Assembly (NCBI GenBank): GCA_035285865.1 | Contig: JAYKHS010000003.1 | Coordinates: 64,001 to 128,000, forward strand | Direction: 5' to 3' | Source of the DNA: Candidatus Sericytochromatia bacterium | Lineage (GTDB): Bacteria > Cyanobacteriota > Sericytochromatia > S15B-MN24 > VGJW01 | Length of the DNA: 64,000 nucleotides | Part shown: in pieces, positions 1 through 64,000 of the stretch | How the letters are laid out: each line of letters opens with the position of its first letter | How positions within the stretch are numbered: position 1 is the stretch's first letter | The notes under the pieces: generated by a model | The model's database searches: none | What the model was told of the DNA's origin: nothing | What the model saw: only the letters and a program-made list of their open reading frames with translations | Program-made: the position numbers and the translations under genes

Positions 1-48
1 CTGTTTCACCGCCAGCGACCGCGACACCGCAGTAGCCCGGATGATGGC

Positions 49-819
49 CTACCTGGAGCTCGAGTTCGGGGCCGCGACCACGGCCGCCGGCTGAAGAGGC
101 CGTGTTCCCGGTCGCCTGTAGCGATCGTAGGAGCCGATGACGGCACGGATGTACCGCCCGTTTCGGTAGCGACCACGGCTGATGATGCCGCGGCGCCCCG
201 CGTTGTAGTAGCTGAGCGCCATAGCGAGATCACCGCCGAACTCGCGCAACAGGGCTTTAAGGAAGTAGGTCCCGACACGGATGTTCTGCTCGGGATCGTA
301 GAGGTCGATGTGGCGCATGCCGAGCTTGCGACGGAGTCCGCGGGCTGTCGCCGGCATGACCTGCATGAGGCCGACGGCCCCGACGGGACTGACGCAATTC
401 GGGTCGAATGCGGACTCGATCTGGATGACGCCCGCAATCAGGCTCGCAGGAAGACCATGTTCGGAGGCGATCCGACGGATGAGACCGGCGTAGGGATAAT
501 AAGCGCGCCGCCCCTCGCGCACGCCGAAAGCCCGGACCCTGGCGGCCTCATGAGCCCCGGGCATACGCGAGACTGCTGCCGTCCGATGGTGCGCAGCGAC
601 ATGTATCCGCGGCATCGGCAATTGCACGTCTCGGCCAGCCGGGCCGACGGCCGCGCGTCCTGCAAGATTGGCGACCGCACCCAGCATGAGTGCCACGGCA
701 CCGAAACCGAGCACGATCCGAGGTTGGATGGCCGTCGATTCCTCTGCAGCAGGGGACGGCGTCACTCCATCCGCCGGACGCACGAACACACCAAGTACCG
801 GTTCAGTTGCTTCGGACAC
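49..819 (-). CDS. Lytic transglycosylase (SLT domain) with N-terminal membrane anchor
   Basis: SLT motifs VIQIESAFDP (catalytic Glu), GAVGLMQVMPATA and ALSYYNAG; hydrophobic segment near the N-terminus. Confidence 0.9.
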   Translation of the reverse strand: MSEATEPVLGVFVRPADGVTPSPAAEESTAIQPRIVLGFGAVALMLGAVANLAGRAAVGPAGRDVQLPMPRIHVAAHHRTAAVSRMPGAHEAARVRAFGVREGRRAYYPYAGLIRRIASEHGLPASLIAGVIQIESAFDPNCVSPVGAVGLMQVMPATARGLRRKLGMRHIDLYDPEQNIRVGTYFLKALLREFGGDLAMALSYYNAGRRGIISRGRYRNGRYIRAVIGSYDRYRRPGTRPLQPAAVVAAPNSSSR

Positions 820-953
820 ACGAATTCCCCATGACGGCCAAAATCAGGCTCGGCGGAGAATCTGAAGGTTAGGTGTATGGACTGCGAAAGGGTCGGAACA
901 GGGCGCCAAGGCAGGTACGGCCGATGTACCCACCTGTTCAGCCTAGCACTCCA

Positions 954-1970
954 TCAAGGGATGGTAAAGCCCAGGACCGGACTGGCCCCCATCGTGCCAA
1001 CCCCTCCGGCCAGAATCATGGCGGCCGCAAAGAGGCCCACCGCGAGGCCATACCAGACCGGCCTGCCCGGCTCGATACGGAACCCTCGCCAGACGACCGT
1101 GAACTGGGCCACGGCGGTAACGGCGATGGCGACTGCAGGGGCCGGATGCTTGACGCCAAGCAGGATGGCCACGGCCACGAGCGAGGTCAGCAGCAGCATC
1201 GACCCGATGAGAAGGCCCATTTCCGGCCCCAGAAGCGCGGCGAGGGTGCGCAGGCCGACGCGTCGATGGGCGTCGACGTCGCCGAGGGTCCCAAGCGTGA
1301 AAAGCCCGACCGCCCCATAGGTGAAGCCCCCACCAAGCAGCAGGGCGCCCGTGACGGGCGGACCAAACAAAAGAATGCCGACCAGCCAAGGCATGAACAC
1401 GACGCAAAGGGCGTTGAAGAGCCCGCTGGCCCAAGTCTGCCGGCGCAGGGAGAGCGGTGGGGCATTCATGGCAAAGACCAGCGCGGAGGCTGCAAGCGTC
1501 GCGTAAAAGACGCCCGACCCATCGGTGCTGCCGACCCCGAAGCGCCCAGACCAGGAGAGCCCCAGACCGTGGTCCAGTAGGTGGGCGAAGAACAGCATCA
1601 GCATGCCCATCAACCCCATCTGGGCCACGAGGACGTTCAACGGCAGAGCCCCGGAAGGCAAAGGACGCTCGGGATGATTCACCGAGTCGAGGTCACGGTC
1701 GAAGATGGCGTTGACCACGCTGCCGAGCCCCGTGATCAACGGCCCGCAGAGCAGCGCGCCAAAAGCCAGACGCGTGGCCCCGACACCAGTCGCGGGCACT
1801 TGGCCGGTAGCCAGCGCTCCGGCCAGCATGGCGGCAATGGGGATGATCCACCGCTCCGGCCGTGCGGTACGAAGCGACAACTGCCACGGGGCCCGCTCGG
1901 GCTGCAGAGGCAGGGAGACGGTTTCGGCCCGAAGGACACGGAGCGTCGGGGGAGCGGCATGCAACTGCAT
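954..1970 (-). CDS. UbiA-family prenyltransferase, most similar in motif pattern to chlorophyll/bacteriochlorophyll synthase (ChlG/BchG); divergent active site
   Basis: Multi-TM protein with NAIFDRDLDSVNHPERPLPSG, RPERWIIP, NAPPLSLRR, MPWLVG and GLRTLAALLG. Start placed at ATG 1970 because the ORF track's upstream part runs through an AT-rich promoter. Confidence 0.8.
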   Translation of the reverse strand: MQLHAAPPTLRVLRAETVSLPLQPERAPWQLSLRTARPERWIIPIAAMLAGALATGQVPATGVGATRLAFGALLCGPLITGLGSVVNAIFDRDLDSVNHPERPLPSGALPLNVLVAQMGLMGMLMLFFAHLLDHGLGLSWSGRFGVGSTDGSGVFYATLAASALVFAMNAPPLSLRRQTWASGLFNALCVVFMPWLVGILLFGPPVTGALLLGGGFTYGAVGLFTLGTLGDVDAHRRVGLRTLAALLGPEMGLLIGSMLLLTSLVAVAILLGVKHPAPAVAIAVTAVAQFTVVWRGFRIEPGRPVWYGLAVGLFAAAMILAGGVGTMGASPVLGFTIP

Positions 1971-2030
1971 CGCGGGGATGACCTGTCCTCGGAAGGCTGC
2001 GGGGGATACGCCCGGGACACTCCGGACTCC

Positions 2031-2098
2031 CTTTAATCTTCCGTTAATCTTAATCCAAAGTAAAGACCCGGGCGAGTATATTAACCCGCCCTTAACCG
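2031..2098. promoter_or_regulatory. AT-rich divergent promoter with 11-bp-period TTAA direct repeats (OmpR/PhoB-type boxes)
   Basis: TTAATCTT at 2033 and 2044; TTAACC at 2081 and 2092; lies between two divergent genes. Confidence 0.5.
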
Positions 2099-2131
2099 GC
2101 AAGCACAACACGCCCCCTGCGGCCTGGGTAT

Positions 2132-4291
2132 GTGGCCCCTATGTTCCGTGACCGGCCGCACTGGCGAGCATCCTTGCTGCTCACAGGCATGCTGCTGGCA
2201 GGGTGCCGGCAAGGCTTCGGGGATCTGGCGCGCCTTCCGGCTGCGGTGACGGGAACTCCGGCCGCGGAGACTGCACCCGCCGGGAACAGCACCTACATGC
2301 TGCCGGGTCGCGTCGTGGACGCATCAGGTCAGCCCATCCCGGGCGTACCCGTCAGAGCATGGCCTTCGGACGCGCTGCCACCCGGTAGCCGGGCCAGCCT
2401 CATCGCCAACGATGCAGCTGGCCTTGTCGCCCATGATGCCGCCGGACGAAGGGCGATCCAGCAGGCAACCGATCTCGTCGTTTCGGATGCAAGCGGCTCC
2501 TTCCGCCTTGACCTGCCCGCCGGCCGCTACAACCTCGAAGCCATCCGCTCCGCCACGGCCAAGGGCTGGCTGACGGACGTGGCCGTCGGCCCGGGCTCAA
2601 CGCCCCGGGAAGCCGTGTTGCGGACGTTGCAGACCGGCCGGGTAACGGGCAGGGTCCTTATGCCAGTCGCCTCCGGTGCCAGCAAGCCCCTCTTCGTCAC
2701 CGAAGCGGAAGTCCTGGTGGTCGGGTCGTCCTACAAGGCCCGGCCCGATGCGACGGGCCATTTCAGCATCGACGACGTGCCCGTCGGCATCCTGCACCTG
2801 CTGGTCTGGCATCCGGTCGTCGGAGCCTCGCGGCCTTGGGGAGCAACCCGGGAGGTACCGGCGGCCTCGGGTTCGCTCGTCCTCGACGATGTCCGACCTG
2901 CATTCGGCGGGGGCTGGGTCGCGATACCTGCGGAATCGCTGCCGAGGCCGACAGCATCACCCGGCGACAGCCCGATGCCGACGATCGCACCCACGCCGTC
3001 CCCCGCACCGACACCCGAGCCGACCCCGTCTCCCGCGGCAACGACCCCGCCATTGCCCAGCTCGTTGCCCACGGAGCAACCCTCAGCCTCGCCTGGTGCG
3101 ACAACCCTGCCCGAGCCGACGGCATCCCCTGCAACGACGCCTGCACCGACCGAAGTGCCCGCGCCATCACCGCAGCCATCGCCACAACCCTCGCCCGTGC
3201 CGTCGGAACCACCGACCCCGACTCCGACCGCATCGCCAGCTCCCCGGGGGCCCGGGATATTCTTCCTCGATGGCAGCCTGCCCTTTGCCCTGCAGCAAGC
3301 AGGCGTGGTGACCGTGGATGCCTTGACCCTCGGCGATCTTGGCGTGGATTCGGCCAGTCCGAGGCACTTCCTGGTCGGCGGCGTGACGCCTGAGGCCAAT
3401 GGTGGCCGGGAGGCCACGGACTCGGTCCTGATGATCTCGGAAAATGCCGCCGGCCGCATCGAGAACATCCAGGTCCTCCCGAGCAGGCTGCGCGTGCCGC
3501 GCCGCAGTGCTGCGGCGGTACTCGTCCCCCCCTACGTCTATGTCATCGGCGGCTTCGAGGTCGCTTCGCTGGACACACCGCTGGCCTCGGTCGAACGCGC
3601 ACGGCTGACGGCAGACGGCCTCGGGCCCTTCGAATCGATGGGTGAGCTTCTGGATGGTCCGCGTGCCCGCCACTCCGTGGTCCGCATCGGGGCGTGGCTG
3701 TTCAGCATCGGGGGCCGTACCGGTCCGCAGGACCAGAATTTCACTGCCGTGATCGCCCGCGCACCCATCGGGCCGGACGGTACGATCGGCTCCTTCCAAC
3801 CCCACGCCAGCTTGCTGCAACCGCGGGCCGCAGCCGCGCTCGTGGGGCCATGGGGCACCCAGTTCCAGCTCATTGGCGGCGTCGGGACGGACCGGAACGG
3901 TCAGGTCAGGCTCTCCAGTTCCGAGCGCCTCGCATTCACGGAGTATCAGTCAGCGGATCGACGCGTCGATCTCGGCAGCGATCCGGCCGGAGCACGTGGC
4001 GACGCCCTGCCGACGTCGCGCGCAAGGCTCGGGCACGCCCTGCTCGGGGACCGCCTCTACGTGTTCGGCGGTTCGACGGGCCAGGTAGGTACCGAGGTGC
4101 TGTCCGGCGTGCTCGAGGGCGATGCCCTCGGTCCCCTCAGGGAGTTCGCCGGCGCACGTCTTGCCGCGGGTGTCGATGACGCCGCCACGCTGGTGACGAG
4201 CGAGAACATCTATGTGCTCGGGGGATCCAATCCCTCCGGTTCCGCGGGCGTTTCCTTCATCCAGCGAGCCCCGATCCTCGACCTGCGCTGA
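2132..4291 (+). CDS. Lipoprotein with carboxypeptidase-regulatory-like beta-sandwich domains, Pro/Thr-rich linker and Kelch beta-propeller
   Basis: Lipobox LLAGC; GRVVDASGQPIPG and DASGSFRLDLPAGRY; long PTPSP linker; Kelch repeats YVYVIGG, LFSIGG, LYVFGG and IYVLGG. ATG 2141 is an alternative start. Confidence 0.8.
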   Translation: MAPMFRDRPHWRASLLLTGMLLAGCRQGFGDLARLPAAVTGTPAAETAPAGNSTYMLPGRVVDASGQPIPGVPVRAWPSDALPPGSRASLIANDAAGLVAHDAAGRRAIQQATDLVVSDASGSFRLDLPAGRYNLEAIRSATAKGWLTDVAVGPGSTPREAVLRTLQTGRVTGRVLMPVASGASKPLFVTEAEVLVVGSSYKARPDATGHFSIDDVPVGILHLLVWHPVVGASRPWGATREVPAASGSLVLDDVRPAFGGGWVAIPAESLPRPTASPGDSPMPTIAPTPSPAPTPEPTPSPAATTPPLPSSLPTEQPSASPGATTLPEPTASPATTPAPTEVPAPSPQPSPQPSPVPSEPPTPTPTASPAPRGPGIFFLDGSLPFALQQAGVVTVDALTLGDLGVDSASPRHFLVGGVTPEANGGREATDSVLMISENAAGRIENIQVLPSRLRVPRRSAAAVLVPPYVYVIGGFEVASLDTPLASVERARLTADGLGPFESMGELLDGPRARHSVVRIGAWLFSIGGRTGPQDQNFTAVIARAPIGPDGTIGSFQPHASLLQPRAAAALVGPWGTQFQLIGGVGTDRNGQVRLSSSERLAFTEYQSADRRVDLGSDPAGARGDALPTSRARLGHALLGDRLYVFGGSTGQVGTEVLSGVLEGDALGPLREFAGARLAAGVDDAATLVTSENIYVLGGSNPSGSAGVSFIQRAPILDLR

Positions 4292-4398
4292 ACACGGCCT
4301 GCGTGACAGCCATGTGACGCATGGACGCAGGGCATGGCCTAGAATGGGGCTTCCCGTTCCCGTCCCGGGCCGGATTGCAGAGGGAGACCCAGACGCCT

Positions 4399-6240
4399 AT
4401 GTGCGGCATCGTCGGCTATTGGGGGGCCAAACAGGCCTCGGACGTCCTCGTGGGTGGCCTGCGCCGCCTCGAGTACCGGGGCTACGACTCCGCCGGCGTG
4501 GCCGTTCTGGCGGACGGCGCCCTGCAAATCCGACGTGAGGTCGGCAAGCTTCAGGCGCTCGCCGATGGCCTCGGCCGCGCGCCGGTTCCCGGCACCGTGG
4601 GGATCGGCCACACCCGCTGGGCCACGCACGGGCGCCCGACGACCTACAACGCGCATCCCCACACGGATGCGACGGGCAAGCTGGTGGTGGTCCACAACGG
4701 CATCATCGAGAACTACATGGCCCTCAAGGAGCGTCTGCAGGGAGCTGGCCACACATTCCAATCGGATACCGACAGCGAGGTCCTCGCGCATCTGGTCGGC
4801 AGTTGCTATGCCGGCGACCTCCCCGCCGCCGTCCGCAAGGCCCTGAAACAGGTCGAAGGAACCTATGCCGCGGCCTTTCTCCATCAGGACCACCCCGACA
4901 CCATCGTGGGCGTCCGTCACGGTGCACCGCTCGTGGCCGGCGTCGGTGATGACGAATCCTTCCTCGCCTCGGACGTCAGCGCCCTGCTCGATCACACCCG
5001 CTCCGTGGTGTATCTGGACGACGGCAATCTCGTGCAAATCGGTCCCGAAGGCGTCAGGGTTTCCGATCTCGCAGGCCGCGACCTGCCGCTCGAGGTGCAT
5101 CGCGTCGACTGGAACCCTGCCGCTGCCGAGAAGGCCGGATTCGAGCACTTCATGCTCAAGGAAATCCACGAGCAGCCCGCCAGCTTGACGAACACGCTGG
5201 GCGGACGCCTCGACCAGGCCGCAAACCGCATCCATCTCGGAGACCAGCGCCTGACGGACGACGTCCTGAAGGGCATTCGCCGCGTCGTCGTCGTGGCCTG
5301 CGGGACGGCCTACTACGCGGGCCTCGTCGGCAAGTACGTCCTCGAGGAGCTCGCGCGACTGCCGGTCGAGGTCGACGTGGCCTCCGAGTTCCGCTATCGT
5401 CGCCCGGTTCTCGACCCCGAGACCCTCGTCATTGCCATCTCGCAGTCGGGCGAGACAGCCGATACGCTCGCTGCGCTGCGCGAGGCCAAGCGCCTCGGCT
5501 GTCCGACCCTCGGTGTCATCAACGCCATCGGTTCGACGATGGGCCGCGAGGTCGATGCCGTCCTCGCCCTGCAATCCGGACCAGAAATCAGCGTCGCCTC
5601 GACCAAGGCCTACACGAGCATGGTCGCCGCCATGCTCGTCCTGGGAGTCCACTTGGGTCAGGTCCGCGGCACGGTCGGGGATGCCGACGCCGCCGCGCTC
5701 ATCCGCGATCTCAAGCATCTGCCCGCACTGGTCACGAAGACCCTCGAGATGGCACCCCAGGTGCGCACCCTCGCCGAGGCCTTCGCGCTGTCGCAGAACT
5801 TCCTGTTCCTTGGACGCGGCATCAACTACCCCACGGCGCTGGAAGGCGCACTCAAGCTCAAGGAAATCTCCTACATCCACGCCGAGGCCTATGCGGCCGG
5901 CGAGATGAAGCACGGCCCCATAGCCCTCATCAACGAGGCGATGCCGGTCCTGGCCATCGCGACCCGAAGCGCGACCTACGACAAGATGGTCAGCAACATC
6001 CAGGAAGCCCGCTCGCGCAAGGGCTCCGCGATGGGTACCGTCATCGCCGTGGCCACCGAGGGCGACACCCAGATCGCCCACCACGTGGATCGGGTGCTGT
6101 ACGTGCCGGACAGCACCGAGCTGCTCTCGCCCATCATCAACGCAATCCCGCTGCAACTGCTGGCCTACGACATCGCGCGCATTCTGGGCAAGGACATTGA
6201 CCAACCCCGCAACCTGGCCAAGTCGGTGACCGTGGAATGA
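4399..6240 (+). CDS. glmS: Glutamine-fructose-6-phosphate aminotransferase
   Basis: Begins MCGIVG at ATG 4399; [20 protein letters not shown]-terminal [11 protein letters not shown]. Confidence 0.98.
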
Positions 6241-7220
6241 ACCTGCCGTCGCCGGAGTTCCGTCCGCGTCGCTTGCGGCGCACAGAAGCCCTGCGGCGCG
6301 CCGTCCGCGAGACGGTACTCGAGCCCCGGAACCTCATCCTGCCACTGTTCGCCTGTCCGGGCAGCGGCATCGCACGCGAGGTTCCCTCGATGCCCGGCGT
6401 CTTCCAGCAGAGCGTGGACAAGCTCCTCGAGACGGCGCATCGGGCCCGCGAGGCGCGACTCGGGGGCGTGATCCTGTTCGGCCTGCCCGAGTCCAAGGAC
6501 GCCACCGGCAGTTCGGCCTGGGACGAAGCCGGCCCGGTTCAGGAGGCGTTGCGGCGCATCAAGCGCGAGCTTCCGGACCTGCTGACGATCGCCGATGTCT
6601 GCATGTGCGAATACACCGACCACGGCCATTGCGGCATCCTCGAAGGCGACCATGTCGTCAACGACGCGTCGCTCGAACTGCTGGCACGAGCCTCCGTTAG
6701 CCTCGCGGATGCTGGCGCGGACATCCTGGCGCCCAGCGACATGATGGACGGACGCGTGGCGGCGATCCGTGCCGCGCTGGACGAAACCGGCCATGACGAC
6801 AAGCCGATCCTGTCCTACTCGGTCAAGTACGCTTCCGCCTTCTATGGCCCCTTCCGTGACGCTGCGGGCAGTGCCCCCCGTTCGGGCGACCGCCGGGGGT
6901 ACCAGATGGATCCTGCCAACGTGCGCGAAGCCCTCAAGGAGGCTGCCGAGGATCTGGCCGAAGGCGCCGACATGCTGATGGTCAAGCCGGCACTTGCCTA
7001 CATGGACATCATCCGGGCCGTGAAGGAGATGACGGATCGTCCGCTGGCTGCCTACAACGTCTCGGGCGAGTACGCGATGGTCAAGGCGGCCGCCCGTGCG
7101 GGCTGGATCGACGAACGGCGCATCGTTCTCGAGTTGCTGACCGGCCTGAAACGGGCAGGGGCCGACCTGATCCTGACCTACCACGCCCTCGACGCGGCGG
7201 CCTGGCTCGCCGAGGGCTGA
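6237..7220 (+). CDS. hemB: Porphobilinogen synthase (Zn-type CxCx7C)
   Basis: [35 protein letters not shown] and YNVSGEYAM; 4-bp overlap with glmS. Confidence 0.98.
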
Positions 7221-7221
7221 C

Positions 7222-7701
7222 TCACCAGCCCATCAGGCGGGCCCAGAGGTCGCTGGCCAGCTCGATCGAGCGCGGTGCACGCGGCGCGCGCAGCAAAGGC
7301 ATGCGGGCCTCGTCCGGCGTGCGATCTCCCTTGCGGTTGTTGCAGCGCAGGCAGGCCGCGACCAGGTTTTCCCAGGAATCGTCGCCCCCGCGAGAACGGG
7401 GCATGACGTGGTCGACCGTCAGGTCGCCGCCCTTCCGGCCACAATACTGACAGGCTTGCCGATCGCGCCGGAAGAGGGCCTGCCGGGAAGGTTTCAGGCT
7501 CTCGAAGGTGTAGCGGGCAACCACGCGGACAAGCAGGCGGATGGCATAGGGGACGCGGATCTCCGTCGATGGGGAACGAACCACGTCCTCCGTGTCGCGC
7601 ACCGAGACCGCACGGCCCTGGTAGAGCATCGTGATCGCCTTCTCGACCCCTACGGTGTAGAGCGGTTGGTAAGTGGTCGACAGGACGAGAACCTGCATCA
7701 C
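7222..7701 (-). CDS. HNH endonuclease family protein
   Basis: RDRQACQYCG, TVDHVMPRSRGG and WENLVAACLRCNNRKG. Confidence 0.93.
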   Translation of the reverse strand: MMQVLVLSTTYQPLYTVGVEKAITMLYQGRAVSVRDTEDVVRSPSTEIRVPYAIRLLVRVVARYTFESLKPSRQALFRRDRQACQYCGRKGGDLTVDHVMPRSRGGDDSWENLVAACLRCNNRKGDRTPDEARMPLLRAPRAPRSIELASDLWARLMGW

Positions 7702-7824
7702 GGGAACACTCCCTTGCGGGCACCCCGGGGACGACCGAAGCGCCCTGTTGCAGTTTTACCCGCCCAAGTCCCCGTCGTAGCAGGCTTTCGGGCCAAATTT
7801 CCGAGAGGCTGTATGCTGGATGCC

Positions 7825-8583
7825 ATGGCAGGCAGCGGATGCCTCTACCTCGTGGCTACCCCCATCGGCAACCTCGAGGACATCACCCTGCGTGCACTGG
7901 ACACCTTGGCCAACGTCGACCGCGTCGCAGCGGAAGACACGCGCGTTGCCCGCAAGTTGCTGGACCGACACGGCATCGACAAGCCCCTCGTCTCGTGCCA
8001 CGCCCACACGGCCGGACCGAAGCTGGAAGCCCTGGCGAATGCCATGGCTGCGGGCGAACGCCTCGCCTTCATCAGCGATGCGGGGACCCCGGGCATCTCG
8101 GACCCTGGGCATGAGCTGGTCTGCCTGGCCGTGTCGCGCGGCGTGACCGTCGTGCCCATTCCGGGTGCGAGCGCTCTGACGGCATTGCTGTCCGTTGCGG
8201 ACCTGCCAGCCGGACGGTTCGTCTTCGAGGGCTTCCTGCCGCGCGAGGGCAAGGCGCGACGACGGCTGCTCCGCACGACCGCGGCCGAACTGAGGCCGAC
8301 CGTGTTCTTCGAAGGCCCTCACCGCCTGGAAGACACGTTGACGGACCTGCTGGCCATCTGGGGCGACAGGCGTGTCGTGATCGGCCGGGAGCTGACCAAA
8401 CTGCACGAGGAAGTCTTCCGGGGCAGCCTGTCCGAGGCGCTGGCCCGCTTCACGGCCGATCCGCCGCGCGGGGAGTTGTCGCTGCTCGTGGCCGGTGCTT
8501 CGGCGGAAGCACCGACCATCGACCCTGAGCCCGAAGCCTCCCCACCCCTTCGTCCCGGCCGCCGGGAGAGGAACCGCCGATGA
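7825..8583 (+). CDS. rsmI: 16S rRNA (cytidine1402-2'-O)-methyltransferase
   Basis: LYLVATPIGNLEDIT, AAEDTR, SDAGTPGISDPG and RELTKLHEE; start at ATG 7825 (or 7813). Confidence 0.95.
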   Translation: MAGSGCLYLVATPIGNLEDITLRALDTLANVDRVAAEDTRVARKLLDRHGIDKPLVSCHAHTAGPKLEALANAMAAGERLAFISDAGTPGISDPGHELVCLAVSRGVTVVPIPGASALTALLSVADLPAGRFVFEGFLPREGKARRRLLRTTAAELRPTVFFEGPHRLEDTLTDLLAIWGDRRVVIGRELTKLHEEVFRGSLSEALARFTADPPRGELSLLVAGASAEAPTIDPEPEASPPLRPGRRERNRR

Positions 8584-11444
8584 CCGCGCCCCTGCCCGCG
8601 ACCCCGGGCGGCATCCTGCTGCTCGTCGATGGTCACGCGATGGCCTACAGGGCCCACTACGCCCTGATGCGCCAGGGCCTCCGGGCCAAGGACGGGACGC
8701 CCACTTGGGCGGTGTACGGCTTTGCCAGCATCCTGTTCTCGGCCATCGCGCGGCTGAAGCCCACCGGAGTGGCTGTCGCTTTCGACCTGCCGGAACCGAC
8801 CTTCCGCCACGAGGCCTTCGCGGCCTACAAGGCCAACCGCAAGCCGATGCCGGACGAGCTGGTGCCTCAGATCGATCTGATGCGCGAACTGGTGGTGGCC
8901 CTCGGCATGCCGCTGCATGAGCGGCCGGGCTACGAAGCTGACGATGTGCTCGGGACGATTGCCACTCGGGCCGCTGAGGAAGGCTGGCAGGTCCGCATCC
9001 TGACGGGCGACCGCGACACCTTCCAACTGGTCGACGACCGGATCCATGTCGTCATGCCGGGCAAGGGTGTTGGCGACCTCGACTTCTTCGACGCCCAGGG
9101 CGTCACCGAACGCATGGGCCTGCCGCCGGACCGCATCGTCGACTACAAGGGACTTGCCGGCGACACGTCGGACAACATCCCCGGCGTACCGGGCGTGGGC
9201 GAGAAGACTGCCGTCGATCTGCTCCGGTCCTTCGGCAGCTTCGACGCAATCTTCGCCGGACTCGCCGGCATCGCCAAGCCGAAGCTTCGCCAGAACCTCG
9301 AGGAGCATCAGGAGCTGGCCCGCATCTCCCGGCAATTGGCCACCATCGACGTGAACGTGCCCCTCGAGGACCTCGACTGGCATCGCTGCAAGCTCGAGGT
9401 CCCGGACCTCGACACGCTGACCCGATTTCTGGAGCGGCTGGACTTCAAGGGCCTGCTGCGCAACCTGCCCCGACTGCTGGGGGACTTCATGCCCGGTTTG
9501 CCGGGCACTTCGGGAGCAACAGAACCATCCGCAGCCATGCATGCGGGCCCTGCCGGTGGATCGCCGACGGGCCAGGGCGCCCTCTTCGCCGATGCGCCGA
9601 GCTCGCCCGCGACGATGCCGGAAACCCTCCTCGAGCCGACACCGGTCGTACCCGTCGATCGCGAAGCGCTTCAGGCCCTTCGAGATGCCCTCGAAGCCGC
9701 GTCCGGTCCGATCGCCTTCGACACGGAAACCGATGGCCTCTTCCCCCTGCGCTGCCAACTGGTGGGCCTGTCCCTCGCCTGGGGCGACGGCGCACCGGAG
9801 TACTGCCCTACGGCTTACATCCCGATCGGCCACGCCGAGGGCCCGAATGCCCCGCTCGCCCTGGTGCGCGAGATCCTCGGGCCCGTGCTGGCCTCGGATC
9901 GCCCAAAGGTGGCCCACAATGCCAAGTTCGACCTGCACGTGCTCGATCGGGCCGGTCTGCCGGTCGCGGGGCTCGTCGAGGACAGCATGCTGGCCGCGTT
10001 CATGGCCGAGGGTGGTCAGGGCCGCGTCGGCCTCAAGGACCTGACGCGCCGGGTGCTGGGCCTCGGGATGACCCCCATCGAGGAACTCATCGGCACCGGC
10101 CGAAAGCAGATCACGATGGATCGAGTCCCCGCAGACAAGGCCTCCCGCTATGCCGCCGCCGACGCGGCGGCTACCCTGGCGCTCCACCACGGCTACCGGG
10201 ATCGTCTTGTCGAGGCCCGCCAGGACAGGCTGTACCACGACCTGGAGTTGCCCCTGCTGCAAGTCCTCGCGCGCATGGAGCGTCGAGGCGTCCGCCTGGA
10301 TCGCGAGCGCCTGGCGACGATCAGCGACCGGCTCGGTGCGCGCATCGTTGCCCTGGAGGCCGAGGCCCACGGCCTGATGGGACGCCCTTTCAACCTCGCC
10401 AGTCCGCGCCAGATCGAGACGATTCTCTTCGACGACCTGGGCTTGCCGGCCCCCCGGCGCACCAAGACCGGGCGCTCCACGGAGGCAGCCGTGCTCGAGG
10501 AGCTGCAGGACGCCCACCCGCTCGTCCGCCTGTTGCTGGAGCACCGCCAGCTCAGCAAGCTCAAGGGCACCTACCTCGACGCCCTGCCGGACTACGTCCA
10601 TCCCGACACGGGCTGCTTGCACACGTCCTACAACCAGCACGTTGCCGCCACCGGTCGGCTGTCCTCGGACAATCCCAACTTGCAGAACATCCCGGTGCGC
10701 GGGGAACTGGGCCGCGCCATCCGCGGCGCGTTTCTGCCCCGGGATCCGGCCAACCTGATGGTCTCGGCCGACTACTCCCAGATCGAGCTGCGTCTGCTCG
10801 CGCACATCTCGCGCGACGAGGCCTTCCTCGAGGCTTTCGCCCGCGGCCTCGACATCCATACCGCGACGGCTTCCGAGATCTTCGGCGTGGCCCCGGAAGC
10901 CGTCGATGCGGACATGCGCCGTCGTGCCAAAGCCGTGAACTTCGGTGTGGTCTACGGGCAAACGGCCTTCGGCCTGGCCCGTCAACTGGCCATCCCCCAG
11001 AAAGAAGCCAAAGCCTTCATCGATGCCTACCGTGCCCGATACCCGGGCATCCAGCGCTACATGGTGGAGACCATTGCCCGAGCCCACCAGAACGGCTGGG
11101 TCGAAACGCTGATGGGCCGTCGGCGAATCCTGCCCGGTCTGCGATCTTCCATGCGCCAGGAAAGGGATCTGGCCGAACGGGCCGCCATCAATGCGCCCAT
11201 TCAGGGCACGGCGGCCGACCTCATCAAGGTGGCCATGCTGCGCGTCGATGCGGCGCTCGTGCGCGAGGGCCTGCAAGCGCGCATGGTCCTGCAGGTGCAC
11301 GACGAACTGGTCCTCGAGGTGCCCCCGGCGGAGCAGAAAGGCGTCGAAGCCTTGCTGGTACGGGAGATGACCGGTGCCATGCAGCTTTCCGTGCCTCTCG
11401 AGGTCTCGGTGCACGCTGGCCCGGACTGGGGATCGGCCAAGTAG
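8580..11444 (+). CDS. polA: DNA polymerase I (5'-3' exonuclease, intact 3'-5' exonuclease, polymerase)
   Basis: LLVDGHAMAYRA, GDTSDNIPGV, FDTET/HNAKFD/YAAAD, ADYSQIELR, AKAVNFG and LQVHDEL. Confidence 0.98.
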   Translation: MTAPLPATPGGILLLVDGHAMAYRAHYALMRQGLRAKDGTPTWAVYGFASILFSAIARLKPTGVAVAFDLPEPTFRHEAFAAYKANRKPMPDELVPQIDLMRELVVALGMPLHERPGYEADDVLGTIATRAAEEGWQVRILTGDRDTFQLVDDRIHVVMPGKGVGDLDFFDAQGVTERMGLPPDRIVDYKGLAGDTSDNIPGVPGVGEKTAVDLLRSFGSFDAIFAGLAGIAKPKLRQNLEEHQELARISRQLATIDVNVPLEDLDWHRCKLEVPDLDTLTRFLERLDFKGLLRNLPRLLGDFMPGLPGTSGATEPSAAMHAGPAGGSPTGQGALFADAPSSPATMPETLLEPTPVVPVDREALQALRDALEAASGPIAFDTETDGLFPLRCQLVGLSLAWGDGAPEYCPTAYIPIGHAEGPNAPLALVREILGPVLASDRPKVAHNAKFDLHVLDRAGLPVAGLVEDSMLAAFMAEGGQGRVGLKDLTRRVLGLGMTPIEELIGTGRKQITMDRVPADKASRYAAADAAATLALHHGYRDRLVEARQDRLYHDLELPLLQVLARMERRGVRLDRERLATISDRLGARIVALEAEAHGLMGRPFNLASPRQIETILFDDLGLPAPRRTKTGRSTEAAVLEELQDAHPLVRLLLEHRQLSKLKGTYLDALPDYVHPDTGCLHTSYNQHVAATGRLSSDNPNLQNIPVRGELGRAIRGAFLPRDPANLMVSADYSQIELRLLAHISRDEAFLEAFARGLDIHTATASEIFGVAPEAVDADMRRRAKAVNFGVVYGQTAFGLARQLAIPQKEAKAFIDAYRARYPGIQRYMVETIARAHQNGWVETLMGRRRILPGLRSSMRQERDLAERAAINAPIQGTAADLIKVAMLRVDAALVREGLQARMVLQVHDELVLEVPPAEQKGVEALLVREMTGAMQLSVPLEVSVHAGPDWGSAK

Positions 11445-11480
11445 GCAGGCGGCAAGCCTGTCGCACGGCCACCGCCACCT

Positions 11481-13580
11481 TCAGAATCGAAAGGCCGACC
11501 CGGCTCTGAAGATCGGCACTAAGGCTCCGCCTGCCGGCATGGTCCAGACCGGCACGAACACCCCGAGGATGCTCGGGAAACCCAGGCCAGGCAAGCCCAG
11601 CACGACGCCGAAACCGGCTTCCGTGAGCGTCCCGGCGGCGCCGCCGACTGCGAGCGGGCGGCCGTACCAAGCCTGGTTCAAGAAGGCCGTGCCGAGGGTC
11701 CACCCCTCGAAGGGCAAACCCGGAAGGTGCCAGGTGCCCCCGAGTGGAGTGACGCCTTCGGCCCCAAGCGTCGTCCCCCAACGAATCGCGCCCACAGGGT
11801 CCCATTGAGTAAGGCCCTCGTGGCCGAGGTCGAGCATCGAGCGTCCCTGATCGGGGGCGACGCCCGTCCATGCCCGCAGCGAGAGCCGCCGCCGCCACCC
11901 CAGATCCTGATGCCACACCAACTCGGCGTCGGCCAGAGAAGAATCAGGCTGTCCAGGCAAGCCCTCGGCCCCGGCCCGGAAGAGCAGGCCGCGAGGCCGA
12001 ACGCCCAGCACCGGCTCGGGCACCCAGGCCACACCTCCGTCCACCCGCGGCACGCCACGGACCACGCCCCGCTCGACCAGCGCCCGGATTCCGGGCCGAA
12101 TGTAGGGCACCAGGCCCTCCCCGGGCGGATGACCTCCCAGGAAGTTCATCCGGACATCGCCGATGAGCGTGTCGTTCCGAGATGCCCATGTCGCCGCCCA
12201 CGGATAGGCTCCGAGCCCGAAGAACCAGGGCTGCGGGCGGAAGACTCCGCCCACATCCGTGTGCCAGCCGACTGCCGGGGCCGACAGATGCGGGGGCCTG
12301 GCCTTGTGGCCATCCGGTGTCCCCCCCGTCAATTGGCGTTCGAGACGGATGGCCGCATCCGGTCCGACCTCGCGCGCCCGGATCAGCACACCCTCGGTCG
12401 TGGCCTCGCCACGCACCATGTCACCACGCACTCCCTCGAGCCAGCGCGCAAAGGCTTCGGCTGGCAGGGCCTGCCGGAAATCCTCAATCACGCGCGGCCC
12501 GCGCACGCCCCACAGACGCGGACGTGCCATCCGGTCCGCAGGTTCGAGGCGCGCCAGAGGGGCATCCTCCCCCATCGCCTCCTGATAGGCCACGCCATCG
12601 GCCTCTTCCTCGGCCAACCCTGTTGTCCAGGCCCGCAGGGGATCCAGCCACGCAAAAGCAGGCTCGAGCCACGCGCGCGCCACGCGTCCCCCGGGGCGCG
12701 TCTCGCGAAGCCAGCTCCCGGCCACCCAGTTGGGCATCACCTCGTCCAGCCACGGACTGCCCGGATCGCGCTGTCCCGGCGGGAACCACTGCCGCGCGAG
12801 CCCACGCATCAGGACGAACTCTAGGCCGGACAGACTGCCAAGCCCGCGAAACAGTTCCTCCTGCCTCAGCATGAGGTTCGGCAACACGACCAGGCCGGGC
12901 TCCACGACTTCACGTGCCACGGTCGTGACTCCACTCCAGGATAACGTCACGGCCCTGTCAGGTGGCGGGCCGAATCGCGACTCCAGCCATCGCACCATCG
13001 GCTCCGCACGGGTCAGAAGCGCCTCGGCACTGGCGCTCTCACCGGCAGGTGCCGCCACCCTCACGGTCACGCCCGCCACCTGTGACTCTCTCCAAAGCCC
13101 CCGAGGCCGGACCAGCCCCAGACCTCCACCGCCGTGGGCCCCGTCGATTCGCCACCGCCGCCTCGCTCCGGTCCCCGGCTCGGCCATGGCCGGCACTGCC
13201 GCCACGGGCTCGAGGGTCTCGGGCAGTTCCAGCAGCACGGAAACCGACTGACGCCAAGGGCCGGCCGATTCCCACGACGGATCGCCGGCGGAATCGGGCG
13301 CAACCGGGATCGGCAGGGCACCACCCAGCAAGAACGTGTCGCCCTCACGGCCGGGATTGGCGCTGCAGTCCTCGATCGGCAGCGAGAAGTTCCACACGCA
13401 ACCCGAGCCATCCGTTTGCACGGACCACGTGGCCGGCCGGGAGCCGGGCTCCCGTCGACAGGCCACGTCGTCTCCGTACCGGATCTCCGCAGCTTGTCGC
13501 AGGGACCAGCCGCGGTCGGACGAGGCTGGGTAGCCCATCGATGTCGGCCTGCTCGGCACGCGAATGGTACCGTGCAGCAC
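11481..13580 (-). CDS. M1 aminopeptidase-like protein with degenerate Zn site, fused to a beta-rich C-terminal region
   Basis: [22 protein letters not shown] (position of HExxHQWF) and PWLDE; the C-terminus is beta-strand-like and ends in Phe. The frame is open upstream to about 13676 (WQVEASLD...), so the true start is uncertain. Confidence 0.55.
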
Positions 13581-13672
13581 CCCGAGGTCTGCGTCGAGGC
13601 TGGCCTCGACTTGCCAGGAAGACGAGGCTGCGGGTTCCGGACCCGCAGAGACGGCCGGGAAATTCAGGCCGA

Positions 13673-14377
13673 TCAGTCCCGCACGACGCCGCCGACGCTG
13701 CCGCCGCCGGTCCCGCCCCCGGCAGTGCCATCGCCGTTGAGCAACGACCGGGAATCGACGCCTCCGGAAAGAAACTGCAAGTTACCCTGCTCGCCCGTCA
13801 CGCCGACGATGTAACCCGACACCTCGACCGGGGTCTGGATGGCCATGTCCATCATCACGACGCTCTGACCGCGTGCCACCCGAGCATACTGCATCATCCC
13901 GACGTAACCTTCGTCATTCGGATTCGGCGTCATGATGGGCGTCGGCTCGCTGTCATAGCGCCCGGACGGCAGATCCCGCCGACTGACCGGAAACGTCGCC
14001 GGGCCACCGCGCCCATCGATGCCCTGGCAGATGGAATCATTGTCGCTGAAGCCCGAGATGACGGCATTGGTGACCTCACGCCGGTCGAGCCCGGTGGAGA
14101 TGCTGCCGCCCCATGGACTGGCACCGGCATCGAAGCGCTTCTGGAGCCAGGTGACCGAGAGTGCGAGGATGTCGGGGTAGGCTCGGGCATTGACCGTCGC
14201 CAACTCCTCGACCACGGCCTGGAGGGCGACGACCTTCTGCTTGGCCTTGGCCGTACCCGCGCTGGACTTGGCCACCTGATAGACATAGGTGGCGCTGGCC
14301 AGCAGGACAACGCCGACGACCGTGACGAGGATCGTCTCGACCAGCGTGAATGCGGGGGCAGCGGTAACGCGACGCAT
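13673..14377 (-). CDS. Type IV pilin/pseudopilin-like protein
   Basis: [14 protein letters not shown] class III signal followed by a hydrophobic helix; start ATG 14377. Confidence 0.8.
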
Positions 14378-14433
14378 GGAACCTCCGGGGGGACGAACCC
14401 GTTGTACCCTGCCACGGGCATGCGGCAACCAAA

Positions 14434-14481
14434 CTTGGCACTAATGTCATTTGACAAGCCGACACTAAATCATGTTAGCTT
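14434..14481 (+). promoter_or_regulatory. Sigma70-type promoter of hspR-clpC with overlapping inverted repeats
   Basis: TTGACA at 14451-14456; TGn-TAGCTT with the -10 at 14476-14481; TGTCA-TT-TGACA dyad at 14445-14456. Confidence 0.55.
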
Positions 14482-14545
14482 GGACCAGACAGGATGCACG
14501 GCGAACGGGGCAACTGCTTGCGCCTCGTGCCGGCAGGAGGTGGCG

Positions 14546-14950
14546 ATGCTCGACCCCGGTGCCAAGGACCGGCCGCTGTACATCATCAGCGTGGCGGCGG
14601 AACTCGTGAACATGCATCCCCAGACCCTCCGCCTCTACGAGCGCCGCGGACTGGTCCAACCCAAGCGGCAGGGCAAGAACCGGCTCTACAGCCAGCGGGA
14701 CATCGAGCGCCTCGTCTATATCCAGAACCTGACGCAGGAACTGGGCATCAACCTGGCCGGCGTCGAGCGCATCATCCGTCTCCAGAACGAACTGGACCAG
14801 ATGAAAGCGCTCAAGGAAGCCGAATTGCGCGACATTCAGGACCGCCTCACCCAGCTGGAGGCCATGAAGCGGGTGCGGCAAGGCGAGATTGCGGACTTGC
14901 AGGCCCGTCTCCACGGTGCTCTGGAAGAAGGTTCCGAGGCGGAGGGATAG
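14546..14950 (+). CDS. hspR: MerR-family heat-shock repressor HspR
   Basis: [36 protein letters not shown] and GINLAGV; GGAGG RBS before ATG 14546; C-terminal coiled coil. Confidence 0.88.
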
Positions 14951-15017
14951 GCTTTCGGGGTGCGTGGTAGGATGCCCCTCGGGCCCACCGGGCTCGCTTC
15001 GATGACGAGGTGCCAAG

Positions 15018-17480
15018 ATGTTCGAACGCTTCACCGAGAAGGCGATCAAGGTCATCATGCTTGCCCAGGAGGAGGCCCGTCGGTTGGGCCACAACTTCGT
15101 GGGCACGGAGCAGATCCTCCTGGGTCTGATCGGGGAGGGCACCGGGGTCGCGGCCAAGACGCTCAAGAGCATGGGCGTCTCCTTGAAGGACGCCCGCATC
15201 GAGGTCGAGAAGATCATCGGCCGCGGATCGGGCTTCGTGGCCGTCGAAATCCCCTTCACTCCCCGTGCCAAGCGCGTGCTCGAACTGTCGTGGGATGAAG
15301 CCCGGCAACTCGGCCACAACTACATCGGCACGGAGCACCTGCTGCTCGGCTTGATCCGCGAGGGCGAGGGCGTGGCCGTCCGGGTGCTCGAGAATCTGGG
15401 AGTCGACCTCTCTCGTGTGCGCAGCAATGTCATCCGGCTGCTGGGCGAGTCCGGTGCGCCGGCAACCCAGGGTCAGCAGCGCTCCAAGACTCCGACACTC
15501 GACGAGTTCGGCGCGAACCTGACGCACATGGCCGAGGAGCATCGTCTCGATCCCGTGGTGGGCCGAGAGAAAGAAATCGAGCGTGTCATCCAGATCCTGG
15601 GCCGACGCTCTAAAAACAACCCGGTCCTGATCGGCGAACCCGGCGTGGGCAAGACAGCCATCGCCGAAGGTCTGGCCCTGCGCATCTCCAGTGGCGAAGT
15701 CCCCGACATCCTGTCCGAGAAGCGGGTGGTGACGCTCGACATCGGCAGTCTGGTCGCCGGAACGAAGTACCGGGGCGAGTTCGAGGAGCGCCTCAAGAAA
15801 ATCATGGAGGAGATCCGGGGAGCCGGAAACATCATCCTCGTCATCGACGAGCTGCACACCCTGATTGGGGCGGGTGCCGCCGAGGGCGCCGTCGATGCCG
15901 CCAACATCCTCAAGCCCGCCTTGGCGCGTGGCGAGCTGCAGTGCATCGGTGCGACGACGCTGGACGAGTACCGCAAGCACATCGAGCGAGATGCCGCGCT
16001 CGAAAGGCGCTTCCAGCCGGTCATGGTGGGCGAGCCGAGTGTGGATGAGACCATCGAGATCCTTCGCGGCCTGCGCGAGCGCTACGAGAGCCATCACAGG
16101 CTCACGATCTCGGATGAGGCCCTCGTGGCCTCGGCCAAGCTGGCCGACCGCTACATTTCCGACCGCTACTTGCCGGACAAGGCCATCGACCTGATGGACG
16201 AGGCGGCCTCGCGGGTCCGCCTGCGCTCGAGCAGCCTTCCCCCCAAGGCCAAGGAACTGGAGAAGGAGCTGCGTCAGTACACCAAGGAAAAAGAGCAGCA
16301 CATCCGCAACCAGGAGTTCGAGAAGGCCAGCCAGGTTCGCGATCAGGAGCAGGCACTGCGCGAGCGCATCAAGGAGATGGCGGCCGAGTGGCGCCAGGAG
16401 CGTGGCGACGTGGCAGCGCCCGTCGTCGACGAGGAGGAAATCGCAGCCATCGTGGCCTCGTGGACGGGCATTCCCGTCTCGAAGATCACCGAGGGCGAGA
16501 CCGAGAAGCTCCTGAAGATGGAAGAGGTCATGCACGAACGGGTCATCGGCCAGCACGAGGCCATCGAGATGATCTGCAAGGCCGTCCGGCGCGCGCGCGT
16601 CGGCCTGAAGAACCCCAAGCGTCCGATCGGGTCGTTCATCTTCAGCGGCCCCACGGGCGTCGGCAAGACCGAAGTCGCCAAGGCGCTGTCCTCCTACTTC
16701 TTCGGGCAGGACGACGCCCTGATCCGCGTCGACATGTCCGAGTACATGGAGAAGCATGCCGTCTCCAAGATGATCGGCTCGCCTCCCGGCTACGTCGGCT
16801 ACAACGAAGGCGGCCAACTGACTGAGGCCGTCCGGCGCAAGCCCTACAGCGTGGTGCTCTTCGACGAAATCGAGAAGGCGCATCCCGACGCGTTCAACAT
16901 CCTGCTCCAGATTCTGGAGGATGGCCGCCTGACGGATGCCAAGGGCCGCACGGTGGATTTCAAGAACACCATCGTCATCCTGACGTCCAACATCGGGGCG
17001 CGGGCCATCGAGAAGGGTTCCTCGCTGGGCTTCCAGACCGGCGGCGCCGACCAGCGCTACGGCAAGATGAAGGACCTGGTGATGGACGAACTCAAGCAGG
17101 CCTTCCGGCCCGAGTTCCTCAACCGCATCGACGAAATCATCGTGTTCCACCCGCTGACGAAGCCCGAAGTGGCCCAGATCGCGGATGTGATGATGAAGGA
17201 GGTCTACGCCCGGATGAAGGAGAACGAGTTCACGCTCGAGATCAATTCCGAGGTCAAGGACAAGCTCGTCGACGAAGGCTACAACCCGTCCTACGGGGCT
17301 CGCCCCCTGCGTCGCGCCATCCAGAGACTTGTCGAGGACCCTCTGGCCGAGGACATCCTCTCCGGTGCCGTGCGCAAGGAAGGTGTCGTCGAGGCCTATC
17401 TCGACGAGGGCAAGGTCCGCTTCCGCAACCGCGAACTGGTGGCAGCCACGCCGCCTGCCAGCGAGGATTCGGCGGGCTGA
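15018..17480 (+). CDS. clpC: ATP-dependent Clp protease ATP-binding subunit ClpC
   Basis: [36 protein letters not shown]; two Walker A motifs ([16 protein letters not shown]); LGF ClpP-docking loop. Confidence 0.97.
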
Positions 17481-17508
17481 CCGAACGGGTCGACTGGCGA
17501 AGGTCGGC

Positions 17509-17550
17509 AAGACGCGGGTGAACCCTTTCCGGGTTCACCCGCGTCTTTCT
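17509..17550. terminator. Intrinsic terminator between the convergent clpC and RNA methyltransferase genes
   Basis: 17-bp stem AAGACGCGGGTGAACCC / GGGTTCACCCGCGTCTT with a 5-nt loop and a short pyrimidine tail. Confidence 0.85.
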
Positions 17551-17591
17551 GCCGCGCCCGTGCGTCAGCCGAGGCCGCCCGACGGCTCGAC

Positions 17592-18368
17592 TCAGCGCCT
17601 GCGGCGCGTGGTCTCGAAGAGACAGACAGCAGCCGCGGCTGCGGCATTGAGCGACTCGGCCCGACCGGTCATGGGGATGTGCACCCGCAGGTCGGCCGCT
17701 TCGAGGGCCTCAGCCGACAAGCCCGTACCCTCCCGCCCGATCCACCAGCAGACCGGACCGTCAAGGTCGGCGTCCCAGAGCGGCTGCGCACGCTCGAGGG
17801 TGGTCGCGACCCACCTCATCCCCGCGGCACGCGTCGCTGCACAGCAGGCCAGCATGTCCGGCACACGGACCATCCGGACGTGGAAAACCGAACCCATGCT
17901 GGCCCGGACCACCTTGGGCTGGAAAGGGTCCGCACAGCCCGGCCCCAGCACGACCGTGGTCACGCCTGCTGCATCCGCCGTCCGCAGCAGAGCGCCGACG
18001 TTGCCCGGATCCTGCAAGCCATCGAGCGCCAGCCACACGGCGTCGGGCTCGACCCGCGGCAATGGCTCCGCCCGGGGCAGCTCCACGACAGCCAGAAGAC
18101 CTTCTGGATGCTCCAGAGCGCTCATCACCCCGAAGACGTGGGGCGCGACGACGGTGACCCGGTCCTGCCACTCCTCCGGGACCAGGGCCAGGCGCTCCTC
18201 GAGGACGTAGACCTCACGCACGCCCCACCCACGTGCCCGCAGCACCTCCACCAGACGGGTCCCCTCGACGAGAAAAGCCCCCTCCTCGCGTCGCCCCTTG
18301 GCCTCATGCAGGCGCCGCACGCGCTTGACGCGGGGATTCTGCACGCTCGTCAACACCGACCCATTCAC
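17592..18368 (-). CDS. TrmH/SpoU family RNA methyltransferase
   Basis: QDPGNVGALLRTADAAG, IGREGTGLS and IPMTGRAESLNAA. Confidence 0.95.
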   Translation of the reverse strand: MNGSVLTSVQNPRVKRVRRLHEAKGRREEGAFLVEGTRLVEVLRARGWGVREVYVLEERLALVPEEWQDRVTVVAPHVFGVMSALEHPEGLLAVVELPRAEPLPRVEPDAVWLALDGLQDPGNVGALLRTADAAGVTTVVLGPGCADPFQPKVVRASMGSVFHVRMVRVPDMLACCAATRAAGMRWVATTLERAQPLWDADLDGPVCWWIGREGTGLSAEALEAADLRVHIPMTGRAESLNAAAAAAVCLFETTRRRR

Positions 18369-18697
18369 CTCGTCATCGTAGCAGCACGCAGCGCCGACCG
18401 TGCCTCGGCCACGTCGCGGTGAACACGGGCCACCCTGGGCAGACCGAGCAGATCGGCCACACCCCGGACCTCCGGACGAAATCCGCAGAGCCAGAGGTCG
18501 CCCCCAGTCTCGCGAAAGGCACCCGACTCCGCGACCAGCACCCCGAAGCCCGCACTACCCACGAACGACACGCCGCCCAGATCCACGATCACATGGGTCT
18601 CGCCGGCATGCCGCAAGGCTTCCAGCGCCTCGGCCAGGCGTGCAGAGGCACCGGCATCGAGATCGCCCGCCCACTCCAGCACCGTCCCGATGTCCAT
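18365..18697 (-). CDS. STAS-domain anti-sigma factor antagonist
   Basis: GDLDAG, VIVDLGGVSFVGSAGFGVL (phospho-Ser loop); start ATG 18697. Confidence 0.85.
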   Translation of the reverse strand: MDIGTVLEWAGDLDAGASARLAEALEALRHAGETHVIVDLGGVSFVGSAGFGVLVAESGAFRETGGDLWLCGFRPEVRGVADLLGLPRVARVHRDVAEARSALRAATMTR

Positions 18698-18809
18698 GCC
18701 CCCATCGTGGCGCATCCTCCCGACGGAAGGCCAGAGGTAACGGTCCGATTTCACGGCGCGGACATCACGGCGCAGGGTCCTCGTCACGCCACCGGGGCTT
18801 CAGAGGATC

Positions 18810-20957
18810 ATGCGGCACGCGACGGCAAGGGGCCTGATCCTGCTGGGCCTCGCCCTGCAAGCCATCCTCGCCATGCAGACGTGGCAGGCCGCCCCTTTCG
18901 AGGGCTACCTGCTGGAGCGCCATCGCATTGTCTCGGCACTGCATGACCCCGCCTGGCCGGCCTTTCGTGCCGGCTTGCGGTCCGGGGACGTCGTGCTGGG
19001 AAGAAGTCGCCTGGCGGACGGGCGCGTCGCCGTGGCGGTCCGGACGCGCGCCGCCACCCGCGAAGTGACCTTTGCCCCCGCTGCCTTTCCGGCCTACGCG
19101 CGATGGCGCTTCCTGCTGCCCTGGCTGATGCTGGGCCTGCTGCTGGGCAGCCTCGGCATCGCCATCGTTCGGGTTCGTCCGGATCACGTCGGAGCCTTGG
19201 CCCTTGCCGACTTCACCTGGGTCGTGGCCATCTTCGCGCTCACCAATCTGGAAAGTGTCACGACCCAACAGACCTGGCTCATCAACCAACTCGCCCTGGG
19301 AGCCACGCCAGCGCTCGCCTTCACCCTCGCCCGCACCTTGACGGCCCGGCAGCCAGCCGAGCAGCAGGCATCCGGACGCACGGCACGCGGTCTCACGCTC
19401 GCCGGCATGCTGCTCGCGGCCGCCGGTGGCGCGAGCGAGGCTTCAGCCAGCATCATCTACCCGGCGATCATCTCCGCTGCCTGTGTCGGCCTCCTTGCCA
19501 TCCCGATCATGTCGCTCCACCGAGCCCTCGATCGGAGGAGCACGCGGCACGCGCGGCGTCGTGCCGCGACATGGGCTGCGGGAACCGGACTGGCTCTGCT
19601 GCCGTTGCTGGGCAACGGGGCGGGTGGCTTCATCGGGGGCGGCATGCCCGCAGGCATCCTCGCCACGATGCTACTCTTCCCCGTGACACTGGGTGTGCTG
19701 CTGGCCCGGGACCAACTCTTCGACATCGACCTCCGCGGCCGACGCGTCATCGCCTACGTGCTTGCCACCGCCGCTCTGACAAGCCTGCACGCCCTGGCAG
19801 TGTCGCTCGTCGCGACGCCCGTCCGTAACGGGGGGCACGCGTGGGCGACAGGCGCCGGGGGGCTTGCTGTCGCCGTGGGCATCGCCCCGCTCGCCCGCCT
19901 GCTCAGGAGTCTGCTGGACCGATTTTTCGACCAGGTTCCGTATGACCCGCCCGAAACCTTGTCCCGCTTCCACGCCGAGGCCAGGCGCTGTCCCGACCCC
20001 GGATCCCTGGATCGCCTGCGTGCGCATGTCTTGAACACGACGGTGGCCCCGATCGAGATACCTCCGGCACGAGCGGCCGCAATCCGGTCGGCAGGCGGGC
20101 TGCCTCCGCGCGTGTCCGGACAGCCCTGGGGGCCGCGAGACCTGCGATTCCTTCAGGAGCTGGACAATGCCCACGCACTTTGGCACGAGCACCTGGCTCT
20201 GGTCGCGGCCCACGTCCGCGAGGAACGGGTCGCGCGCGAACTGACCCTGGCACGTCAGTTGCAGCGCGCGTGGCTCGGCCGTCCCCCGCCGCCGGACCAG
20301 GCCCTCGATCTGGCCATCCGCTGCCTGCCGGCGCTGGAGGTCGGGGGAGACTTCGCGGAGGTCCACCGTCGGGCCGACGGCCGATGGCTGATTGCGCTTG
20401 GCGACGTCTCGGGCAAGGGCGTACCGGCGGCCCTGCTGATGGCCGCGACGCTGGCTCTGCTGCGCGCGCGCCTCGAAGGCGACGAAGGGCCGGCCGAGAT
20501 GCTTCGGGAACTGGGCAGCCTGCTGCACCGCCAACGTCCCTCCCCGGCCATGTTCGTGACGTTGTCTCTCGCCCTGTTCGACAGCACGAGCGGTGAGTTG
20601 CGCACGGCATCTGCCGGACAACGCGAGCCGTGGATCGGGGCGATGCCACCGGGCGCCTCCGGCGCTGCCCTCGGTTGGTTCGCGGACGAACGTCCTCCGG
20701 AGCACCGCCACATGTTGCAACCGGGCACCAGAGTCCTCTGGGCAACGGACGGACTCGAGGACGGCCTTGGCCACCTGGGCTGCCCCGCCCCTGATCGCGT
20801 CGGGAAAGTATGGACTCGGCTCACGGATGCAACCTCGGAGGATCTGGCCGAGCGCCTGGTCGCCGCAACGCGCGGAGCGCAAGGGCCGACGCCCCCCGAC
20901 GACCTTACACTCGTAGTGCTGAGATGGCGCCCCGTCTCCGCCCTTCCTCCCGCATGA
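18810..20957 (+). CDS. Membrane sensor with SpoIIE/RsbU-type PP2C phosphatase domain
   Basis: PDZ-like PAFRAGLRSGDVV, many TM helices, ELTLARQLQ, EVGGDF, GDVSGKGVPAALLM, TDGLED and DDLTLVV. Confidence 0.88.
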   Translation: MRHATARGLILLGLALQAILAMQTWQAAPFEGYLLERHRIVSALHDPAWPAFRAGLRSGDVVLGRSRLADGRVAVAVRTRAATREVTFAPAAFPAYARWRFLLPWLMLGLLLGSLGIAIVRVRPDHVGALALADFTWVVAIFALTNLESVTTQQTWLINQLALGATPALAFTLARTLTARQPAEQQASGRTARGLTLAGMLLAAAGGASEASASIIYPAIISAACVGLLAIPIMSLHRALDRRSTRHARRRAATWAAGTGLALLPLLGNGAGGFIGGGMPAGILATMLLFPVTLGVLLARDQLFDIDLRGRRVIAYVLATAALTSLHALAVSLVATPVRNGGHAWATGAGGLAVAVGIAPLARLLRSLLDRFFDQVPYDPPETLSRFHAEARRCPDPGSLDRLRAHVLNTTVAPIEIPPARAAAIRSAGGLPPRVSGQPWGPRDLRFLQELDNAHALWHEHLALVAAHVREERVARELTLARQLQRAWLGRPPPPDQALDLAIRCLPALEVGGDFAEVHRRADGRWLIALGDVSGKGVPAALLMAATLALLRARLEGDEGPAEMLRELGSLLHRQRPSPAMFVTLSLALFDSTSGELRTASAGQREPWIGAMPPGASGAALGWFADERPPEHRHMLQPGTRVLWATDGLEDGLGHLGCPAPDRVGKVWTRLTDATSEDLAERLVAATRGAQGPTPPDDLTLVVLRWRPVSALPPA

Positions 20958-21942
20958 GCCAGCCCGCTGCCACGCCGTGGCCAGGGGGAAGTCCGAGGCT
21001 TCGCTCGAGATCGCCGCCGCATCGCCGGTTCAGGACCGAGAGGGCCGGACGCGCGAGGGCCATGCCACCGAGCCCGCAGACCCATACCACGTCACCGGAA
21101 TGTCCCAGAGGCCGCCAGGCACGCACCAGTTTGCGTACGGCCCCCCGCACGATGGCATGCGCCAGGGACGCGAAGGGGTCGGAAAGTCCCGGAAAAGCGC
21201 GCAGCATCGCCGGCGGATCGAGGGCCAAGGCAGCCGCGAGCTCCACCGCCAGATCGCGACGTTCCGCGAGGCTCGGCTTGGGCAGGGGTGACAGGCCCAG
21301 CCACCGGGTGGCTGCGCGGATGCGGGCATGACGTGGGACCACGGGCCAGCGGCGGAATCGGCCCAGGACGGCATCGACGGGCGTGTCAAGTAGACCGATC
21401 CAACTCAGACGGCCATCGCGTAGACGCTCGAGAGCGGCACCCGACGCCTCGGTTGCCGGCCCCGGCGAAACCCACTCTGCAGAAGATGCGCCCAAGTCGA
21501 CCACCGCCGAATCTTCCGCCCCCGGAATGGCCCCCGCCAGGGCACGCAGGCCCGGGGCACGCGGCACGGCGAATCGGGTAGCGGGCAAGCCGGAGGCGCA
21601 GGCAGCCCTGACGGGCCAACCACAGCCGTCCACCGAGGCCAGCCGCAGCGGCCAGCGCAACATCCCCTCGAGGCGCCCCATGCCCTCGAGCGTTTCCCGA
21701 TGGCCGCCGAAACGATCCTGACATGCAAGGACCAGCAAGATCTCGGGAAACGACAGGGGCGCGACAAGGGTGTGTACCGCTGCCGCAAGGAGACGTGCGG
21801 GATCACCGGCCCCCTGCCACGACGCGGTACCGTGCGGCAAGGTACCGTGCTGCATGGCACCCTCCCGCCACACCGCACGCACGGCGTGCCGGCCGACCTC
21901 GACCACCACGGGCCGCGAGCCGAGGGCGACAGACAGCGTCAT
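20905..21942 (-). CDS. Divergent hydantoinase A/MfnF-like (ASKHA fold) protein
   Basis: VVDLGASSAEW and LERLRDGRLSWIGLLDTPV resemble the DxGSTTTD and RLxxGELVYxGxxRTP motifs of this family; VCGLG near the C-terminus. Confidence 0.5.
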   Translation of the reverse strand: MTLSVALGSRPVVVEVGRHAVRAVWREGAMQHGTLPHGTASWQGAGDPARLLAAAVHTLVAPLSFPEILLVLACQDRFGGHRETLEGMGRLEGMLRWPLRLASVDGCGWPVRAACASGLPATRFAVPRAPGLRALAGAIPGAEDSAVVDLGASSAEWVSPGPATEASGAALERLRDGRLSWIGLLDTPVDAVLGRFRRWPVVPRHARIRAATRWLGLSPLPKPSLAERRDLAVELAAALALDPPAMLRAFPGLSDPFASLAHAIVRGAVRKLVRAWRPLGHSGDVVWVCGLGGMALARPALSVLNRRCGGDLERSLGLPPGHGVAAGWLMREEGRRRGAISALRV

Positions 21943-22958
21943 CCGGCTTGCGCGAAATCAGGCAGGCTGCAGTCGGGATCCCGGAGGCCCCAGTCGCCGA
22001 GCCGCGCCATTGCCATGGCCCGACTGCCGCCCTGACATCGTTCCGTGTAGGGACAACCTCCGCACGATTCTTCGGGGCGCCACGCCCGCAGGGCGCGCAT
22101 CAGGGGGTGTCCCCATGCCTCCCTGGGGCCCATCCTGCCGGCCCTGCCAAGCACAACGGGCATCCGACGGGAGACCAGCCAGGAACCGTCCGCATCGATG
22201 GCGAGGATGTCCCGACCCTCCTCGGACCGCCATGGGGCACCTTCGATCGATGCCTGAGAACGCGCGAAGGGGGCATCCCTCCAGACCAGACGGATGCCCT
22301 CGGGATCATCAAGGGCCTCGCACTGTGCATGCCAGACGGCATCCGGCAGAATCGTGGTCTGTCCGGCGGGCCAGCGCCCGAGCGGCAGCACCCGCGAGAA
22401 GGCGATGCCGCAGACGTCCCAGGCCCTGGCGAGGGCAAGCCAGTCAGCCGGGGAAGCCAGTGGTCCCGCGCCCACCGTCACCTTGAGCCAGACCTCGATC
22501 CCCGCACGCCGCATGGTGGCCACGCCCCGGGCCGTGCGCGCGAAGGTCCCGGAACCACGCACGGACTCATGGCCCTCGGCGTCAGGGGCCTCGAGCGAGA
22601 CCTGCGCGAAGGACAGGCCGCGCGCGACAAGGCGTTCGATGCGCTCCGGGGTTGCGAGGATGGCATTGGTGTTGAGGCGAACACCTGCGCCGGCGCGAAC
22701 GGCAGCGTGGACCAGATCGGCAAGGTCACGCGCCAGCAAGGGCTCGCCTCCCGTCAGGACGACCACCGGGGGCCGCCCCAAAAGGGAGGCAAAGGCCACC
22801 CACGCCGCGACGAGGCCCGCCTGGCCAAGCAGCCCCCACTCGTCCGGCAACCGGCCGGGCTCCGTCCTGTAGCAATGGCGGCAGTGGAGGTTGCAGGCAT
22901 TGGTCGGAGCCAGTTGCAACACCAGGGGTCTCAACAGCCGATGCCCCAGCCAGCCCAC
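21939..22958 (-). CDS. Radical SAM protein with SPASM-type C-terminal domain
   Basis: CNLHCRHC, LTGGEPLL, QVSLE and HESVRG; C-terminal CGGCPYTERCQGGSR...DPDC. Confidence 0.9.
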   Translation of the reverse strand: MGWLGHRLLRPLVLQLAPTNACNLHCRHCYRTEPGRLPDEWGLLGQAGLVAAWVAFASLLGRPPVVVLTGGEPLLARDLADLVHAAVRAGAGVRLNTNAILATPERIERLVARGLSFAQVSLEAPDAEGHESVRGSGTFARTARGVATMRRAGIEVWLKVTVGAGPLASPADWLALARAWDVCGIAFSRVLPLGRWPAGQTTILPDAVWHAQCEALDDPEGIRLVWRDAPFARSQASIEGAPWRSEEGRDILAIDADGSWLVSRRMPVVLGRAGRMGPREAWGHPLMRALRAWRPEESCGGCPYTERCQGGSRAMAMARLGDWGLRDPDCSLPDFAQAG

Positions 22959-23167
22959 GGCCTCCCTTGGGCCGCACGCACCTCGAGCAGACCGCCATGC
23001 AGCAGCAGGCTGCGCAGCACGGCCACGCCATCAGGCGACATACCGACCGCAAGCCGCGCAAGGGCCCCGTCGAGATCCTCCCTGAGCGCGTCCCACCAAT
23101 CGGGCTCGCAGGCGAACTGCTCCAGCCACGCCGCGACGTCTCGATCCCCGTTGACGACCTGTTCCAC
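22931..23167 (-). CDS. Small hypothetical protein upstream of the radical SAM gene (possible RRE/PqqD-like or precursor)
   Basis: 78 aa; GGAGG 8 nt before the GTG start; overlaps the radical SAM start; helical LRSLLLHGGLLEV end. Confidence 0.45.
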   Translation of the reverse strand: MEQVVNGDRDVAAWLEQFACEPDWWDALREDLDGALARLAVGMSPDGVAVLRSLLLHGGLLEVRAAQGRPWAGWGIGC

Positions 23168-23315
23168 GAATCCGTCCTCCCGAGCCCATCGTGGCGCTTC
23201 GGAGAGCCTTCGGGAAGCAGTCCCGGCAAGGCTTCACGGACGAGAGAACAGCCGGTGTCCCGCACGCAACACACCGCGAGGCCATGAACCCGACATGCCT
23301 GACTCGAGATTCGGG

Positions 23316-24635
23316 ATGCGGGGTGTCCTGCCCGCGTGGACCCTGTTGCTGGCGGCGTGCGGAACACGCGTGACCATCCCTGCGGCGGCGACCGCCGAGC
23401 ATTGGTTGGTCCTGGTGGAGCCGGGCAAGCAGGGCGAACGCACCTTGAGCACCCTGAGTGAACAAGGCTGGCAGACGCGCTCCTGGACCGGAGTTCCAGG
23501 CCTCGCGCGCATCTACGGAAGCGGTGAACCGCGGGTGCCGGGCATTCAGGGTGCGTGGCGAGATACCAACCACCCGGTGGACACCGGCCATCCGGGAACC
23601 TCACGAAGTCTGGCAGGGCTCGGGCAGAACACCACGGACGAAGTCGGACGTCCGTCCGGCATCCCGTGGAACCTGAAGCTGATTCGCGCCCCGGAAGCGT
23701 GGCGGCAAGGACTGCTCGGACGAACGGCGATCGTGGCCGTCGTGGACAGCGGCCTCGATCCCGGCCATCCCGCCTTCGCGGGTGCAGTCGACTGGCAACG
23801 CTCCCACAACCTCGTCCAGGACGAGCCCTTCACGGACCTGAATGGCCACGGCACCCACGTGACCGGCATCATCGGGGCCCGACCGGACGCACGAGGCAGC
23901 ACGGGCGTTGCCCCGGCCTGCACGCTGCGCATCGTGAAAGTGCTCGACCGTCGCGGCTACGGCCACGACCATCTGGTGATGGAGGGTGTCCTGCTGGCCG
24001 CGCGCGAGGGCGCGGAAATCATCAACGTCAGCATCGGGACCCGACTGCCGTGGGGCAGTTCCGAAGCGGGGGCACTGGCCCTCGCGTGGGACCGCACCCT
24101 GCGCGAGGCCGCGCGACTCGGCTCCTTGGTCGTGACAGGAACCGGCAACGACGGCGAGGAAGAACGGACAAGCGGCTGGACCCACCTGCCGGCGGCCAGC
24201 CCATGGGCTTTCGTGGCGACAGCCTGCGGACCGATCGGTGGAGTCCGTCCCGATCGACTGGCTTCCTGGGCAAACAGGGGCCCGGGACTCGCCGAGGTAA
24301 TGGCCCCCGGGGGCGGGCTCGAGACAGATGCGCAGGGCATGCCCCGCCTGAGGCATCCGGACGACCTCGTCTGGTCGACGTGGAGCCGGGACGCGGATCC
24401 GGCGCGCACCTGGCAAGGCTGGGCAGGAACCAGCATGGCCGCAGCCCACGCCTCCGGAGTCGCCGCCCTCGCCCGTCAGGCGCGCGCGGACCTCAAGGGT
24501 TCGGCCCTCGGCGACTGGATCCGGGCCACGGCCACGGAGGTCGCGTCCTCGGCCGTGCCTTTGCTGCGCGCCGACAGGTTGGCGTCGGGCGTCCAACAAC
24601 CCCGGGGGCTGCCCGGGGCCCCGGAATCGGACTGA
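23316..24635 (+). CDS. S8 subtilisin-family serine protease, lipoprotein
   Basis: Lipobox LAAC; triad VAVVDSG, NGHGTHVTG and GTSMAAAH; start ATG 23316 (or 23295). Confidence 0.92.
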   Translation: MRGVLPAWTLLLAACGTRVTIPAAATAEHWLVLVEPGKQGERTLSTLSEQGWQTRSWTGVPGLARIYGSGEPRVPGIQGAWRDTNHPVDTGHPGTSRSLAGLGQNTTDEVGRPSGIPWNLKLIRAPEAWRQGLLGRTAIVAVVDSGLDPGHPAFAGAVDWQRSHNLVQDEPFTDLNGHGTHVTGIIGARPDARGSTGVAPACTLRIVKVLDRRGYGHDHLVMEGVLLAAREGAEIINVSIGTRLPWGSSEAGALALAWDRTLREAARLGSLVVTGTGNDGEEERTSGWTHLPAASPWAFVATACGPIGGVRPDRLASWANRGPGLAEVMAPGGGLETDAQGMPRLRHPDDLVWSTWSRDADPARTWQGWAGTSMAAAHASGVAALARQARADLKGSALGDWIRATATEVASSAVPLLRADRLASGVQQPRGLPGAPESD

Positions 24636-24681
24636 CTTTCAGGACGGCCCATCGCCCTAAAAGTCAGCTGTCCAGGCGCGT

Positions 24682-25734
24682 TCAATGGCCTGCTTCTGCC
24701 GGTTGCTCCGCGGGGACCATCGCCGCATCCGGCGGAGGCGGCGGAGGCGCGGCCTGGTCTGCCCGGCGGCGCTTGCGTTTCTTGCGGCGGGGGCGGTCCT
24801 GGCCGGCGTTCGCGCCCACCGCGGGCGAAACGGACTGGGAAGCGACCCAGACATGGTCCTTCTCAGCAACCCGCAGCATGTAAGGCAGGTTGTAGCGCGG
24901 TCGATCGTTGATCTGGGACGGCACGATGAACCGGGCCTTGTTGCCCTGGTCGACGTAGTAGGCCTCCTCGAGACCCTCGTTCTGGGCAATGCGCACCGCT
25001 TCCTCGCGCGTCCGGGGAGGCGTCTTCATGACCACGAGATGGTCGTTCGCCGAGCGACCGACGATCAGGCGTTCACGGGGAATGGCATCGTGCAGACGCT
25101 GCTTCAGGCCGGAATAGGGATCCGAATACTCGGGACGCGGACCGTAACTGTTGAAAAGGTAGCCGAGGCCACCGATGAAGACGCGGTAGTTGTCCTCATC
25201 GCCATCTTGCCAGCTGCCGAAGCCGAAGCGGATGTTGCCCCGCTTGGTCTGCGCCATGAAGTACCGACGGTTGGCGAAGCCCCGGCTTTCCTTCGACGCG
25301 GGGATCAGTTCCCCGTAGAAGTAAAGGTCCCCGATGACCTTGGCGTCATAGTCCGTGCCGCCCTCCTCCTCGAAGAACGGCCCCGTGAAGTAAAGTAGGG
25401 CATTCGTATCCTGGAAGGCAGTCTGCTCGACGGTCCAGCCACGCGCAAGATCGATGCGCACCTTGCGGGTATTGACGTCCGCCTTGAGCACGCCGTTGTC
25501 CTCGACGATCCGGACGCCCTTGCCGGGCTCGTCCGCGAGGCGCGCCACGATTTCGGGCGGTTCGGGGATGAGGCGCTTCCAGATGACGCCGGCCCCGGCG
25601 CCCACGAGGAAGAAATTGCCGAGGACAAAGGGAACGGCCAGCGCACGCAGGAACCACCCGAGGGCCCCCGGGCCGCGCCGAGCAGGCCGCGGCGGCATCG
25701 ACGGCGCGGCTGGGCGGGTGGACAGACCTGCCAT
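24682..25734 (-). CDS. Membrane-anchored hypothetical protein, possibly phosphodiester glycosidase-like
   Basis: One N-terminal TM; FIGGLGYL, PRERLIVG and YYVDQGNK loosely resemble that family; basic and Pro-rich tail. Confidence 0.5.
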   Translation of the reverse strand: MAGLSTRPAAPSMPPRPARRGPGALGWFLRALAVPFVLGNFFLVGAGAGVIWKRLIPEPPEIVARLADEPGKGVRIVEDNGVLKADVNTRKVRIDLARGWTVEQTAFQDTNALLYFTGPFFEEEGGTDYDAKVIGDLYFYGELIPASKESRGFANRRYFMAQTKRGNIRFGFGSWQDGDEDNYRVFIGGLGYLFNSYGPRPEYSDPYSGLKQRLHDAIPRERLIVGRSANDHLVVMKTPPRTREEAVRIAQNEGLEEAYYVDQGNKARFIVPSQINDRPRYNLPYMLRVAEKDHVWVASQSVSPAVGANAGQDRPRRKKRKRRRADQAAPPPPPPDAAMVPAEQPAEAGH

Positions 25735-25896
25735 CTTCAGGGTGATGCGGCTCGGAGAAGGGGCATGGAGACCAAGGAAAAGCGCGCCTCCCACGGGGCA
25801 TGTTACTCGGCGCGGCAACGGCTGGGCAACTCCGGCAGCCGAATTGCGGCCTGACCACGCGGGCATGGTCGACAACTTCGGCGGCAAGTCCTTACC

Positions 25897-26889
25897 ATGA
25901 GCAATACAGGGGGTTCGCAGATGCTCGATCGCGCGACGAAGATCAAGATTCACGACCTGATGGTCAAGACGCGGTGCACGGAAGAAACCGCGATCTCGAT
26001 GAACAAGCAGGGCGAAGGTTTCTTCTGGATCGGTGGTGCCGGAGAAGAGGCCTTCGGTGTTTCGCTCGGCCTGCAGATTCGCAAGGGACAGGGCCCGGCC
26101 TACGACTACCTGCACCTTCACTATCGCGGAGCACCCATCGCCATCGCGATGGGCGCCGAACCCATCGACCAGATTCGGCAGATGCGGGCAACGGCTACCG
26201 ACCGATATTCGGGCGGCCGCCAATTCGTCGAGCACTTCGCCATTCCCGAGTGGAACATCGTGCCCGTCACCCCGACCATCGAGACCCAGTACCTGATGGC
26301 CCCGGGTACCGCCCACGTCCAGCGGCGCTTCGGGGGTGAGGGTCTGACAGTCGTGACGGGAGGCGATGCGGGCACGGCCGAAGGTGACTTCCACTGCTGC
26401 CTGAACTGGGCCAGCCGGCCGGGCGAGGAGCTGCCGATGCTCATCGTCGTCACCCACAACAAGTTCGGTATCAGCACGCCGTCCAGCCAGGTGCAGGCCT
26501 CGCGCGAGCTCAACCGGCAGGCCGAACCTTTCGGCATTCGCAACTCGATGCATGACGGCAACGATGTCGAAGAAATCTGGGCGGCCCTCGAGGAGGCCAT
26601 CTCCTACATCCGCAAGGAGCGCAAGCCTTACGTCCTTCAGGCGAACGTCAGCCGGATCTTCGGTCACTCGTCCGCGACCGGCGCCAACCGCGTGCCCGAG
26701 GTCGACTGCATCACCGCCTTCGAAGACAAGTTGATCAAGGACGGCATCATGACCCGCAGCGAGATCGATGCCGTCTGGAAGAAGTGGAAAGACCACCTCA
26801 AGGAGTGCCTCGCCCAGGTCCGCCAGGAACCGCTTCCCGACGGCGGGGACATCTGGCGCCACGTCTTCGCCGAACCAGCCACCGTCTGA
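25897..26889 (+). CDS. 2-oxoacid (branched-chain-like) dehydrogenase E1 alpha subunit
   Basis: GAGEEA, LHYR, ThDP motif GDAGTAEGDF...HN and RIFGHS. Confidence 0.9.
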   Translation: MSNTGGSQMLDRATKIKIHDLMVKTRCTEETAISMNKQGEGFFWIGGAGEEAFGVSLGLQIRKGQGPAYDYLHLHYRGAPIAIAMGAEPIDQIRQMRATATDRYSGGRQFVEHFAIPEWNIVPVTPTIETQYLMAPGTAHVQRRFGGEGLTVVTGGDAGTAEGDFHCCLNWASRPGEELPMLIVVTHNKFGISTPSSQVQASRELNRQAEPFGIRNSMHDGNDVEEIWAALEEAISYIRKERKPYVLQANVSRIFGHSSATGANRVPEVDCITAFEDKLIKDGIMTRSEIDAVWKKWKDHLKECLAQVRQEPLPDGGDIWRHVFAEPATV

Positions 26890-26908
26890 ACCGCCGGGAG
26901 AATTTCGC

Positions 26909-28018
26909 ATGGCCACTTACGCGCAGGGCATTAGACTCGCCCTTCACTACGCCGAGGAGAACCTAGGCCTGACCGATGTCTTCGGTGAAGACGTCGGACC
27001 ACCGCTGGGCGGTGTCTTCACTGCCACCCAAGGCATCAAATGCGCCTGGAACTCACCGCTCGACGAGCGCGGGATTATCGGCATGGCCATCGGCATCGCC
27101 TTGGCCGGCGGTCGTCCCGTTGCGGAGATCCAGTTCGCCGACTACATCTTCAACACGATAGACATGCTGAAACTGGCCGGCAACCTGCGCTGGTCCAGCT
27201 ACGGGAACTACGGCGTGCCGCTGGTCATCATGACCCCGGTTGGAGCGGGCATCCACGGCTCCATCTACCACTCGCATTCCTTCGAGAGCATGGCGACCCA
27301 TATCCCCGGATTCAAGGTGGTCGCGCCTTCGAACGCGCTGGACGCCTATGGCCTGATGCTGTCGTCCATCGTCGACCCGGACCCGGTGCTCTATCTGAAG
27401 TCCAAGTTCCTCATGCGGGTCAAGGGCGAGCATCTGATCCCCGGCGAACCCGCCGATCTTGCCGAACTCAACAAGCGAATCAACGCTCCCATCGGCGATC
27501 GCAGCAAGTGGAAGCCGGACTGGCCGGCGGTCGAAGACTATCGGGTGCCCATCGGCAAGGCGTCGGTCGTGCGGGAAGGCTCGGACCTGACGGTCATCAC
27601 CTACAGCCGTCACGTACTGGAGTGCACCCGGGCCGCAGACCAGCTCCGCGGCGAGGGCATCTCCTGCGAGGTTATCGACCTGCGCACGCTTTTCCCCGTG
27701 GATTGGCCGACCTTGCGCCGCAGCGTGGCCAAGACCCGCCGTGTCCTCGTCGTCAACGAGGACACCGAGGTCACGAACTACGGCGAGCACCTGATCCGCA
27801 AGCTGACGGAAGAGTTCTTCTTCGACCTGCAGGTGGCTCCGCGTCTGCTCGCCGGAGCCAACGTCCCCGGCGTGGGCATCTCGATTCCGCTCGAGGAAGC
27901 CAGCGTGCCCCAGTACCGCGATGTTCTCGAGACGATGCGGGACGTGGCGACCCAGCCAGGTCGCGGGACAGGCGGGGAGTGGCCTCTGCTGCCCGAGACC
28001 GTCTTCGGCCGCCGCTGA
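26909..28018 (+). CDS. 2-oxoacid dehydrogenase E1 beta subunit
   Basis: FGEDVG, GGVFTAT, NSPLDERGI, AEIQFADY and EVIDLRTL; start ATG 26909. Confidence 0.93.
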   Translation: MATYAQGIRLALHYAEENLGLTDVFGEDVGPPLGGVFTATQGIKCAWNSPLDERGIIGMAIGIALAGGRPVAEIQFADYIFNTIDMLKLAGNLRWSSYGNYGVPLVIMTPVGAGIHGSIYHSHSFESMATHIPGFKVVAPSNALDAYGLMLSSIVDPDPVLYLKSKFLMRVKGEHLIPGEPADLAELNKRINAPIGDRSKWKPDWPAVEDYRVPIGKASVVREGSDLTVITYSRHVLECTRAADQLRGEGISCEVIDLRTLFPVDWPTLRRSVAKTRRVLVVNEDTEVTNYGEHLIRKLTEEFFFDLQVAPRLLAGANVPGVGISIPLEEASVPQYRDVLETMRDVATQPGRGTGGEWPLLPETVFGRR

Positions 28019-28074
28019 CTGGCTGCGGCCGGGGTATGGGACGCTTGTCCCGATCCAATGCGCGAGGCCTCTCC

Positions 28075-29868
28075 ATGGTCGCCAGAATGCTCTCCTTCCT
28101 GACGGCAGGTCTGATCGGTCTGACCGTGGCGACACCGGCCTTGGCGTGTGGCGGCTTTTTCTGCACCCGTGCGCCGGTAGATCAGGCCGGCGAGCGGGTG
28201 GTCTTCGCCGTAGACGGCGAGGAAGTGACGGCCATCGTGCAGGTCCAGTACCAAGGCCCGGCCGAGGAGTTCGCGTGGGTCATACCCGTGCCGGTCGAAC
28301 CCAAGGTGGGCATCGGCAGCGAGGCGCTGTTCGCGCGGCTGGGCGCCGCGACGCGACCGACCTATCGCCTCGAGGTCCAGACCACGGGCACCTGCAAGTC
28401 GGCATCCCGGGGCTTCTTCGACTTCGGCGGCGTGAACGCGACTTCGGCGGCGATGCCCGAGGCGGCAATGAAATCGGCCGATGGCGTGACGGTCGTGGCA
28501 CAAAAGGCCGTCGGCCCCTATGAAACCGTCACGCTGCGCTCGGACGATCCCGAAGCCCTTGCCAAGTGGCTCCGGACAAACGGCTATCAGATTCCGGAGA
28601 CGCTGGATCCGCTCCTTGCCCCGTACATCCGCAGCCGGCACCTTTTCGTGGCGCTGCGCCTGAAGAAAGACCGCAGCACGGGCGACCTTCAGCCGATCAC
28701 GCTAAGGATGCGCGAAGCTTATCCTTGCGTCCCCATCCGACTGACGGCAGTAGCCGCCACGCCCAACATGCCCATCACGCTCTGGGTCTTCGGGGAGGGG
28801 CGCGCCATTCCGCGGAACTATCGGCACGTTCACCTGAATGAGGCCTTGATTGACTGGCAGGGCGCCACGTCCATGGCCGTGACCTCTCCTCAGGCCCCGT
28901 TCGCGGCCTCGGCACCCAACTATGATGCAATCGTCAGCCAGGCCATCACCGAAGCCGGGGGCAACGGCTGGGTCACGGAAAAGGCCGGACCGACGACTGA
29001 CCTGCAACTGGATGCGGAACCTGGTCTCGACAAGGACCGACTGCTGACGATGCCCGGGCCGCGGGATCTGGCTTTCGCACTTGCTCGCGCAGGCTTGCCG
29101 GGTTCGGCCCTGCAGGGCCTCCTGCGTCGCCATCTGCCGCTTCCGACGGAATTCGCCGCCTCAGGTTGGACGGAGGACCGCTACTGGGCTTGGTATGGAT
29201 TCGTGACAACAGGCAACGGCATCACGGCCTCGGCCAACGGCTTCGTGTCGGTGGGTCCTTCCCTTGCCGGCGAGCCGGCAGCAGTGCCGGCCGGCTTCTC
29301 GGTACCTGCCTTCGTGGCCGACCTGGACGAGACCTACATCTCGCCGATGCGCGAGGCAGCCGCCCTGATCCGGCGCAATCCTACGATGACCCGGTTCTAC
29401 ACGACGATGTCCCCGGAACAGATGACGGAGGATCCGACGTTCTCCTTCCACCCGGGCATGGCCGGCGTGGCCTCGGACCATCTGGCACGCGGCGAACGGC
29501 TCTGTTCGGACCAGGTGACCTTCGAGGAGGCACCCGTCCGCGTGACCCTCGCCAATGGACAGACCTTCACGCTGACCAGCAGCAGGCGCGTCGTCCCGAT
29601 GGGCACCATGCCTGCGGCAGCCCGGATCGAACGGCTCTTTGAGGACCGCGATGCCGAAGTGGTCATCGACAATGTGGGCCGCATTGCCGAGTCCCTGAAA
29701 GCCATCGCTGGCGTGGTGCAGAGCCAACCGGGATGCGGTTGCAGCAACCCGGTCCAAACGGCCGGCATGCCCGATGCAGGGCGAGGCGAAGCCATGTTGC
29801 TGGCCGGCGTTTGGAGTGGTTTCGCGTGGTGGCGTCTGCGCCGCCGCCGCCCGGATCGGGACGACTGA
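28075..29868 (+). CDS. DUF2330-like secreted protein with C-terminal Cys/TM/Arg sorting signal
   Basis: Signal peptide then ACGGFFC, QAGERVVF, EFAWVIPVP, WLRTNGY, FVALRL and PIRLTAVAA; ends GCGCS...TM...RLRRRR. Confidence 0.82.
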   Translation: MVARMLSFLTAGLIGLTVATPALACGGFFCTRAPVDQAGERVVFAVDGEEVTAIVQVQYQGPAEEFAWVIPVPVEPKVGIGSEALFARLGAATRPTYRLEVQTTGTCKSASRGFFDFGGVNATSAAMPEAAMKSADGVTVVAQKAVGPYETVTLRSDDPEALAKWLRTNGYQIPETLDPLLAPYIRSRHLFVALRLKKDRSTGDLQPITLRMREAYPCVPIRLTAVAATPNMPITLWVFGEGRAIPRNYRHVHLNEALIDWQGATSMAVTSPQAPFAASAPNYDAIVSQAITEAGGNGWVTEKAGPTTDLQLDAEPGLDKDRLLTMPGPRDLAFALARAGLPGSALQGLLRRHLPLPTEFAASGWTEDRYWAWYGFVTTGNGITASANGFVSVGPSLAGEPAAVPAGFSVPAFVADLDETYISPMREAAALIRRNPTMTRFYTTMSPEQMTEDPTFSFHPGMAGVASDHLARGERLCSDQVTFEEAPVRVTLANGQTFTLTSSRRVVPMGTMPAAARIERLFEDRDAEVVIDNVGRIAESLKAIAGVVQSQPGCGCSNPVQTAGMPDAGRGEAMLLAGVWSGFAWWRLRRRRPDRDD

Positions 29869-29997
29869 TCCACCAAATGGATTAGGCCAAGGGAAACGAG
29901 GCCTGCCTGGCTGCCTGGCAGCATCCTTGAGGGGTGCCCGGCACGCACCCGCGTGGTCGGGCCAATCCAAGGCCCACAACCAACCAGGAGGAATCCC

Positions 29998-30489
29998 ATG
30001 GCTGTCGACAGACTCATGGCCGTCAAGCAGCACACCGCCGTATCCGAGGGGCTCTGCAAGCTCCTTGCCGACACCTACACCCTGCAAATGAAGACCCAGT
30101 ACTTCCACTGGAACGTCACGGGAGCCCAGTTCGACACCCTGCACCGGCTCTTCGAGCGTCAGTACGAGAAGCTCTTCGCTGCCTGCGACGACCTTGCCGA
30201 GCGCATTCGCGCCCTGGGTAACGTCGCCCCGTCGGGCTACAGCGAGTATGGTCGCCAGACGCGGATCGAGGAACCCAATGGCAGCGTGCCGGCGGCCCAC
30301 GACATGCTCGGTCAGTTGTTGAAGGACCACGAGGTACTCGAGAAGGAAGCGCGTGCGATGCTGGAGATTTGCAGGACGGCCAAGGACCCCGTCACGGAGG
30401 ACCTCGTCATCGAGCGCATGGAGGCGCATGACCGGATGGCCTGGCAGCTGCGCAGCCTGGTCGAGGGTGAACAGGGCGCCCGGAGCTGA
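29998..30489 (+). CDS. dps: Dps/ferritin-like DNA protection protein
   Basis: LLADTY, FHWNVTG, LHRLFERQY, DDLAERIRALG and AWQLRS; AGGAGG RBS before ATG 29998. Confidence 0.95.
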   Translation: MAVDRLMAVKQHTAVSEGLCKLLADTYTLQMKTQYFHWNVTGAQFDTLHRLFERQYEKLFAACDDLAERIRALGNVAPSGYSEYGRQTRIEEPNGSVPAAHDMLGQLLKDHEVLEKEARAMLEICRTAKDPVTEDLVIERMEAHDRMAWQLRSLVEGEQGARS

Positions 30490-30500
30490 AGAAGTACGGC

Positions 30501-30528
30501 CCACCCCGGACGCATGCGTCCGGGGTGG
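30501..30528. repeat. Perfect 28-bp palindrome downstream of dps
   Basis: CCACCCCGGACGCA followed directly by TGCGTCCGGGGTGG. Confidence 0.8.
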
Positions 30529-30579
30529 CACCCGGAGGGGTAAGATCGCATCGGGTCCCGTTCCGGAAAGGGCTGCTCG

Positions 30580-31092
30580 ATGCGACGTCTGCTTCTCACC
30601 CTGCTGATGCTTGCGGCCATACCCGCAACGAGCCTGCCCGCTCTCGCGCAGGGCTCAACGTCCCCCAAGCCTGCCGTCGGGGCATCCAATCCCATCGCCA
30701 AGGCGCTGGATCGGCTGGGCTATCGCTACCGACAGGATGAGGACGGTGATTTCAGCTTGGTCTTCGAGACCGAGAACAAGCGCAGCCAGATGGTCTGGAT
30801 CAACGGCGAGACCGAGACCTATGGACCCTACGACATCATCGAGGTGTGGTCCCCGGCCTATCGCTTCCGTGGGCCGCTCGAGCGGGCGGAAGGCTACATG
30901 GAAGCCAGCCAGGTCAAAAAGCTGGGGGCATGGCAGATCGCCCGAAACCCGGACGGCGAAGGCATCTTGATGTTCGTTGCCAAGCTGACGGCCCCGCCCA
31001 CCGAAGCCGGTCTGGACGCCGCCATCCATCTCGTCATCGATGTGGCGGATCGCATGGAAGCCCAGCTCACCGATGGAGGCGATGCACTGTGA
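30580..31092 (+). CDS. Secreted YbjN-like (type III chaperone-like fold) protein
   Basis: Signal peptide; LDRLGYRYRQDEDGDF, RSQMVWI, KLGAW and VADRME. Confidence 0.6.
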   Translation: MRRLLLTLLMLAAIPATSLPALAQGSTSPKPAVGASNPIAKALDRLGYRYRQDEDGDFSLVFETENKRSQMVWINGETETYGPYDIIEVWSPAYRFRGPLERAEGYMEASQVKKLGAWQIARNPDGEGILMFVAKLTAPPTEAGLDAAIHLVIDVADRMEAQLTDGGDAL

Positions 31093-32042
31093 AGACACCC
31101 TTGCCTGCCTTGACTCTGCTTGCCGCAAGCGCGCTGCTTGCGGCGTCACCCGCCGAGGCCCTGCAGATGAAATTGCGGTTCGGAGGCCGACCATTGCCCA
31201 AGGATGCCCACAAACCCGTGGAACTCGAGATTACGGTGACGGACGACGAAGGTGGTGTGCCCTCCGTATTGCTGCCACATCACGAGAAGATGATGCATTT
31301 GGTGGCCGTGCCCGAAGATCTGGACGACCTGGTGCACATCCATCCTGCGGATCTCGGCCAAGGCCGATTCCGGCTCACCATTCGGGACAAGCGCCTGAAG
31401 AACGACATCGACAACGGTCAGGCCGTGGCGGCGTTTGCCCGCCCCGGTGCCTGGTGGGTCTTTGCCGAGGTATCGGACTTTCCGGAACAGACCGTCCTGC
31501 TGACAGACCGCGTCGTCGTCCCGGGGAAGTCCACGACCCTGCCCATGCCGAATCCGATGAGGTGGGCAGGCGACGTCGCCACCGCATCGGTCGCCCTGGG
31601 AGATGTTGCTGCCATGGCAACGTGGACGCGCTCCCGGCGGCCGAATGGCACGCTCGTCCTCACGTGTCGCCTGAGTGACCGTGCCGGGGTGGAATCCGAG
31701 GGCTTCCTGCCCTGGCTGGGCATGACGGCCCACGGCGTGCTGGTCGGCAAGGGGCCGGACGGTCCGATATTCCGCCACCTGCATCCGGAAGGCGGCATGG
31801 TCCATGGTGCCGGTGGTCATGGCGGAGGCAACGGTGCAGGGCACGGGGATGGGGGGAAGCATTCGGGCGCTCACGGTGGCCATCACGACCATCATGGTCA
31901 TCACGCCGAGCCGACCTGGCCGGGCAAATGGACCTTCGTGCTGGGACCCGACGAAGCGGTGCCCGGGGGCGTCTACCGCTTCTGGCTGCAGACACGTCTG
32001 GCCGAAGGCGTCCGCACCTTGCCGTTCACGCTGAAGCTTTGA
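31089..32042 (+). CDS. Secreted His-rich putative heavy-metal-binding protein
   Basis: GTG start overlapping the upstream stop; HEKMMHLVAV, HIHP, PWLGMTAHGV, HLHP and the HGGHHDHHGHH tract. Confidence 0.72.
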   Translation: MKTPLPALTLLAASALLAASPAEALQMKLRFGGRPLPKDAHKPVELEITVTDDEGGVPSVLLPHHEKMMHLVAVPEDLDDLVHIHPADLGQGRFRLTIRDKRLKNDIDNGQAVAAFARPGAWWVFAEVSDFPEQTVLLTDRVVVPGKSTTLPMPNPMRWAGDVATASVALGDVAAMATWTRSRRPNGTLVLTCRLSDRAGVESEGFLPWLGMTAHGVLVGKGPDGPIFRHLHPEGGMVHGAGGHGGGNGAGHGDGGKHSGAHGGHHDHHGHHAEPTWPGKWTFVLGPDEAVPGGVYRFWLQTRLAEGVRTLPFTLKL

Positions 32043-32957
32043 TCGCGGTGGCCCCGGCCGCAGCCGCGACCACCACCGACAGGGCAGCCAACTGCAACCA
32101 GAGCAGGAAGGCGACCACGCCGCTCAAGCTCCCGTAGACAGCGTTCAGACTCGAAAACTCCAGCAAGTACCATTGCAGGCCTGCCGAGAGCGGTACCCAG
32201 AGCCCCAGCGTGATGAGCGCCGTCACCATGGCATCCCGCCAGGGAATCGTTCGATGCGGCAGATAGCGGAACAGCAGGACAAGGCCCAGGACCATCGCGA
32301 GGAAGGGCAAGGTAGCCGGCAACTGATCCCAGGCCCGCGCAACCTGCTGGAGCCAACCGTCCGTCGCTATGCCCATGTTCCGCAGTCGCGCGGCCGGGGC
32401 GAGCTGCGCCATGCGCCGGGGCAGGTCGGACAGCCCCAATCGCAGCAGCACCTCCGAGAGAGCGAGGGCGAGCGTAGCCGCCGCGAACACCAGCGCACGA
32501 AGCTCTCCCGTCACGACGGCCCAAGGACCCGTCGGCCGCTGGAAACCGTGCACCGCGTCCAGTGCGGTCTGCAAGGACGAGAAAAGGCCACGCCCCGACC
32601 AGATCAGCAGAGATACGGCGAAAAATCCCAAGGCTCCCCTCGCCTCAACCACCTCTCCGATGGTATCCGCCAGGAACGAGCGCTGTGACGGCATGAGGCC
32701 GGCTGAAGCACGTGCAACCAGATCCCTGGCCTCAGCCGGATCGAGCAGGTGTCCGGCCATGGCCAGCAACCCGAGCACCAGAGGAAAGACGGCAAGCGCC
32801 GCATAGAAGGCGATGGCGGCCGCCAGCATGCCCCCCCGGACGGCACCATAGCGATCGGAGACCCGATCGCCCCAGTGCCACAGGCGGGCAGCCAAGTTAC
32901 GGAGGGCGAGCCACACTTGCCCCAAGGTCCGATCGACTCCTGCCCGTTCCTCCGGCC

Positions 32958-32982
<25 letters not shown>
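32026..32982 (-). CDS. YihY/BrkB family membrane protein
   Basis: [21 protein letters not shown] and [15 protein letters not shown]. Confidence 0.9.
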
Positions 32983-34658
<1,676 letters not shown>

Positions 34659-34675
34659 CTTGGCACTCCCCCCGG

Positions 34676-35230
34676 CTAGGGCTGACCATCCGGGCGCGTG
34701 GCCGGAAGCAGTTCGAGGATGGTGCCGCAGGCCACGCGCGGGCCTGCATTGCCCGCCGGGTCGGACTTTTCGTCATCCGGATCGGCGTGAATGACGAGCG
34801 AGGTCCCGTCCGAATCGAGGAGCGTACGGTCTCCGTCCAGGAGCGTCACGCCACGCACCATCACGACGACGCTGCCCGTGCCCCCGGGCCCGATCTCGAG
34901 ATTGGGCAGATCGCCCACGTGGGCACCCTTCGGGTTCTTGTGTCCGTGCTCGCGGGCATCAGGGTTGTGGTGGCCGCCGGCCGAGAGGAAGTCGGGCGGC
35001 AGGCACCGGCCGACACGGTGCAGGTGTAAGCCATGCAGCCCCGGCTTCAGGCCCGAGACCTCGATGCGAATCTCGACGCCGGCACCCAGCTCGCGCAGAA
35101 CGGCACGACCAATCTCGCGATTGTCAGGAGAACGCAACGGCGCCTCGGCGATCGCCTTGACATCGTTGCATCCCGCGAGCGCGAGCACGACACCCACGCC
35201 AGCGGCCAGACTCAACCCAGTTCGCGCCAT
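34676..35230 (-). CDS. sodC: Cu/Zn superoxide dismutase, lipoprotein
   Basis: Lipobox [35 protein letters not shown] and GPRVACG; GGAGG before ATG 35230. Confidence 0.95.
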
Positions 35231-35250
35231 CGGCCACCTCCCGGAAGGAC

Positions 35251-37515
35251 TCATCGTAGCACGGGGCGTCCGCCCGGCCACCAGTTCCAGCGCCCCGCCA
35301 GCCTCATGAAGGCCGGCATGAGGAGGACCCGGATCAGCGTGGCATCGAGCAGGACCGCAACGGCCAACCCGAGACCGATCATCTTGACGATGGCCACCTC
35401 GGCCCACGCAAAGCACCCGAAAACCACCACCATGATGGCGGCAGCACTGGTGATCAGCCCACCGGTGGCCGAAAGCCCCTCGGCCACGGCACGGGCATTG
35501 TTGCCATGCTCCACGAAAGCCTCGCGGATGCGGCTGAGCAGGAACACCTCATAGTCCATGGAGAGCCCGAACGTGATGCAGAAGATGATGATGGGGATGG
35601 TCCGGGGTATGGCCTGAAGTGGTTCCGCCATGCCGATCAGGCCAAGGCCCACGCCCTTCTGGAAGACCGCGACCAGCACACCGTAAGCGGCCCCGACGGC
35701 GAGCAGGTTCATGACAACGGCCTTGAGGGGGACCAGGACGGACCGGAAGGCCACGCCGAGCACCACGAGCGTCACGCCAAGGACGAGGACGAGCGCCCTT
35801 CGGAAAGCCACGCCCATATGCGTGTCGAAGTCGTTGTAGTACTGAGGCTCTCCGCCCACGCTGACATTGAAGGACGGCCCCGGTGACACAGCCGCCAGCT
35901 CCGTGCTGAGCGCCTGCGCCCCCTCGAGGCTGAGCGCCTGCTCGGGGATCAACTGGAACAGGATCGCTTTGCCGTCCTCGCTCACGAAGGCTTCGCGGAC
36001 TTCAGGCATGCGTGCCAATGCACCTTCGGGGTTACGGTAGAGGACCATGGTCTCCGTAAGGCCAAGACCTTTGCGCAGCGTCATCGGCGAGAGCACGTCC
36101 GCGACTCCGTCCCGGGCCACGAGCTTGCGCGCGTAGGCATGCAGGGCGGGCAGATGCCCGACCCAGAGCGCCGGCTTGCCATCCGTGGCCTCGACGACGA
36201 TCTGAATGGGCAGCATCGCGTTTCTCGGCCCCATGCCCTCCAGCAGGTCGATGCCTTGGCGACTCTCCATCGCCTCGGGCAACCAGCGGGTGCTGCCGAA
36301 GCCCAGCTTCAGCCCGGACAGTGGCCAGATGAGCGCTGCAAGCACCGTGAGGGCCAGCAGCAACGTCCGCCAGGGCCTGTCCAGGATCAGCCGCGTCAGG
36401 GTGTACCACGCGCGACGGACGGAGGCCCTGCCTTCGGCCGGCACCAGCCGGCGCGGCCAGTCGATCCGGTTCCCCAGGAACGCCAGCAGGACCGGCACCA
36501 GCGTCAACGTGGCGACTGCGGAGACGATGACGACGAGCATGCCGCCTACGGCAATGCTGCGCAGTTCGACCATGGGGGAGAACCACAGGCCACCCAAAGC
36601 CACCACGACAGCCACGGCCGAGACGAGGATGGCCGGCCCCGTGCGGGCCATCGTCCAGATTGCTGCCTCGTCCGGCTCCCGGGTCTCGATGGCCTCCCGG
36701 AAGCGGCTGACCATCAGGAGACTGTAATCGATGCCCACGGCGAGCCCCATCATCGTGACGATGTTCTGCAGCATCGACGAGAGCGTCATGAATTGAGCGG
36801 CAATCCACGCAAGGCCGAGGGCCAGGGACGTGCCGACCAGGGCGATGGCCAAGGGTATGCCGGTCGCGGCGAGCGACCCGAAGGCCACCAGCAGGATGGC
36901 CGCCGTGAGCGGCAGGGCCCTTACTTCGCCGACCTCGGCATCCCGTGCACTGTGATGATCGATGTCATGCAGCATGGTTGCTCTGCCCGTCAGGACCAAC
37001 CGGCTTCCCGGCACCGCCCGGGCCAGACGCTCGGCCAAAGGCTTCAGGGCGGTGCGGACCTGAGGGATCAGTTCTTGCTCCGCCTTGCTGTCCTTGACCC
37101 GGAAGCCCACCATCCAGAGCGTGGTGCGACGGTCGGGCGAGAGGAATCGGGCATCCTTGCGATCCTGCCATCCCGTAACTCGCCAGACACCTTGCACACC
37201 TCCGAGTACGTCGGGAACCTCACGCATGATGGCAGCCACTGCCGGATCGTCGACATCACGGCCCGGCGCGTGCATCACAACCAGGCCGTGACGCGCGTAG
37301 GGAGAGGCGAAGCGATCGCGCAGCAGGTTCTCCACGGCCTCGGACCCGCTTCCAGGTATGGCGATGGACCCCTGGAAAAGCGCGCCCGGGAGGCGCAAGG
37401 CACCGAACGCCCCGAGCAGGATGGCCAGCAGCCACGCTCCCAGCACCCAGCGGCGACGCGCCAGGAGTCCCTGCCCGACACGCCCGGCCAAGGGCTGCAA
37501 CGAGGATTCGAGCAT
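35251..37515 (-). CDS. MMPL/RND family transporter
   Basis: Two membrane repeats with GLAVGIDYSL and FGLSMDYEVFLLSRIRE. Confidence 0.94.
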   Translation of the reverse strand: MLESSLQPLAGRVGQGLLARRRWVLGAWLLAILLGAFGALRLPGALFQGSIAIPGSGSEAVENLLRDRFASPYARHGLVVMHAPGRDVDDPAVAAIMREVPDVLGGVQGVWRVTGWQDRKDARFLSPDRRTTLWMVGFRVKDSKAEQELIPQVRTALKPLAERLARAVPGSRLVLTGRATMLHDIDHHSARDAEVGEVRALPLTAAILLVAFGSLAATGIPLAIALVGTSLALGLAWIAAQFMTLSSMLQNIVTMMGLAVGIDYSLLMVSRFREAIETREPDEAAIWTMARTGPAILVSAVAVVVALGGLWFSPMVELRSIAVGGMLVVIVSAVATLTLVPVLLAFLGNRIDWPRRLVPAEGRASVRRAWYTLTRLILDRPWRTLLLALTVLAALIWPLSGLKLGFGSTRWLPEAMESRQGIDLLEGMGPRNAMLPIQIVVEATDGKPALWVGHLPALHAYARKLVARDGVADVLSPMTLRKGLGLTETMVLYRNPEGALARMPEVREAFVSEDGKAILFQLIPEQALSLEGAQALSTELAAVSPGPSFNVSVGGEPQYYNDFDTHMGVAFRRALVLVLGVTLVVLGVAFRSVLVPLKAVVMNLLAVGAAYGVLVAVFQKGVGLGLIGMAEPLQAIPRTIPIIIFCITFGLSMDYEVFLLSRIREAFVEHGNNARAVAEGLSATGGLITSAAAIMVVVFGCFAWAEVAIVKMIGLGLAVAVLLDATLIRVLLMPAFMRLAGRWNWWPGGRPVLR

Positions 37516-37558
37516 AAGGCCCTCCGACTACGTGCGGCCCATGATAACGGCAGGAGGT

Positions 37559-38275
37559 TCAGGGGCGGAAATGATCCGCCGGAAGGTCCCCGTCCACGGT
37601 CCCCTCGAGGACATCGAGGCGATAGACCCCCTGATCCCCTTCGTACATCTCCCGGACACGCGGCATGCCGTCGGCGTCGTCCAGCCAGAAGATCTGATGG
37701 GTGATGCCCCGCGGACTGCCGGGTCCGTCCAACCAGAGCATGGTGACGGGCCGCTGCTGCCAGCGGCCCGGGGGCAGCAAACCCAGGCGACATTCAGGGC
37801 GCGACAACTGCTCGAACACCCTCGTGATGGCCAGCGTCCGGTTGTCGTCACCCCGCAGGTCCATCAAGCGCGGATCATCCTGAGGCAGCACGATGGACAG
37901 GGGAAAGCCGAAGAACTTCGTCCGGACGTGGACGTCGCGTTCCCCGAACCAGACGATACGCGTCCCTTCGGCGCTGCGGGGGCGGTCGGCCGACAGGATG
38001 GTGTAAGCCGTCCGATCCGGTTTCTCGAGTGCCAGATCCAGCACCATGCGCGCGGTCTCGGTGCCCTTGCGCACCTTGACCTCGACCTTGCCGCGAAAGC
38101 GTCTGGCATTGGCCGCCATGTCGAGGAAGCGTCGGACCACCGGATGCTTGCGCGCCGAAGCCACGGGCGCCGGTTCCAGCACGGCAGGGGGCAGCGGGGC
38201 CGCAGCCCGCGCAGGCAACGCTACCGCCAGTTGGGGCAGGCAGCCCAGGAACACCGCAAAGTATGGGAACCGCAC
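37559..38275 (-). CDS. Secreted LolA/outer-membrane lipoprotein-sorting-like protein
   Basis: Signal-like N-terminus from GTG 38275; LEKPDRT, IFWLD...GMP and C-terminal LPADHF pattern typical of the LolA superfamily. Confidence 0.6.
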   Translation of the reverse strand: MRFPYFAVFLGCLPQLAVALPARAAAPLPPAVLEPAPVASARKHPVVRRFLDMAANARRFRGKVEVKVRKGTETARMVLDLALEKPDRTAYTILSADRPRSAEGTRIVWFGERDVHVRTKFFGFPLSIVLPQDDPRLMDLRGDDNRTLAITRVFEQLSRPECRLGLLPPGRWQQRPVTMLWLDGPGSPRGITHQIFWLDDADGMPRVREMYEGDQGVYRLDVLEGTVDGDLPADHFRP

Positions 38276-38277
38276 GG

Positions 38278-39465
38278 CTAGCGCAGGTAGACCGGGTTCG
38301 TCAGGGCAGTCATCGACCACCAGCGATCCGGGTGCTTGCGAAGCTCGACCCGCAGGAAGCCCTCGTCAGCCGCCCGAGCCGCAACATCGATGAGGACCTC
38401 GGCGTTCGCCTGGTCAAGGCGGCGCCGCGTCAGGACACCGCGCTTGCTGATGAGCAGGGCCGTAAGGCCCTTGCCGCCCTGAACCCGGATTCGGACCTTC
38501 AGGCGCGCAAGGCGTCCGGACAGGACGAGGTCTTCGCCTTGCAGGACCTCGTATCGACCATCGCCATCCGCATCCACCTCGAGGACCGGCCGGGCCGCGC
38601 GTGCGGATGCGAGGACCGAGACGTGTCCGCGGCGGATGGCGGCCTGCAACGCCGCAGGTTCGCGCTGCTCGGCCAGGACCATGTTGGTGGGCTTGTCGAT
38701 ATCGTCGTAGAAGTGGCCATGGTTGTCCGTGCCACCGAACGCCGTCAGGCGCTGGCCGCGCGCCAAGGCCTTGTTCCACCAGGCGAGGGCCTCGTTGTTG
38801 TGGATGATGGGACTCACCAGAGCCCACCAGTGGTTCCAGACCTCGACCGCGTGCGCGCGCGGATCGGGATCGGGCTGCAGCCACTGGTTGTTGTTGGTGA
38901 AGGGGTGGTTGATGACGATCGTCGCCTTGCGCTCCGTCGCCTCGGTCAACATCTGATCGAGGCTGAAGTGCGTCTCGATGGGCTGGTCTCCCTCCAGACC
39001 GAGCAGGCAGGCGTGCCCGAGGACGGTCTCTCCCTGCTCGCGCAAGGCCCCCCACTCCATGCCCCGGACCATGACAAGGTCGCCGGGATTCTGGAACTCC
39101 TGGGACAGCGTTCCCTTCATGGTGTTGTGGTCCGTCAGGCTCATCGCATCGAGACCCGCGTTGCGCGCGGCCTGCATCATCGTCGTCAGTGCCTTGCGGC
39201 CGTCGAGGTAGCCGCTGTGGTTGTGGTGGCTCATCAGCAACCACTGACCGGGATGTGCATCGGCCGGGGCCGGCCGGAGTGAGGCCGGAACATCCGCCTG
39301 TCCGTCCATCATCGAGCGGGCGGCCATGTCCATCGGGCCGTCGACGTGCGCATGAGGCGCCAACGAGCGCGGCTGGTCGGAAGGCGCACCACCGCCGCAT
39401 CCGGCCACGAGCATCGCCAGCAGGAAGCGGCGAGCGCGGGTTCGGGGGGAGAGAGTAGGGCGCAT
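38278..39465 (-). CDS. PHP-domain (CehA/McbA-like) metallohydrolase lipoprotein
   Basis: Lipobox VAGC; HHNHSGYLDG, LTDHN, GMEW, INHP, VEVWN and GGTDNH; start ATG 39465. Confidence 0.85.
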   Translation of the reverse strand: MRPTLSPRTRARRFLLAMLVAGCGGGAPSDQPRSLAPHAHVDGPMDMAARSMMDGQADVPASLRPAPADAHPGQWLLMSHHNHSGYLDGRKALTTMMQAARNAGLDAMSLTDHNTMKGTLSQEFQNPGDLVMVRGMEWGALREQGETVLGHACLLGLEGDQPIETHFSLDQMLTEATERKATIVINHPFTNNNQWLQPDPDPRAHAVEVWNHWWALVSPIIHNNEALAWWNKALARGQRLTAFGGTDNHGHFYDDIDKPTNMVLAEQREPAALQAAIRRGHVSVLASARAARPVLEVDADGDGRYEVLQGEDLVLSGRLARLKVRIRVQGGKGLTALLISKRGVLTRRRLDQANAEVLIDVAARAADEGFLRVELRKHPDRWWSMTALTNPVYLR

Positions 39466-39487
39466 GTCCATCTCCCTTATCGAAGGG

Positions 39488-40720
39488 TTAAGGTCCGTTC
39501 TTGCGCGGTTGGGACAGGTTTCTCCGAGGCAACAGGCGACCGACGGCACCCGCTTGGCTCAGCAGGACAACCTCGCCCGCCCCATCCTCTGCCAGGGCCG
39601 TGATGCGCCCGGGAGAGCCGGCCATCCAGCCCGTGGCATCCTCGGCCTCGAGGATGCGGTCGCCGGAAGCCGACAGCAGGTGCAGGAAGCCCGAACAGTA
39701 GTCGCTGTACAGGTAGCGTCCTTGCAGCCATGGCAGGGCACCCCCTCTGTAGAGGACTCCGCCCGAGATGCTGCAACCCGTCTCGTGGCCGTACTCCCAG
39801 ACCGGGGGCGTGAAGGAGGGGTCATCGCACGGACGTCTGAAGCCGAGGCAATGCCCGCGCCCCTCCACCCGCGACCAGCCGAAGTCGCGCCCCTTGAGTC
39901 CCCGGAAGGGAACCAGATTGACCTCCTCCCACCGATTCTGGCCCACATCGGCAATCCAGCAGTCGCCGGAGCGTCGATCGAAGACGAACGACCACGGGTT
40001 GCGGAGGCCCGAGGCCACCACGATCGGGCGGGGTGAAGCACCCTCGACCTCCAGCGCGATCAACTTGCCCAGCAGGGAATCGGGGTTGCGTGCCGTGCCG
40101 AGGGGGTCGTAGGCCCCGCCGCCATCCCCCATGCCGACATACAGCCGACCATCTGGCCCGAAGGCCAGATGGCCGCCGTTGTGATTGGGAAAGGGCTGGC
40201 GAACCTGCAGCAACACCCGGACCCGCCGGACCGCAGGGGGATCGCCTTCCGTGGTCGACCAGCCGGCTGGTCGGTCGAGACGCCACTCCGTAATGACGGT
40301 ATGGCCGTCCGTATCCGTCATGTTCGTGAAGAAACGGCCCGTACCCAGGAAGCCCGGATGGAAGGCCAGGCCGAGCAGGCCCTGCTCGCCCCCCGTGCTG
40401 ATGGCCTCCCGGACATCCAGCACGGGGCGGCGCGCCGCTCGTTCCCCGACCCACGCCCGGATCAGGCCGTCCTTGTCGACGATCCAGCCTTGACCGGCCT
40501 GCGCCCCCGAGGGCGCCGCAAAGGCGACGGGTTGCCCCACCCCGCCTGTCCACCACGTGACTTGCGCCCGCGCCAGGACGTCCCGGGCCATCGGTCGCAG
40601 AGGCGGCAGGCTGGCTGCCGCCGAGGCCACCTGATGCGCCTGCGGCAGGGACACCAGAGCAACGAGGAGCCCCCCCGCAAGGACGAAGCGAGCGGCTGTC
40701 GGCCCCATGTCACGCGGCAT
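39488..40720 (-). CDS. PQQ-dependent glucose/sorbosone dehydrogenase family protein
   Basis: EQGLLGLAFHP, NHNGG, FGPDGRLYVGMGDGG, GLRNPW and ADVGQNRWEEVN. Confidence 0.92.
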   Translation of the reverse strand: MPRDMGPTAARFVLAGGLLVALVSLPQAHQVASAAASLPPLRPMARDVLARAQVTWWTGGVGQPVAFAAPSGAQAGQGWIVDKDGLIRAWVGERAARRPVLDVREAISTGGEQGLLGLAFHPGFLGTGRFFTNMTDTDGHTVITEWRLDRPAGWSTTEGDPPAVRRVRVLLQVRQPFPNHNGGHLAFGPDGRLYVGMGDGGGAYDPLGTARNPDSLLGKLIALEVEGASPRPIVVASGLRNPWSFVFDRRSGDCWIADVGQNRWEEVNLVPFRGLKGRDFGWSRVEGRGHCLGFRRPCDDPSFTPPVWEYGHETGCSISGGVLYRGGALPWLQGRYLYSDYCSGFLHLLSASGDRILEAEDATGWMAGSPGRITALAEDGAGEVVLLSQAGAVGRLLPRRNLSQPRKNGP

Positions 40721-41918
40721 GGAGTCCCCCTTGCTGCCGGGTTTTCAGCAGGTGCATCACGAGAAAGGGCAAGGCAGGCAGACTCATCGCCAAGGCGGAA
40801 ACGACAAACATGGTGTCAGGGCGATGTGCCTGCAACCAGGGAAAGAACCACGCCCCGACAATGACCCCCCCCGTGACACAAGCTCCGAGGGCCCCCAGCA
40901 CTCGGCCGCGAAGTCGGCCGGGCGACGCCTGCACGGCGAGAACATGCTGGGCCGGCATCGACCACGCGAAGCCGACTCCCTCGACCACGCAACTGACGAG
41001 GGGCAGGGCAGCCCCGCTCCAGTGGGGATAGGAAGCGACGGCCACGGCCTGCAAGCCCGAACCGGCGGCAAGCGGCAGCACCGGACCGAACCGATCGAGG
41101 CTGCGGCCCACGTGCGCTGCCAGCAGGACCGGGGGCAGCGCGAAAATGGCCCAAGACGCACTGATGAGCCAGCTTGTCGCCCCTCGAGCGAGCATGAAGT
41201 CGGCCCACGTTGCCTCGTACATGCCCACCACCAAGCCGCCGCCAAGCGCCCGGATCCCGAGGAGCGCGAGGACGCCGATCCGCAAAGTGGCTGCGGTATC
41301 CGTGGGCATCGACGGTCCCGCCACGCCTGCGTCCTCCGTCGCGGGCGAAGGGCCGCCCTCGGTCCGTGAGCACGCGATCAGCATGGAGGCCACCGCAAGT
41401 GCGCAAGCGGCCGCGAAGGCCCCCTTCGGACCGAAGGCCAGGAAGGGCATGCCCAGTGCCGGCCCAAGAGCGTAGCCGGCACTCTGCGCACCCGTCAGAC
41501 GTGCGACCCGGCTGCCGCGCGCCGATGGCGGAGCCTGCTCGGCTGCAAGTGCCAGAGCCGCGGTGGTGGCCAGAGCGGCCGCGACACCCTCGAGCGCACG
41601 CAAGGGCACCAGACCCGATAGCCCCCCCACCCCGAAGAGCAGCATGACGGCAACCACGGCATGCAGGACGAGACCGACCAGCAACACCGGACGCCGACCG
41701 ACGCGATCAGCCAGCCAGCCACCAGGAACGTGGGTCAGCAGGCCAGACAACATGGAAGCCGTGACCATCGCGCTGATGGCGACCGTGTCCCCGCCAGCCT
41801 CCCGTGCAACCAGCGGCAGTACGGGCAGGGCGGCATGGACGGCTGCTGCCTGGCCACAGGCCACGAGGTCCAGGCCATCGAGGCCCAGACCCCGCCCGGC
41901 CCGGCGCAAGGAGCGCAA
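40710..41918 (-). CDS. Major facilitator superfamily transporter
   Basis: GWLADRVGRR motif A, RALEG and SLDRFG; about 12 TM segments. Confidence 0.9.
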   Translation of the reverse strand: MRSLRRAGRGLGLDGLDLVACGQAAAVHAALPVLPLVAREAGGDTVAISAMVTASMLSGLLTHVPGGWLADRVGRRPVLLVGLVLHAVVAVMLLFGVGGLSGLVPLRALEGVAAALATTAALALAAEQAPPSARGSRVARLTGAQSAGYALGPALGMPFLAFGPKGAFAAACALAVASMLIACSRTEGGPSPATEDAGVAGPSMPTDTAATLRIGVLALLGIRALGGGLVVGMYEATWADFMLARGATSWLISASWAIFALPPVLLAAHVGRSLDRFGPVLPLAAGSGLQAVAVASYPHWSGAALPLVSCVVEGVGFAWSMPAQHVLAVQASPGRLRGRVLGALGACVTGGVIVGAWFFPWLQAHRPDTMFVVSALAMSLPALPFLVMHLLKTRQQGGLHAA

Positions 41919-42554
41919 TCAGGGCTGCCGGGGAACGCCGATGGCCGGGTCGGCAGAAGGTGCCGTGGACGGCGCCGCCGAGGGGACGGGCTGAGGTGCC
42001 GGATTGACAGGCTGGCTTGCCGGCGGCTCGGTCCGCACCACCTGCTCTCGGTAGCGTGCCATGAAGCGCTCGTACTCCTGGTCAGGACGCAGGATGATCC
42101 ACTGCCATACCGTTCGGGCATCCAGGATGCCGTTGGCATTGATGTCGAAACTGCGGACCTGCGTATCCATCTCCGCCCGCGTGACCTTCATGTCCTGATC
42201 ACGATCCGCGTGATAGAAAAGGTCACGCATCGTGAGCACGGTGACGCCACCCGAGGCCGAACCATCCCGGCGGAAACGCTCGTCGCGGTGGAAGATGCCC
42301 CGCCAGAAGCCATCCGGCTTTTCTAGTTCGATGACGCCGTTGCGGTTGTGGTCGTAACGCTCGAAAACCTGGTTGAGCAAGGCCTCGATGTAGGTGGGGC
42401 GGAACATCCCCTGCGCCTGCACGTCGGAGGGCGCAGCCACGGGGCCGGCAGGCCGAGCCGCAGGCACGGATGCCGCGGGCGTCTGGCCGCAACCTGCGGC
42501 GCTGGCCACCGTGGCGACGAGGAGGAACGAACGCGAGAAAAGACGCACGGTCAC
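41919..42554 (-). CDS. EF-hand calcium-binding lipoprotein
   Basis: Lipobox AAGC; EF-hand loops DHNRNGVIE, DRDQDMKVT and DINANGILD; start is GTG 42554 or 42548. Confidence 0.75.
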   Translation of the reverse strand: MTVRLFSRSFLLVATVASAAGCGQTPAASVPAARPAGPVAAPSDVQAQGMFRPTYIEALLNQVFERYDHNRNGVIELEKPDGFWRGIFHRDERFRRDGSASGGVTVLTMRDLFYHADRDQDMKVTRAEMDTQVRSFDINANGILDARTVWQWIILRPDQEYERFMARYREQVVRTEPPASQPVNPAPQPVPSAAPSTAPSADPAIGVPRQP

Positions 42555-42669
42555 CTTCCGGAAAAGTGTCTCAGGAGCTCGATATGTTCGTGTTGTCGCA
42601 GATGCTTCGGGCGGCCTGAACATCACCCCGGGCATTTTAAACGTTTCTTAAGGCATCCATGAAAATTCG

Positions 42670-44418
42670 TTAGGAATCAGCCCGGTGTACCGGCAGCAGA
42701 TGCAGGGCATCCGCCGTCCCCACCGCCACGAGGCGCGCCTCGTCCACGAACGTGATGGTCCCCGTGACCGCCTCGAGGCGATGAAAAGCCAGCAGACTCC
42801 CGTGCTGCAGGTCGTGGACGCGCACCTCCCCCGAGTCCCAGACGGTCGCAAGCCAGTCCCCGGCACGACCGAACGCCGCGTCGATCGGTAAGCCGCGCCC
42901 ACGCAGACGCCACAGGGGCTCCCCGCCTGATGGTCCATATCCGCGGACCTCCCCGATCTGACCGAGGACCCAGGTCCCGGAGACCGGTTCCACGGCGAGC
43001 CCCAGCCAGTCCGCATCGAAGTCCCCCGACACCGGCGTTCGATCCTGTTCGGGCCGCAACACGCGCAAACAGCCGGGCCCCAGCAGCCACGCCGCCGCGC
43101 CATCCGGGAGCAGACGCCAGGACATCCGCGCAAGTGCCGACACGGGCTGCTGGCGAAACCGCACGGGTAGGCCCTCCTCGTCGAGTGCCATGACCTGCAG
43201 CCAGCCGCTGGCGGCCGCCGCGGCCAGCCAAGGCCGGCCCGGCACGAACTGGACCGCTCGGACAGGGGCCGCCGCAACTTCCCTGCCGTTTCCGACAACC
43301 TTTCCGTCGACCACCCGGACCAGGGCCACCACGCCATCCTCCCGGCCATAAGCCAGTCGGACCGAGCGCGGATCGGCATCGATGGCCGTGATGGGCACTC
43401 CGGCCTCGTCGACGCCCAAGGCCGCCAGAGACCAACCTGCCTCGCGCGAGAGGACCTTGAAGGCACCCTCCCCCGTACCGACGTAGGGCAGATAGGGCTG
43501 CATCCCCCGCTGCAGGGCCGTCACCCCCCCGGATACCGGCAGAGCCCAGGCCTGCGAAGGCCAGGGGCGGGCGGACGGAGGCGCGAGCGCCCACAGCCCG
43601 AGCAAGGTCGGTGCCTCCCAAGCCAGGGCCTCGGCAACCACCTGCGGCTGCTCGCCGACGAATCCGGCCAATGCCCGGGGGCGGGTGGCGGCAAGGATGC
43701 GACAGGCGAGCATCATGTCGCCTGCGGACCGTGCAAGTTCCGCCGGGTCATGCGGTGGGGGGTGAACGCCTGCAGTGCCGGGAAGCCTCACCCGAGCCCG
43801 CTCCCTGAGCGCCCGTGCCCGCTGCTGCAACGGCGTGCGCACGGACCGTTCCGGGACCACGCTGCCTGCGGCATCCGGGTCGGCCACCGCTTCCAGACGG
43901 CGCCCGGCAAGTTCCTCGCCAGCCGGCGCAGCCACGAGGGCCTCGACCAATTCCAGCAGCCGCGGGGGGCAGGCGGTGTCGCGCAACAAAGCCATCGGCG
44001 GCAGCGACCAACCACGGGCCCGATGCCCGAGGATTGCGCACCGCAACAATCTCGGCCACGTGAGCATCCCCAGCAACAAGGGACTGCCCGCAACTTGCAG
44101 GAGGGCAGCGGGCGGCCACATCAACGTCCAGGCAAGGACGCCGGGGACAACAGCCCATACGAGCAGGGCAGAGAGCAACGTGGCCCGCGGCCCCGCCGTC
44201 AGGGCGCCGGTGGCGAAGAGACCGAGGGGGGCCCCCAGCATCCATCCGAGCAACATCCATCCCGGACCGGGCAAGCCTGCCGGCAGAACCATCCAGAGCA
44301 ACAGCAAGGCCACGGGGGAGGATGTCCCCCAGACGGTCAGGGCAGGACGCCACCAGTTTCTCGGCCCCGAGGCCATCCGCGAGACCGCCGCCCGCTCCTG
44401 TTCCCTCCAGGCACGCAT
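42670..44418 (-). CDS. Membrane protein with C-terminal WD40-like beta-propeller
   Basis: About four N-terminal TM segments; repeats ITAIDAD...LAYGREDGVV, VRAVQF...LAAAAASG, LATVWDSGEVRVHD and ITFVD...VAVG. Start ATG 44418 chosen to avoid overlap with the divergent gene. Confidence 0.65.
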   Translation of the reverse strand: MRAWREQERAAVSRMASGPRNWWRPALTVWGTSSPVALLLLWMVLPAGLPGPGWMLLGWMLGAPLGLFATGALTAGPRATLLSALLVWAVVPGVLAWTLMWPPAALLQVAGSPLLLGMLTWPRLLRCAILGHRARGWSLPPMALLRDTACPPRLLELVEALVAAPAGEELAGRRLEAVADPDAAGSVVPERSVRTPLQQRARALRERARVRLPGTAGVHPPPHDPAELARSAGDMMLACRILAATRPRALAGFVGEQPQVVAEALAWEAPTLLGLWALAPPSARPWPSQAWALPVSGGVTALQRGMQPYLPYVGTGEGAFKVLSREAGWSLAALGVDEAGVPITAIDADPRSVRLAYGREDGVVALVRVVDGKVVGNGREVAAAPVRAVQFVPGRPWLAAAAASGWLQVMALDEEGLPVRFRQQPVSALARMSWRLLPDGAAAWLLGPGCLRVLRPEQDRTPVSGDFDADWLGLAVEPVSGTWVLGQIGEVRGYGPSGGEPLWRLRGRGLPIDAAFGRAGDWLATVWDSGEVRVHDLQHGSLLAFHRLEAVTGTITFVDEARLVAVGTADALHLLPVHRADS

Positions 44419-44454
44419 GGCCGCAGCATGCCATGGTTCGGGTAGGGAGAGGGC

Positions 44455-45507
44455 ATGGAGCAACGCTGCCACGTATGCCCTCGGCGCTGCGATCTGGCTC
44501 GGGCACCCGGATTCTGCGGCGGCTGGGCATGGGGCGCCGAAGGCCCCCGCAACCTCCTCGCCGGACGGGTGGCCAGTTGGTCCGTCGACACCATCGAGAA
44601 GAAGCCTGTCTGGTACTACCGCCCGGGAACGCGCGTCCTGTCTCTGGGCACGTGGGGCTGTACCCTGCGGTGTCGGCACTGCCTGAATGCAGACCTCGCC
44701 TGGGCACGCGGCGGGGCACGTACGGACCTGCCTGAACCGTGGACACCGGAAGCCGTCGTCAGGCTCGCGCGGGAGCAGGACTGCGCGGGTATCGCGTGGA
44801 CGACTACGGAAGCGGCCCCGTGGTGGCCCTTCGTCGTCGAGACCAGCAAGGCCATGCGCGCGGCCGGTGGCTACACCGTGCTCGTGACCAACGGCTTCTA
44901 CACGGCCGAAGCCCTGGCGGAACTGCTGCCGTGGCTGGACGTCTGGCGCGTGGATCTCAAGGCGTGGGACGAGCAGACCTATGGCGTGCTGATGGGCACG
45001 GACCCGGCGCTATCGCCCGCGGCGACTTGCCGGGCGCGCACGCTCGAAGCGCGTCGGGCGGGCGTGCATGTCGAAGTCGTGACTTGCCTGGTACCCGGGC
45101 ACCACGACGGCCCGGAAGCCCTGTTGCCCATTGCCCGCTGGATTCGCGAAGAATTGGGGACTGCGACGCCCTGGCACCTGCTGCGCTTCCATCCCCAGCA
45201 TCTGATGCGGAGTGCCCATGCGTTCGGTGCCGCCGAGGCGGAGGGTCTCGCCCGGACCGTGCGCGCGCAGGGCCTCGCCCACGTCCACACGGGCGGTGAT
45301 GCGACCCGCGGCAAGGGGGCCCTGCCGGCAGGCCTGCGCACCTATGACTGGCACGCGGACGACGGGCGATTCCTGCGCATCGTCCTGGAGGAGGACAGCG
45401 GCAAACTGGGATTCGTCGGCGACGAGGACCTGTTGGAAACGATTCTCGAGGCTTGTCGCGCCGAGGGCCTGGACCTCGGCATCGCCCGTTCGGCGCGGTG
45501 CGGCTGA
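44455..45507 (+). CDS. AmmeMemoRadiSam-type radical SAM enzyme (PFL-activase-like)
   Basis: CHVCPRRC...GFC, DTIEKKPVWYYRPG, GCTLRCRHCLN, VTNGF, VDLK and PWHLLRFHP. Confidence 0.88.
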   Translation: MEQRCHVCPRRCDLARAPGFCGGWAWGAEGPRNLLAGRVASWSVDTIEKKPVWYYRPGTRVLSLGTWGCTLRCRHCLNADLAWARGGARTDLPEPWTPEAVVRLAREQDCAGIAWTTTEAAPWWPFVVETSKAMRAAGGYTVLVTNGFYTAEALAELLPWLDVWRVDLKAWDEQTYGVLMGTDPALSPAATCRARTLEARRAGVHVEVVTCLVPGHHDGPEALLPIARWIREELGTATPWHLLRFHPQHLMRSAHAFGAAEAEGLARTVRAQGLAHVHTGGDATRGKGALPAGLRTYDWHADDGRFLRIVLEEDSGKLGFVGDEDLLETILEACRAEGLDLGIARSARCG

Positions 45508-45509
45508 CC

Positions 45510-46106
45510 CTAGCGGGTGGCGTACCGGGTGGGATCGCCGGCGAGCAGCACGGCGAGCAGGCCCAGCAACTGGATGTCGTGGGGCACGATGCTGGTCTGG
45601 ACGATGAAGCGGCCGTGGATGCCGGTCCTCCCTTCGATGACGTTGCCGAATCGCTCCAGATAGACCGTCCGCCCGTGGGCCGTGGCCTCGGCGCCCCACT
45701 TGCCGTCGAACTTGCCCGTGACGGGCACGCCCCGCGACTCGCCGCTGAGGGTCCAGTCGTTGTTCACGCGCAGGCGCACCGGATGGTTGCCCACCATCCC
45801 GCCGGCCTCGTCGTAGAAGGTCTCCTCGACGCGGAAGCGAGCCCGACCCCACTGGCCCTCCAGCAGGTCCTCGTAGCCGACGGCGCGCAAGAGCCAGGTG
45901 TCCACCTCTCCCGAGTAATAGTTGTTGAACTCGCGCTCGGGCGTGACGGCGGGGGCCAGCAAGCGGACTGGCCGGGCCAAGGAACCGGCCTGCGCGGAAA
46001 TCGCCATCGCGGGCGCCGTGCGGGCCACGGGAGCCGGGGCGCCACAACCCGCAAGCACGGCCGCACCTACGCACGCCACGGACAGAAATCGATTCATCAC
46101 GAGCAC
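45510..46106 (-). CDS. Hypothetical lipoprotein
   Basis: Lipobox LAGC; beta-rich body with coding-like codon usage. Confidence 0.7.
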   Translation of the reverse strand: MLVMNRFLSVACVGAAVLAGCGAPAPVARTAPAMAISAQAGSLARPVRLLAPAVTPEREFNNYYSGEVDTWLLRAVGYEDLLEGQWGRARFRVEETFYDEAGGMVGNHPVRLRVNNDWTLSGESRGVPVTGKFDGKWGAEATAHGRTVYLERFGNVIEGRTGIHGRFIVQTSIVPHDIQLLGLLAVLLAGDPTRYATR

Positions 46107-46160
46107 ACTCCAGTAGTAAACAAAATGCTAAGCATTATTTAAATTATAGCAAAATCCGGC
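46107..46160. promoter_or_regulatory. AT-rich divergent promoter region
   Basis: GTAAACAAAATGCTAAGCATTATTTAAATTATAGCAAAA between two divergent lipoprotein genes. Confidence 0.5.
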
Positions 46161-46213
46161 CTCGACAGGCCCCTGCGGACAAGCGGTGCCCAAGCAGCCG
46201 GCACAACACCTGC

Positions 46214-47137
46214 ATGCGGCATATGTCCAGCCGATGGCCTCAGCCGTTCCTGCTCACGGGACTGGTCCTTGGCTGGCTGCTGGCGGCCTGCGGCACGACC
46301 GGCCCGGCTGCGCTTCGAAACGTCGCGTCCGGTGTTGCGGGAGCCACCGCGCAGGACGGGCACCATCCCCGAGACGTCGAGATACGGGCAGAACTCACTG
46401 CCGAAGGCCATGCGCTGCTCGCCGCGGGCACCGGCTGGAGCACGCCACGCACCCGAACGGATCTGTACTTCGATGCCTTCGATGGCCAGAGCTGGGCATG
46501 GAAGGGGGGGCGCACGGCCTGGAAGCTGCGCGTCAAGCGCAAGGCCAGGACCAGCGAGATGCAACTGCGTCGTCCGCTGAGCCGGGAAGGTGCGCCCGTA
46601 TCGGCCTTGCCGCTCGTCATGAACGTCGCCGAATCGTGGGATGCGACGCTGTTCGAAAGCCAGGTCATGGCCCTCTGGGACCCGGGACTCGCGCTGCTGG
46701 GCACCATCCAGCAGGGCAGCCTGCCGACCCGCAAGGCCATGACCGAGTTGGACAAGGCGTGGCAGATGCAACTGTGGGCAGGTGCCGATGCCTTGGTCGG
46801 AGCCCGCAAGGCCCAGCCGGGTCTGCTCCTGCCGACCCACCGTGCAGACAGGAACATGATCGAGCGCAAGATGACCTTCGGTGCGGGCTGGAAGGCCGAG
46901 GTCGTCCTCGGGACCAGCCGGACGCTGGACGGCGCTGGCGAAGCGACCGTCCGGCACGAAATCGAGGTGACGCCGGGCAAGGACGCTCCGGAAGCGGCGA
47001 TTGCCATGCAGGACGTCTCCGATTGGCTCGCTGCCTCGGGTCTGAGCATCCGCCACATTGCTCCGTCGCCTGCGGATCCGACCGCGGCGGCAGCCCGGGC
47101 CTATGCGCGGGTCGGCACTCCCCGAAATATGCGCTGA
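46214..47137 (+). CDS. Lipoprotein with CYTH-like domain
   Basis: Lipobox LAAC; DVEIRAE, RTDLYFD, KLRVK and HEIEV follow the CYTH motif order. Confidence 0.55.
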   Translation: MRHMSSRWPQPFLLTGLVLGWLLAACGTTGPAALRNVASGVAGATAQDGHHPRDVEIRAELTAEGHALLAAGTGWSTPRTRTDLYFDAFDGQSWAWKGGRTAWKLRVKRKARTSEMQLRRPLSREGAPVSALPLVMNVAESWDATLFESQVMALWDPGLALLGTIQQGSLPTRKAMTELDKAWQMQLWAGADALVGARKAQPGLLLPTHRADRNMIERKMTFGAGWKAEVVLGTSRTLDGAGEATVRHEIEVTPGKDAPEAAIAMQDVSDWLAASGLSIRHIAPSPADPTAAAARAYARVGTPRNMR

Positions 47138-47212
47138 GTCGACTCGAGCAAGCGTGAGCCGTGCCCGCATGGCGGGCATGTAAGCTGTCTCACCTGAACC
47201 AGCCACGAGCCG

Positions 47213-50026
47213 ATGCCCGATCAACAGGACACCACGGACACACGCCTCGCCCCGCTGCGCGAGGACATCCGGTTTCTGGGCGACTGCCTCGGGACCATCC
47301 TGACGGAGCAGGGCGGCGCCGGACTTTTCGCAATCGAGGAAGAGCTGCGCCGGGGCTTCAAGGCCCTGCGGGCCGATCCGGAGGATAGGGCGCTGGGAGC
47401 CCGCCTCGAACGCACCATCGCGGACCTTGATACGGAGACGGCTGCCGGCGTGCTGCGAGCGTTTACCCTCTACTTCCAGTTGGTCAACCTCGCCGAGCAG
47501 CACCAGCGCATCCGCCGCCTGAACGCCCGGGAGGACCGCCCCGGCGAGGAACCCGCCCCGGGATCCCTCGCGGCCGTCGTGGCCCGATTCGCGGCGCGTG
47601 GCGTCCCGGCCTCGGCCATCCGGGACCTGCTGGAGCAGCTCGAGATCGAACCGGTGCTGACGGCGCATCCGACGGAGGCCCTGCGCCGCACGGTCCTGGA
47701 GCACGTCGGGCATCTCGCCGACCTGCTCGAACGACGCGAGGCCCACCCGCCAGGCTCGCCGGCACGAAGACGCGCGGAAGCCGACATCGCGGCCATCATC
47801 GAGGGGCTCTGGCAGACTGACGAAGTGCACCAGCGGGCGCCGACCGTCCAGGACGAAGTCCGCAACGGCCTGTTCCATGTCGAGGGCGTGCTTTTCGATG
47901 CCGTGCCGGAACTGCTCCAGGGCCTCGAGGACATCCTTGCCCGACATTACCCCGGGGAGGCATTCCCCGTGCCCGCATTCCTGCGCATGGGCACCTGGAT
48001 CGGCGGGGATCGGGACGGCAACCCCAATGTCACGCCGGAAGCCACGTGGCAGGCCCTGCTTGCCGGCCACAGAGGCATGCTCCAGCGGCACATGGCTGCG
48101 GCTGATGCGCTGTCGGCCGACCTGAGCCAGTCGACGAACTGGATCCGGATCCCGGAAGACCTGCAGGAGGCTCTGGCCGCGGACGCCCGCATGTGGCCGG
48201 AGCGCGCCGCCGAGGCGCACGACCGCAATCCGCTCGAGCCATACCGCCAACGACTCGCCATCATCCGTCATCGATTGCAGGCGATGCGCGCGGCATGGTG
48301 CGATTCGTGGCAGGATGCCGAACGCATGCCGGCTTCTCGAGCAGGATACGATTCCGCAGCTGACCTGCTGCAAGAGCTCGATGTCCTGGACAGGAGCCTG
48401 CGCAGCCATCGCAGCACCCGAGTCGCGGACGGACCGTTGCGGACATGGCGTCGTCAAGTGGCTTCCTTCGGCTTCCACGGGGCCCGGATGGACCTGAGAC
48501 AGCATGCCGGCAACCACCAGCGGGCCCTCGATACGGTCCTCGGACGCCTCGGCCTTGACGTGCGTGCGTGGGATGCCGGTGCACGCGAAGCTTGGCTGGA
48601 AGGCGAGTTGACCAACCGACGTCCGCTCGTGGCACGCGACCTCGCACCCTACGATGCGTCGACGCGGGAAACGCTCGATACCTTCCGGATGGTCGCCGCG
48701 GCCAGGCGGGTCTTCGGTCCCGAGGCGCTCGGATCGTTCGTGCTCAGCATGACCACGAGCCCCGCGGATGTCCTGACGGCCCTGCTGCTGTTACGGGAGG
48801 GCGGCGTGCTGCAGTGGGCCGAGGACGGCGCCTGCGTGTCGACCATGCCCGTCGTCCCGCTCTTCGAGACCATCGCCGATCTGGCGGAGGCGCCGGGCAT
48901 CATGCGCCGATTGTTCGCCATGCCGGCCTACCGCGCCCATCTGCGCGCACTGGGTGACGTTCAGGAAGTGATGCTGGGCTACAGCGACTCGAACAAGGAC
49001 GGCGGCATCATGACCTCTTCGTGGGCACTCTACCGCGCCCAGCAGGAGCTGCTGGAGGTCGCGGGCGAAGCCGGCATCCGCCTGAAACTCTTTCACGGCA
49101 GGGGGGGGTCGGTCGGCCGCGGTGGTGGTCCCTCGCACCTCGCCATCCTCGCCCAGCCTCCCGGCACGGTGGGCGGGCGCCTGAAACTCACCGAGCAGGG
49201 TGAGGTCATCGGCCACAAGTACGGCCGGGGCCCCCTCGCGAGACGCAGCCTGGAACTGGTGACTTCGGCCGTGCTCGAGAGCAGCCTGCTGCCGGCGGAG
49301 GAGGCGTCCGAGAACCCGGAGTGGCCGCGCATCGCTGCAGACCTCTCGGAGCGCGCACACATCGCCTATCGGACCCTTGTCCACGACCATCCGGCCTTCG
49401 CGGATTTCCTTGGCCGGGCGACGCCGCTCGACCTGCTTGGCGGTCTCAGGCTGGGGTCCCGTCCGGCCCGGCGCCAGGCCGGCAGCGACATCGGAGCACT
49501 TCGGGCCATCCCCTGGGTCTTCGCATGGACCCAGAACAGGATGATCCTGCCGGGCTGGCTGGGTCTGGGCACGGCGCTATCGGGCTGGAGAAAGGCCCAG
49601 GGTCCGGATGCCACCGAACGCCTGCGCCAGATGGCCCGCGATTTCCCCTTCTTCCGGACGCTGCTTTCGAACGTCGAGATGACGCTGGCCAAGGCAGACA
49701 TGGCCATTGCCTCGCGGTATGTGGCGGGACTTGTCGGATCGGTTCCAGACCTCGTCGTCCTCTGGCAGGGCATCGAGGCCGAGTACCGCCTGACGGTCGT
49801 GGAAGTCCTGCTGGTCCTCGACCAGACCGAACTGCTGGAGCAGGCACCGACCCTGCGTCGGTCAATCGCGGCGCGCAACCCTTATGTCGACCCCCTGAAT
49901 CACCTGCAGATCGCCCTGCTGGCAAGATGGCGTGCCTGCGGCGAGGCGACGCCCCCGCCGGCCCTGCTGGACGCCCTGAAGCTCAGCGTGAGCGGCATCG
50001 CGGCGGGTTTGCGCAACACGGGCTAA
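47213..50026 (+). CDS. ppc: Phosphoenolpyruvate carboxylase
   Basis: VLTAHPTE, WIGGDRDGNP, VPLFET, VMLGYSDSNKDGG, FHGRGGSVGRGG, LRAIPWVF and C-terminal RNTG. Confidence 0.98.
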   Translation: MPDQQDTTDTRLAPLREDIRFLGDCLGTILTEQGGAGLFAIEEELRRGFKALRADPEDRALGARLERTIADLDTETAAGVLRAFTLYFQLVNLAEQHQRIRRLNAREDRPGEEPAPGSLAAVVARFAARGVPASAIRDLLEQLEIEPVLTAHPTEALRRTVLEHVGHLADLLERREAHPPGSPARRRAEADIAAIIEGLWQTDEVHQRAPTVQDEVRNGLFHVEGVLFDAVPELLQGLEDILARHYPGEAFPVPAFLRMGTWIGGDRDGNPNVTPEATWQALLAGHRGMLQRHMAAADALSADLSQSTNWIRIPEDLQEALAADARMWPERAAEAHDRNPLEPYRQRLAIIRHRLQAMRAAWCDSWQDAERMPASRAGYDSAADLLQELDVLDRSLRSHRSTRVADGPLRTWRRQVASFGFHGARMDLRQHAGNHQRALDTVLGRLGLDVRAWDAGAREAWLEGELTNRRPLVARDLAPYDASTRETLDTFRMVAAARRVFGPEALGSFVLSMTTSPADVLTALLLLREGGVLQWAEDGACVSTMPVVPLFETIADLAEAPGIMRRLFAMPAYRAHLRALGDVQEVMLGYSDSNKDGGIMTSSWALYRAQQELLEVAGEAGIRLKLFHGRGGSVGRGGGPSHLAILAQPPGTVGGRLKLTEQGEVIGHKYGRGPLARRSLELVTSAVLESSLLPAEEASENPEWPRIAADLSERAHIAYRTLVHDHPAFADFLGRATPLDLLGGLRLGSRPARRQAGSDIGALRAIPWVFAWTQNRMILPGWLGLGTALSGWRKAQGPDATERLRQMARDFPFFRTLLSNVEMTLAKADMAIASRYVAGLVGSVPDLVVLWQGIEAEYRLTVVEVLLVLDQTELLEQAPTLRRSIAARNPYVDPLNHLQIALLARWRACGEATPPPALLDALKLSVSGIAAGLRNTG

Positions 50027-50120
50027 ACGTTTCTTGATCCCGGCATAACCTGAACACAGTCTTCACCCGGTCGGGGAGGCACGACAACCTCCTTGCGTCC
50101 CCCGAGAAACCGACTGCTGA

Positions 50121-50675
50121 ATGATCGCTTTTGCCCCGTCCCTGCGGCACCATCCCGTCCGCAACGTCCGCAGCACCCTGCCAGCCGATGCTGCGACCAC
50201 CCCGGCGCGGCCGCAGCATCGGCCGCAAGCCCGGCAACGAGTGCAGGCTGCCCCACCCTCGGCCCGGCGTCTCGCGGATTTCGAGGATCTGGCCCAGATG
50301 CTGGTTTCCGGAGTTGGTGGCCCGCTCCTTGCCGGGACCGGTGCGCTGGTGGGCTTCTTCCTCGGCGGGCCGGCGCTTGCCCTGACGCTCGCCATGGCGG
50401 GTGGCGCCCTGCCCGCCGTGCTCTTCGGGGGCTACGACGTCGTGGTCGGGACCGGGGACATCCTGGCGGGACGCGAAGGCGGCAAGCGGCAACTGTTGTT
50501 CGGCCTCGGCTTGCTTGCCGCAGGGCCCGGAGTCGTCTGGGCGGGTGCAGCAGTGGGGGGCCTGGCGGGAACCGTCACGGCGGCCACGCTTGGCGCGATG
50601 TTGGCCCCGGGATTGCTGCTGGCAGGCATCTGGCTTGCTGCGGAGATCGGGCGACGCCGCCATCGGCAGGAATGA
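50121..50675 (+). CDS. Gly/Ala-rich hypothetical membrane protein
   Basis: Four hydrophobic Gly-rich segments; true start uncertain. Confidence 0.55.
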   Translation: MIAFAPSLRHHPVRNVRSTLPADAATTPARPQHRPQARQRVQAAPPSARRLADFEDLAQMLVSGVGGPLLAGTGALVGFFLGGPALALTLAMAGGALPAVLFGGYDVVVGTGDILAGREGGKRQLLFGLGLLAAGPGVVWAGAAVGGLAGTVTAATLGAMLAPGLLLAGIWLAAEIGRRRHRQE

Positions 50676-50729
50676 GAGACGGAGTGGTACCCTTCTAAGG
50701 CCCACCCGAATCGCGAACGGCACCGATCC

Positions 50730-52001
50730 ATGGCCCACCTGCTCGATCCTGGCCTGATTGCAGGCCTGCTCACCCTGATCGTCCTCGAGATCGTCCTCGG
50801 GATCGACAATCTCGTCTTCGTCGCGATCCTCTCCGACAAGCTCGAGCCCTCCCAACGGGACAAGGCACGCGGGATCGGCCTCTCGCTCGCGTTGGTCATG
50901 CGCCTCGGTCTGCTGGCGTGCATCTCCTGGATCGTGGGCTTGAAGGAGCCCCTGTTCCGGATTGCGGCCTTCGCACCCTCGGGCCGGGACCTCATCCTGC
51001 TGGCAGGCGGCCTGTTCCTGACTTTCAAGGCCACGATGGAGCTGCACGAACGCCTCGAGGGCGCTTCGCACGGTCCGGGCAAGGCGACGCAGCACGCGCC
51101 GTTCTGGAGGGTGGTGGCCCAGATCGTGCTGCTGGACCTCGTGTTCTCCATCGACTCCGTCATCACGGCAGTCGGGATGGTGGACAGCCTCGGAATCATG
51201 ATCACGGCCGTGCTGGTGTCGATGGGCGTGATGATGCTGGCCGCCAAGCCGCTGTCACGCTTCGTGAACGAGCACCCTACCGTCGTCGTGCTCTGTCTGT
51301 CCTTCCTCCTGATGATCGGTTTCAGCCTGATTGCCGAGGCCTTCCACGTCCACGTGCCCAAGGGTTACCTGTATGCGGCCATCGGTTTCTCGGTCCTCAT
51401 CGAGACCTTCAATCAGGTGCGCCATCGCAATGCCGCAAGGGCGGAAGCCACCCGGCCTTTCCGGCTGCACACCACGGAGCGCGTGCTGCGCCTGCTCGGG
51501 GATCTGCCCCCGCAGGCCATCGACGAAGCGGGTTTCGCGGAACCCGAGCGCCAGCTGGTCTCAGGGGTCCTGGCCCTGGCTGAACGTCCCGTTGCCACGT
51601 GGGCCACGCCCCGATCCGCGATCGTCTGGCTCGACGCGACCCGCCCCGAGGCCGAGCTCCGCGACAGCCTGCTGCGCGCCCCCCATGGCCTGATGCCGGT
51701 CGGCGAGGGCAGCCTCGACAAACCCATCGGCATCGTGCGCGCCAAGGAAGCCCTGGCAGAATTGGCTGCCGGAAGGTCCTTGGCCGAACTGGCCCGAAGC
51801 ATGCCGATCCTGTCGGCGCCGGCAACGACCCGGCCGTTCGATCTGCTCGACCTCCTGCGTCGTTCGGATGACAACCTCGTGTTGCTGCTCGACGCGCAGG
51901 GACAGGTCGCGGGCCTCGTGACCCCGGTGGACATGCTGGCGGCCATCGCCGGCCAGCCGAACGAGGCCGCAGGCTTGCCGGGCACCGCCCTGCCTGCCTG
52001 A
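50730..52001 (+). CDS. TerC-family membrane protein with CBS domains (YegH/YoaE-like)
   Basis: [26 protein letters not shown] and PKGYLY; CBS pair in the C-terminal half. Confidence 0.93.
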
Positions 52002-52035
52002 CCCCGCCGCCCGGGTATAGGCCAGACAGGCCACC

Positions 52036-53907
52036 ATGTCCGAGTCCAACGCTCCGCCCCCCGGTGCGACAGCCCCGCTGCCGCCGTGGTTCCAGGCCCT
52101 GAGCGACCACTACAGGGCCAAGGCCGCCCACCAGTTCCTGCTGCACTTCAACATCCAGGACCACGTGTTGGTCGAGGGTCGCATCACGACTGTCCGGGAC
52201 CTGCTGGTGCAACGCCTTGCGGATCGCTTCCTGATCGTCACCTACAGCCTGTCCCGCGGCATCGGCTTTCCCGCGACGGGGCAGGCTCAGGCCGAGAGCC
52301 TCGGGCGTGAGCCCGGCCTTGGGCGTCTGCTGGGCTTTCGCGAGTCAGCCGAGGGCAACGTGCCGGTGGACCCCACGCGAGACGACCGGGACTTCCATCG
52401 GCTCCAGGGGCAAGGACGGATCAGCCCGTTGCAGCCTCCGGACGAGGCTCTGCCAGCCATCGAAAGGGCCTTGCGCCAAGGGGGCAGGCGTCTGTGCGTG
52501 CTGCTGGAGCACGTGGACAAACTGGCGCCTGCAGATGCCCGCGGTCGCGACCAGTGGATCGCCGTGGAAACACTGCAACGCTGGGCCCTCGACGGAGAGC
52601 TTGCCGAGCATGGCCATCTCGTCGTCATGCTGGCCGCGGAGCATGGCCAGGTGGCCGCTGCCGTGCAGGGGGCCAACAGCGGCACGGTGTCCCTGCAAAT
52701 CCCGCTGCCCGATGCGGCAGCACGCCGGATCTATCTCGACCATGTGCTCGCGGATTCCCATTTCGCCCGCCTGGCGTGGCAACCGGACTTCACGCCCGCG
52801 GACCTGGCCGGGCACACCGTGGGTTTCTCCCTGCGCGACATCCTGAACACCTTGAGGTTGGCGGCCGCGACGGGCAGGGCGATCGGCCAGGACCTGGTCG
52901 CCGAGCGCAAGCGGGACATCATCCGTCTGGAGAGCCACGGGCTGCTGCAGATCGTCGAAACACGTCATGGGCTCGACGCCATCGGCGGGCTGGAACACGT
53001 CAAGGCCTATCTGGGCGAAAAGATCGGCAACATCCGGAGCTACCTCGACCTGAACGCCCGGCACGAGCACACGGACGCCTCTCGCGACGCCCTCGCGCGA
53101 GCGCTGGCCTTGGTGCCCCGGGGCATCCTGCTCGCCGGTCCTCCCGGGACGGGCAAGACCATCCTCGCGGAAGCCTTGGCCCACGGCACCCAGCTGAACA
53201 TGGTCAAGCTGCAGGACATCCGCAGCATGTGGGTGGGCGAGAGCGAGCGGAATCTGACGAAGGTTCTGGATCTCCTCGTGGCCCTCGCCCCGGTGCTGGT
53301 GTTCGTCGACGAAATCGACCAGGCCCTTGGCAGCCGTGGAGGGCCTACGGCGGGCGCCGGGGGGGATACCGACAAACGGATCTTCGGCAAGCTGCTGGAG
53401 TTCATGGGAGACAACCGGCACCGCGGCCGTGTACTGTGGGTCGCGGCCACGAACCGGCCCGACTTTCTCGATGCCGCGATGCTCCGACGGTTCGATCGCG
53501 TCGTCCCGATCCTCGCCCCCGACCGGGAGGAACGGACGGCGGTGCTCGCCACCCTTGCCGGCCGTATCGGAACCCGGTACGGCACCGACGTGGACCTGGG
53601 CGCCATCGCGGAACGAACCGCAGGCCTGACGGGTGCCGGCCTAGAGGTCATCGTGCGGCGGGCCGCGGAGCTCGCTACCGACAACGTCATCACCCAGCAC
53701 GGGCTCATCACGGCATTGGCAGACCACAAACCCAACCACGACCCCGCTGTCTACGTGGAGCAGGCCATGCGCGCCCTCGTCGCGGCCAACTTCTTCTCGA
53801 TGCTACCCAGACATCTGCCGCCCGATCTCGCGGAGTTGGTCGAGGCCTGCCGGCAGGAGCGCAGCAACGCCCCGCTCGAACGGGCCTTGGCCCGCCTGAT
53901 GCCTTGA
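52036..53907 (+). CDS. Classical-clade AAA+ ATPase (Cdc48/Vps4/Ycf46-like) with a degenerate N-terminal AAA-like module
   Basis: GPPGTGKT, pore loop MWVGESE, VFVDEID and ATNRPDFLDAAMLRRFDR; the N-terminal module lacks a Walker A. Confidence 0.92.
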   Translation: MSESNAPPPGATAPLPPWFQALSDHYRAKAAHQFLLHFNIQDHVLVEGRITTVRDLLVQRLADRFLIVTYSLSRGIGFPATGQAQAESLGREPGLGRLLGFRESAEGNVPVDPTRDDRDFHRLQGQGRISPLQPPDEALPAIERALRQGGRRLCVLLEHVDKLAPADARGRDQWIAVETLQRWALDGELAEHGHLVVMLAAEHGQVAAAVQGANSGTVSLQIPLPDAAARRIYLDHVLADSHFARLAWQPDFTPADLAGHTVGFSLRDILNTLRLAAATGRAIGQDLVAERKRDIIRLESHGLLQIVETRHGLDAIGGLEHVKAYLGEKIGNIRSYLDLNARHEHTDASRDALARALALVPRGILLAGPPGTGKTILAEALAHGTQLNMVKLQDIRSMWVGESERNLTKVLDLLVALAPVLVFVDEIDQALGSRGGPTAGAGGDTDKRIFGKLLEFMGDNRHRGRVLWVAATNRPDFLDAAMLRRFDRVVPILAPDREERTAVLATLAGRIGTRYGTDVDLGAIAERTAGLTGAGLEVIVRRAAELATDNVITQHGLITALADHKPNHDPAVYVEQAMRALVAANFFSMLPRHLPPDLAELVEACRQERSNAPLERALARLMP

Positions 53908-56072
53908 GGATCGTGCAGCTGGCCCTCTGGGTGGGGGCAATCTGCATCGTCGGGTGGTACGTCGCTGCCGAATGTGCCGAATGGCTGGCCCTCTCCTCGG
54001 AACGGGCACGGGCCGCGCTTCAGGGCAGCCTCCTGGGGGCTGCGCTTGGTGGAGGTCTCGTGGTGCTCGAGGTCTTGCTGCTGGACCCGAGCCTCTTCCG
54101 GACACCTGCACGCTGGGGTGGAGAGGCCCTGCGCGGGGCTGTCGTCGGACTGGTCTTCGGGACGGTCGGATTGCTGGCGGCGGCGGCCGCCTATGCGGGG
54201 CTGGGGCATGCCCCATGGGCCAGAGGCCTCTCGTGGGGGGTGCTGGGTCTCGCCACGGGCCTGACCGAAGGCTTCAAGGCGGCTTCGGCACGGCGGGCCA
54301 GGGCAGCCGGGGTCGGTGCCGGTGTCGGCGGCCTGCTGGGCGGTTGGGTGGTCGAACAGGGCCCCGAGTGGGCCGGGCCGTTGTCGGCCAGCCCGGAAGG
54401 CGCCGTCCTGGTGATGACGATGGGCCTTGCCGCATTGGGAGTCTGCCTAGGGGCCGGCATGGGCCTGGCGCAGGTTCTCACCCGCCGGGCCCGGCTGATC
54501 GTCCTGACCTCCCCGCTCGGAAAGCAGCTGGGCCTCGCCTTCGACATCGGCAGTGTCGCGGCCATCGAGACGATAGGCAGCCTGAAGGCCACGTGGACGC
54601 TCACGGGCGACCCCGGCGTGCTGTCCAGGCATCTGTCCCTGGAGCGCCGGGGGGGAAGCCTTCTGGTGCGTCCGCTTGGCCAAGCACAGGTCGACCGTTC
54701 GGATCGCCCCATGCGGCCGGATGAACTCGGTCAGCTGGCGGATGTGGCGTTCCATCGATTGTCCCCTGAAGCGGCCGTCCACCTGCGGGACGGCGAGATC
54801 CTGCGCATCGGCGAGGGAACCCACCTGCACGTCAGTCTGGAACGTCTGCAGCGGACGAACGATGGCCCCCGTTCGCGGATTCCCGCTTTGGTGCTGATGA
54901 TTGCGGCAGCGTGGGCCATCATCCCTGCCGCGACCTCCGAGGCCCGAACGAATGGCAAGCCGGAGCTGGCCATCCGACTCCAGGATGCCCGCATCCTGCC
55001 GGCGCGAGACACCACGGGCCAGTGGCGCGCACGGGCGAACGTCCTCGTCTTGCGCGGGGATGACCCGGTCGAGGGACTCGGTGCCGAAGCCTTCAAGGCC
55101 TCGCTCGACGGCAAGGCCATCCCGATCGCCGCTGCCGGCACGGGGCATGAGTCGCGTCAACCCATCTGCGTGGCTCTCGTCCTTGACCGATCCGGGAGCA
55201 TGCTGGCGAAGGCGCGTCCCCACGGCCCGGCCAGCCGCATGCAAGTGGTGCGGGAAGCAGCCTTGGCTTTCGTCAGACTCCTGGATCCGCGAGACCAGGT
55301 CATGATCGTTTCCTTCGACCGGAACGTGGACGTCCAGGCCCCGACCAGCGATCGGGATCGCCTCGAGCGCGCCATAGCCCAGATCGAACCGGACCGCTGG
55401 GGTGCCGGGACCACGAACCTGCGCGGCGCCGTCGAACGGGCCCTGAACGAGCTGGCCCGGCACCGCGGCCCGGATGCCGGACTCAGGCTGGCCCTCGTCG
55501 CCCTGACGGATGGCGCGCACAACGTGCCCGGCGCACCTTCGCCGGATAGTCTTGTCCGCTCGGCCCGCTCCATCGGCTGCCCGATCCACGCCATCGCCTA
55601 CGGACGCACGGACGCCCCGCGGGGCAGTCGGGACTGGGTCGACGTGCCCGGATTGAAGCAACTCGCCGGGGAGGGGGGCGGCATCTTCCAGATGGCTCCG
55701 GACGTGGCCGCGCTGAATGACGCCTGGGGGCGCATCCTGCGTGCCATCCGCGGCAGCTACGGCCTCGAGCTTGCCCTGGGGCGACGCGTCCCCGACCCCT
55801 ACACCCACGTCCTGGAGGTGCGGCTCGCCGGCACCACCGCTCGCGCAAGCGGCCACGTCAGCGGCGGCATGGTCCCCTCACTTCCGGGAACAGCAGGCAT
55901 GCGCCTCGCCATCTGGCTGCCGATGGCCCTGCTGCTCGCGCTGGGCGGTCTTGCCGTGCCACCGGGGTGGCGTCGCCTGGAACGCCTGCTTGCCCCCACG
56001 GAGCACCCGCCGCCCATCCGGAGCGAGGCCTTGGCCCTCTGGGAAGCCCACAAGAAAAGGGGCGCGTCATGA
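53904..56072 (+). CDS. Multi-TM protein with FHA-like domain, vWA (MIDAS) domain and C-terminal TM
   Basis: TTG start overlapping the AAA stop; about six Gly-rich TMs; TIGS...GDPGVLSRHL...LRDGEILRIG (FHA-like); LVLDRSGSM, GTTNL and LTDG (vWA). Confidence 0.85.
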   Translation: MRIVQLALWVGAICIVGWYVAAECAEWLALSSERARAALQGSLLGAALGGGLVVLEVLLLDPSLFRTPARWGGEALRGAVVGLVFGTVGLLAAAAAYAGLGHAPWARGLSWGVLGLATGLTEGFKAASARRARAAGVGAGVGGLLGGWVVEQGPEWAGPLSASPEGAVLVMTMGLAALGVCLGAGMGLAQVLTRRARLIVLTSPLGKQLGLAFDIGSVAAIETIGSLKATWTLTGDPGVLSRHLSLERRGGSLLVRPLGQAQVDRSDRPMRPDELGQLADVAFHRLSPEAAVHLRDGEILRIGEGTHLHVSLERLQRTNDGPRSRIPALVLMIAAAWAIIPAATSEARTNGKPELAIRLQDARILPARDTTGQWRARANVLVLRGDDPVEGLGAEAFKASLDGKAIPIAAAGTGHESRQPICVALVLDRSGSMLAKARPHGPASRMQVVREAALAFVRLLDPRDQVMIVSFDRNVDVQAPTSDRDRLERAIAQIEPDRWGAGTTNLRGAVERALNELARHRGPDAGLRLALVALTDGAHNVPGAPSPDSLVRSARSIGCPIHAIAYGRTDAPRGSRDWVDVPGLKQLAGEGGGIFQMAPDVAALNDAWGRILRAIRGSYGLELALGRRVPDPYTHVLEVRLAGTTARASGHVSGGMVPSLPGTAGMRLAIWLPMALLLALGGLAVPPGWRRLERLLAPTEHPPPIRSEALALWEAHKKRGAS

Positions 56073-57226
56073 GTCGCATGGCACGCCTCGAGCAGATCCC
56101 GTGGTGGAACAGCGCGATGTTGGCAGAAGCCACCGTCCTGCTGGCCGGGGTCGGTGCCGTGGGCAACGAGGTGCTCAAGAATCTGGCCCTGATGGGCGTG
56201 GGGCGCGTGGTTCTGGTCGACAGGGACAAGGTCGCGCTGCATAACCTCTCGCGCAGTGTCCTCTTCCGACCGGAACACGTCGGCATGGCCAAGGCGAAGG
56301 CCGCTGCGGAGTCGGCGCTCGGACTGGCCCCCGAGGCCGTCTTCGTGCCCCTCGAGATGGACGTGGCAAAGGTTTCGCCAGCCCTGGCCGCATGGGTGGA
56401 CGTCGCGATCGGGGCCTTGGACAGCCTTGCGGCACAGGTGCGGCTTGGCCGACTGTGTCGGGTTGCCGGCATCCCTTGGGTCCAGGGGGGACTCGGCGAC
56501 GCCACGGACCTTTTCAAGGCCACGCTGGCCACGCATCCGGGCGAGGAGGGGCCTTGCCTCGAATGCCGGCTTCCCGAGGGCCTGGGAGACCGCCTGCTGG
56601 CCGAGGACCTGCCCCGCGGAGGGTGTGCCGAGGCCGGTCGAGAAGCCGAGGCAGCCGGTGGCGTCCCCTCGACGCCGATGACCGCCTCCATTCTGGGCGG
56701 GCTGCTGGCGCTCGAGGCCCTAGCCGTCCTTCACGCGCGCCGTGGTCTTCCCGGTCCGGACAGCCCCCCGGCGTGGGGCACCCACGCCCATTGGAATCTC
56801 CGCGTGCCCTCGGTCCACGCTCTTCGGGGCACGACGGTCCGACCCGAATGCCCGTGGCACGAACCCGTGCGCGTCCACAGGCTGGACCGCCAGATGGCCA
56901 ACCTGCCGATTGCCCACCTCTGGGACGTGCTTGGGCCATCAGGCATGGCCGGCCTCGAGGGTCACCTCGTCCGACACGCGGCCTGCCCAGGATGCAGGGC
57001 CAGCGCCGACTGGCGCTGGTGCCCCGACCTCCCTGCCCCGTGCCCTCACTGCGGTACCCCGGACCCGGCGGCCGAAAGTCTGCGTCATCTGCCGCGTGCA
57101 CACGCCCAATGCGCCCGTACGCCGCGCGCACTGGGAATCCCGCCGGGCATCGGCCTCCGCTGGTTCGATGGGGACGAGGCATGGACCGTGACGTGGCCCG
57201 GCGTCCTCGGGGACCTCAGCCCGTGA
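56069..57226 (+). CDS. E1-like ThiF/MoeB/UBA activating enzyme with C-terminal Zn ribbon
   Basis: GVGAVGNEVLKNL, VDRD, NLSR, KAKAA, ALDS, PCLEC, candidate catalytic Cys in GGCA, CPWH and CPGC...CPHC. Confidence 0.92.
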   Translation: MSRMARLEQIPWWNSAMLAEATVLLAGVGAVGNEVLKNLALMGVGRVVLVDRDKVALHNLSRSVLFRPEHVGMAKAKAAAESALGLAPEAVFVPLEMDVAKVSPALAAWVDVAIGALDSLAAQVRLGRLCRVAGIPWVQGGLGDATDLFKATLATHPGEEGPCLECRLPEGLGDRLLAEDLPRGGCAEAGREAEAAGGVPSTPMTASILGGLLALEALAVLHARRGLPGPDSPPAWGTHAHWNLRVPSVHALRGTTVRPECPWHEPVRVHRLDRQMANLPIAHLWDVLGPSGMAGLEGHLVRHAACPGCRASADWRWCPDLPAPCPHCGTPDPAAESLRHLPRAHAQCARTPRALGIPPGIGLRWFDGDEAWTVTWPGVLGDLSP

Positions 57227-57858
57227 GCCCCTTGGCACGGACCATCCTGGCGAGCCTCGTGCCCGTTGCCGCCACGCTGGCTGCCATCCGCAGCCTGCCC
57301 GGCGTCCTCGTGTTGGCGCCGGCCGGCACCATGCTGTCCGTGCTGGCCGCGGCCATCGCCTGGCGGACGAGGCGGCCGAATATCGCTGCCTGGGCCACGG
57401 GCAAGGCCGCCGGGTTCCTCGCTGGCATCGGTCTGCTTGCCTCAGGTGCCGTGGTGCTGGCGACCCGAGGCGATTGGCGGCAGGGTGCCCTCGCAACCCT
57501 GGCCTGGGCGGCAGGCCTCGCCGCGGCGACGTGGCGGGGAGCCGTGGTCCGCGAAACACCCGGAAGACACTTGTTCCGCCTGATCCGGGAAAAGCGCCGC
57601 AGCCCGACTGGTTCGTGTCCGGTGCCGAATTGCCCGGAGCCGCCACTGTCCTGCGACAGGAACGGCTGTGCCCGCGTGCTGTGCGGCACGCACTGGATCA
57701 TGGCCGAGGCCAGATGCGCCGAGTGCGGGCACGACGGCCTTCTGGCCCGACCGAACGCGGGCCGCCGTCACCCCGCTTGGACGGCAGCCCCACTAATTCT
57801 GGCACTGGCCGGAGGCATCGCACTGTTGATGACGTCGTCGCTGCTCCGGGGAACATGA
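57223..57858 (+). CDS. Multi-TM protein with RING-like binuclear Zn finger (candidate E3 ligase)
   Basis: GTG start overlapping the E1 stop; four TMs, then CPVPNC-x6-CDRNGC-x4-CGTHW-x6-CAEC, then a C-terminal TM. Confidence 0.7.
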   Translation: MSPLARTILASLVPVAATLAAIRSLPGVLVLAPAGTMLSVLAAAIAWRTRRPNIAAWATGKAAGFLAGIGLLASGAVVLATRGDWRQGALATLAWAAGLAAATWRGAVVRETPGRHLFRLIREKRRSPTGSCPVPNCPEPPLSCDRNGCARVLCGTHWIMAEARCAECGHDGLLARPNAGRRHPAWTAAPLILALAGGIALLMTSSLLRGT

Positions 57859-57864
57859 AACGAC

Positions 57865-58137
57865 ATGCCGCAGTACGTGATCGAGATTCTGGACCAGGAC
57901 CTGAAGGACAGGGCCCGTGGTGCCAAGGCCTATGACGTCGCGACGGGCACCACGGTTGCCGCCCTGAAGGCGGCGCTCGTCGACCAGTGGGGCCTGCCCC
58001 GCCGGGACATGCGGGGAGAGGTCCGACCCTACATGATGGCGTGGAACGGCGAGTTGCTGGACGATGGCGACGTGCTCGACGTCCGGATTCCGGACGGGGC
58101 GACGCTCGCGATGGCCAGTCCGGGGACCGTGGCGTGA
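57865..58137 (+). CDS. Ubiquitin-like beta-grasp protein (YukD/EsaB-like)
   Basis: 90 aa; TTVAALKAAL helix and NGELLDDGDVL...IPDGATLAM match the ubiquitin GxxLxDxxxL...IxxGxTL pattern; ends SPGTVA. Confidence 0.8.
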   Translation: MPQYVIEILDQDLKDRARGAKAYDVATGTTVAALKAALVDQWGLPRRDMRGEVRPYMMAWNGELLDDGDVLDVRIPDGATLAMASPGTVA

Positions 58138-58766
58138 CGGCGTGGCTGGCCGAGCACCTGACGCGCCAGTGGGATGGCCTGCAAGCCCTGATCACGCGGC
58201 TCGGGGCGGCATCGCTGATCGAAGCCGAACCGACCGCCTGGCTGGACCCCGTGGGCCGCAAGGCACCCGTGCGCATCGACCTCGCCTTGCGAACGGTCGC
58301 CATCGTGGACATGGAGGTACGCGGTCGGTCTCTGGTCCGGGAGTTCGGCGGGGACGCCGAAGGCTTCGTTCGCGTCACGGATCCGGCCCCACTGGACTGG
58401 GAGCCGGTTTTCGCCGAACCGCTCGAGAACAGCTCCCACGGCCCTATCCGGGTCCGCCTCTTCCTTCCGGATGACCTGAACCGGCCCGCAAGCCCCGAGG
58501 TGTATTTCCTCGACCGGGTCTGGCATCCGAACATCCGATGGGACAACGGACTTGCCTGCTACGGTGACAAGCAGGCCTGGGCCCAGCCGGACCGATCGCT
58601 GGCCGATCTGGTCCGACGCCTGTTCCTGATGACGGCCTTTGCAGACGCCGGTGCGGTGAACATGGACGAGGCGCATGCCCTGAACAAGCAGGCCCTGCGC
58701 TGGTACCGCGACACGCTGGCGGAGATGCCCGAACTCTTCCCGCTGTCCCGCAGGATTCCCGCTTGA
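58134..58766 (+). CDS. E2/UBC ubiquitin-conjugating-like enzyme
   Basis: GTG start overlapping the Ubl stop; IRVRLFLP...PEVYFLDRVWHPNIRWDNGLAC (Cys codon at 58557), W...SLADLV and ALNKQA. Confidence 0.88.
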   Translation: MTAWLAEHLTRQWDGLQALITRLGAASLIEAEPTAWLDPVGRKAPVRIDLALRTVAIVDMEVRGRSLVREFGGDAEGFVRVTDPAPLDWEPVFAEPLENSSHGPIRVRLFLPDDLNRPASPEVYFLDRVWHPNIRWDNGLACYGDKQAWAQPDRSLADLVRRLFLMTAFADAGAVNMDEAHALNKQALRWYRDTLAEMPELFPLSRRIPA

Positions 58767-59413
58767 AGGCAGCACGCTGCTGGCCCGGTCTGCCTGACGG
58801 GGCCCCGCGGGTGCTGGTCGAGGAGGCGTTCCTCGAACGGTTGGCGCGCTTCGGAGAGCGCTCGGCAATGGCCGGCCGGGAGGCCGGAGCCTTTATCCTG
58901 GGCAAGGCCGAAAAGCTTCGTGATGGCTGGCAGATCGCCCTTGAAGAACTGCAGGAGATCGAAGGAGAGGCCGACGCCGAGTCCTTCACCTTTCCTGCCG
59001 AGGCGTTCCTGAAGGCCCACCAGAGATGGCGAACCTGGTCCGTGGACGAGATCGCGGCCCGTCCCGGCACGACGTGCGTCGTCGGCTGGTGCCACACCCA
59101 TCCCGGACACGGCGTGTTCCTGTCGCCGCCGGATCTCGAGGTGCAGCATCGCAAGTTTCCCTTGCCCTTCCAGATTGCTCTGGTGGTCGATCCCCTTGCC
59201 GAATCAGCCGACCGGCGGATGGGCCTGGTGGCGTGGGTGAGAGAGGGCACGCTCTCGCCCCACCTGCCGGACGGCATCGCGTACTTCCCCACCGCCGCTC
59301 CCAGGCAAGCCGATCAGAAACGGCCCTTTGCGGTCGCCGGACAGCACTGGAACTGGGGCATCCTGCCCCTGCTGGCGGCCGCAGGCTGGTGGCTCTGGCA
59401 CCATGGCTTCTGA
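58763..59413 (+). CDS. JAB/MPN+ (JAMM) metallo-isopeptidase with C-terminal TM anchor
   Basis: TTG start overlapping the E2 stop; REAGAFILG, VVGWCHTHPGHGVFLSPPD and ALVVDP; ends WGILPLLAAAGWWLWHHGF. Confidence 0.92.
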   Translation: MKAARCWPGLPDGAPRVLVEEAFLERLARFGERSAMAGREAGAFILGKAEKLRDGWQIALEELQEIEGEADAESFTFPAEAFLKAHQRWRTWSVDEIAARPGTTCVVGWCHTHPGHGVFLSPPDLEVQHRKFPLPFQIALVVDPLAESADRRMGLVAWVREGTLSPHLPDGIAYFPTAAPRQADQKRPFAVAGQHWNWGILPLLAAAGWWLWHHGF

Positions 59414-59428
59414 CTCGGAGGCAGAAAC

Positions 59429-59734
59429 GTGAACGGCGAGCCAGAAGGGCCCATCATCCGCTCCATACGGGACCTGGCCTCAGGGAAGTGGGTCAAGCCC
59501 CCGAGTCCCGAAGGCCCGGTGCCCGGACCTGCATCGGCAGCGACCGGACGCCCGGACCTCGAGGAACGCTTGCTGCACGCGGAGCGTCTGGTCGCCGATT
59601 ATCAAGAGGCGCTTGTCTCGGCTCATGAACAAGTGCGTGCCCTGCAGGACCAGGTCGCCCTCCTCGAGGATCGGATCCGTACCTTGAATCTCGAACAGGG
59701 CATCCGGCCCGGTGGCGAACGGGAGGCCCTGTGA
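59429..59734 (+). CDS. Small coiled-coil protein
   Basis: GGAGG RBS then GTG; heptad-rich LEERLLHAERLVADYQEAL...LQDQVALLEDRI. Confidence 0.7.
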   Translation: MNGEPEGPIIRSIRDLASGKWVKPPSPEGPVPGPASAATGRPDLEERLLHAERLVADYQEALVSAHEQVRALQDQVALLEDRIRTLNLEQGIRPGGEREAL

Positions 59735-60654
59735 GCGCGGAAGGCGATCTCGTCATCAATGCCCTGGTCGTTCCGGTCGGCGTGACAGGGCTTGCCGTCG
59801 GCACGGCCGCCCTCAAGGGCGGGGCATTGCTGGCTGCGACGGCCTGTGATGCAGCAGCGATCGCGGGACACGGTCTTTGGCAGGCTACCGACACAGCCGG
59901 TCGGCTCGGGGCCTGGGCCGTTCGAACGGGGGCCGAATGGGTCCAGAGCATGCAGGATGCGTGGCAAGCCGAGGTGGCGCGCCAGGAGAAGGCCCACGAA
60001 GCTCGATTCGCAGACCGGGATGCCCTTCGCACGCAGGCGATCCGGACCATGGCGCATCTGGCCCAGATCGAGCGTGCCAGGCAAGTTGCTGGATCTACGG
60101 GCGTCGCGGCCGATGCCGAACTGGCGGCGTGGGCCACGGCCGGTCGCCACTGCCTGGGCCTGCTGGAGCAGAACACGACCGCCGCCCTTCCGGCCGTCTC
60201 GCAGTGGCTCGAACAGATGGAGCAGGTTCGTCGTGAAGGCCTGCGCACCCTGGAGAGCATCCAGCAGACCCATGTCGGTGATCTGCTTGTCGAAGCCCTC
60301 GAGGCCTCGGGCTACACCGTCGTGCGAGACGAGCCCTTCGGCACGGACAGACGACTCTCGGCGATGCGCCCAGAGCCGCCTCGGAGGGTGGTCTGGCGCT
60401 TGTCGCCCGGTGGACGGCTCGCCTTCGACGTGACGGATGGCTACGCCGGACAGGACTGCCACGATCTGCTTGCCGACGTACTCGACCACATGCGGCGGCG
60501 CGGCGTGCGCTTCACGCTCGGCCCCGAACTGGATGCGGTCGACCGCATCCTCAGAAGGGTCGGAACGGCCTTCGAGGCCTCGGGGGGGCGATTCCGCACA
60601 GAGCACCTGGGTGTAGGTCCCGATCACGAAGAGCCCGGACGACAGCGGGAGTAA
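59731..60654 (+). CDS. Hypothetical protein: hydrophobic N-terminus, coiled coil and DUF2997-like C-terminal motif
   Basis: GTGA overlap with the upstream gene; Gly/Ala-rich N-terminus; helical middle; EALEASGYTV and FDVTDGYAGQDCHD. Confidence 0.65.
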   Translation: MSAEGDLVINALVVPVGVTGLAVGTAALKGGALLAATACDAAAIAGHGLWQATDTAGRLGAWAVRTGAEWVQSMQDAWQAEVARQEKAHEARFADRDALRTQAIRTMAHLAQIERARQVAGSTGVAADAELAAWATAGRHCLGLLEQNTTAALPAVSQWLEQMEQVRREGLRTLESIQQTHVGDLLVEALEASGYTVVRDEPFGTDRRLSAMRPEPPRRVVWRLSPGGRLAFDVTDGYAGQDCHDLLADVLDHMRRRGVRFTLGPELDAVDRILRRVGTAFEASGGRFRTEHLGVGPDHEEPGRQRE

Positions 60655-60751
60655 CGGCCGACCCCACCGAAAGTCTTTCCGAAAGCCACGCTTCGCTTCA
60701 TCATGCCAAGCACCCCGCTACGTTCCTGCACAACCCTGGAGGAGTGCCGAC

Positions 60752-61591
60752 ATGAGCCAGCGCCAAGCGTCAGGTCCGGTCTTCCTCCGGGACAGGGGCG
60801 ACCGGGTGCTGGCCGTGGTCCTGCTGGCCATCGTGGGTCTGTTTGTCCTGCTGGTGATATGGGGCATCCCCCAGGTCGGTCATCAGGTCACGAAGTGGGT
60901 GCCACCGGCGTGGGAACGAAAGCTGGGCGACTCGGCCCTGAAGTCCGTCGTGGTCGGCAAAGCCGAAACCGGTGGGGTCCGGGTCGGGATGGTGGAGGCG
61001 ATCGTCAAACGCCTCACACCCGATGAAGCGACCTGGTCATTCCGTGTCACGCTTGCCCCGGGTGACACCCGAGTCAATGCGATGGCCCTGCCAGGCGGAG
61101 CCATCGTCGTCACCCAGGGACTGCTCGAGCGATGCTCCACTCCGGAGGAATTGGCCGGAGTCCTCGCACACGAGATCGTCCACGTCCAGCGCCGTCACGG
61201 CCTGCAACGGATGGGGCAAGAACTGGGCATCCAGTTGCTGCTGCTCGTGCTGACCGGCGGCGATCCCTCGGACCTTTGGTCTGGTGCCGCAGGTCTCGCC
61301 GGCCTGCACCACAGCCGACAGGCCGAGGACGAGGCCGACAAGGAAGGGCTGGCTCTGATGCTTAAGGCCCGTATCGATCCACAAGGCATGGTGCGGTCGT
61401 TCCGGATGCTCCAGAAGCTTTCGGCGGAGTCTGAAGCCACCGCTTTGCCTGCATTCCTGAGCGATCATCCGGCCGTCGCCGACCGGCTCGCCCGCATCGA
61501 GGCCGAGGCCGCCCGGCATGCCGGTCCGTGGGAACCGATCACCCTGGATCGGCCTTGGCTCAACGTCAGGTTCCCGGCAAGCCGCCGCTGA
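60752..61591 (+). CDS. M48 family Zn metallopeptidase, membrane anchored
   Basis: N-terminal TM; NAMALPGG, ELAGVLAHEIVH, SRQAEDEAD and FLSDHP. Confidence 0.93.
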   Translation: MSQRQASGPVFLRDRGDRVLAVVLLAIVGLFVLLVIWGIPQVGHQVTKWVPPAWERKLGDSALKSVVVGKAETGGVRVGMVEAIVKRLTPDEATWSFRVTLAPGDTRVNAMALPGGAIVVTQGLLERCSTPEELAGVLAHEIVHVQRRHGLQRMGQELGIQLLLLVLTGGDPSDLWSGAAGLAGLHHSRQAEDEADKEGLALMLKARIDPQGMVRSFRMLQKLSAESEATALPAFLSDHPAVADRLARIEAEAARHAGPWEPITLDRPWLNVRFPASRR

Positions 61592-61597
61592 GGACCT

Positions 61598-62686
61598 TCA
61601 GTGCAGGCGAGGACGCCCCCGGGGGGCTTCGCCGCGACTGCGGGACGCGAAGGCCAACTGGCTTTCCCCGAGCAGCACCGCTGCGTGCGCCCCGGTGATC
61701 CGCCCCTCGTTCAGAGCACGAAGGATGGCGCCCTCGAAGGCGCTTGGCGGCGGCCCCTCGCGCAGTGGTTCCCGCTCCATCCATCCGCGGGCATGCATGT
61801 CGGCCGCCAGTTCGGAGGCGTGCTGGGCCTCGAGCAGGCCCAGTTCGCGAAGACGGTCCAACCATCCGCCCATGGACAGACCGTGGGCCGCCTTGAGGAG
61901 CAGCAGCTCGCGGAGGTCCATGCGCGTCACACCGCGTCCGGGCTCGCGCTCGGCCACCAGGCGCGGCACCAGCAGGGCGCGGGCGAAACGGCGAATCCAG
62001 CGCGGCTCCTGGTCTGCCTGGCCGGCCAGATGCCAGCCGAGGACCTCGGCCGCCCCCTCCTGATCGAACGCCGGGTCCGACTCCGTGGGCAGGACGGCAA
62101 CGGGCCAGGCTCCGACGTGTACGGGGCGTCGCCCAAGCGGAGCGACCATCGCAACAGGAGCGTGCACGACGACCCACCCCCGGCGCTCCATCTCGGCACC
62201 CAGATGTCGCCAGGGCTGCAGGCCCTGCCCCCAAAGAACCCTGAGGCGATCGGCCCGCTGTTCGGCTTCCTCGGCTGAGCGAATCGGGCCGAGCAGGCCG
62301 GCATCGAGGTGCGCCGGCTCCTCATGCCATGTCCCGAGTGTCCGAACACCCTCCGCGCGGTCGACGCCATCGAGTATCCGGGTGGTCAACCGCGCCGCCG
62401 TCCGTCCTGCCAGCACCACCCCGACGGGCCAGACCGGAGCCCTCAGCGCTTCGTGCGTAGGGCGGCCCAGGTCTTCGGGTGTCACGCCCATCTCGCGCGC
62501 CAAGGCGAGAAGCGTGCGCCCCGAAGGCTGCGCACGGCCGTGCTCGTACTGCAGGAGCGACGTGTGGCTCAGACCGATGCGGCCAGCCAGCTCACGCAAG
62601 GTCAGCCCCGCCCTGACCCGTACCTTGCGGAGGTGTCGCCCCTGCCGCAGAAGTGTGTCCTCGCCCCAAGCCATGGCCATGCCCAT
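61598..62686 (-). CDS. XRE HTH regulator fused to a degenerate ImmA/IrrE-like peptidase domain
   Basis: LRKVRVRAGLTLRELA...YEHGRAQP; AEQRADRLRVLWGQG; AAEVLGWHL at the HELGH position; RFARALLVP; GGAGG before ATG 62686. Confidence 0.78.
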   Translation of the reverse strand: MGMAMAWGEDTLLRQGRHLRKVRVRAGLTLRELAGRIGLSHTSLLQYEHGRAQPSGRTLLALAREMGVTPEDLGRPTHEALRAPVWPVGVVLAGRTAARLTTRILDGVDRAEGVRTLGTWHEEPAHLDAGLLGPIRSAEEAEQRADRLRVLWGQGLQPWRHLGAEMERRGWVVVHAPVAMVAPLGRRPVHVGAWPVAVLPTESDPAFDQEGAAEVLGWHLAGQADQEPRWIRRFARALLVPRLVAEREPGRGVTRMDLRELLLLKAAHGLSMGGWLDRLRELGLLEAQHASELAADMHARGWMEREPLREGPPPSAFEGAILRALNEGRITGAHAAVLLGESQLAFASRSRGEAPRGRPRLH

Positions 62687-62789
62687 CTCGCGAACCTCCC
62701 TGAGCGAATCGACCCGAACCCGATGCCATACCAGCATCAAGTTGGCAGCGATCCCAGCAGGACGATCCGTTGAAGGTGTCAGGAACGTG

Positions 62790-63989
62790 TCAGGCCGGCG
62801 TGACGGCCGACAGGATGCCCAACTCGCGGCCGACCCTGCCGAAGGCATCGAGGGCCCTGCCGAGGTCCTCGCGGGTATGTCCTGCCGTCACGATGGCGCG
62901 CACGCGCTCCGCACCGCGGGGCACGGTCGGGAAACCGATGCCGACGCAGAAGACACCTTCCTCGAAGAGCCGATCGGACAGGCGCATGGCCAAGCGCGTG
63001 TCGCCCGTGATGACGGGGGTGATGGGCGTGGTCGAGACACCGATGTCGAAGCCCATGCGCCCGAGGCCTTCCTTGAAGAAGCGCGTGTTGTCCCAGAGGC
63101 GAGCAAGAAGCGTCTCGTCCTCCTCGAGCATCCTGAAGGCCTCGCGCACGGCCGAAGTGACCGCCGGGGGATGGGAGGTACTGAACAGGAAGGGGCGCCC
63201 CCGCTGATGCAGCATCTCGATGAGAACTCGCGGGCCCGCAACGTAGCCGCCGAGCACGCCGATGGCCTTGGATAGGGTACCCACCTGAATGTGCACCCTG
63301 CCATGCAGGCCGAAATGGTCCACGGTACCGCGGCCCTGATGCCCGAGGACGCCGGAGGCGTGGGCATCGTCGACCATGATGATGGCCCCGTGCTCTTCGG
63401 CCGCATCGACGATATCGGGCAAGGGGGCGACGTCGCCGTCCATCGAGAATACACCGTCCGTCACGACGAGGGTGCGGCGATACTGGCCGCGAACCTCCTC
63501 GAGGACCCGACGCAGGTCCGCCACGTCGGCGTGCTTGTAGACCTTGATGGTGGCCCGGGACAGGCGACAGCCGTCGATGATGCTCGCGTGGTTGAGGGCG
63601 TCCGAGACGATCACGTCTTCCTTGCCGAGGACGGACCCGACCGTGCCGGCATTGGCCGTGAAACCGCTCTGGAAGACGACGGCCGCCTCGGTGTGCTTGA
63701 ACCGGGCCAGGTACTGCTCGAGCTCGACGTGCGCGGCCATCGTGCCGGCGATGGTCCGGACCGAAGCCGAACCCGCCCCGCAGGTCCGAACGGCCTCGAT
63801 AGCCGCCTCGCGCAGACGCGGATGGTTGGCCAGCGCCAGATAGTTATTGCTGGAGAGGTTGACAACCTCGCGGCCGTCCACGCGGCAGACGGGCTCCTGG
63901 GCGCCATCAAGCACACGGGCCATCCGGAAGGCCCCCTGGGCCATCAACTCGGCCCGCTCGTCCTCGAGGAACTGCAAGGGATGGGTCAC
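62790..63989 (-). CDS. kbl: Glycine C-acetyltransferase / 8-amino-7-oxononanoate synthase family PLP enzyme
   Basis: SSNNYL, SVRTIAGT, LNHASIIDG, DGVFSMDGD, DDAHASG and GTLSKA; substrate specificity versus BioF not resolved. Confidence 0.85.
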   Translation of the reverse strand: MTHPLQFLEDERAELMAQGAFRMARVLDGAQEPVCRVDGREVVNLSSNNYLALANHPRLREAAIEAVRTCGAGSASVRTIAGTMAAHVELEQYLARFKHTEAAVVFQSGFTANAGTVGSVLGKEDVIVSDALNHASIIDGCRLSRATIKVYKHADVADLRRVLEEVRGQYRRTLVVTDGVFSMDGDVAPLPDIVDAAEEHGAIIMVDDAHASGVLGHQGRGTVDHFGLHGRVHIQVGTLSKAIGVLGGYVAGPRVLIEMLHQRGRPFLFSTSHPPAVTSAVREAFRMLEEDETLLARLWDNTRFFKEGLGRMGFDIGVSTTPITPVITGDTRLAMRLSDRLFEEGVFCVGIGFPTVPRGAERVRAIVTAGHTREDLGRALDAFGRVGRELGILSAVTPA

Positions 63990-64000
63990 GTCAGGCCTCC

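Follow-up and report, generated by a model that had tools for sequence, protein, structure and literature searches.

The question raised by this locus is whether a run of bacterial genes resembling the parts of a ubiquitin pathway encodes a conjugation machine at the membrane, and whether such an architecture is new. The window, i.e. the whole stretch of 64,000 nucleotides that was analysed, holds nine co-directional + strand genes at positions 52036-60654, designated P0001-P0009 in its list of open reading frames. Rechecking of the reading frames and junctions gave exactly the arrangement originally claimed, with 4-bp start/stop overlaps (NTGA) at six of the eight junctions (53904, 56069, 57223, 58134, 58763 and 59731) and gaps of 6 nt before the Ubl gene and 15 nt before the coiled-coil gene at the other two. 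This nine-gene set is a real bacterial operon with translational coupling. Its gene order, the conservation of which was among the checks suggested, is kept in five other genomes and three metagenome contigs, which is far beyond chance. The AAA, vWA and transmembrane (TM) genes co-occur with E1-E2-JAB in other genomes as the original prediction implied, and the AAA, coiled-coil, P0009 and radical SAM genes accompany the conjugation genes in all six genomes that hold the E2. The catalytic motifs of the operon enzymes are all invariant across three families. The gene set, motifs, homologies and synteny observed here bear out the prediction of a complete membrane-associated E1/E2/E3-like/Ubl/JAB operon with a pore-loop AAA and a TM-FHA-vWA protein. 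We favour, at a probability of roughly 55%, the reading that the operon encodes a ubiquitin-like conjugation machine that is bound to the membrane and equipped with an unfoldase of its own.

The identities proposed for the E1, the E2 with its HPN and Cys, the Ubl, the JAMM peptidase, the FHA and the vWA were upheld by Pfam, profile and hhalign results. The E1 (P0003, 385 aa, 56069..57226, + strand; Pfam ThiF 1.2e-34) consists of a ThiF-type adenylation domain, four Cys/His zinc pairs and a C-terminal domain, and its candidate catalytic residue, C186, is invariant in all nine aligned E1s, those of Chloroflexota included. Its best solved relatives are the eukaryotic UBA7, SAE2 and UBA1 (2e-18 to 1e-16). 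The E2 (P0006, 210 aa, 58134..58766, + strand), recognised by HPN/Cys motifs and profile searches, carries WHPNIRWDNGLAC, which includes HPN and C142, and has an N-terminal extension; H131-P132-N133 and C142 are invariant. In Pfam it scored 0.065 only. A six-sequence profile searched against solved structures retrieved eukaryotic UBC enzymes, the best being PEX4 (4.1e-8) along with many UbcH5 entries, and hhalign paired P0006 with the Chloroflexota E2 (Prob 96.3, E 1.5e-9). By sequence comparison, the nearest relatives of both enzymes are eukaryotic conjugating enzymes and not MoeB/ThiF.

The ubiquitin-like protein (P0005, 90 aa, 57865..58137, + strand) is YukD-like as judged by hhalign, which aligned it with the Pfam-positive YukD-type Ubl of a Chloroflexota Ubl-E2 fusion (Prob 87.4, E 3.7e-6); there was no direct PDB sequence match. 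C-terminal alignment showed an invariant Val-Ala end. An Ala rather than a Gly at the end of a Ubl is unusual for E1 activation. The JAB/JAMM metallopeptidase (P0007, 216 aa, 58763..59413, + strand; Prok-JAB 9.4e-7) has the JAMM motif E...HTHPGHGVFLSPPD, and the residues E, HxH, S and D are intact in each of the seven JAB sequences compared. Its C-terminal tail is hydrophobic, and in the L010 and L011 orthologues the JAB domain is clearly followed by a TM. An extra JAB and a Ubl tail were found together, and only in the G013 and G014 lineages.

Some of these results could also be read as a biosynthetic or sulfur-carrier pathway, in which the E1 would activate a beta-grasp protein for sulfur transfer, or for peptide modification with a radical SAM enzyme, and no protein would be conjugated. 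ThiF/MoeB models match the E1 too, the sole Pfam match of the Ubl was a weak one to ThiS (0.088), and a radical SAM gene is a conserved neighbour. However, the operon has kept both a JAB and an E2 whose HPN/Cys is invariant, the E1 is closer to its eukaryotic relatives than to MoeB, the Ubl ends in VA and not GG, and the locus encodes no sulfur acceptor such as a rhodanese domain, ThiG or MoaE. We hold this pathway to be very improbable.

The E3 function is assigned to the membrane-anchored zinc-domain protein (P0004, 211 aa, 57223..57858, + strand) from its ligands, its structural model and its slot in the operon. About four N-terminal TM helices are followed by the zinc domain and a C-terminal TM. 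The zinc ligands follow the pattern C-x4-C-x6-C-x4-C-x4-C-x2-H-x7-C-x2-C and all eight are invariant. Pfam, including Prok-RING_1 (PF14446) and zinc fingers, matched none of six P0004 orthologues even at E<=10, and hhalign against three Prok-RING_1 proteins, in which the ligand spacing differs, reached only Prob 2.8. The zinc domain was modelled with a pLDDT of about 80-87, and in a wide VIA-align search the model matched 26 of 48,161 chains at Z>=2, nearly all of them RING/U-box, with a Deltex RING-H2 on top (Z 4.5). The ESM Atlas led to clusters with 13% or 33% Prok-RING members, at scores of 0.84 and 0.76 that lie below the bar of 0.9. The gene occupies the slot that a TM Prok-RING_1 gene has in Chloroflexota. 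P0004 is thus a probable E3 with a predicted RING-like fold, the model matches being of low Z (<=4.5).

The second gene encodes a putative polytopic sensor/adaptor of the order TM-FHA-TM-vWA-TM (P0002, 722 aa, 53904..56072, + strand), delineated by Pfam, hhalign and hydropathy. An N-terminal multi-TM module precedes a divergent FHA (residues about 195-320), a TM, a vWA (423-603; Pfam PF13519, VWA_2, 8.5e-15), another TM and a short basic tail. The MIDAS of the vWA is intact and invariant (D428, S430, S432, T504 and D536). The FHA had no Pfam match; residues 1-309 aligned by hhalign over 267 columns with the Chloroflexota TM-FHA proteins (Pfam FHA 4.1e-13) at Prob 99.1 and E 1.6e-18. Since the canonical Gly-Arg is missing from this FHA, phospho-dependence is doubtful. 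Hydropathy and charge suggest that the FHA is cytoplasmic and that the vWA is extracytoplasmic between two TMs; the Chloroflexota vWA proteins also have two flanking TMs. Hydropathy, charge and orthologues indicate at least four membrane-anchored proteins, namely P0002, P0004, P0009 and, by its tail, the JAB, where the original prediction had counted three.

The first gene encodes a two-domain classical AAA ATPase (P0001, 623 aa, 52036..53907, + strand; Pfam PF00004 4.2e-30, plus AAA_lid_3), characterised by Pfam, motifs, hhalign and tblastn. The active D2 (residues 360-560) has Walker A GPPGTGKT, the pore loop MWVGESE, Walker B DEID and Arg fingers, and among 14 relatives Walker A, MWVGESE, the DE of Walker B, sensor-1 N473 and R484/R485 are invariant or near-invariant. 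Residues 1-340 hold neither a P-loop nor a Walker B. A lid-like segment of this N-domain aligned with the D2 lid (hhalign E 3.2e-4, Prob 39), and in tblastn residues 142/143-544 aligned with D1-D2 of two-AAA proteins that bear CDC48_N, residues 143-340 falling on D1. With moderate confidence, these alignments suggest that residues 1-340 are a degenerate, motif-less D1 that has retained its lid. The CDC48, PAN and FtsH models score about equally on D2, and Pfam found no CDC48_N domain or ubiquitin-binding adaptor in P0001. The ATPase had been placed in a Cdc48/Vps4 class; the pore-loop AAA stands, while the likeness to Vps4 gives way to a two-domain enzyme.

The ATPase need not act on Ubl conjugates at all. 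It might be a MoxR-like chaperone for building, priming or taking apart the vWA/FHA complex, with Ubl conjugation serving independently as an output or switch in a conflict system under threshold control, as modelled by Kaur et al.; their 2020 paper (PMC7159879) proposes controlled assembly and disassembly by an FtsH-type ATPase in vWA systems. The AAA gene immediately precedes and overlaps the vWA gene, the locus lacks a MoxR whose role the AAA could take, and in G014 the AAA gene is detached from the conjugation genes and lies on the opposite strand. Yet the Chloroflexota relatives have the TM-FHA/vWA pair without any AAA, and the pore loop of P0001 is of the substrate-threading type. On balance we consider a chaperone of this kind unlikely.

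Beyond the core enzymes, two small or lineage-restricted proteins complete the operon. P0008 (101 aa, 59429..59734, + strand) is a small coiled-coil protein with a SlyX-like coiled-coil match just under the cut-off (9.9e-7), and coiled-coil proteins of 173-179 aa take its slot in L010 and L011. P0009 (307 aa, 59731..60654, + strand) is a system-specific membrane protein, as indicated by its conservation in six of six system genomes, whose N-terminus is Gly/Ala-rich and hydrophobic, whose middle is helical and whose C-terminal alpha/beta domain is conserved. Nothing in Pfam, NCBIfam or PADLOC matched it, and among 1.84 billion sequences only five representative clusters, of 1-5 members each, were found at E<=1e-30.

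A radical SAM enzyme related to AmmeMemoRadiSam (44455..45507, + strand; Pfam Radical_SAM 1e-10) is encoded 6.5 kb upstream of the system in the window and 6.4-6.5 kb from it in all four genomes of the genus. Its orthologues (49-53% identity) directly adjoin the system in L010, L011 and L093, and the gene is thus adjacent in two other families, in G013, G014 and L093. NCBIfam TIGR04337 (6.6e-46, 157 bits in the window) was the best match of the three orthologues scanned (window, L010 and L011), at 157-178 bits, under the cut-off of 220. The radical SAM gene is a conserved neighbour of the system. The M48 zinc metalloprotease with an N-terminal TM (60752..61591, + strand; Peptidase_M48 9.3e-25) does follow the operon as predicted, starting 97 nt past its end, but is not part of the conserved set: it stands after the operon in L008, L009 and L092 and is absent there in L010, L011 and L093, and is thus a genus-specific neighbour.

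In the favoured reading of a conjugation machine with its own unfoldase, we infer the following order of events. The E1 would adenylate the C-terminal Ala of the YukD-like, 90-residue Ubl and load the Ubl on Cys186, from where it would be handed to Cys142 of the HPN-type E2. The cytoplasmic, predicted RING-like zinc domain of P0004 would keep the charged E2 at the membrane and steer transfer to a membrane-proximal target. P0002 could link conjugation to the cell exterior, with the vWA and its intact MIDAS facing outward and the divergent FHA facing the cytoplasm, where it may recruit or gate the ligase. The membrane-tethered JAB would take the Ubl off again, and in relatives with a 5-residue Ubl tail a second JAB may trim the precursor. 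The two-domain AAA, with its dead D1, active D2 and Cdc48-like pore loop, would thread or pull apart the tagged protein or an assembled complex, and P0008, P0009 and the Memo/AMMECR1-like radical SAM enzyme would act as conserved accessories.

The biological role of such a machine may be sought by analogy, and a likeness to ERAD and a role in defence are both possible analogies. In eukaryotic ERAD (Hrd1/Doa10, Ubc6/7, Cdc48), a polytopic RING E3 and an E2 work with a tag, alongside a pore-loop AAA and a deubiquitinase of the JAMM type. The likeness is one of logic only, homology being limited to the general E1, E2, JAB and AAA superfamilies, and unlike ERAD the locus has no adaptor, retrotranslocon or proteasome and no CDC48_N on P0001. 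Read as housekeeping quality control, the RING-like E3 would tag proteins of the membrane or envelope that are misfolded or in surplus, the AAA would extract them for degradation and the JAB would recycle the tag. The parts list fits: P0004 is polytopic and E3-like, the E2 has HPN, the pore loop of the AAA is Cdc48-like and the JAB is tethered to the membrane. Within the genus the operon is followed by a membrane protease of the M48 type, and the surrounding genes are housekeeping ones (PEP carboxylase, TerC and an aminotransferase). With the E2 as marker, however, the system is present in only 6 of 47 Candidatus Sericytochromatia genomes and 3 of the 27 genera of the class, a poor fit to core quality control. 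Moreover, the M48 protease is not conserved with the system, P0001 is without CDC48_N or a ubiquitin-binding adaptor, the proteasome/HslV family was found in none of five system-holding genomes, and an outward vWA with a MIDAS suggests ligand sensing and not substrate surveillance. Housekeeping quality control is accordingly rated as rather improbable.

One may further speculate on a bacterial counterpart of ERAD/Cdc48 extraction in a lineage without proteasome/HslV, where the polytopic RING-like ligase would add the Ala-ending Ubl to membrane or envelope proteins on a trigger from the outward vWA, and the AAA with dead D1 and active D2 would read the tag and extract the protein. This would be the first prokaryotic ubiquitin-like tag read by an unfoldase at the membrane, but we give it little credence at present. 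So patchy a distribution suggests that the system is an accessory one for stress or conflict and not a housekeeping one. The operon flanks contain no defence genes and no marks of mobile elements, and the G+C content is uniform.

No system was matched as a whole by PADLOC. For P0003 the Cap2 'E1-E2' models matched over the adenylation domain only (best 2.1e-18) and BilD gave 1.9e-6; P0007 matched BilC weakly (5e-4), and there was no match for the E2, the Ubl, P0002, P0004 or P0009. The novelty of the architecture, by contrast, did not survive comparison, since its main elements recur in two kinds of system. In Chloroflexota the operon reads E1 / TM Prok-RING_1 / YukD-Ubl-E2 / JAB / TM-FHA / vWA, a class of operon reportedly described by Burroughs, Iyer and Aravind in Mol Biosyst in 2011. 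It shares with the present locus a homologous E1 (30-32% identity), E2, Ubl, JAB, TM-FHA module and vWA (26-52% identity in tblastn for the E1, JAB and vWA), a polytopic zinc-finger protein between the E1 and the Ubl/E2, and a vWA flanked by TMs. The Chloroflexota operon differs in that TM-FHA and vWA are two genes, here fused in P0002; its Ubl, which forms one protein with the E2, has a Gly-Gly end, whereas here the Ubl is a free gene ending in Val-Ala; its E1 bears a GntR HTH; and its E3 has Pfam Prok-RING_1 at the C-terminus, from which the zinc domain of P0004 differs. It is also without the AAA, the coiled-coil gene, P0009 and, in two of three loci, a radical SAM gene, L103 having an unrelated radical SAM/SPASM gene. 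No experimental test of any bacterial TM-RING operon was found in the literature.

Conjugation has been proven for the Bil and CBASS systems (PMC11601596, PMC11601603). Bil types I and II, CBASS Cap2/Cap3 and also Bub resemble the locus in that one bacterial operon combines the chemistry of an E1, an E2-type enzyme and a JAB. They are soluble and have no RING, vWA, FHA or AAA parts; in the passages of the two papers that were searched, RING occurs solely among the references, AAA likewise and for the Bub paper alone, and vWA nowhere, while 'membrane' is used only for BubE and blotting membranes. The Caldiarchaeum subterraneum E1/E2/small-RING/Ub/Rpn11 operon, which has been reconstituted in vitro (PMC5654768, PMC6043591), is likewise a prokaryotic, eukaryote-like tri-ligase cascade with a JAMM peptidase, but it is archaeal and soluble, with a true ubiquitin ending in GG and no vWA, FHA, AAA or TM.

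The second source of likeness is the FtsH-ternary systems of Kaur et al. 2020 (eLife, PMC7159879), untested computational predictions that the paper calls rare in cyanobacteria. In these a Ubl tri-ligase module is joined to a vWA, alpha-helical proteins, a Memo/AMMECR1-like radical SAM enzyme and an FtsH-type ATPase of two AAA domains. Common to these and the locus are the vWA, single genes for the E1, the JAB and an E3 (RING-type there, probably RING-like here), alpha-helical proteins specific to the system, a Memo/AMMECR1-type radical SAM nearby and, going by the published description, an ATPase whose N-terminal AAA is inactive and whose C-terminal AAA is active. In the published systems a MoxR AAA is encoded with the vWA, whereas there is none in or beside the locus; PF07726 (MoxR) matches in G000-G003, G013 and G014 are all on other contigs or at least 10 kb away. 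The vWA is fused there to a beta-propeller or ClpN and here, membrane-embedded, to TM-FHA; the Ubl is fused there to E2 and EAD1, while here Ubl and E2 are separate genes. They further have a caspase-like effector carrying EAD1 (no operon protein has a peptidase_C14-like match in Pfam) and a recognisable Prok-RING, which the zinc domain here is not. As for their zincin peptidase with a small precursor peptide, an M48 zincin lies near the operon here, in one genus only. As judged from sequence, the locus differs in its fused membrane sensor, its zinc domain, the Ala at the Ubl end and the lack of MoxR and caspase, and it is a rare new form of a system type that genome analyses had predicted before.

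Nine consecutive forward-strand open reading frames, running from 52036 to 60654, lie on contig C3 of a 2.8 Mb genome that is 82.7% complete. The first four (52036-57858) encode an AAA ATPase (P0001), a TM-FHA-vWA protein (P0002), an E1 (P0003) and a zinc-domain protein (P0004), and the following five (57865-60654) a Ubl (P0005), an E2 (P0006), a JAB protein (P0007), a coiled-coil protein (P0008) and a membrane protein (P0009). Six junctions are NTGA overlaps, at 53904, 56069, 57223, 58134, 58763 and 59731, and the other two are gaps of 6 and 15 nt. The original prediction of a nine-gene operon was accurate and the feature is real, as the reading frames and all junctions were confirmed by direct reading. 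Consensus scans revealed no promoter-like site within the run. Terminator-like matches numbered two, against 4.3 expected from shuffled sequence; one is antisense to the AAA gene and lies inside it, the other falls inside the downstream M48 protease gene. The G+C content is even over the locus and its flanks.

The three remaining genomes of the genus all keep the gene order; at L007 the contig ends within the ninth gene and truncates the locus. In other families, two genomes, G013 and G014, retain the AAA, P0002, E1, P0004, Ubl, E2, JAB and coiled-coil proteins and a relative of P0009; in G014 the AAA gene is on the opposite strand. The same system was recognised in 3/7 metagenome loci. The neighbourhood comparison proposed with the original prediction thus found the order preserved in the genus and the set preserved beyond it, and this synteny rules out chance reading frames. 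Gene set, motifs, homologies and synteny are established observations. The M48 gene (60752-61591, forward strand) is preceded by its own GGAGGAG, starts 97 nt after the ninth gene and, like the TerC, PEP carboxylase and HTH genes, is a neighbour within the genus only; since it is not conserved with the operon elsewhere, it was rejected as a member of the system. A radical SAM gene adjoins the system in G013, G014 and the further locus L093, and its orthologue (49-53% identity) is found at 44455-45507 of the window, 6.5 kb upstream of the operon; its best NCBIfam model, AmmeMemoRadiSam radical SAM, scores below cut-off. Between this gene and the operon are three same-strand open reading frames of 229, 323 and 184 aa (45453-47157 and 50121-50675) without a Pfam or NCBIfam family, of which the 184-aa frame is kept within the genus.

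P0001 carries one AAA domain (4.2e-30) and an AAA_lid_3 (1.7e-9) according to Pfam, and CDC48, PAN and FtsH models match it with similar scores. Among 14 aligned relatives no substitution occurs in Walker A, at G401/S403/E404 of the MWVGESE pore loop, or at D425/E426, N473 and R484/R485. A P-loop is absent from residues 1-340, hhalign pairs a lid-like segment at 218-277 with the active domain's lid (E 3.2e-4, Prob 39), and residues 142/143-544 align by tblastn to D1-D2 of CDC48_N-bearing proteins with two AAA domains from gas-vesicle loci. P0001 may be read as a dead D1 followed by an active D2. The Vps4 class originally proposed for this ATPase was rejected on account of the two AAA domains and the absence of an MIT domain. 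The N-domain has no significant match among PDB sequences, and a word-based protein search returned 14 relatives of it. Generic Walker A/B patterns run over genome contigs yielded 80 ordinary AAA loci; a second operon component was found in none of the 80 (tblastn, 1e-4), and the E2 was absent from five of the genomes behind these loci. Retrieved solely by such patterns were L022:251-6030 and L044:2915-11172, in which CDC48_N two-AAA ATPases reside within gas-vesicle clusters (GvpL/F, GvpG, GvpN-like AAA_5). The nearest AAA relative in the genome collection, with 33% identity over residues 143-540, is in a Gemmatimonadota MAG (L012:1942-11995), in a same-strand array with four family-less proteins, a HEAT/coiled-coil protein and a small NrdG-like radical SAM activase; this array may be a 'simple' FtsH-type system of Kaur et al.

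P0003 is a ThiF-type E1 (1.2e-34) whose best solved relatives are UBA7, SAE2 and UBA1, with MoeB and ThiF ranking behind, and across nine aligned E1s its C186 and four Cys/His pairs do not vary. In P0006 the WHPN...C142 arrangement is invariant and the profile matches eukaryotic UBC structures (best 4.1e-8); the word-based protein search gave just three E2 relatives. hhalign aligns P0005 with a YukD-type Ubl that is fused to an E2 in Chloroflexota (Prob 87.4, E 3.7e-6), and the P0005 profile had no significant match among PDB sequences. The Ubl ends in an invariant Val-Ala, not Gly-Gly (window:57865-58137; L010:8544-8828; L011:9053-9337). A 5-residue tail follows the VA in two distant lineages, and a second JAB gene immediately upstream of the Ubl is restricted to the loci with this tail, which suggests precursor trimming. 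P0007 has a complete JAMM motif; its C-terminus is a hydrophobic tail in this locus, and distant lineages have a clear TM helix and an extra domain at that end.

P0002 contains a VWA_2/VWA domain (Pfam) with an invariant MIDAS. An FHA domain was not called by Pfam; residues 1-309 align over 267 columns (hhalign Prob 99.1, E 1.6e-18) to Chloroflexota TM-FHA proteins in which Pfam does call it. Hydropathy and charge suggest that the FHA and a basic C-terminal tail are cytoplasmic and that the vWA lies outside between two TM helices; the separate vWA proteins of Chloroflexota likewise have two flanking helices.

P0004 begins with about four TM helices, continues with a zinc domain in which eight ligands are invariant, and closes with a further TM helix. 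No Pfam family was assigned to any of six orthologues, and comparison with three Prok-RING_1 proteins was null (hhalign Prob 2.8). Because Foldseek and VIA-align matched the full-length model to helical-bundle look-alikes only, the zinc domain was refolded alone, giving a pLDDT of about 80-87. This model reached Z>=2 with only 26 of 48,161 chains, the top match being Deltex RING-H2 (Z 4.5); the titles of at least 13 of the 26 name RING, RNF or U-box, and most of the others we take to be E3 ligases or complexes with one (NleG, HOIL-1, FANCL, Ltn1). For this predicted fold the match list appears low-scoring yet strikingly specific for RING-type proteins. A modelled complex of the E2, the zinc domain and two Zn scored 0.01, favouring neither outcome. 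P0008 is a short coiled-coil protein. Pfam, NCBIfam and PADLOC hold no family that matches P0009; among 1.84 billion representatives the P0009 profile found 24 proteins at E<=1e-3 and 5 at E<=1e-30, and ten clusters looked up held 1-5 members apiece.

Relatives occur in other phyla. A distant E2 was found in 3/301 Chloroflexota genomes, at loci ordered GntR-E1, TM Prok-RING_1, YukD-Ubl-E2, JAB, TM-FHA and vWA, from which the AAA is absent. The content of these loci identifies homologues of six of the nine operon proteins and places P0004 in the slot of their E3. In two genomes (L102:757-11925, L104:5945-16589) the Chloroflexota operon sits between the ribosomal L10-L7/L12 genes (rplJL) and lexA, a core position and not an island. 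Weak E2 matches were present in 8/351 Myxococcota genomes; the five examined all carry E1 and E2, in three of them a JAB lies no more than 20 kb away, and the AAA, P0002, P0004 and P0009 are missing from all five. The distant E1 and E2 of L113:1477-18980 recur in L114-L117, with a JAB about 8 kb further in 3/5 loci and a vWA in none. The L113 module, the only one subjected to Pfam, has as neighbours Baseplate_J and Tail_P2_I genes of an apparatus resembling a contractile tail. On a metagenome contig (L095:8190-17478), an E1 (ThiF and Zn ribbon), an E2-like gene, a 316-aa gene of no assigned function and a JAB form a run that leads straight into genes for an Mpa/ARC-type proteasomal AAA and two members of the Pup-ligase family, which fits the Ubl-plus-Pup coupling mentioned by Kaur et al. 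2020 (PMC7159879).

The best-supported reading of the gene content is a membrane-bound Ubl conjugation cascade, for which we infer the E3 role, topology, order of events and target. The Ubl would be relayed from E1 C186 to E2 C142, with P0004 as the E3; P0002 would gate the cascade through its outer vWA and inner FHA, and the tethered JAB would reverse conjugation. Either the tagged protein or the complex would be the substrate of a dedicated unfoldase. A serious, though less probable, rival gives the ATPase a MoxR-like chaperone role. The Proteasome/HslV family was found in 0/5 system-bearing genomes, four of them at least 94% complete, by a search whose control was positive in 10/14 genomes, so the ATPase is not a proteasome activator. 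The ERAD-like model, with its membrane E3 and unfoldase, is a minority reading that we regard as quite improbable. As to the role of the cascade, the E2 in 6/61 sampled relatives, and in 6/47 genomes (all counted) and 3/27 genera of the class, describes a patchy distribution, which points to an accessory role in stress or conflict more than to housekeeping, although the operon flanks are free of defence or mobile genes.

Protein conjugation is now being demonstrated for the bacterial ubiquitin-system relatives CBASS, Bil and Bub. The present locus, translationally coupled and in a small genome, is a compact form of the E1/E2/RING-type E3/JAB class, with its own pore-loop AAA and a predicted outward-facing sensor domain. 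It offers a good test bed for asking if organisms other than eukaryotes and archaea can link a Ubl tag to an unfoldase, if membrane-bound ligases of the RING type are older than ERAD, and how an E1 handles a C-terminal alanine. Its importance is limited by earlier predictions in print and by defence, stress response and quality control all being candidate roles.

The class with separate E1, HPN E2, RING-type E3 and JAB is the bacterial class most like the eukaryotic system; our searches found no experimental work on it, and full-text literature searches none on a bacterial TM-RING operon. PADLOC, consulted as originally advised, gave only partial matches of the E1 and JAB to Cap2 and Bil models. 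The original prediction was right about composition and overstated novelty, the module combination having already been published as a prediction, and the exact Sericytochromatia architecture may already be listed in Burroughs et al. 2011 or in source data 1 of Kaur et al. In the 'FtsH-ternary' systems described by Kaur et al. 2020 (PMC7159879), which that paper calls rare in cyanobacteria, a MoxR and a divergent vWA accompany an ATPase whose N-terminal FtsH-type domain is inactive and whose C-terminal one is active. These systems also comprise a complete E1/RING/Ubl-E2/JAB module, alpha-helical proteins unique to them, a zincin peptidase paired with a small peptide, and a radical SAM protein related to the Memo/AMMECR1 type. 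No such published-type example was found among the Myxococcota loci for direct comparison. Judged by its sequence, the locus is probably a rare variant merging two computationally predicted kinds of bacterial Ubl system. With the FtsH-ternary systems, as there described, it shares the ATPase design, vWA, tri-ligase module, JAB, odd helical proteins and radical SAM; it differs from them in lacking MoxR, the Ubl-E2 fusion and a caspase-like match (Pfam), and in having a TM-FHA fusion and a membrane setting of the Chloroflexota type.

Follow-up and report, generated by a model that had tools for sequence, protein, structure and literature searches.

A five-TM protein with an eight-ligand zinc finger as candidate membrane-embedded RING-type ligase subunit of a Sericytochromatia E1/E2/Ubl/JAB operon

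Bacterial operons combining an E1, an E2, a RING-type E3 and a JAB peptidase have already been published as predictions, as excerpts of two reports state (PMC7159879; PMC4197634). Among them are the tri-ligase operons, with E1, E2, a prokaryotic RING E3, a ubiquitin-like protein (Ubl) and JAB, which were predicted by Burroughs, Iyer and Aravind in 2011 (as relayed in excerpts of PMC7159879, PMC4197634 and PMC3417536). An experimentally proven prokaryotic RING E3 is srfp of Caldiarchaeum subterraneum (PMC5654768, in extract); in the literature searched, part of it as extracts, this proven prokaryotic case is archaeal, and no bacterial RING E3 was found that had been experimentally shown to work with the E1, E2 and Ubl of its own operon. 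Bil, Bub and the type II CBASS Cap2 system also carry out bacterial E1/E2/JAB conjugation, and the Bil operons encode no E3 and work without one, according to the text available (PMC11601596).

The locus described here lies in the window, the whole stretch of 64,000 nucleotides that was analysed (contig JAYKHS010000003.1, Candidatus Sericytochromatia bacterium, an uncultured cyanobacterial relative). An E1, an HPN-type E2 with a catalytic Cys, a Ubl and a JAB peptidase stand together in one operon, in the order AAA / TM-FHA-vWA / E1 / finger / Ubl / E2 / JAB. Its features, in window coordinates, are:

52036..53907, + strand: AAA+ ATPase with a single intact P-loop, at residue 368; the N-terminal half has none
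53904..56072, + strand: multi-pass membrane protein, weak FHA (E 0.017), vWA (E 8.5e-15) between two further TMs
56069..57226, + strand: E1 (ThiF, E 1.2e-34), C-terminal CxxC pairs
57223..57858, + strand: candidate E2 adaptor or RING-type E3 with five likely TMs and a two-zinc finger of C5HC2 type, 211 aa, GTG start
57244..57534, + strand: predicted TM1-TM4 of that protein (residues about 8-21, 28-47, 60-79, 88-104)
57559..57594, + strand: basic helix preceding the finger (residues 113-124)
57616..57726, + strand: eight-ligand finger, C132 to C168; V134 in 7/8 sequences, W158 and R164 in 8/8
57778..57837, + strand: predicted TM5 (residues about 186-205)
57865..58137, + strand: 90-aa ubiquitin-like protein that matches ThiS weakly; one homologue weakly matches YukD
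58134..58766, + strand: E2 whose HPN motif and Cys142 are invariant; by profile it matches Pex4 and UBE2D of eukaryotes
58763..59413, + strand: JAB/MPN peptidase (Prok-JAB, E 9.4e-07), hydrophobic C-terminal tail
59429..59734, + strand: 101-aa coiled-coil protein, SlyX-like, just below cut-off
59731..60654, + strand: 307-aa protein with a hydrophobic N-terminus, assigned to no Pfam family, that accompanies the operon

As far as excerpts describe the tri-ligase operons, they share with this locus the grouping of an eight-ligand finger with an E1, an HPN-type E2, a Ubl and a JAB in a single operon; the finger here, however, is C5HC2 rather than C4HC3, goes unseen by the Prok-RING_1 and Prok-RING_2 models and is part of a protein with five TMs, and the Ubl of the host genus ends in Ala. 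The complex variant of the FtsH ternary systems (Kaur et al. 2020, PMC7159879, in excerpt) likewise has a double AAA+ whose N-terminal domain is inactive, a vWA, a complete Ubl set with a RING-type E3 and extra helical proteins, whereas here the Ubl and E2 are separate and the vWA protein is multi-pass with an FHA. MoxR, EAD1 (the EAD1-Ubl-E2 fusion), caspase and beta-propeller-vWA are absent from the 10 operon genes, AAA to M48. The Ub/E1/E2/srfp/Rpn11 operon of C. subterraneum contains the same enzyme set (PMC5654768, in extract); differing from it, the present genome, 83% complete, yielded no proteasome subunit. PADLOC models for BilC, BilD and E1-E2 give weak, partial matches in the operon. 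The first-pass annotation had drawn its comparison with Bil and Cap2 only, and the novelty this implied was overstated, RING-type E3 operons having been predicted (PMC7159879, PMC4197634, in excerpt); it shrinks further in view of a second operon in the same genome, which carries a soluble Prok-RING_1-like gene, and of the RING-like proteins with one TM at three of the six cyanobacterial E1/Ubl/E2 loci examined.

The finger gene lies directly 3' of the E1 in 7 of 47 Sericytochromatia-class genomes (7/7 loci), and an orthologue of the AAA ATPase is present in the same 7/47; the E2 subfamily was found in 6/47, the seventh locus being cut by a contig end. Four further loci with the E2 pattern were discarded, two (L029, L030) as terminase-like false positives and two (L024, L031) as E2/Ubl genes of other systems. 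The best NCBIfam scores of the AAA+ ATPase are for CDC48, PAN and FtsH, all below cut-off. The E1 is homologous over its full length to the E1s of other E1/E2/Ubl loci, as placed in a quick tree with weak deep branches, and its nucleotide-binding loop and candidate catalytic Cys186 are conserved in 7/7. In sister operons with a homologous E1, a RING-like gene adjoins the E1 in 8/8 genomes of the host's family; within the present operon the finger gene is the sole E3 candidate. A simple scan of the + strand of 50300-61800 gave no promoter-like site, and neither VipB nor sheath genes occur in the genomes searched (0/5 each), so that no connection with contractile or type VI systems was found.

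The finger gene had been proposed as a real gene hidden within the longer ORF 56392..57858, and conservation, purifying selection and a coupled start bear this out. The GTG at 57223 and the E1 stop share 4 nt, and an overlap of 1-8 nt recurs in 6/6 genome homologues, which upholds this codon as the likely start and couples it to E1 in 7/7 loci, the locus itself included; an alternative database gene call (P0003) begins at ATG 57181, 14 codons upstream, and is less parsimonious. The upstream part of the ORF is a shadow frame over E1: its GC by codon position is 0.79/0.78/0.60 against 0.77/0.55/0.80 in the E1 frame, and in 3/3 congeners a stop closes it, at 117, 107 and 48 codons upstream, respectively. 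The finger gene itself shows coding-like GC3 and a dN/dS of 0.35-0.43, that is, purifying selection. The gene, its eight ligands, the gene order and the conserved E1/E2 cysteines are established from sequence and comparison.

Of the five hydrophobic helices, four lie before the finger and one after it, the arrangement first described, with TM4 weak in the window's copy (Kyte-Doolittle peak 1.15). By the positive-inside rule the finger is predicted to lie on the cytoplasmic side, as had been proposed (K+R over seven homologues: 90 in finger-side loops, 15 on the opposite side), and the five-TM topology is predicted to be N-in/C-out. Fold searches with the whole-protein model and its TM bundle matched generic helical bundles only. 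Hrd1, gp78, MARCH and RNF13 are eukaryotic membrane RING ligases that share with this protein a TM bundle and a cytoplasmic RING-like finger (here predicted); there is no sequence link, and the likeness is analogy, not homology.

The finger reads C132-x4-C137-x6-C144-x4-C149-x4-C154-x2-H157-W158-x6-C165-x2-C168, and the homologues generalize this to C-x4-C-x6/7-C-x4-C-x4-C-x2-H-x7-C-x1/2-C. All eight Cys/His ligands and the Trp are invariant in 8/8 sequences, at 25-49% identity to the query (from six aligned homologues); the pattern stands as annotated, while its end at 57732 does not, the extra H170 being unconserved and the finger ending at 57726. The Val two residues past the first Cys (V134) we equate by position with I30 of srfp, the loop-1 hydrophobic residue. 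Gly directly follows the last Cys in 8/8 sequences, so the linchpin Arg is absent; a Pro between C7 and C8 occurs in 2/8 only. W158 had been taken as an argument for a RING, which does not hold: it immediately follows ligand 6, as does the Trp of Prok-RING_1, and we take the canonical E2-contact Trp to occupy a later central-helix position and the linchpin Arg/Lys to come after the last Cys. The RING consensus, given in the available text of PMC11354881 as C-x2-C-x9-39-C-x1-3-H-x2-3-C-x2-C-x4-48-C-x2-C, with prokaryotic RINGs of C4HC3 type, is not matched in spacing by the finger. Srfp is a small RING-H2 with I30, W58 and R69 (PMC5654768, in extract), compared with which the Trp here is elsewhere and the Arg absent.

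No match to the finger protein was found in Pfam, PADLOC or NCBIfam. A single-sequence search of 5.8 billion proteins returned only the query itself among 8000 scored candidates, and a search for longer forms gave none among 8000; the plasmids searched held no finger homologue, and of the pattern matches in viral contigs 0/11 were confirmed. Against 1.84 billion representatives a finger profile gave six matches; P0009, a repeat protein aligning only to profile positions 10-34, was dropped from the profile matches. For Prok-RING_1 (PF14446) there was no Pfam match, an hhalign value of 1.3% against 93% for the control, and no full-finger match by local HMMs, so that by sequence the finger is not detectably Prok-RING_1. 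With E up to 10 allowed, the Prok-RING_2 (PF14445) HMM did not recover a single finger locus in five genomes, nor did Pfam scans; across 301 genomes it gave 17 weak matches, none above cut-off, the best of them a Cys-repeat protein that was rejected. We take PF14445 to end in the spacing C-x4-C-x2-C-W-x6-C-x2-C; the finger here departs from that family in having His as its sixth ligand and four residues in its first and third gaps. The bacterial members of PF14445, according to Pfam, carry TM helices and accompany Ub, E1 and E2. In the ESM Atlas the cluster nearest to the homologue from genome G013 is a 237-aa bacterial one with 13% Prok-RING_2 members (score 0.81; scores here are 0.78-0.81, and those below 0.9 are leads only), and a 238-aa Acidobacteriota cluster was found both by features and by structure (TM 0.54 over 58 residues); kinship with Prok-RING_2 is only a lead.

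The finger model has a pLDDT of 86-88, with values above 75 in only two of five domain models built from a 7-row alignment. Its fold matches comprise RINGs at Z 3.0-3.4 (3.4 being the highest) and rmsd 3.1-3.3, and PHD/PZP domains at Z 2.6-3.1 and rmsd 2.7-2.9, over 58-59 residues; the RINGs of gp78 and RNF13 are among these weak matches. The 47 matches listed divide into 30 RING/U-box, 6 PHD-type and 11 other, by classes assigned largely from titles, and this count is no test since RINGs are abundant in the PDB. Foldseek gave no match to the model at E 0.001 or lower, and when the finger sequence was compared with the PDB, all that matched were short CxxC stretches of zinc ribbons (E at least 0.08). 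The model predicts a RING/PHD-type two-zinc fold; of the RING-like assignment made at first, the treble clef of RING/PHD type survives and RING specifically does not, PHD/PZP domains being tied with it.

The Ubl ends in Pro-Gly-Thr-Val-Ala, that is, in Ala with no terminal Gly, in 4/4 genomes of the host genus; terminal Gly is missing in 4/6 genomes, and in G013 and G014, of the other two genera, the Ubl has Ala-Gly plus a tail. A reading of the TGA at its end as Gly was set aside because the Ubl stop overlaps the E2 start like the other coupled genes. The Ubl is the most conserved gene tested (dN/dS 0.05-0.10), and purifying selection acts strongly on all three of E1, E2 and Ubl (0.05-0.21). 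The E2 has an invariant loop-7 Pro; its loop 4 carries a PF/PY motif in 2/6, and in 4/6, the window's copy included, the aromatic is replaced by Asn, in the same four genomes that have the Ala-ended Ubl. A second JAB gene and an N-terminal zinc ribbon, present in the other genera, are lacking from the host genus. The PY motif matching this aromatic is essential in the archaeal system, according to the available text (PMC5654768). The E2 interface of the finger is probably non-canonical.

That the Cys pattern arose by chance in a GC-rich shadow frame is scarcely credible. The six-frame translation of the genome holds 88 instances of a loose eight-ligand pattern, and the protein goes unmatched in Pfam, PADLOC and NCBIfam; the strict pattern is found a single time among 5.65 million six-frame residues, but it was defined post hoc. 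Conservation is the real test. The ligands invariant in 8/8, the purifying selection, the start coupled in 7/7 and the coding-like GC3 all speak against chance, and ligand conservation and dN/dS already contradict it. It is possible, though unlikely, that the finger has no catalytic role and serves as a treble-clef adaptor (PHD-, B-box- or AN1-like) binding Ubl, AAA ATPase or a peptide, the protein being a membrane scaffold or substrate and the E2 conjugating without an E3. AN1 and B-box fingers typically have such a C-x4-C-x2-H core, RINGs and PHD/PZP domains are level in the fold matches, and canonical E2-contact residues are missing both on the finger and on the host-genus E2; Bil operons, moreover, function without an E3 (PMC11601596, in the text available). 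Against such an adaptor stand the RING-like genes used in sister operons and the 0-3 lysines of the finger protein, poor for a substrate; no B-box or AN1 appears among the fold matches of Z at least 2 listed, an absence that weighs little.

The spacing C-x4-C ... C-x4-C-x4-C-x2-H also recalls IBR and Parkin RING2, which would make the finger IBR/RING2-like, with sequential zinc binding, and the protein an RBR-type ligase taking Ubl on a cysteine. The gap between ligands 2 and 3, 6-7 residues against 9-39 in the RING consensus (PMC11354881, in the text available), fits this; yet no ninth conserved Cys is present as nucleophile, IBR is absent from the listed matches of Z at least 2, which again weighs little, and Parkin IBR-RING2 and EMI1 rank low (36 and 46; rmsd 10.9 and 8.4), neither reappearing among such matches in a second look, so that we consider an RBR-type ligase quite improbable. 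Only slightly less improbable is a host-genus pathway that no longer conjugates to targets, in which the Gly-less Ubl, the E2 and the finger would associate non-covalently in a membrane complex: the Val-Ala end of the Ubl in 4/4 host-genus genomes, the loss of the loop-4 aromatic in the same four and the absence of the second JAB gene and zinc ribbon agree with it, but neither the loop and Cys of E1 nor the HPN and Cys of E2 vary, all three of E1, E2 and Ubl are strongly constrained, and a C-terminal Ala does get conjugated in type II CBASS (PMC10449767, in excerpt).

We favour the reading, at a probability of roughly 0.55, that the gene encodes a membrane-embedded RING-type ligase subunit, an E3 or an E2-recruiting adaptor, of an E1/E2/RING/Ubl/JAB conjugation operon; E3 activity of the candidate finger protein is plausible at about even odds or slightly better. 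In its favour we count the E1 adjacency in 7/7, the co-occurrence with the AAA ATPase, the invariant ligands and the sister RING-like genes; against it, Z values of at most 3.4, the PHD tie, the lack of a Prok-RING link and of the linchpin Arg, the E2 Asn and the Gly-less Ubl. The E1 would activate the Ubl, which in the host genus may already be mature and Ala-ended and in the other two genera may be trimmed by JAB to its Gly end, and pass it to Cys142 of the E2; the finger would dock the loaded E2 at the inner membrane, where the fast-evolving TM bundle may select a membrane-bound target; the simplest candidates are the FHA-vWA or helical proteins of the operon itself. JAB would remove the tag, and the AAA ATPase may remodel or extract the tagged complex. 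A more specific picture is an unlikely one, nearly as improbable as the loss of conjugation: a finger family outside Prok-RING_1/_2 acting as a five-TM E3 that tags inner-membrane proteins with an Ala-ended Ubl through a non-canonical E2 interface, with the double-AAA ATPase extracting them, in an ERAD-like (Hrd1 plus Cdc48) quality-control or defence circuit with no proteasome detected.

The operon class has already been predicted, and the finger is an unusual version of it, in a tiny family whose hosts are apparently known only from metagenome assemblies. Its compact operon is a testable candidate for a bacterial RING E3 with its own E1, E2 and Ubl, and the second operon, with its soluble Prok-RING_1-like gene, offers an internal comparison within the genome. 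An Ala-ended beta-grasp tag would be unusual. If the finger is an E3, it would widen the range of E2-activating zinc fingers and bring membrane-embedded ligases to bacteria.

The finger gene encodes an eight-ligand C/H zinc finger within a predicted five-TM protein, and it is a real, conserved member of a complete ubiquitin-like operon with intergenic gaps of -4 to +15 nt.

Genes of the operon and ligands of the finger, in order along the window
52036: operon gene 1, AAA
53904-56072: operon gene 2, TM-FHA-vWA
56069: operon gene 3, E1
57223-57858, + strand: operon gene 4, finger gene (translation, 211 aa)
57616-57726, + strand: finger ligands C132, C137, C144, C149, C154, H157, C165 and C168, plus W158 (translation)
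57865-58137: operon gene 5, Ubl
58134: operon gene 6, E2
58763: operon gene 7, JAB
59429: operon gene 8, coiled coil
59731-60654: operon gene 9, 307-aa protein

The first-pass annotation had GTG 57223, inside a longer ORF, as the likely start of the gene, and the comparison with homologues favours this. The E1 stop and the GTG overlap by 4 nt, a start spanning the E1 stop is found also in six genome homologues (overlap 1-8 nt), and the three distant ones among these six carry a GGAGG-type site upstream of it. A database gene call (P0003) begins 14 codons upstream of GTG 57223, and the true start may lie there. The longer ORF, which opens at 56392, merely shadows E1: GC3 is low in its frame and stops 48-117 codons upstream close that frame in all three congeners. 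Contigs of two other runs cover 57000-58400 in one piece without gaps, with 11 and 14 differences; among 40 differences listed in other-run contigs (there are 6 further), none alters a codon for one of the ligands or the stop of the Ubl gene. The strict Cys/His pattern is found once in 5.65 million six-frame residues of the genome, but it was drawn up post hoc; a loose version occurs 88 times in the same translation. That the gene is an artefact is extremely improbable.

Homologues, the own genome counted, occur in 7/61 relatives and 7/47 genomes of the class, in three genera. Searching 1.84 billion representatives with a profile returned six matches, five of them true and one of these new (P0008); the sixth, a repeat protein, was discarded. 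All 8/8 sequences keep the eight ligands and the Trp unchanged, and the four outside the genus type of the own genome have an extra N-terminal C-x2-C...C...H ribbon. A dN/dS of 0.35-0.43 indicates purifying selection on the finger gene, although it is the fastest-evolving of the five genes tested (0.05-0.21 for AAA, E1, Ubl and E2). From the vWA gene on, gene order is the same in all loci within reach of the contigs; in two relatives from other genera (G013 and G014) a second JAB stands behind the finger gene, and G014 has its AAA gene beyond the distal end of the operon, on the opposite strand. The AAA orthologue is present in the same 7/47 genomes as the finger gene, the 307-aa protein in those seven plus one weak match, and the E2 subfamily in six of the seven, the contig of the remaining one (G026) stopping within the next gene. 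The E1s retain the nucleotide loop and a candidate catalytic Cys (7/7), and the E2s, which match Pex4 and UBE2D, retain HPN and Cys142 (6/6). E1 is homologous over its full length to 52 database proteins (E <= 1e-30), including GntR-fused E1s, two named as Chloroflexi; in a quick tree with weak deep branches, the E1s of the seven finger operons group together as a single long-branch clade (support 100).

Several features of the surroundings deserve mention. A signal-like TM separates the FHA-like and vWA regions of 53904-56072, so the vWA domain is probably extracytoplasmic; possibly two genes that stand apart in other operons of this kind have been fused here. Towards its C-terminus the 307-aa protein has a conserved Gly-x2-Cys and resembles DUF2997/Ycf35-type partners of Ycf46-like AAA ATPases, although Pfam gave no DUF2997/Ycf35-type match for it. 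In the genus the operon is flanked by a TerC-CBS gene (50730-52001; 4/4) and an M48 peptidase gene (60752-61591; 3/3 where the contig extends far enough); neither was seen at the G013 and G014 loci, and they are therefore probably neighbours and not operon parts. An ORF at 47213-50026 resembles, by eye, phosphoenolpyruvate carboxylase; the host is a non-photosynthetic cyanobacterial relative.

Hydropathy and a structure model agree with the proposed four helices ahead of the finger and one behind, TM4 being weak in the window's copy. Over seven homologues, 90 Lys/Arg fall in loop 2 and at both ends of the finger loop versus 15 in loops 1 and 3 and the C-terminus, which predicts N-in, C-out and, as a membrane E3 was supposed to have, a cytoplasmic finger. 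The finger reaches pLDDT 86-88 in the full-length model and 80 when modelled alone, exceeding 75 in only 2/5 models. Foldseek found no match at E <= 0.001; a VIA-align comparison with 48,161 chains returned 48 matches reaching Z >= 2 (top Z 3.4), and we class the 47 listed, by their titles, as 30 RING/U-box, 6 PHD-type and 11 other. PZP domains came level with RINGs in a second fold comparison, so that the fold searches do not separate RING from PHD. This evidence makes a RING/PHD-type binuclear treble clef the likely predicted fold; an IBR/RBR-like finger is improbable.

No family library names the finger protein. By hhalign it scores 1.3% when compared with 14 aligned Prok-RING_1-type domains, versus 93% for a control, the RING encoded in the second operon of the genome, and a Prok-RING_2 model missed the finger loci even with E allowed up to 10. 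In the ESM Atlas, clusters with Prok-RING_2 members and clusters from Acidobacteriota, similar in length, score 0.78-0.81, which the tool grades as no more than leads. Prok-RING_2 presumably shares the C-terminal spacing of the finger, in which Trp comes immediately behind ligand 6; according to Pfam, its bacterial representatives span the membrane and are associated with Ub, E1 and E2. As to origin, our best guess is a remote Prok-RING_2 relative.

The second operon (locus L014 on contig C14, 13069-9816, minus strand) encodes a Prok-RING_1-like protein (E 8e-4, below cut-off), E1, a YukD-type Ubl, E2 and JAB, and is present in 8/8 genomes of the family. Its finger protein has Asp-containing residues in place of the first two ligands and, by eye, an OB-like C-terminal domain; its Ubl ends Ala-Gly-Ala. 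An E2 match occurs in 16/401 phylum genomes, five of the 16 outside the class, and these five loci with one plasmid locus make up a cyanobacterial sister set. Among the sister-set matches listed, three of six loci have a RING-like domain with a single TM behind it and two have RING-like genes without a TM at the threshold used; one of the six loci is interrupted by a contig end. Operons of this class thus regularly include a RING-like gene, often membrane-anchored, and in the window's operon no gene other than the finger gene is a candidate for it.

Other RING-like loci were also encountered. In G013 (L093, 7149-10245) and G026 (L094) a separate E1/E2 operon has a RING-like gene fused to HIRAN (E 5e-14), hinting at a DNA-linked target. 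On the cyanobacterial plasmid NC_019754.1 (locus L092, 8989-16064), E1, E2 and JAB stand together with a pair of Ubl-like genes, a gene resembling a coupling protein and two degenerate RING-like plus TM genes. A protein of ~490 aa with an internal Prok-RING_1-like finger is conserved in the family (L058 on C14 of the own genome, about 24500; L053, L055-L057, L060, L061), and nothing within 1.5 kb of it matched E1, E2, Ubl or JAB. A metagenomic locus (L028, 6239-13002) combines a Prok-RING-type finger, E2, Ubl and JAB with adjoining genes resembling, by eye, proteasomal ATPase and Pup ligase, a coupling mentioned in PMC7159879.

Whether such a finger acts as a ligase can be weighed against the archaeal operon of Caldiarchaeum subterraneum, in which the E2 loop-4 PY motif and residues I30, W58 and R69 of the RING E3 srfp matter (PMC5654768). 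Val matches I30 in 7/8 finger sequences; in contrast, the finger Trp directly follows ligand 6, Gly follows ligand 8 in 8/8 where srfp has R69, and E2 loop 4, which reads PF or PY in G013 and G014, has LN or PN in all four of the genus's genomes. Pro lies between the last two Cys in 2/8. The first-pass annotation had taken the Trp as a RING hallmark; given its placement, the Gly and the E2 loop, that argument fails as written. A non-catalytic adaptor or scaffold is a serious but minority alternative to the ligase subunit that the protein probably is. It is unlikely that the system is a non-conjugating relic in the genus. The Ubl there ends Pro-Gly-Thr-Val-Ala-stop without a terminal Gly (4/4 genomes; Ala-Gly plus a short tail in G013 and G014, the two other genera with Ubl in view), yet it is the most conserved gene tested despite this end. 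Because Cap2 of type II CBASS conjugates a C-terminal Ala (PMC10449767), conjugation through the Ala is possible by analogy.

The finger type has no name in current models, and the operon kind was predicted earlier: Kaur et al. described bacterial systems in which a double AAA and a vWA accompany E1, E2, a RING-type E3 of prokaryotic kind, Ubl and JAB (PMC7159879), PMC4197634 and PMC3417536 cite operons of related type from Actinobacteria, Planctomycetes and Acidobacteria, a zinc finger in the role of E3-like adaptor had been suggested in PMC1779556, and Bil, Bub and CBASS are covered by PMC11601596 and PMC11601603. In the literature searched, mostly outside subscription journals, neither experimental work on a RING E3 encoded by a bacterial operon nor any account of the window's operon turned up. 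We propose, with a probability of roughly 0.55, that the ligase subunit would bring loaded E2 to the inner membrane and pick a membrane target there, that JAB would remove the tag, and that the AAA ATPase would remodel the tagged complex.
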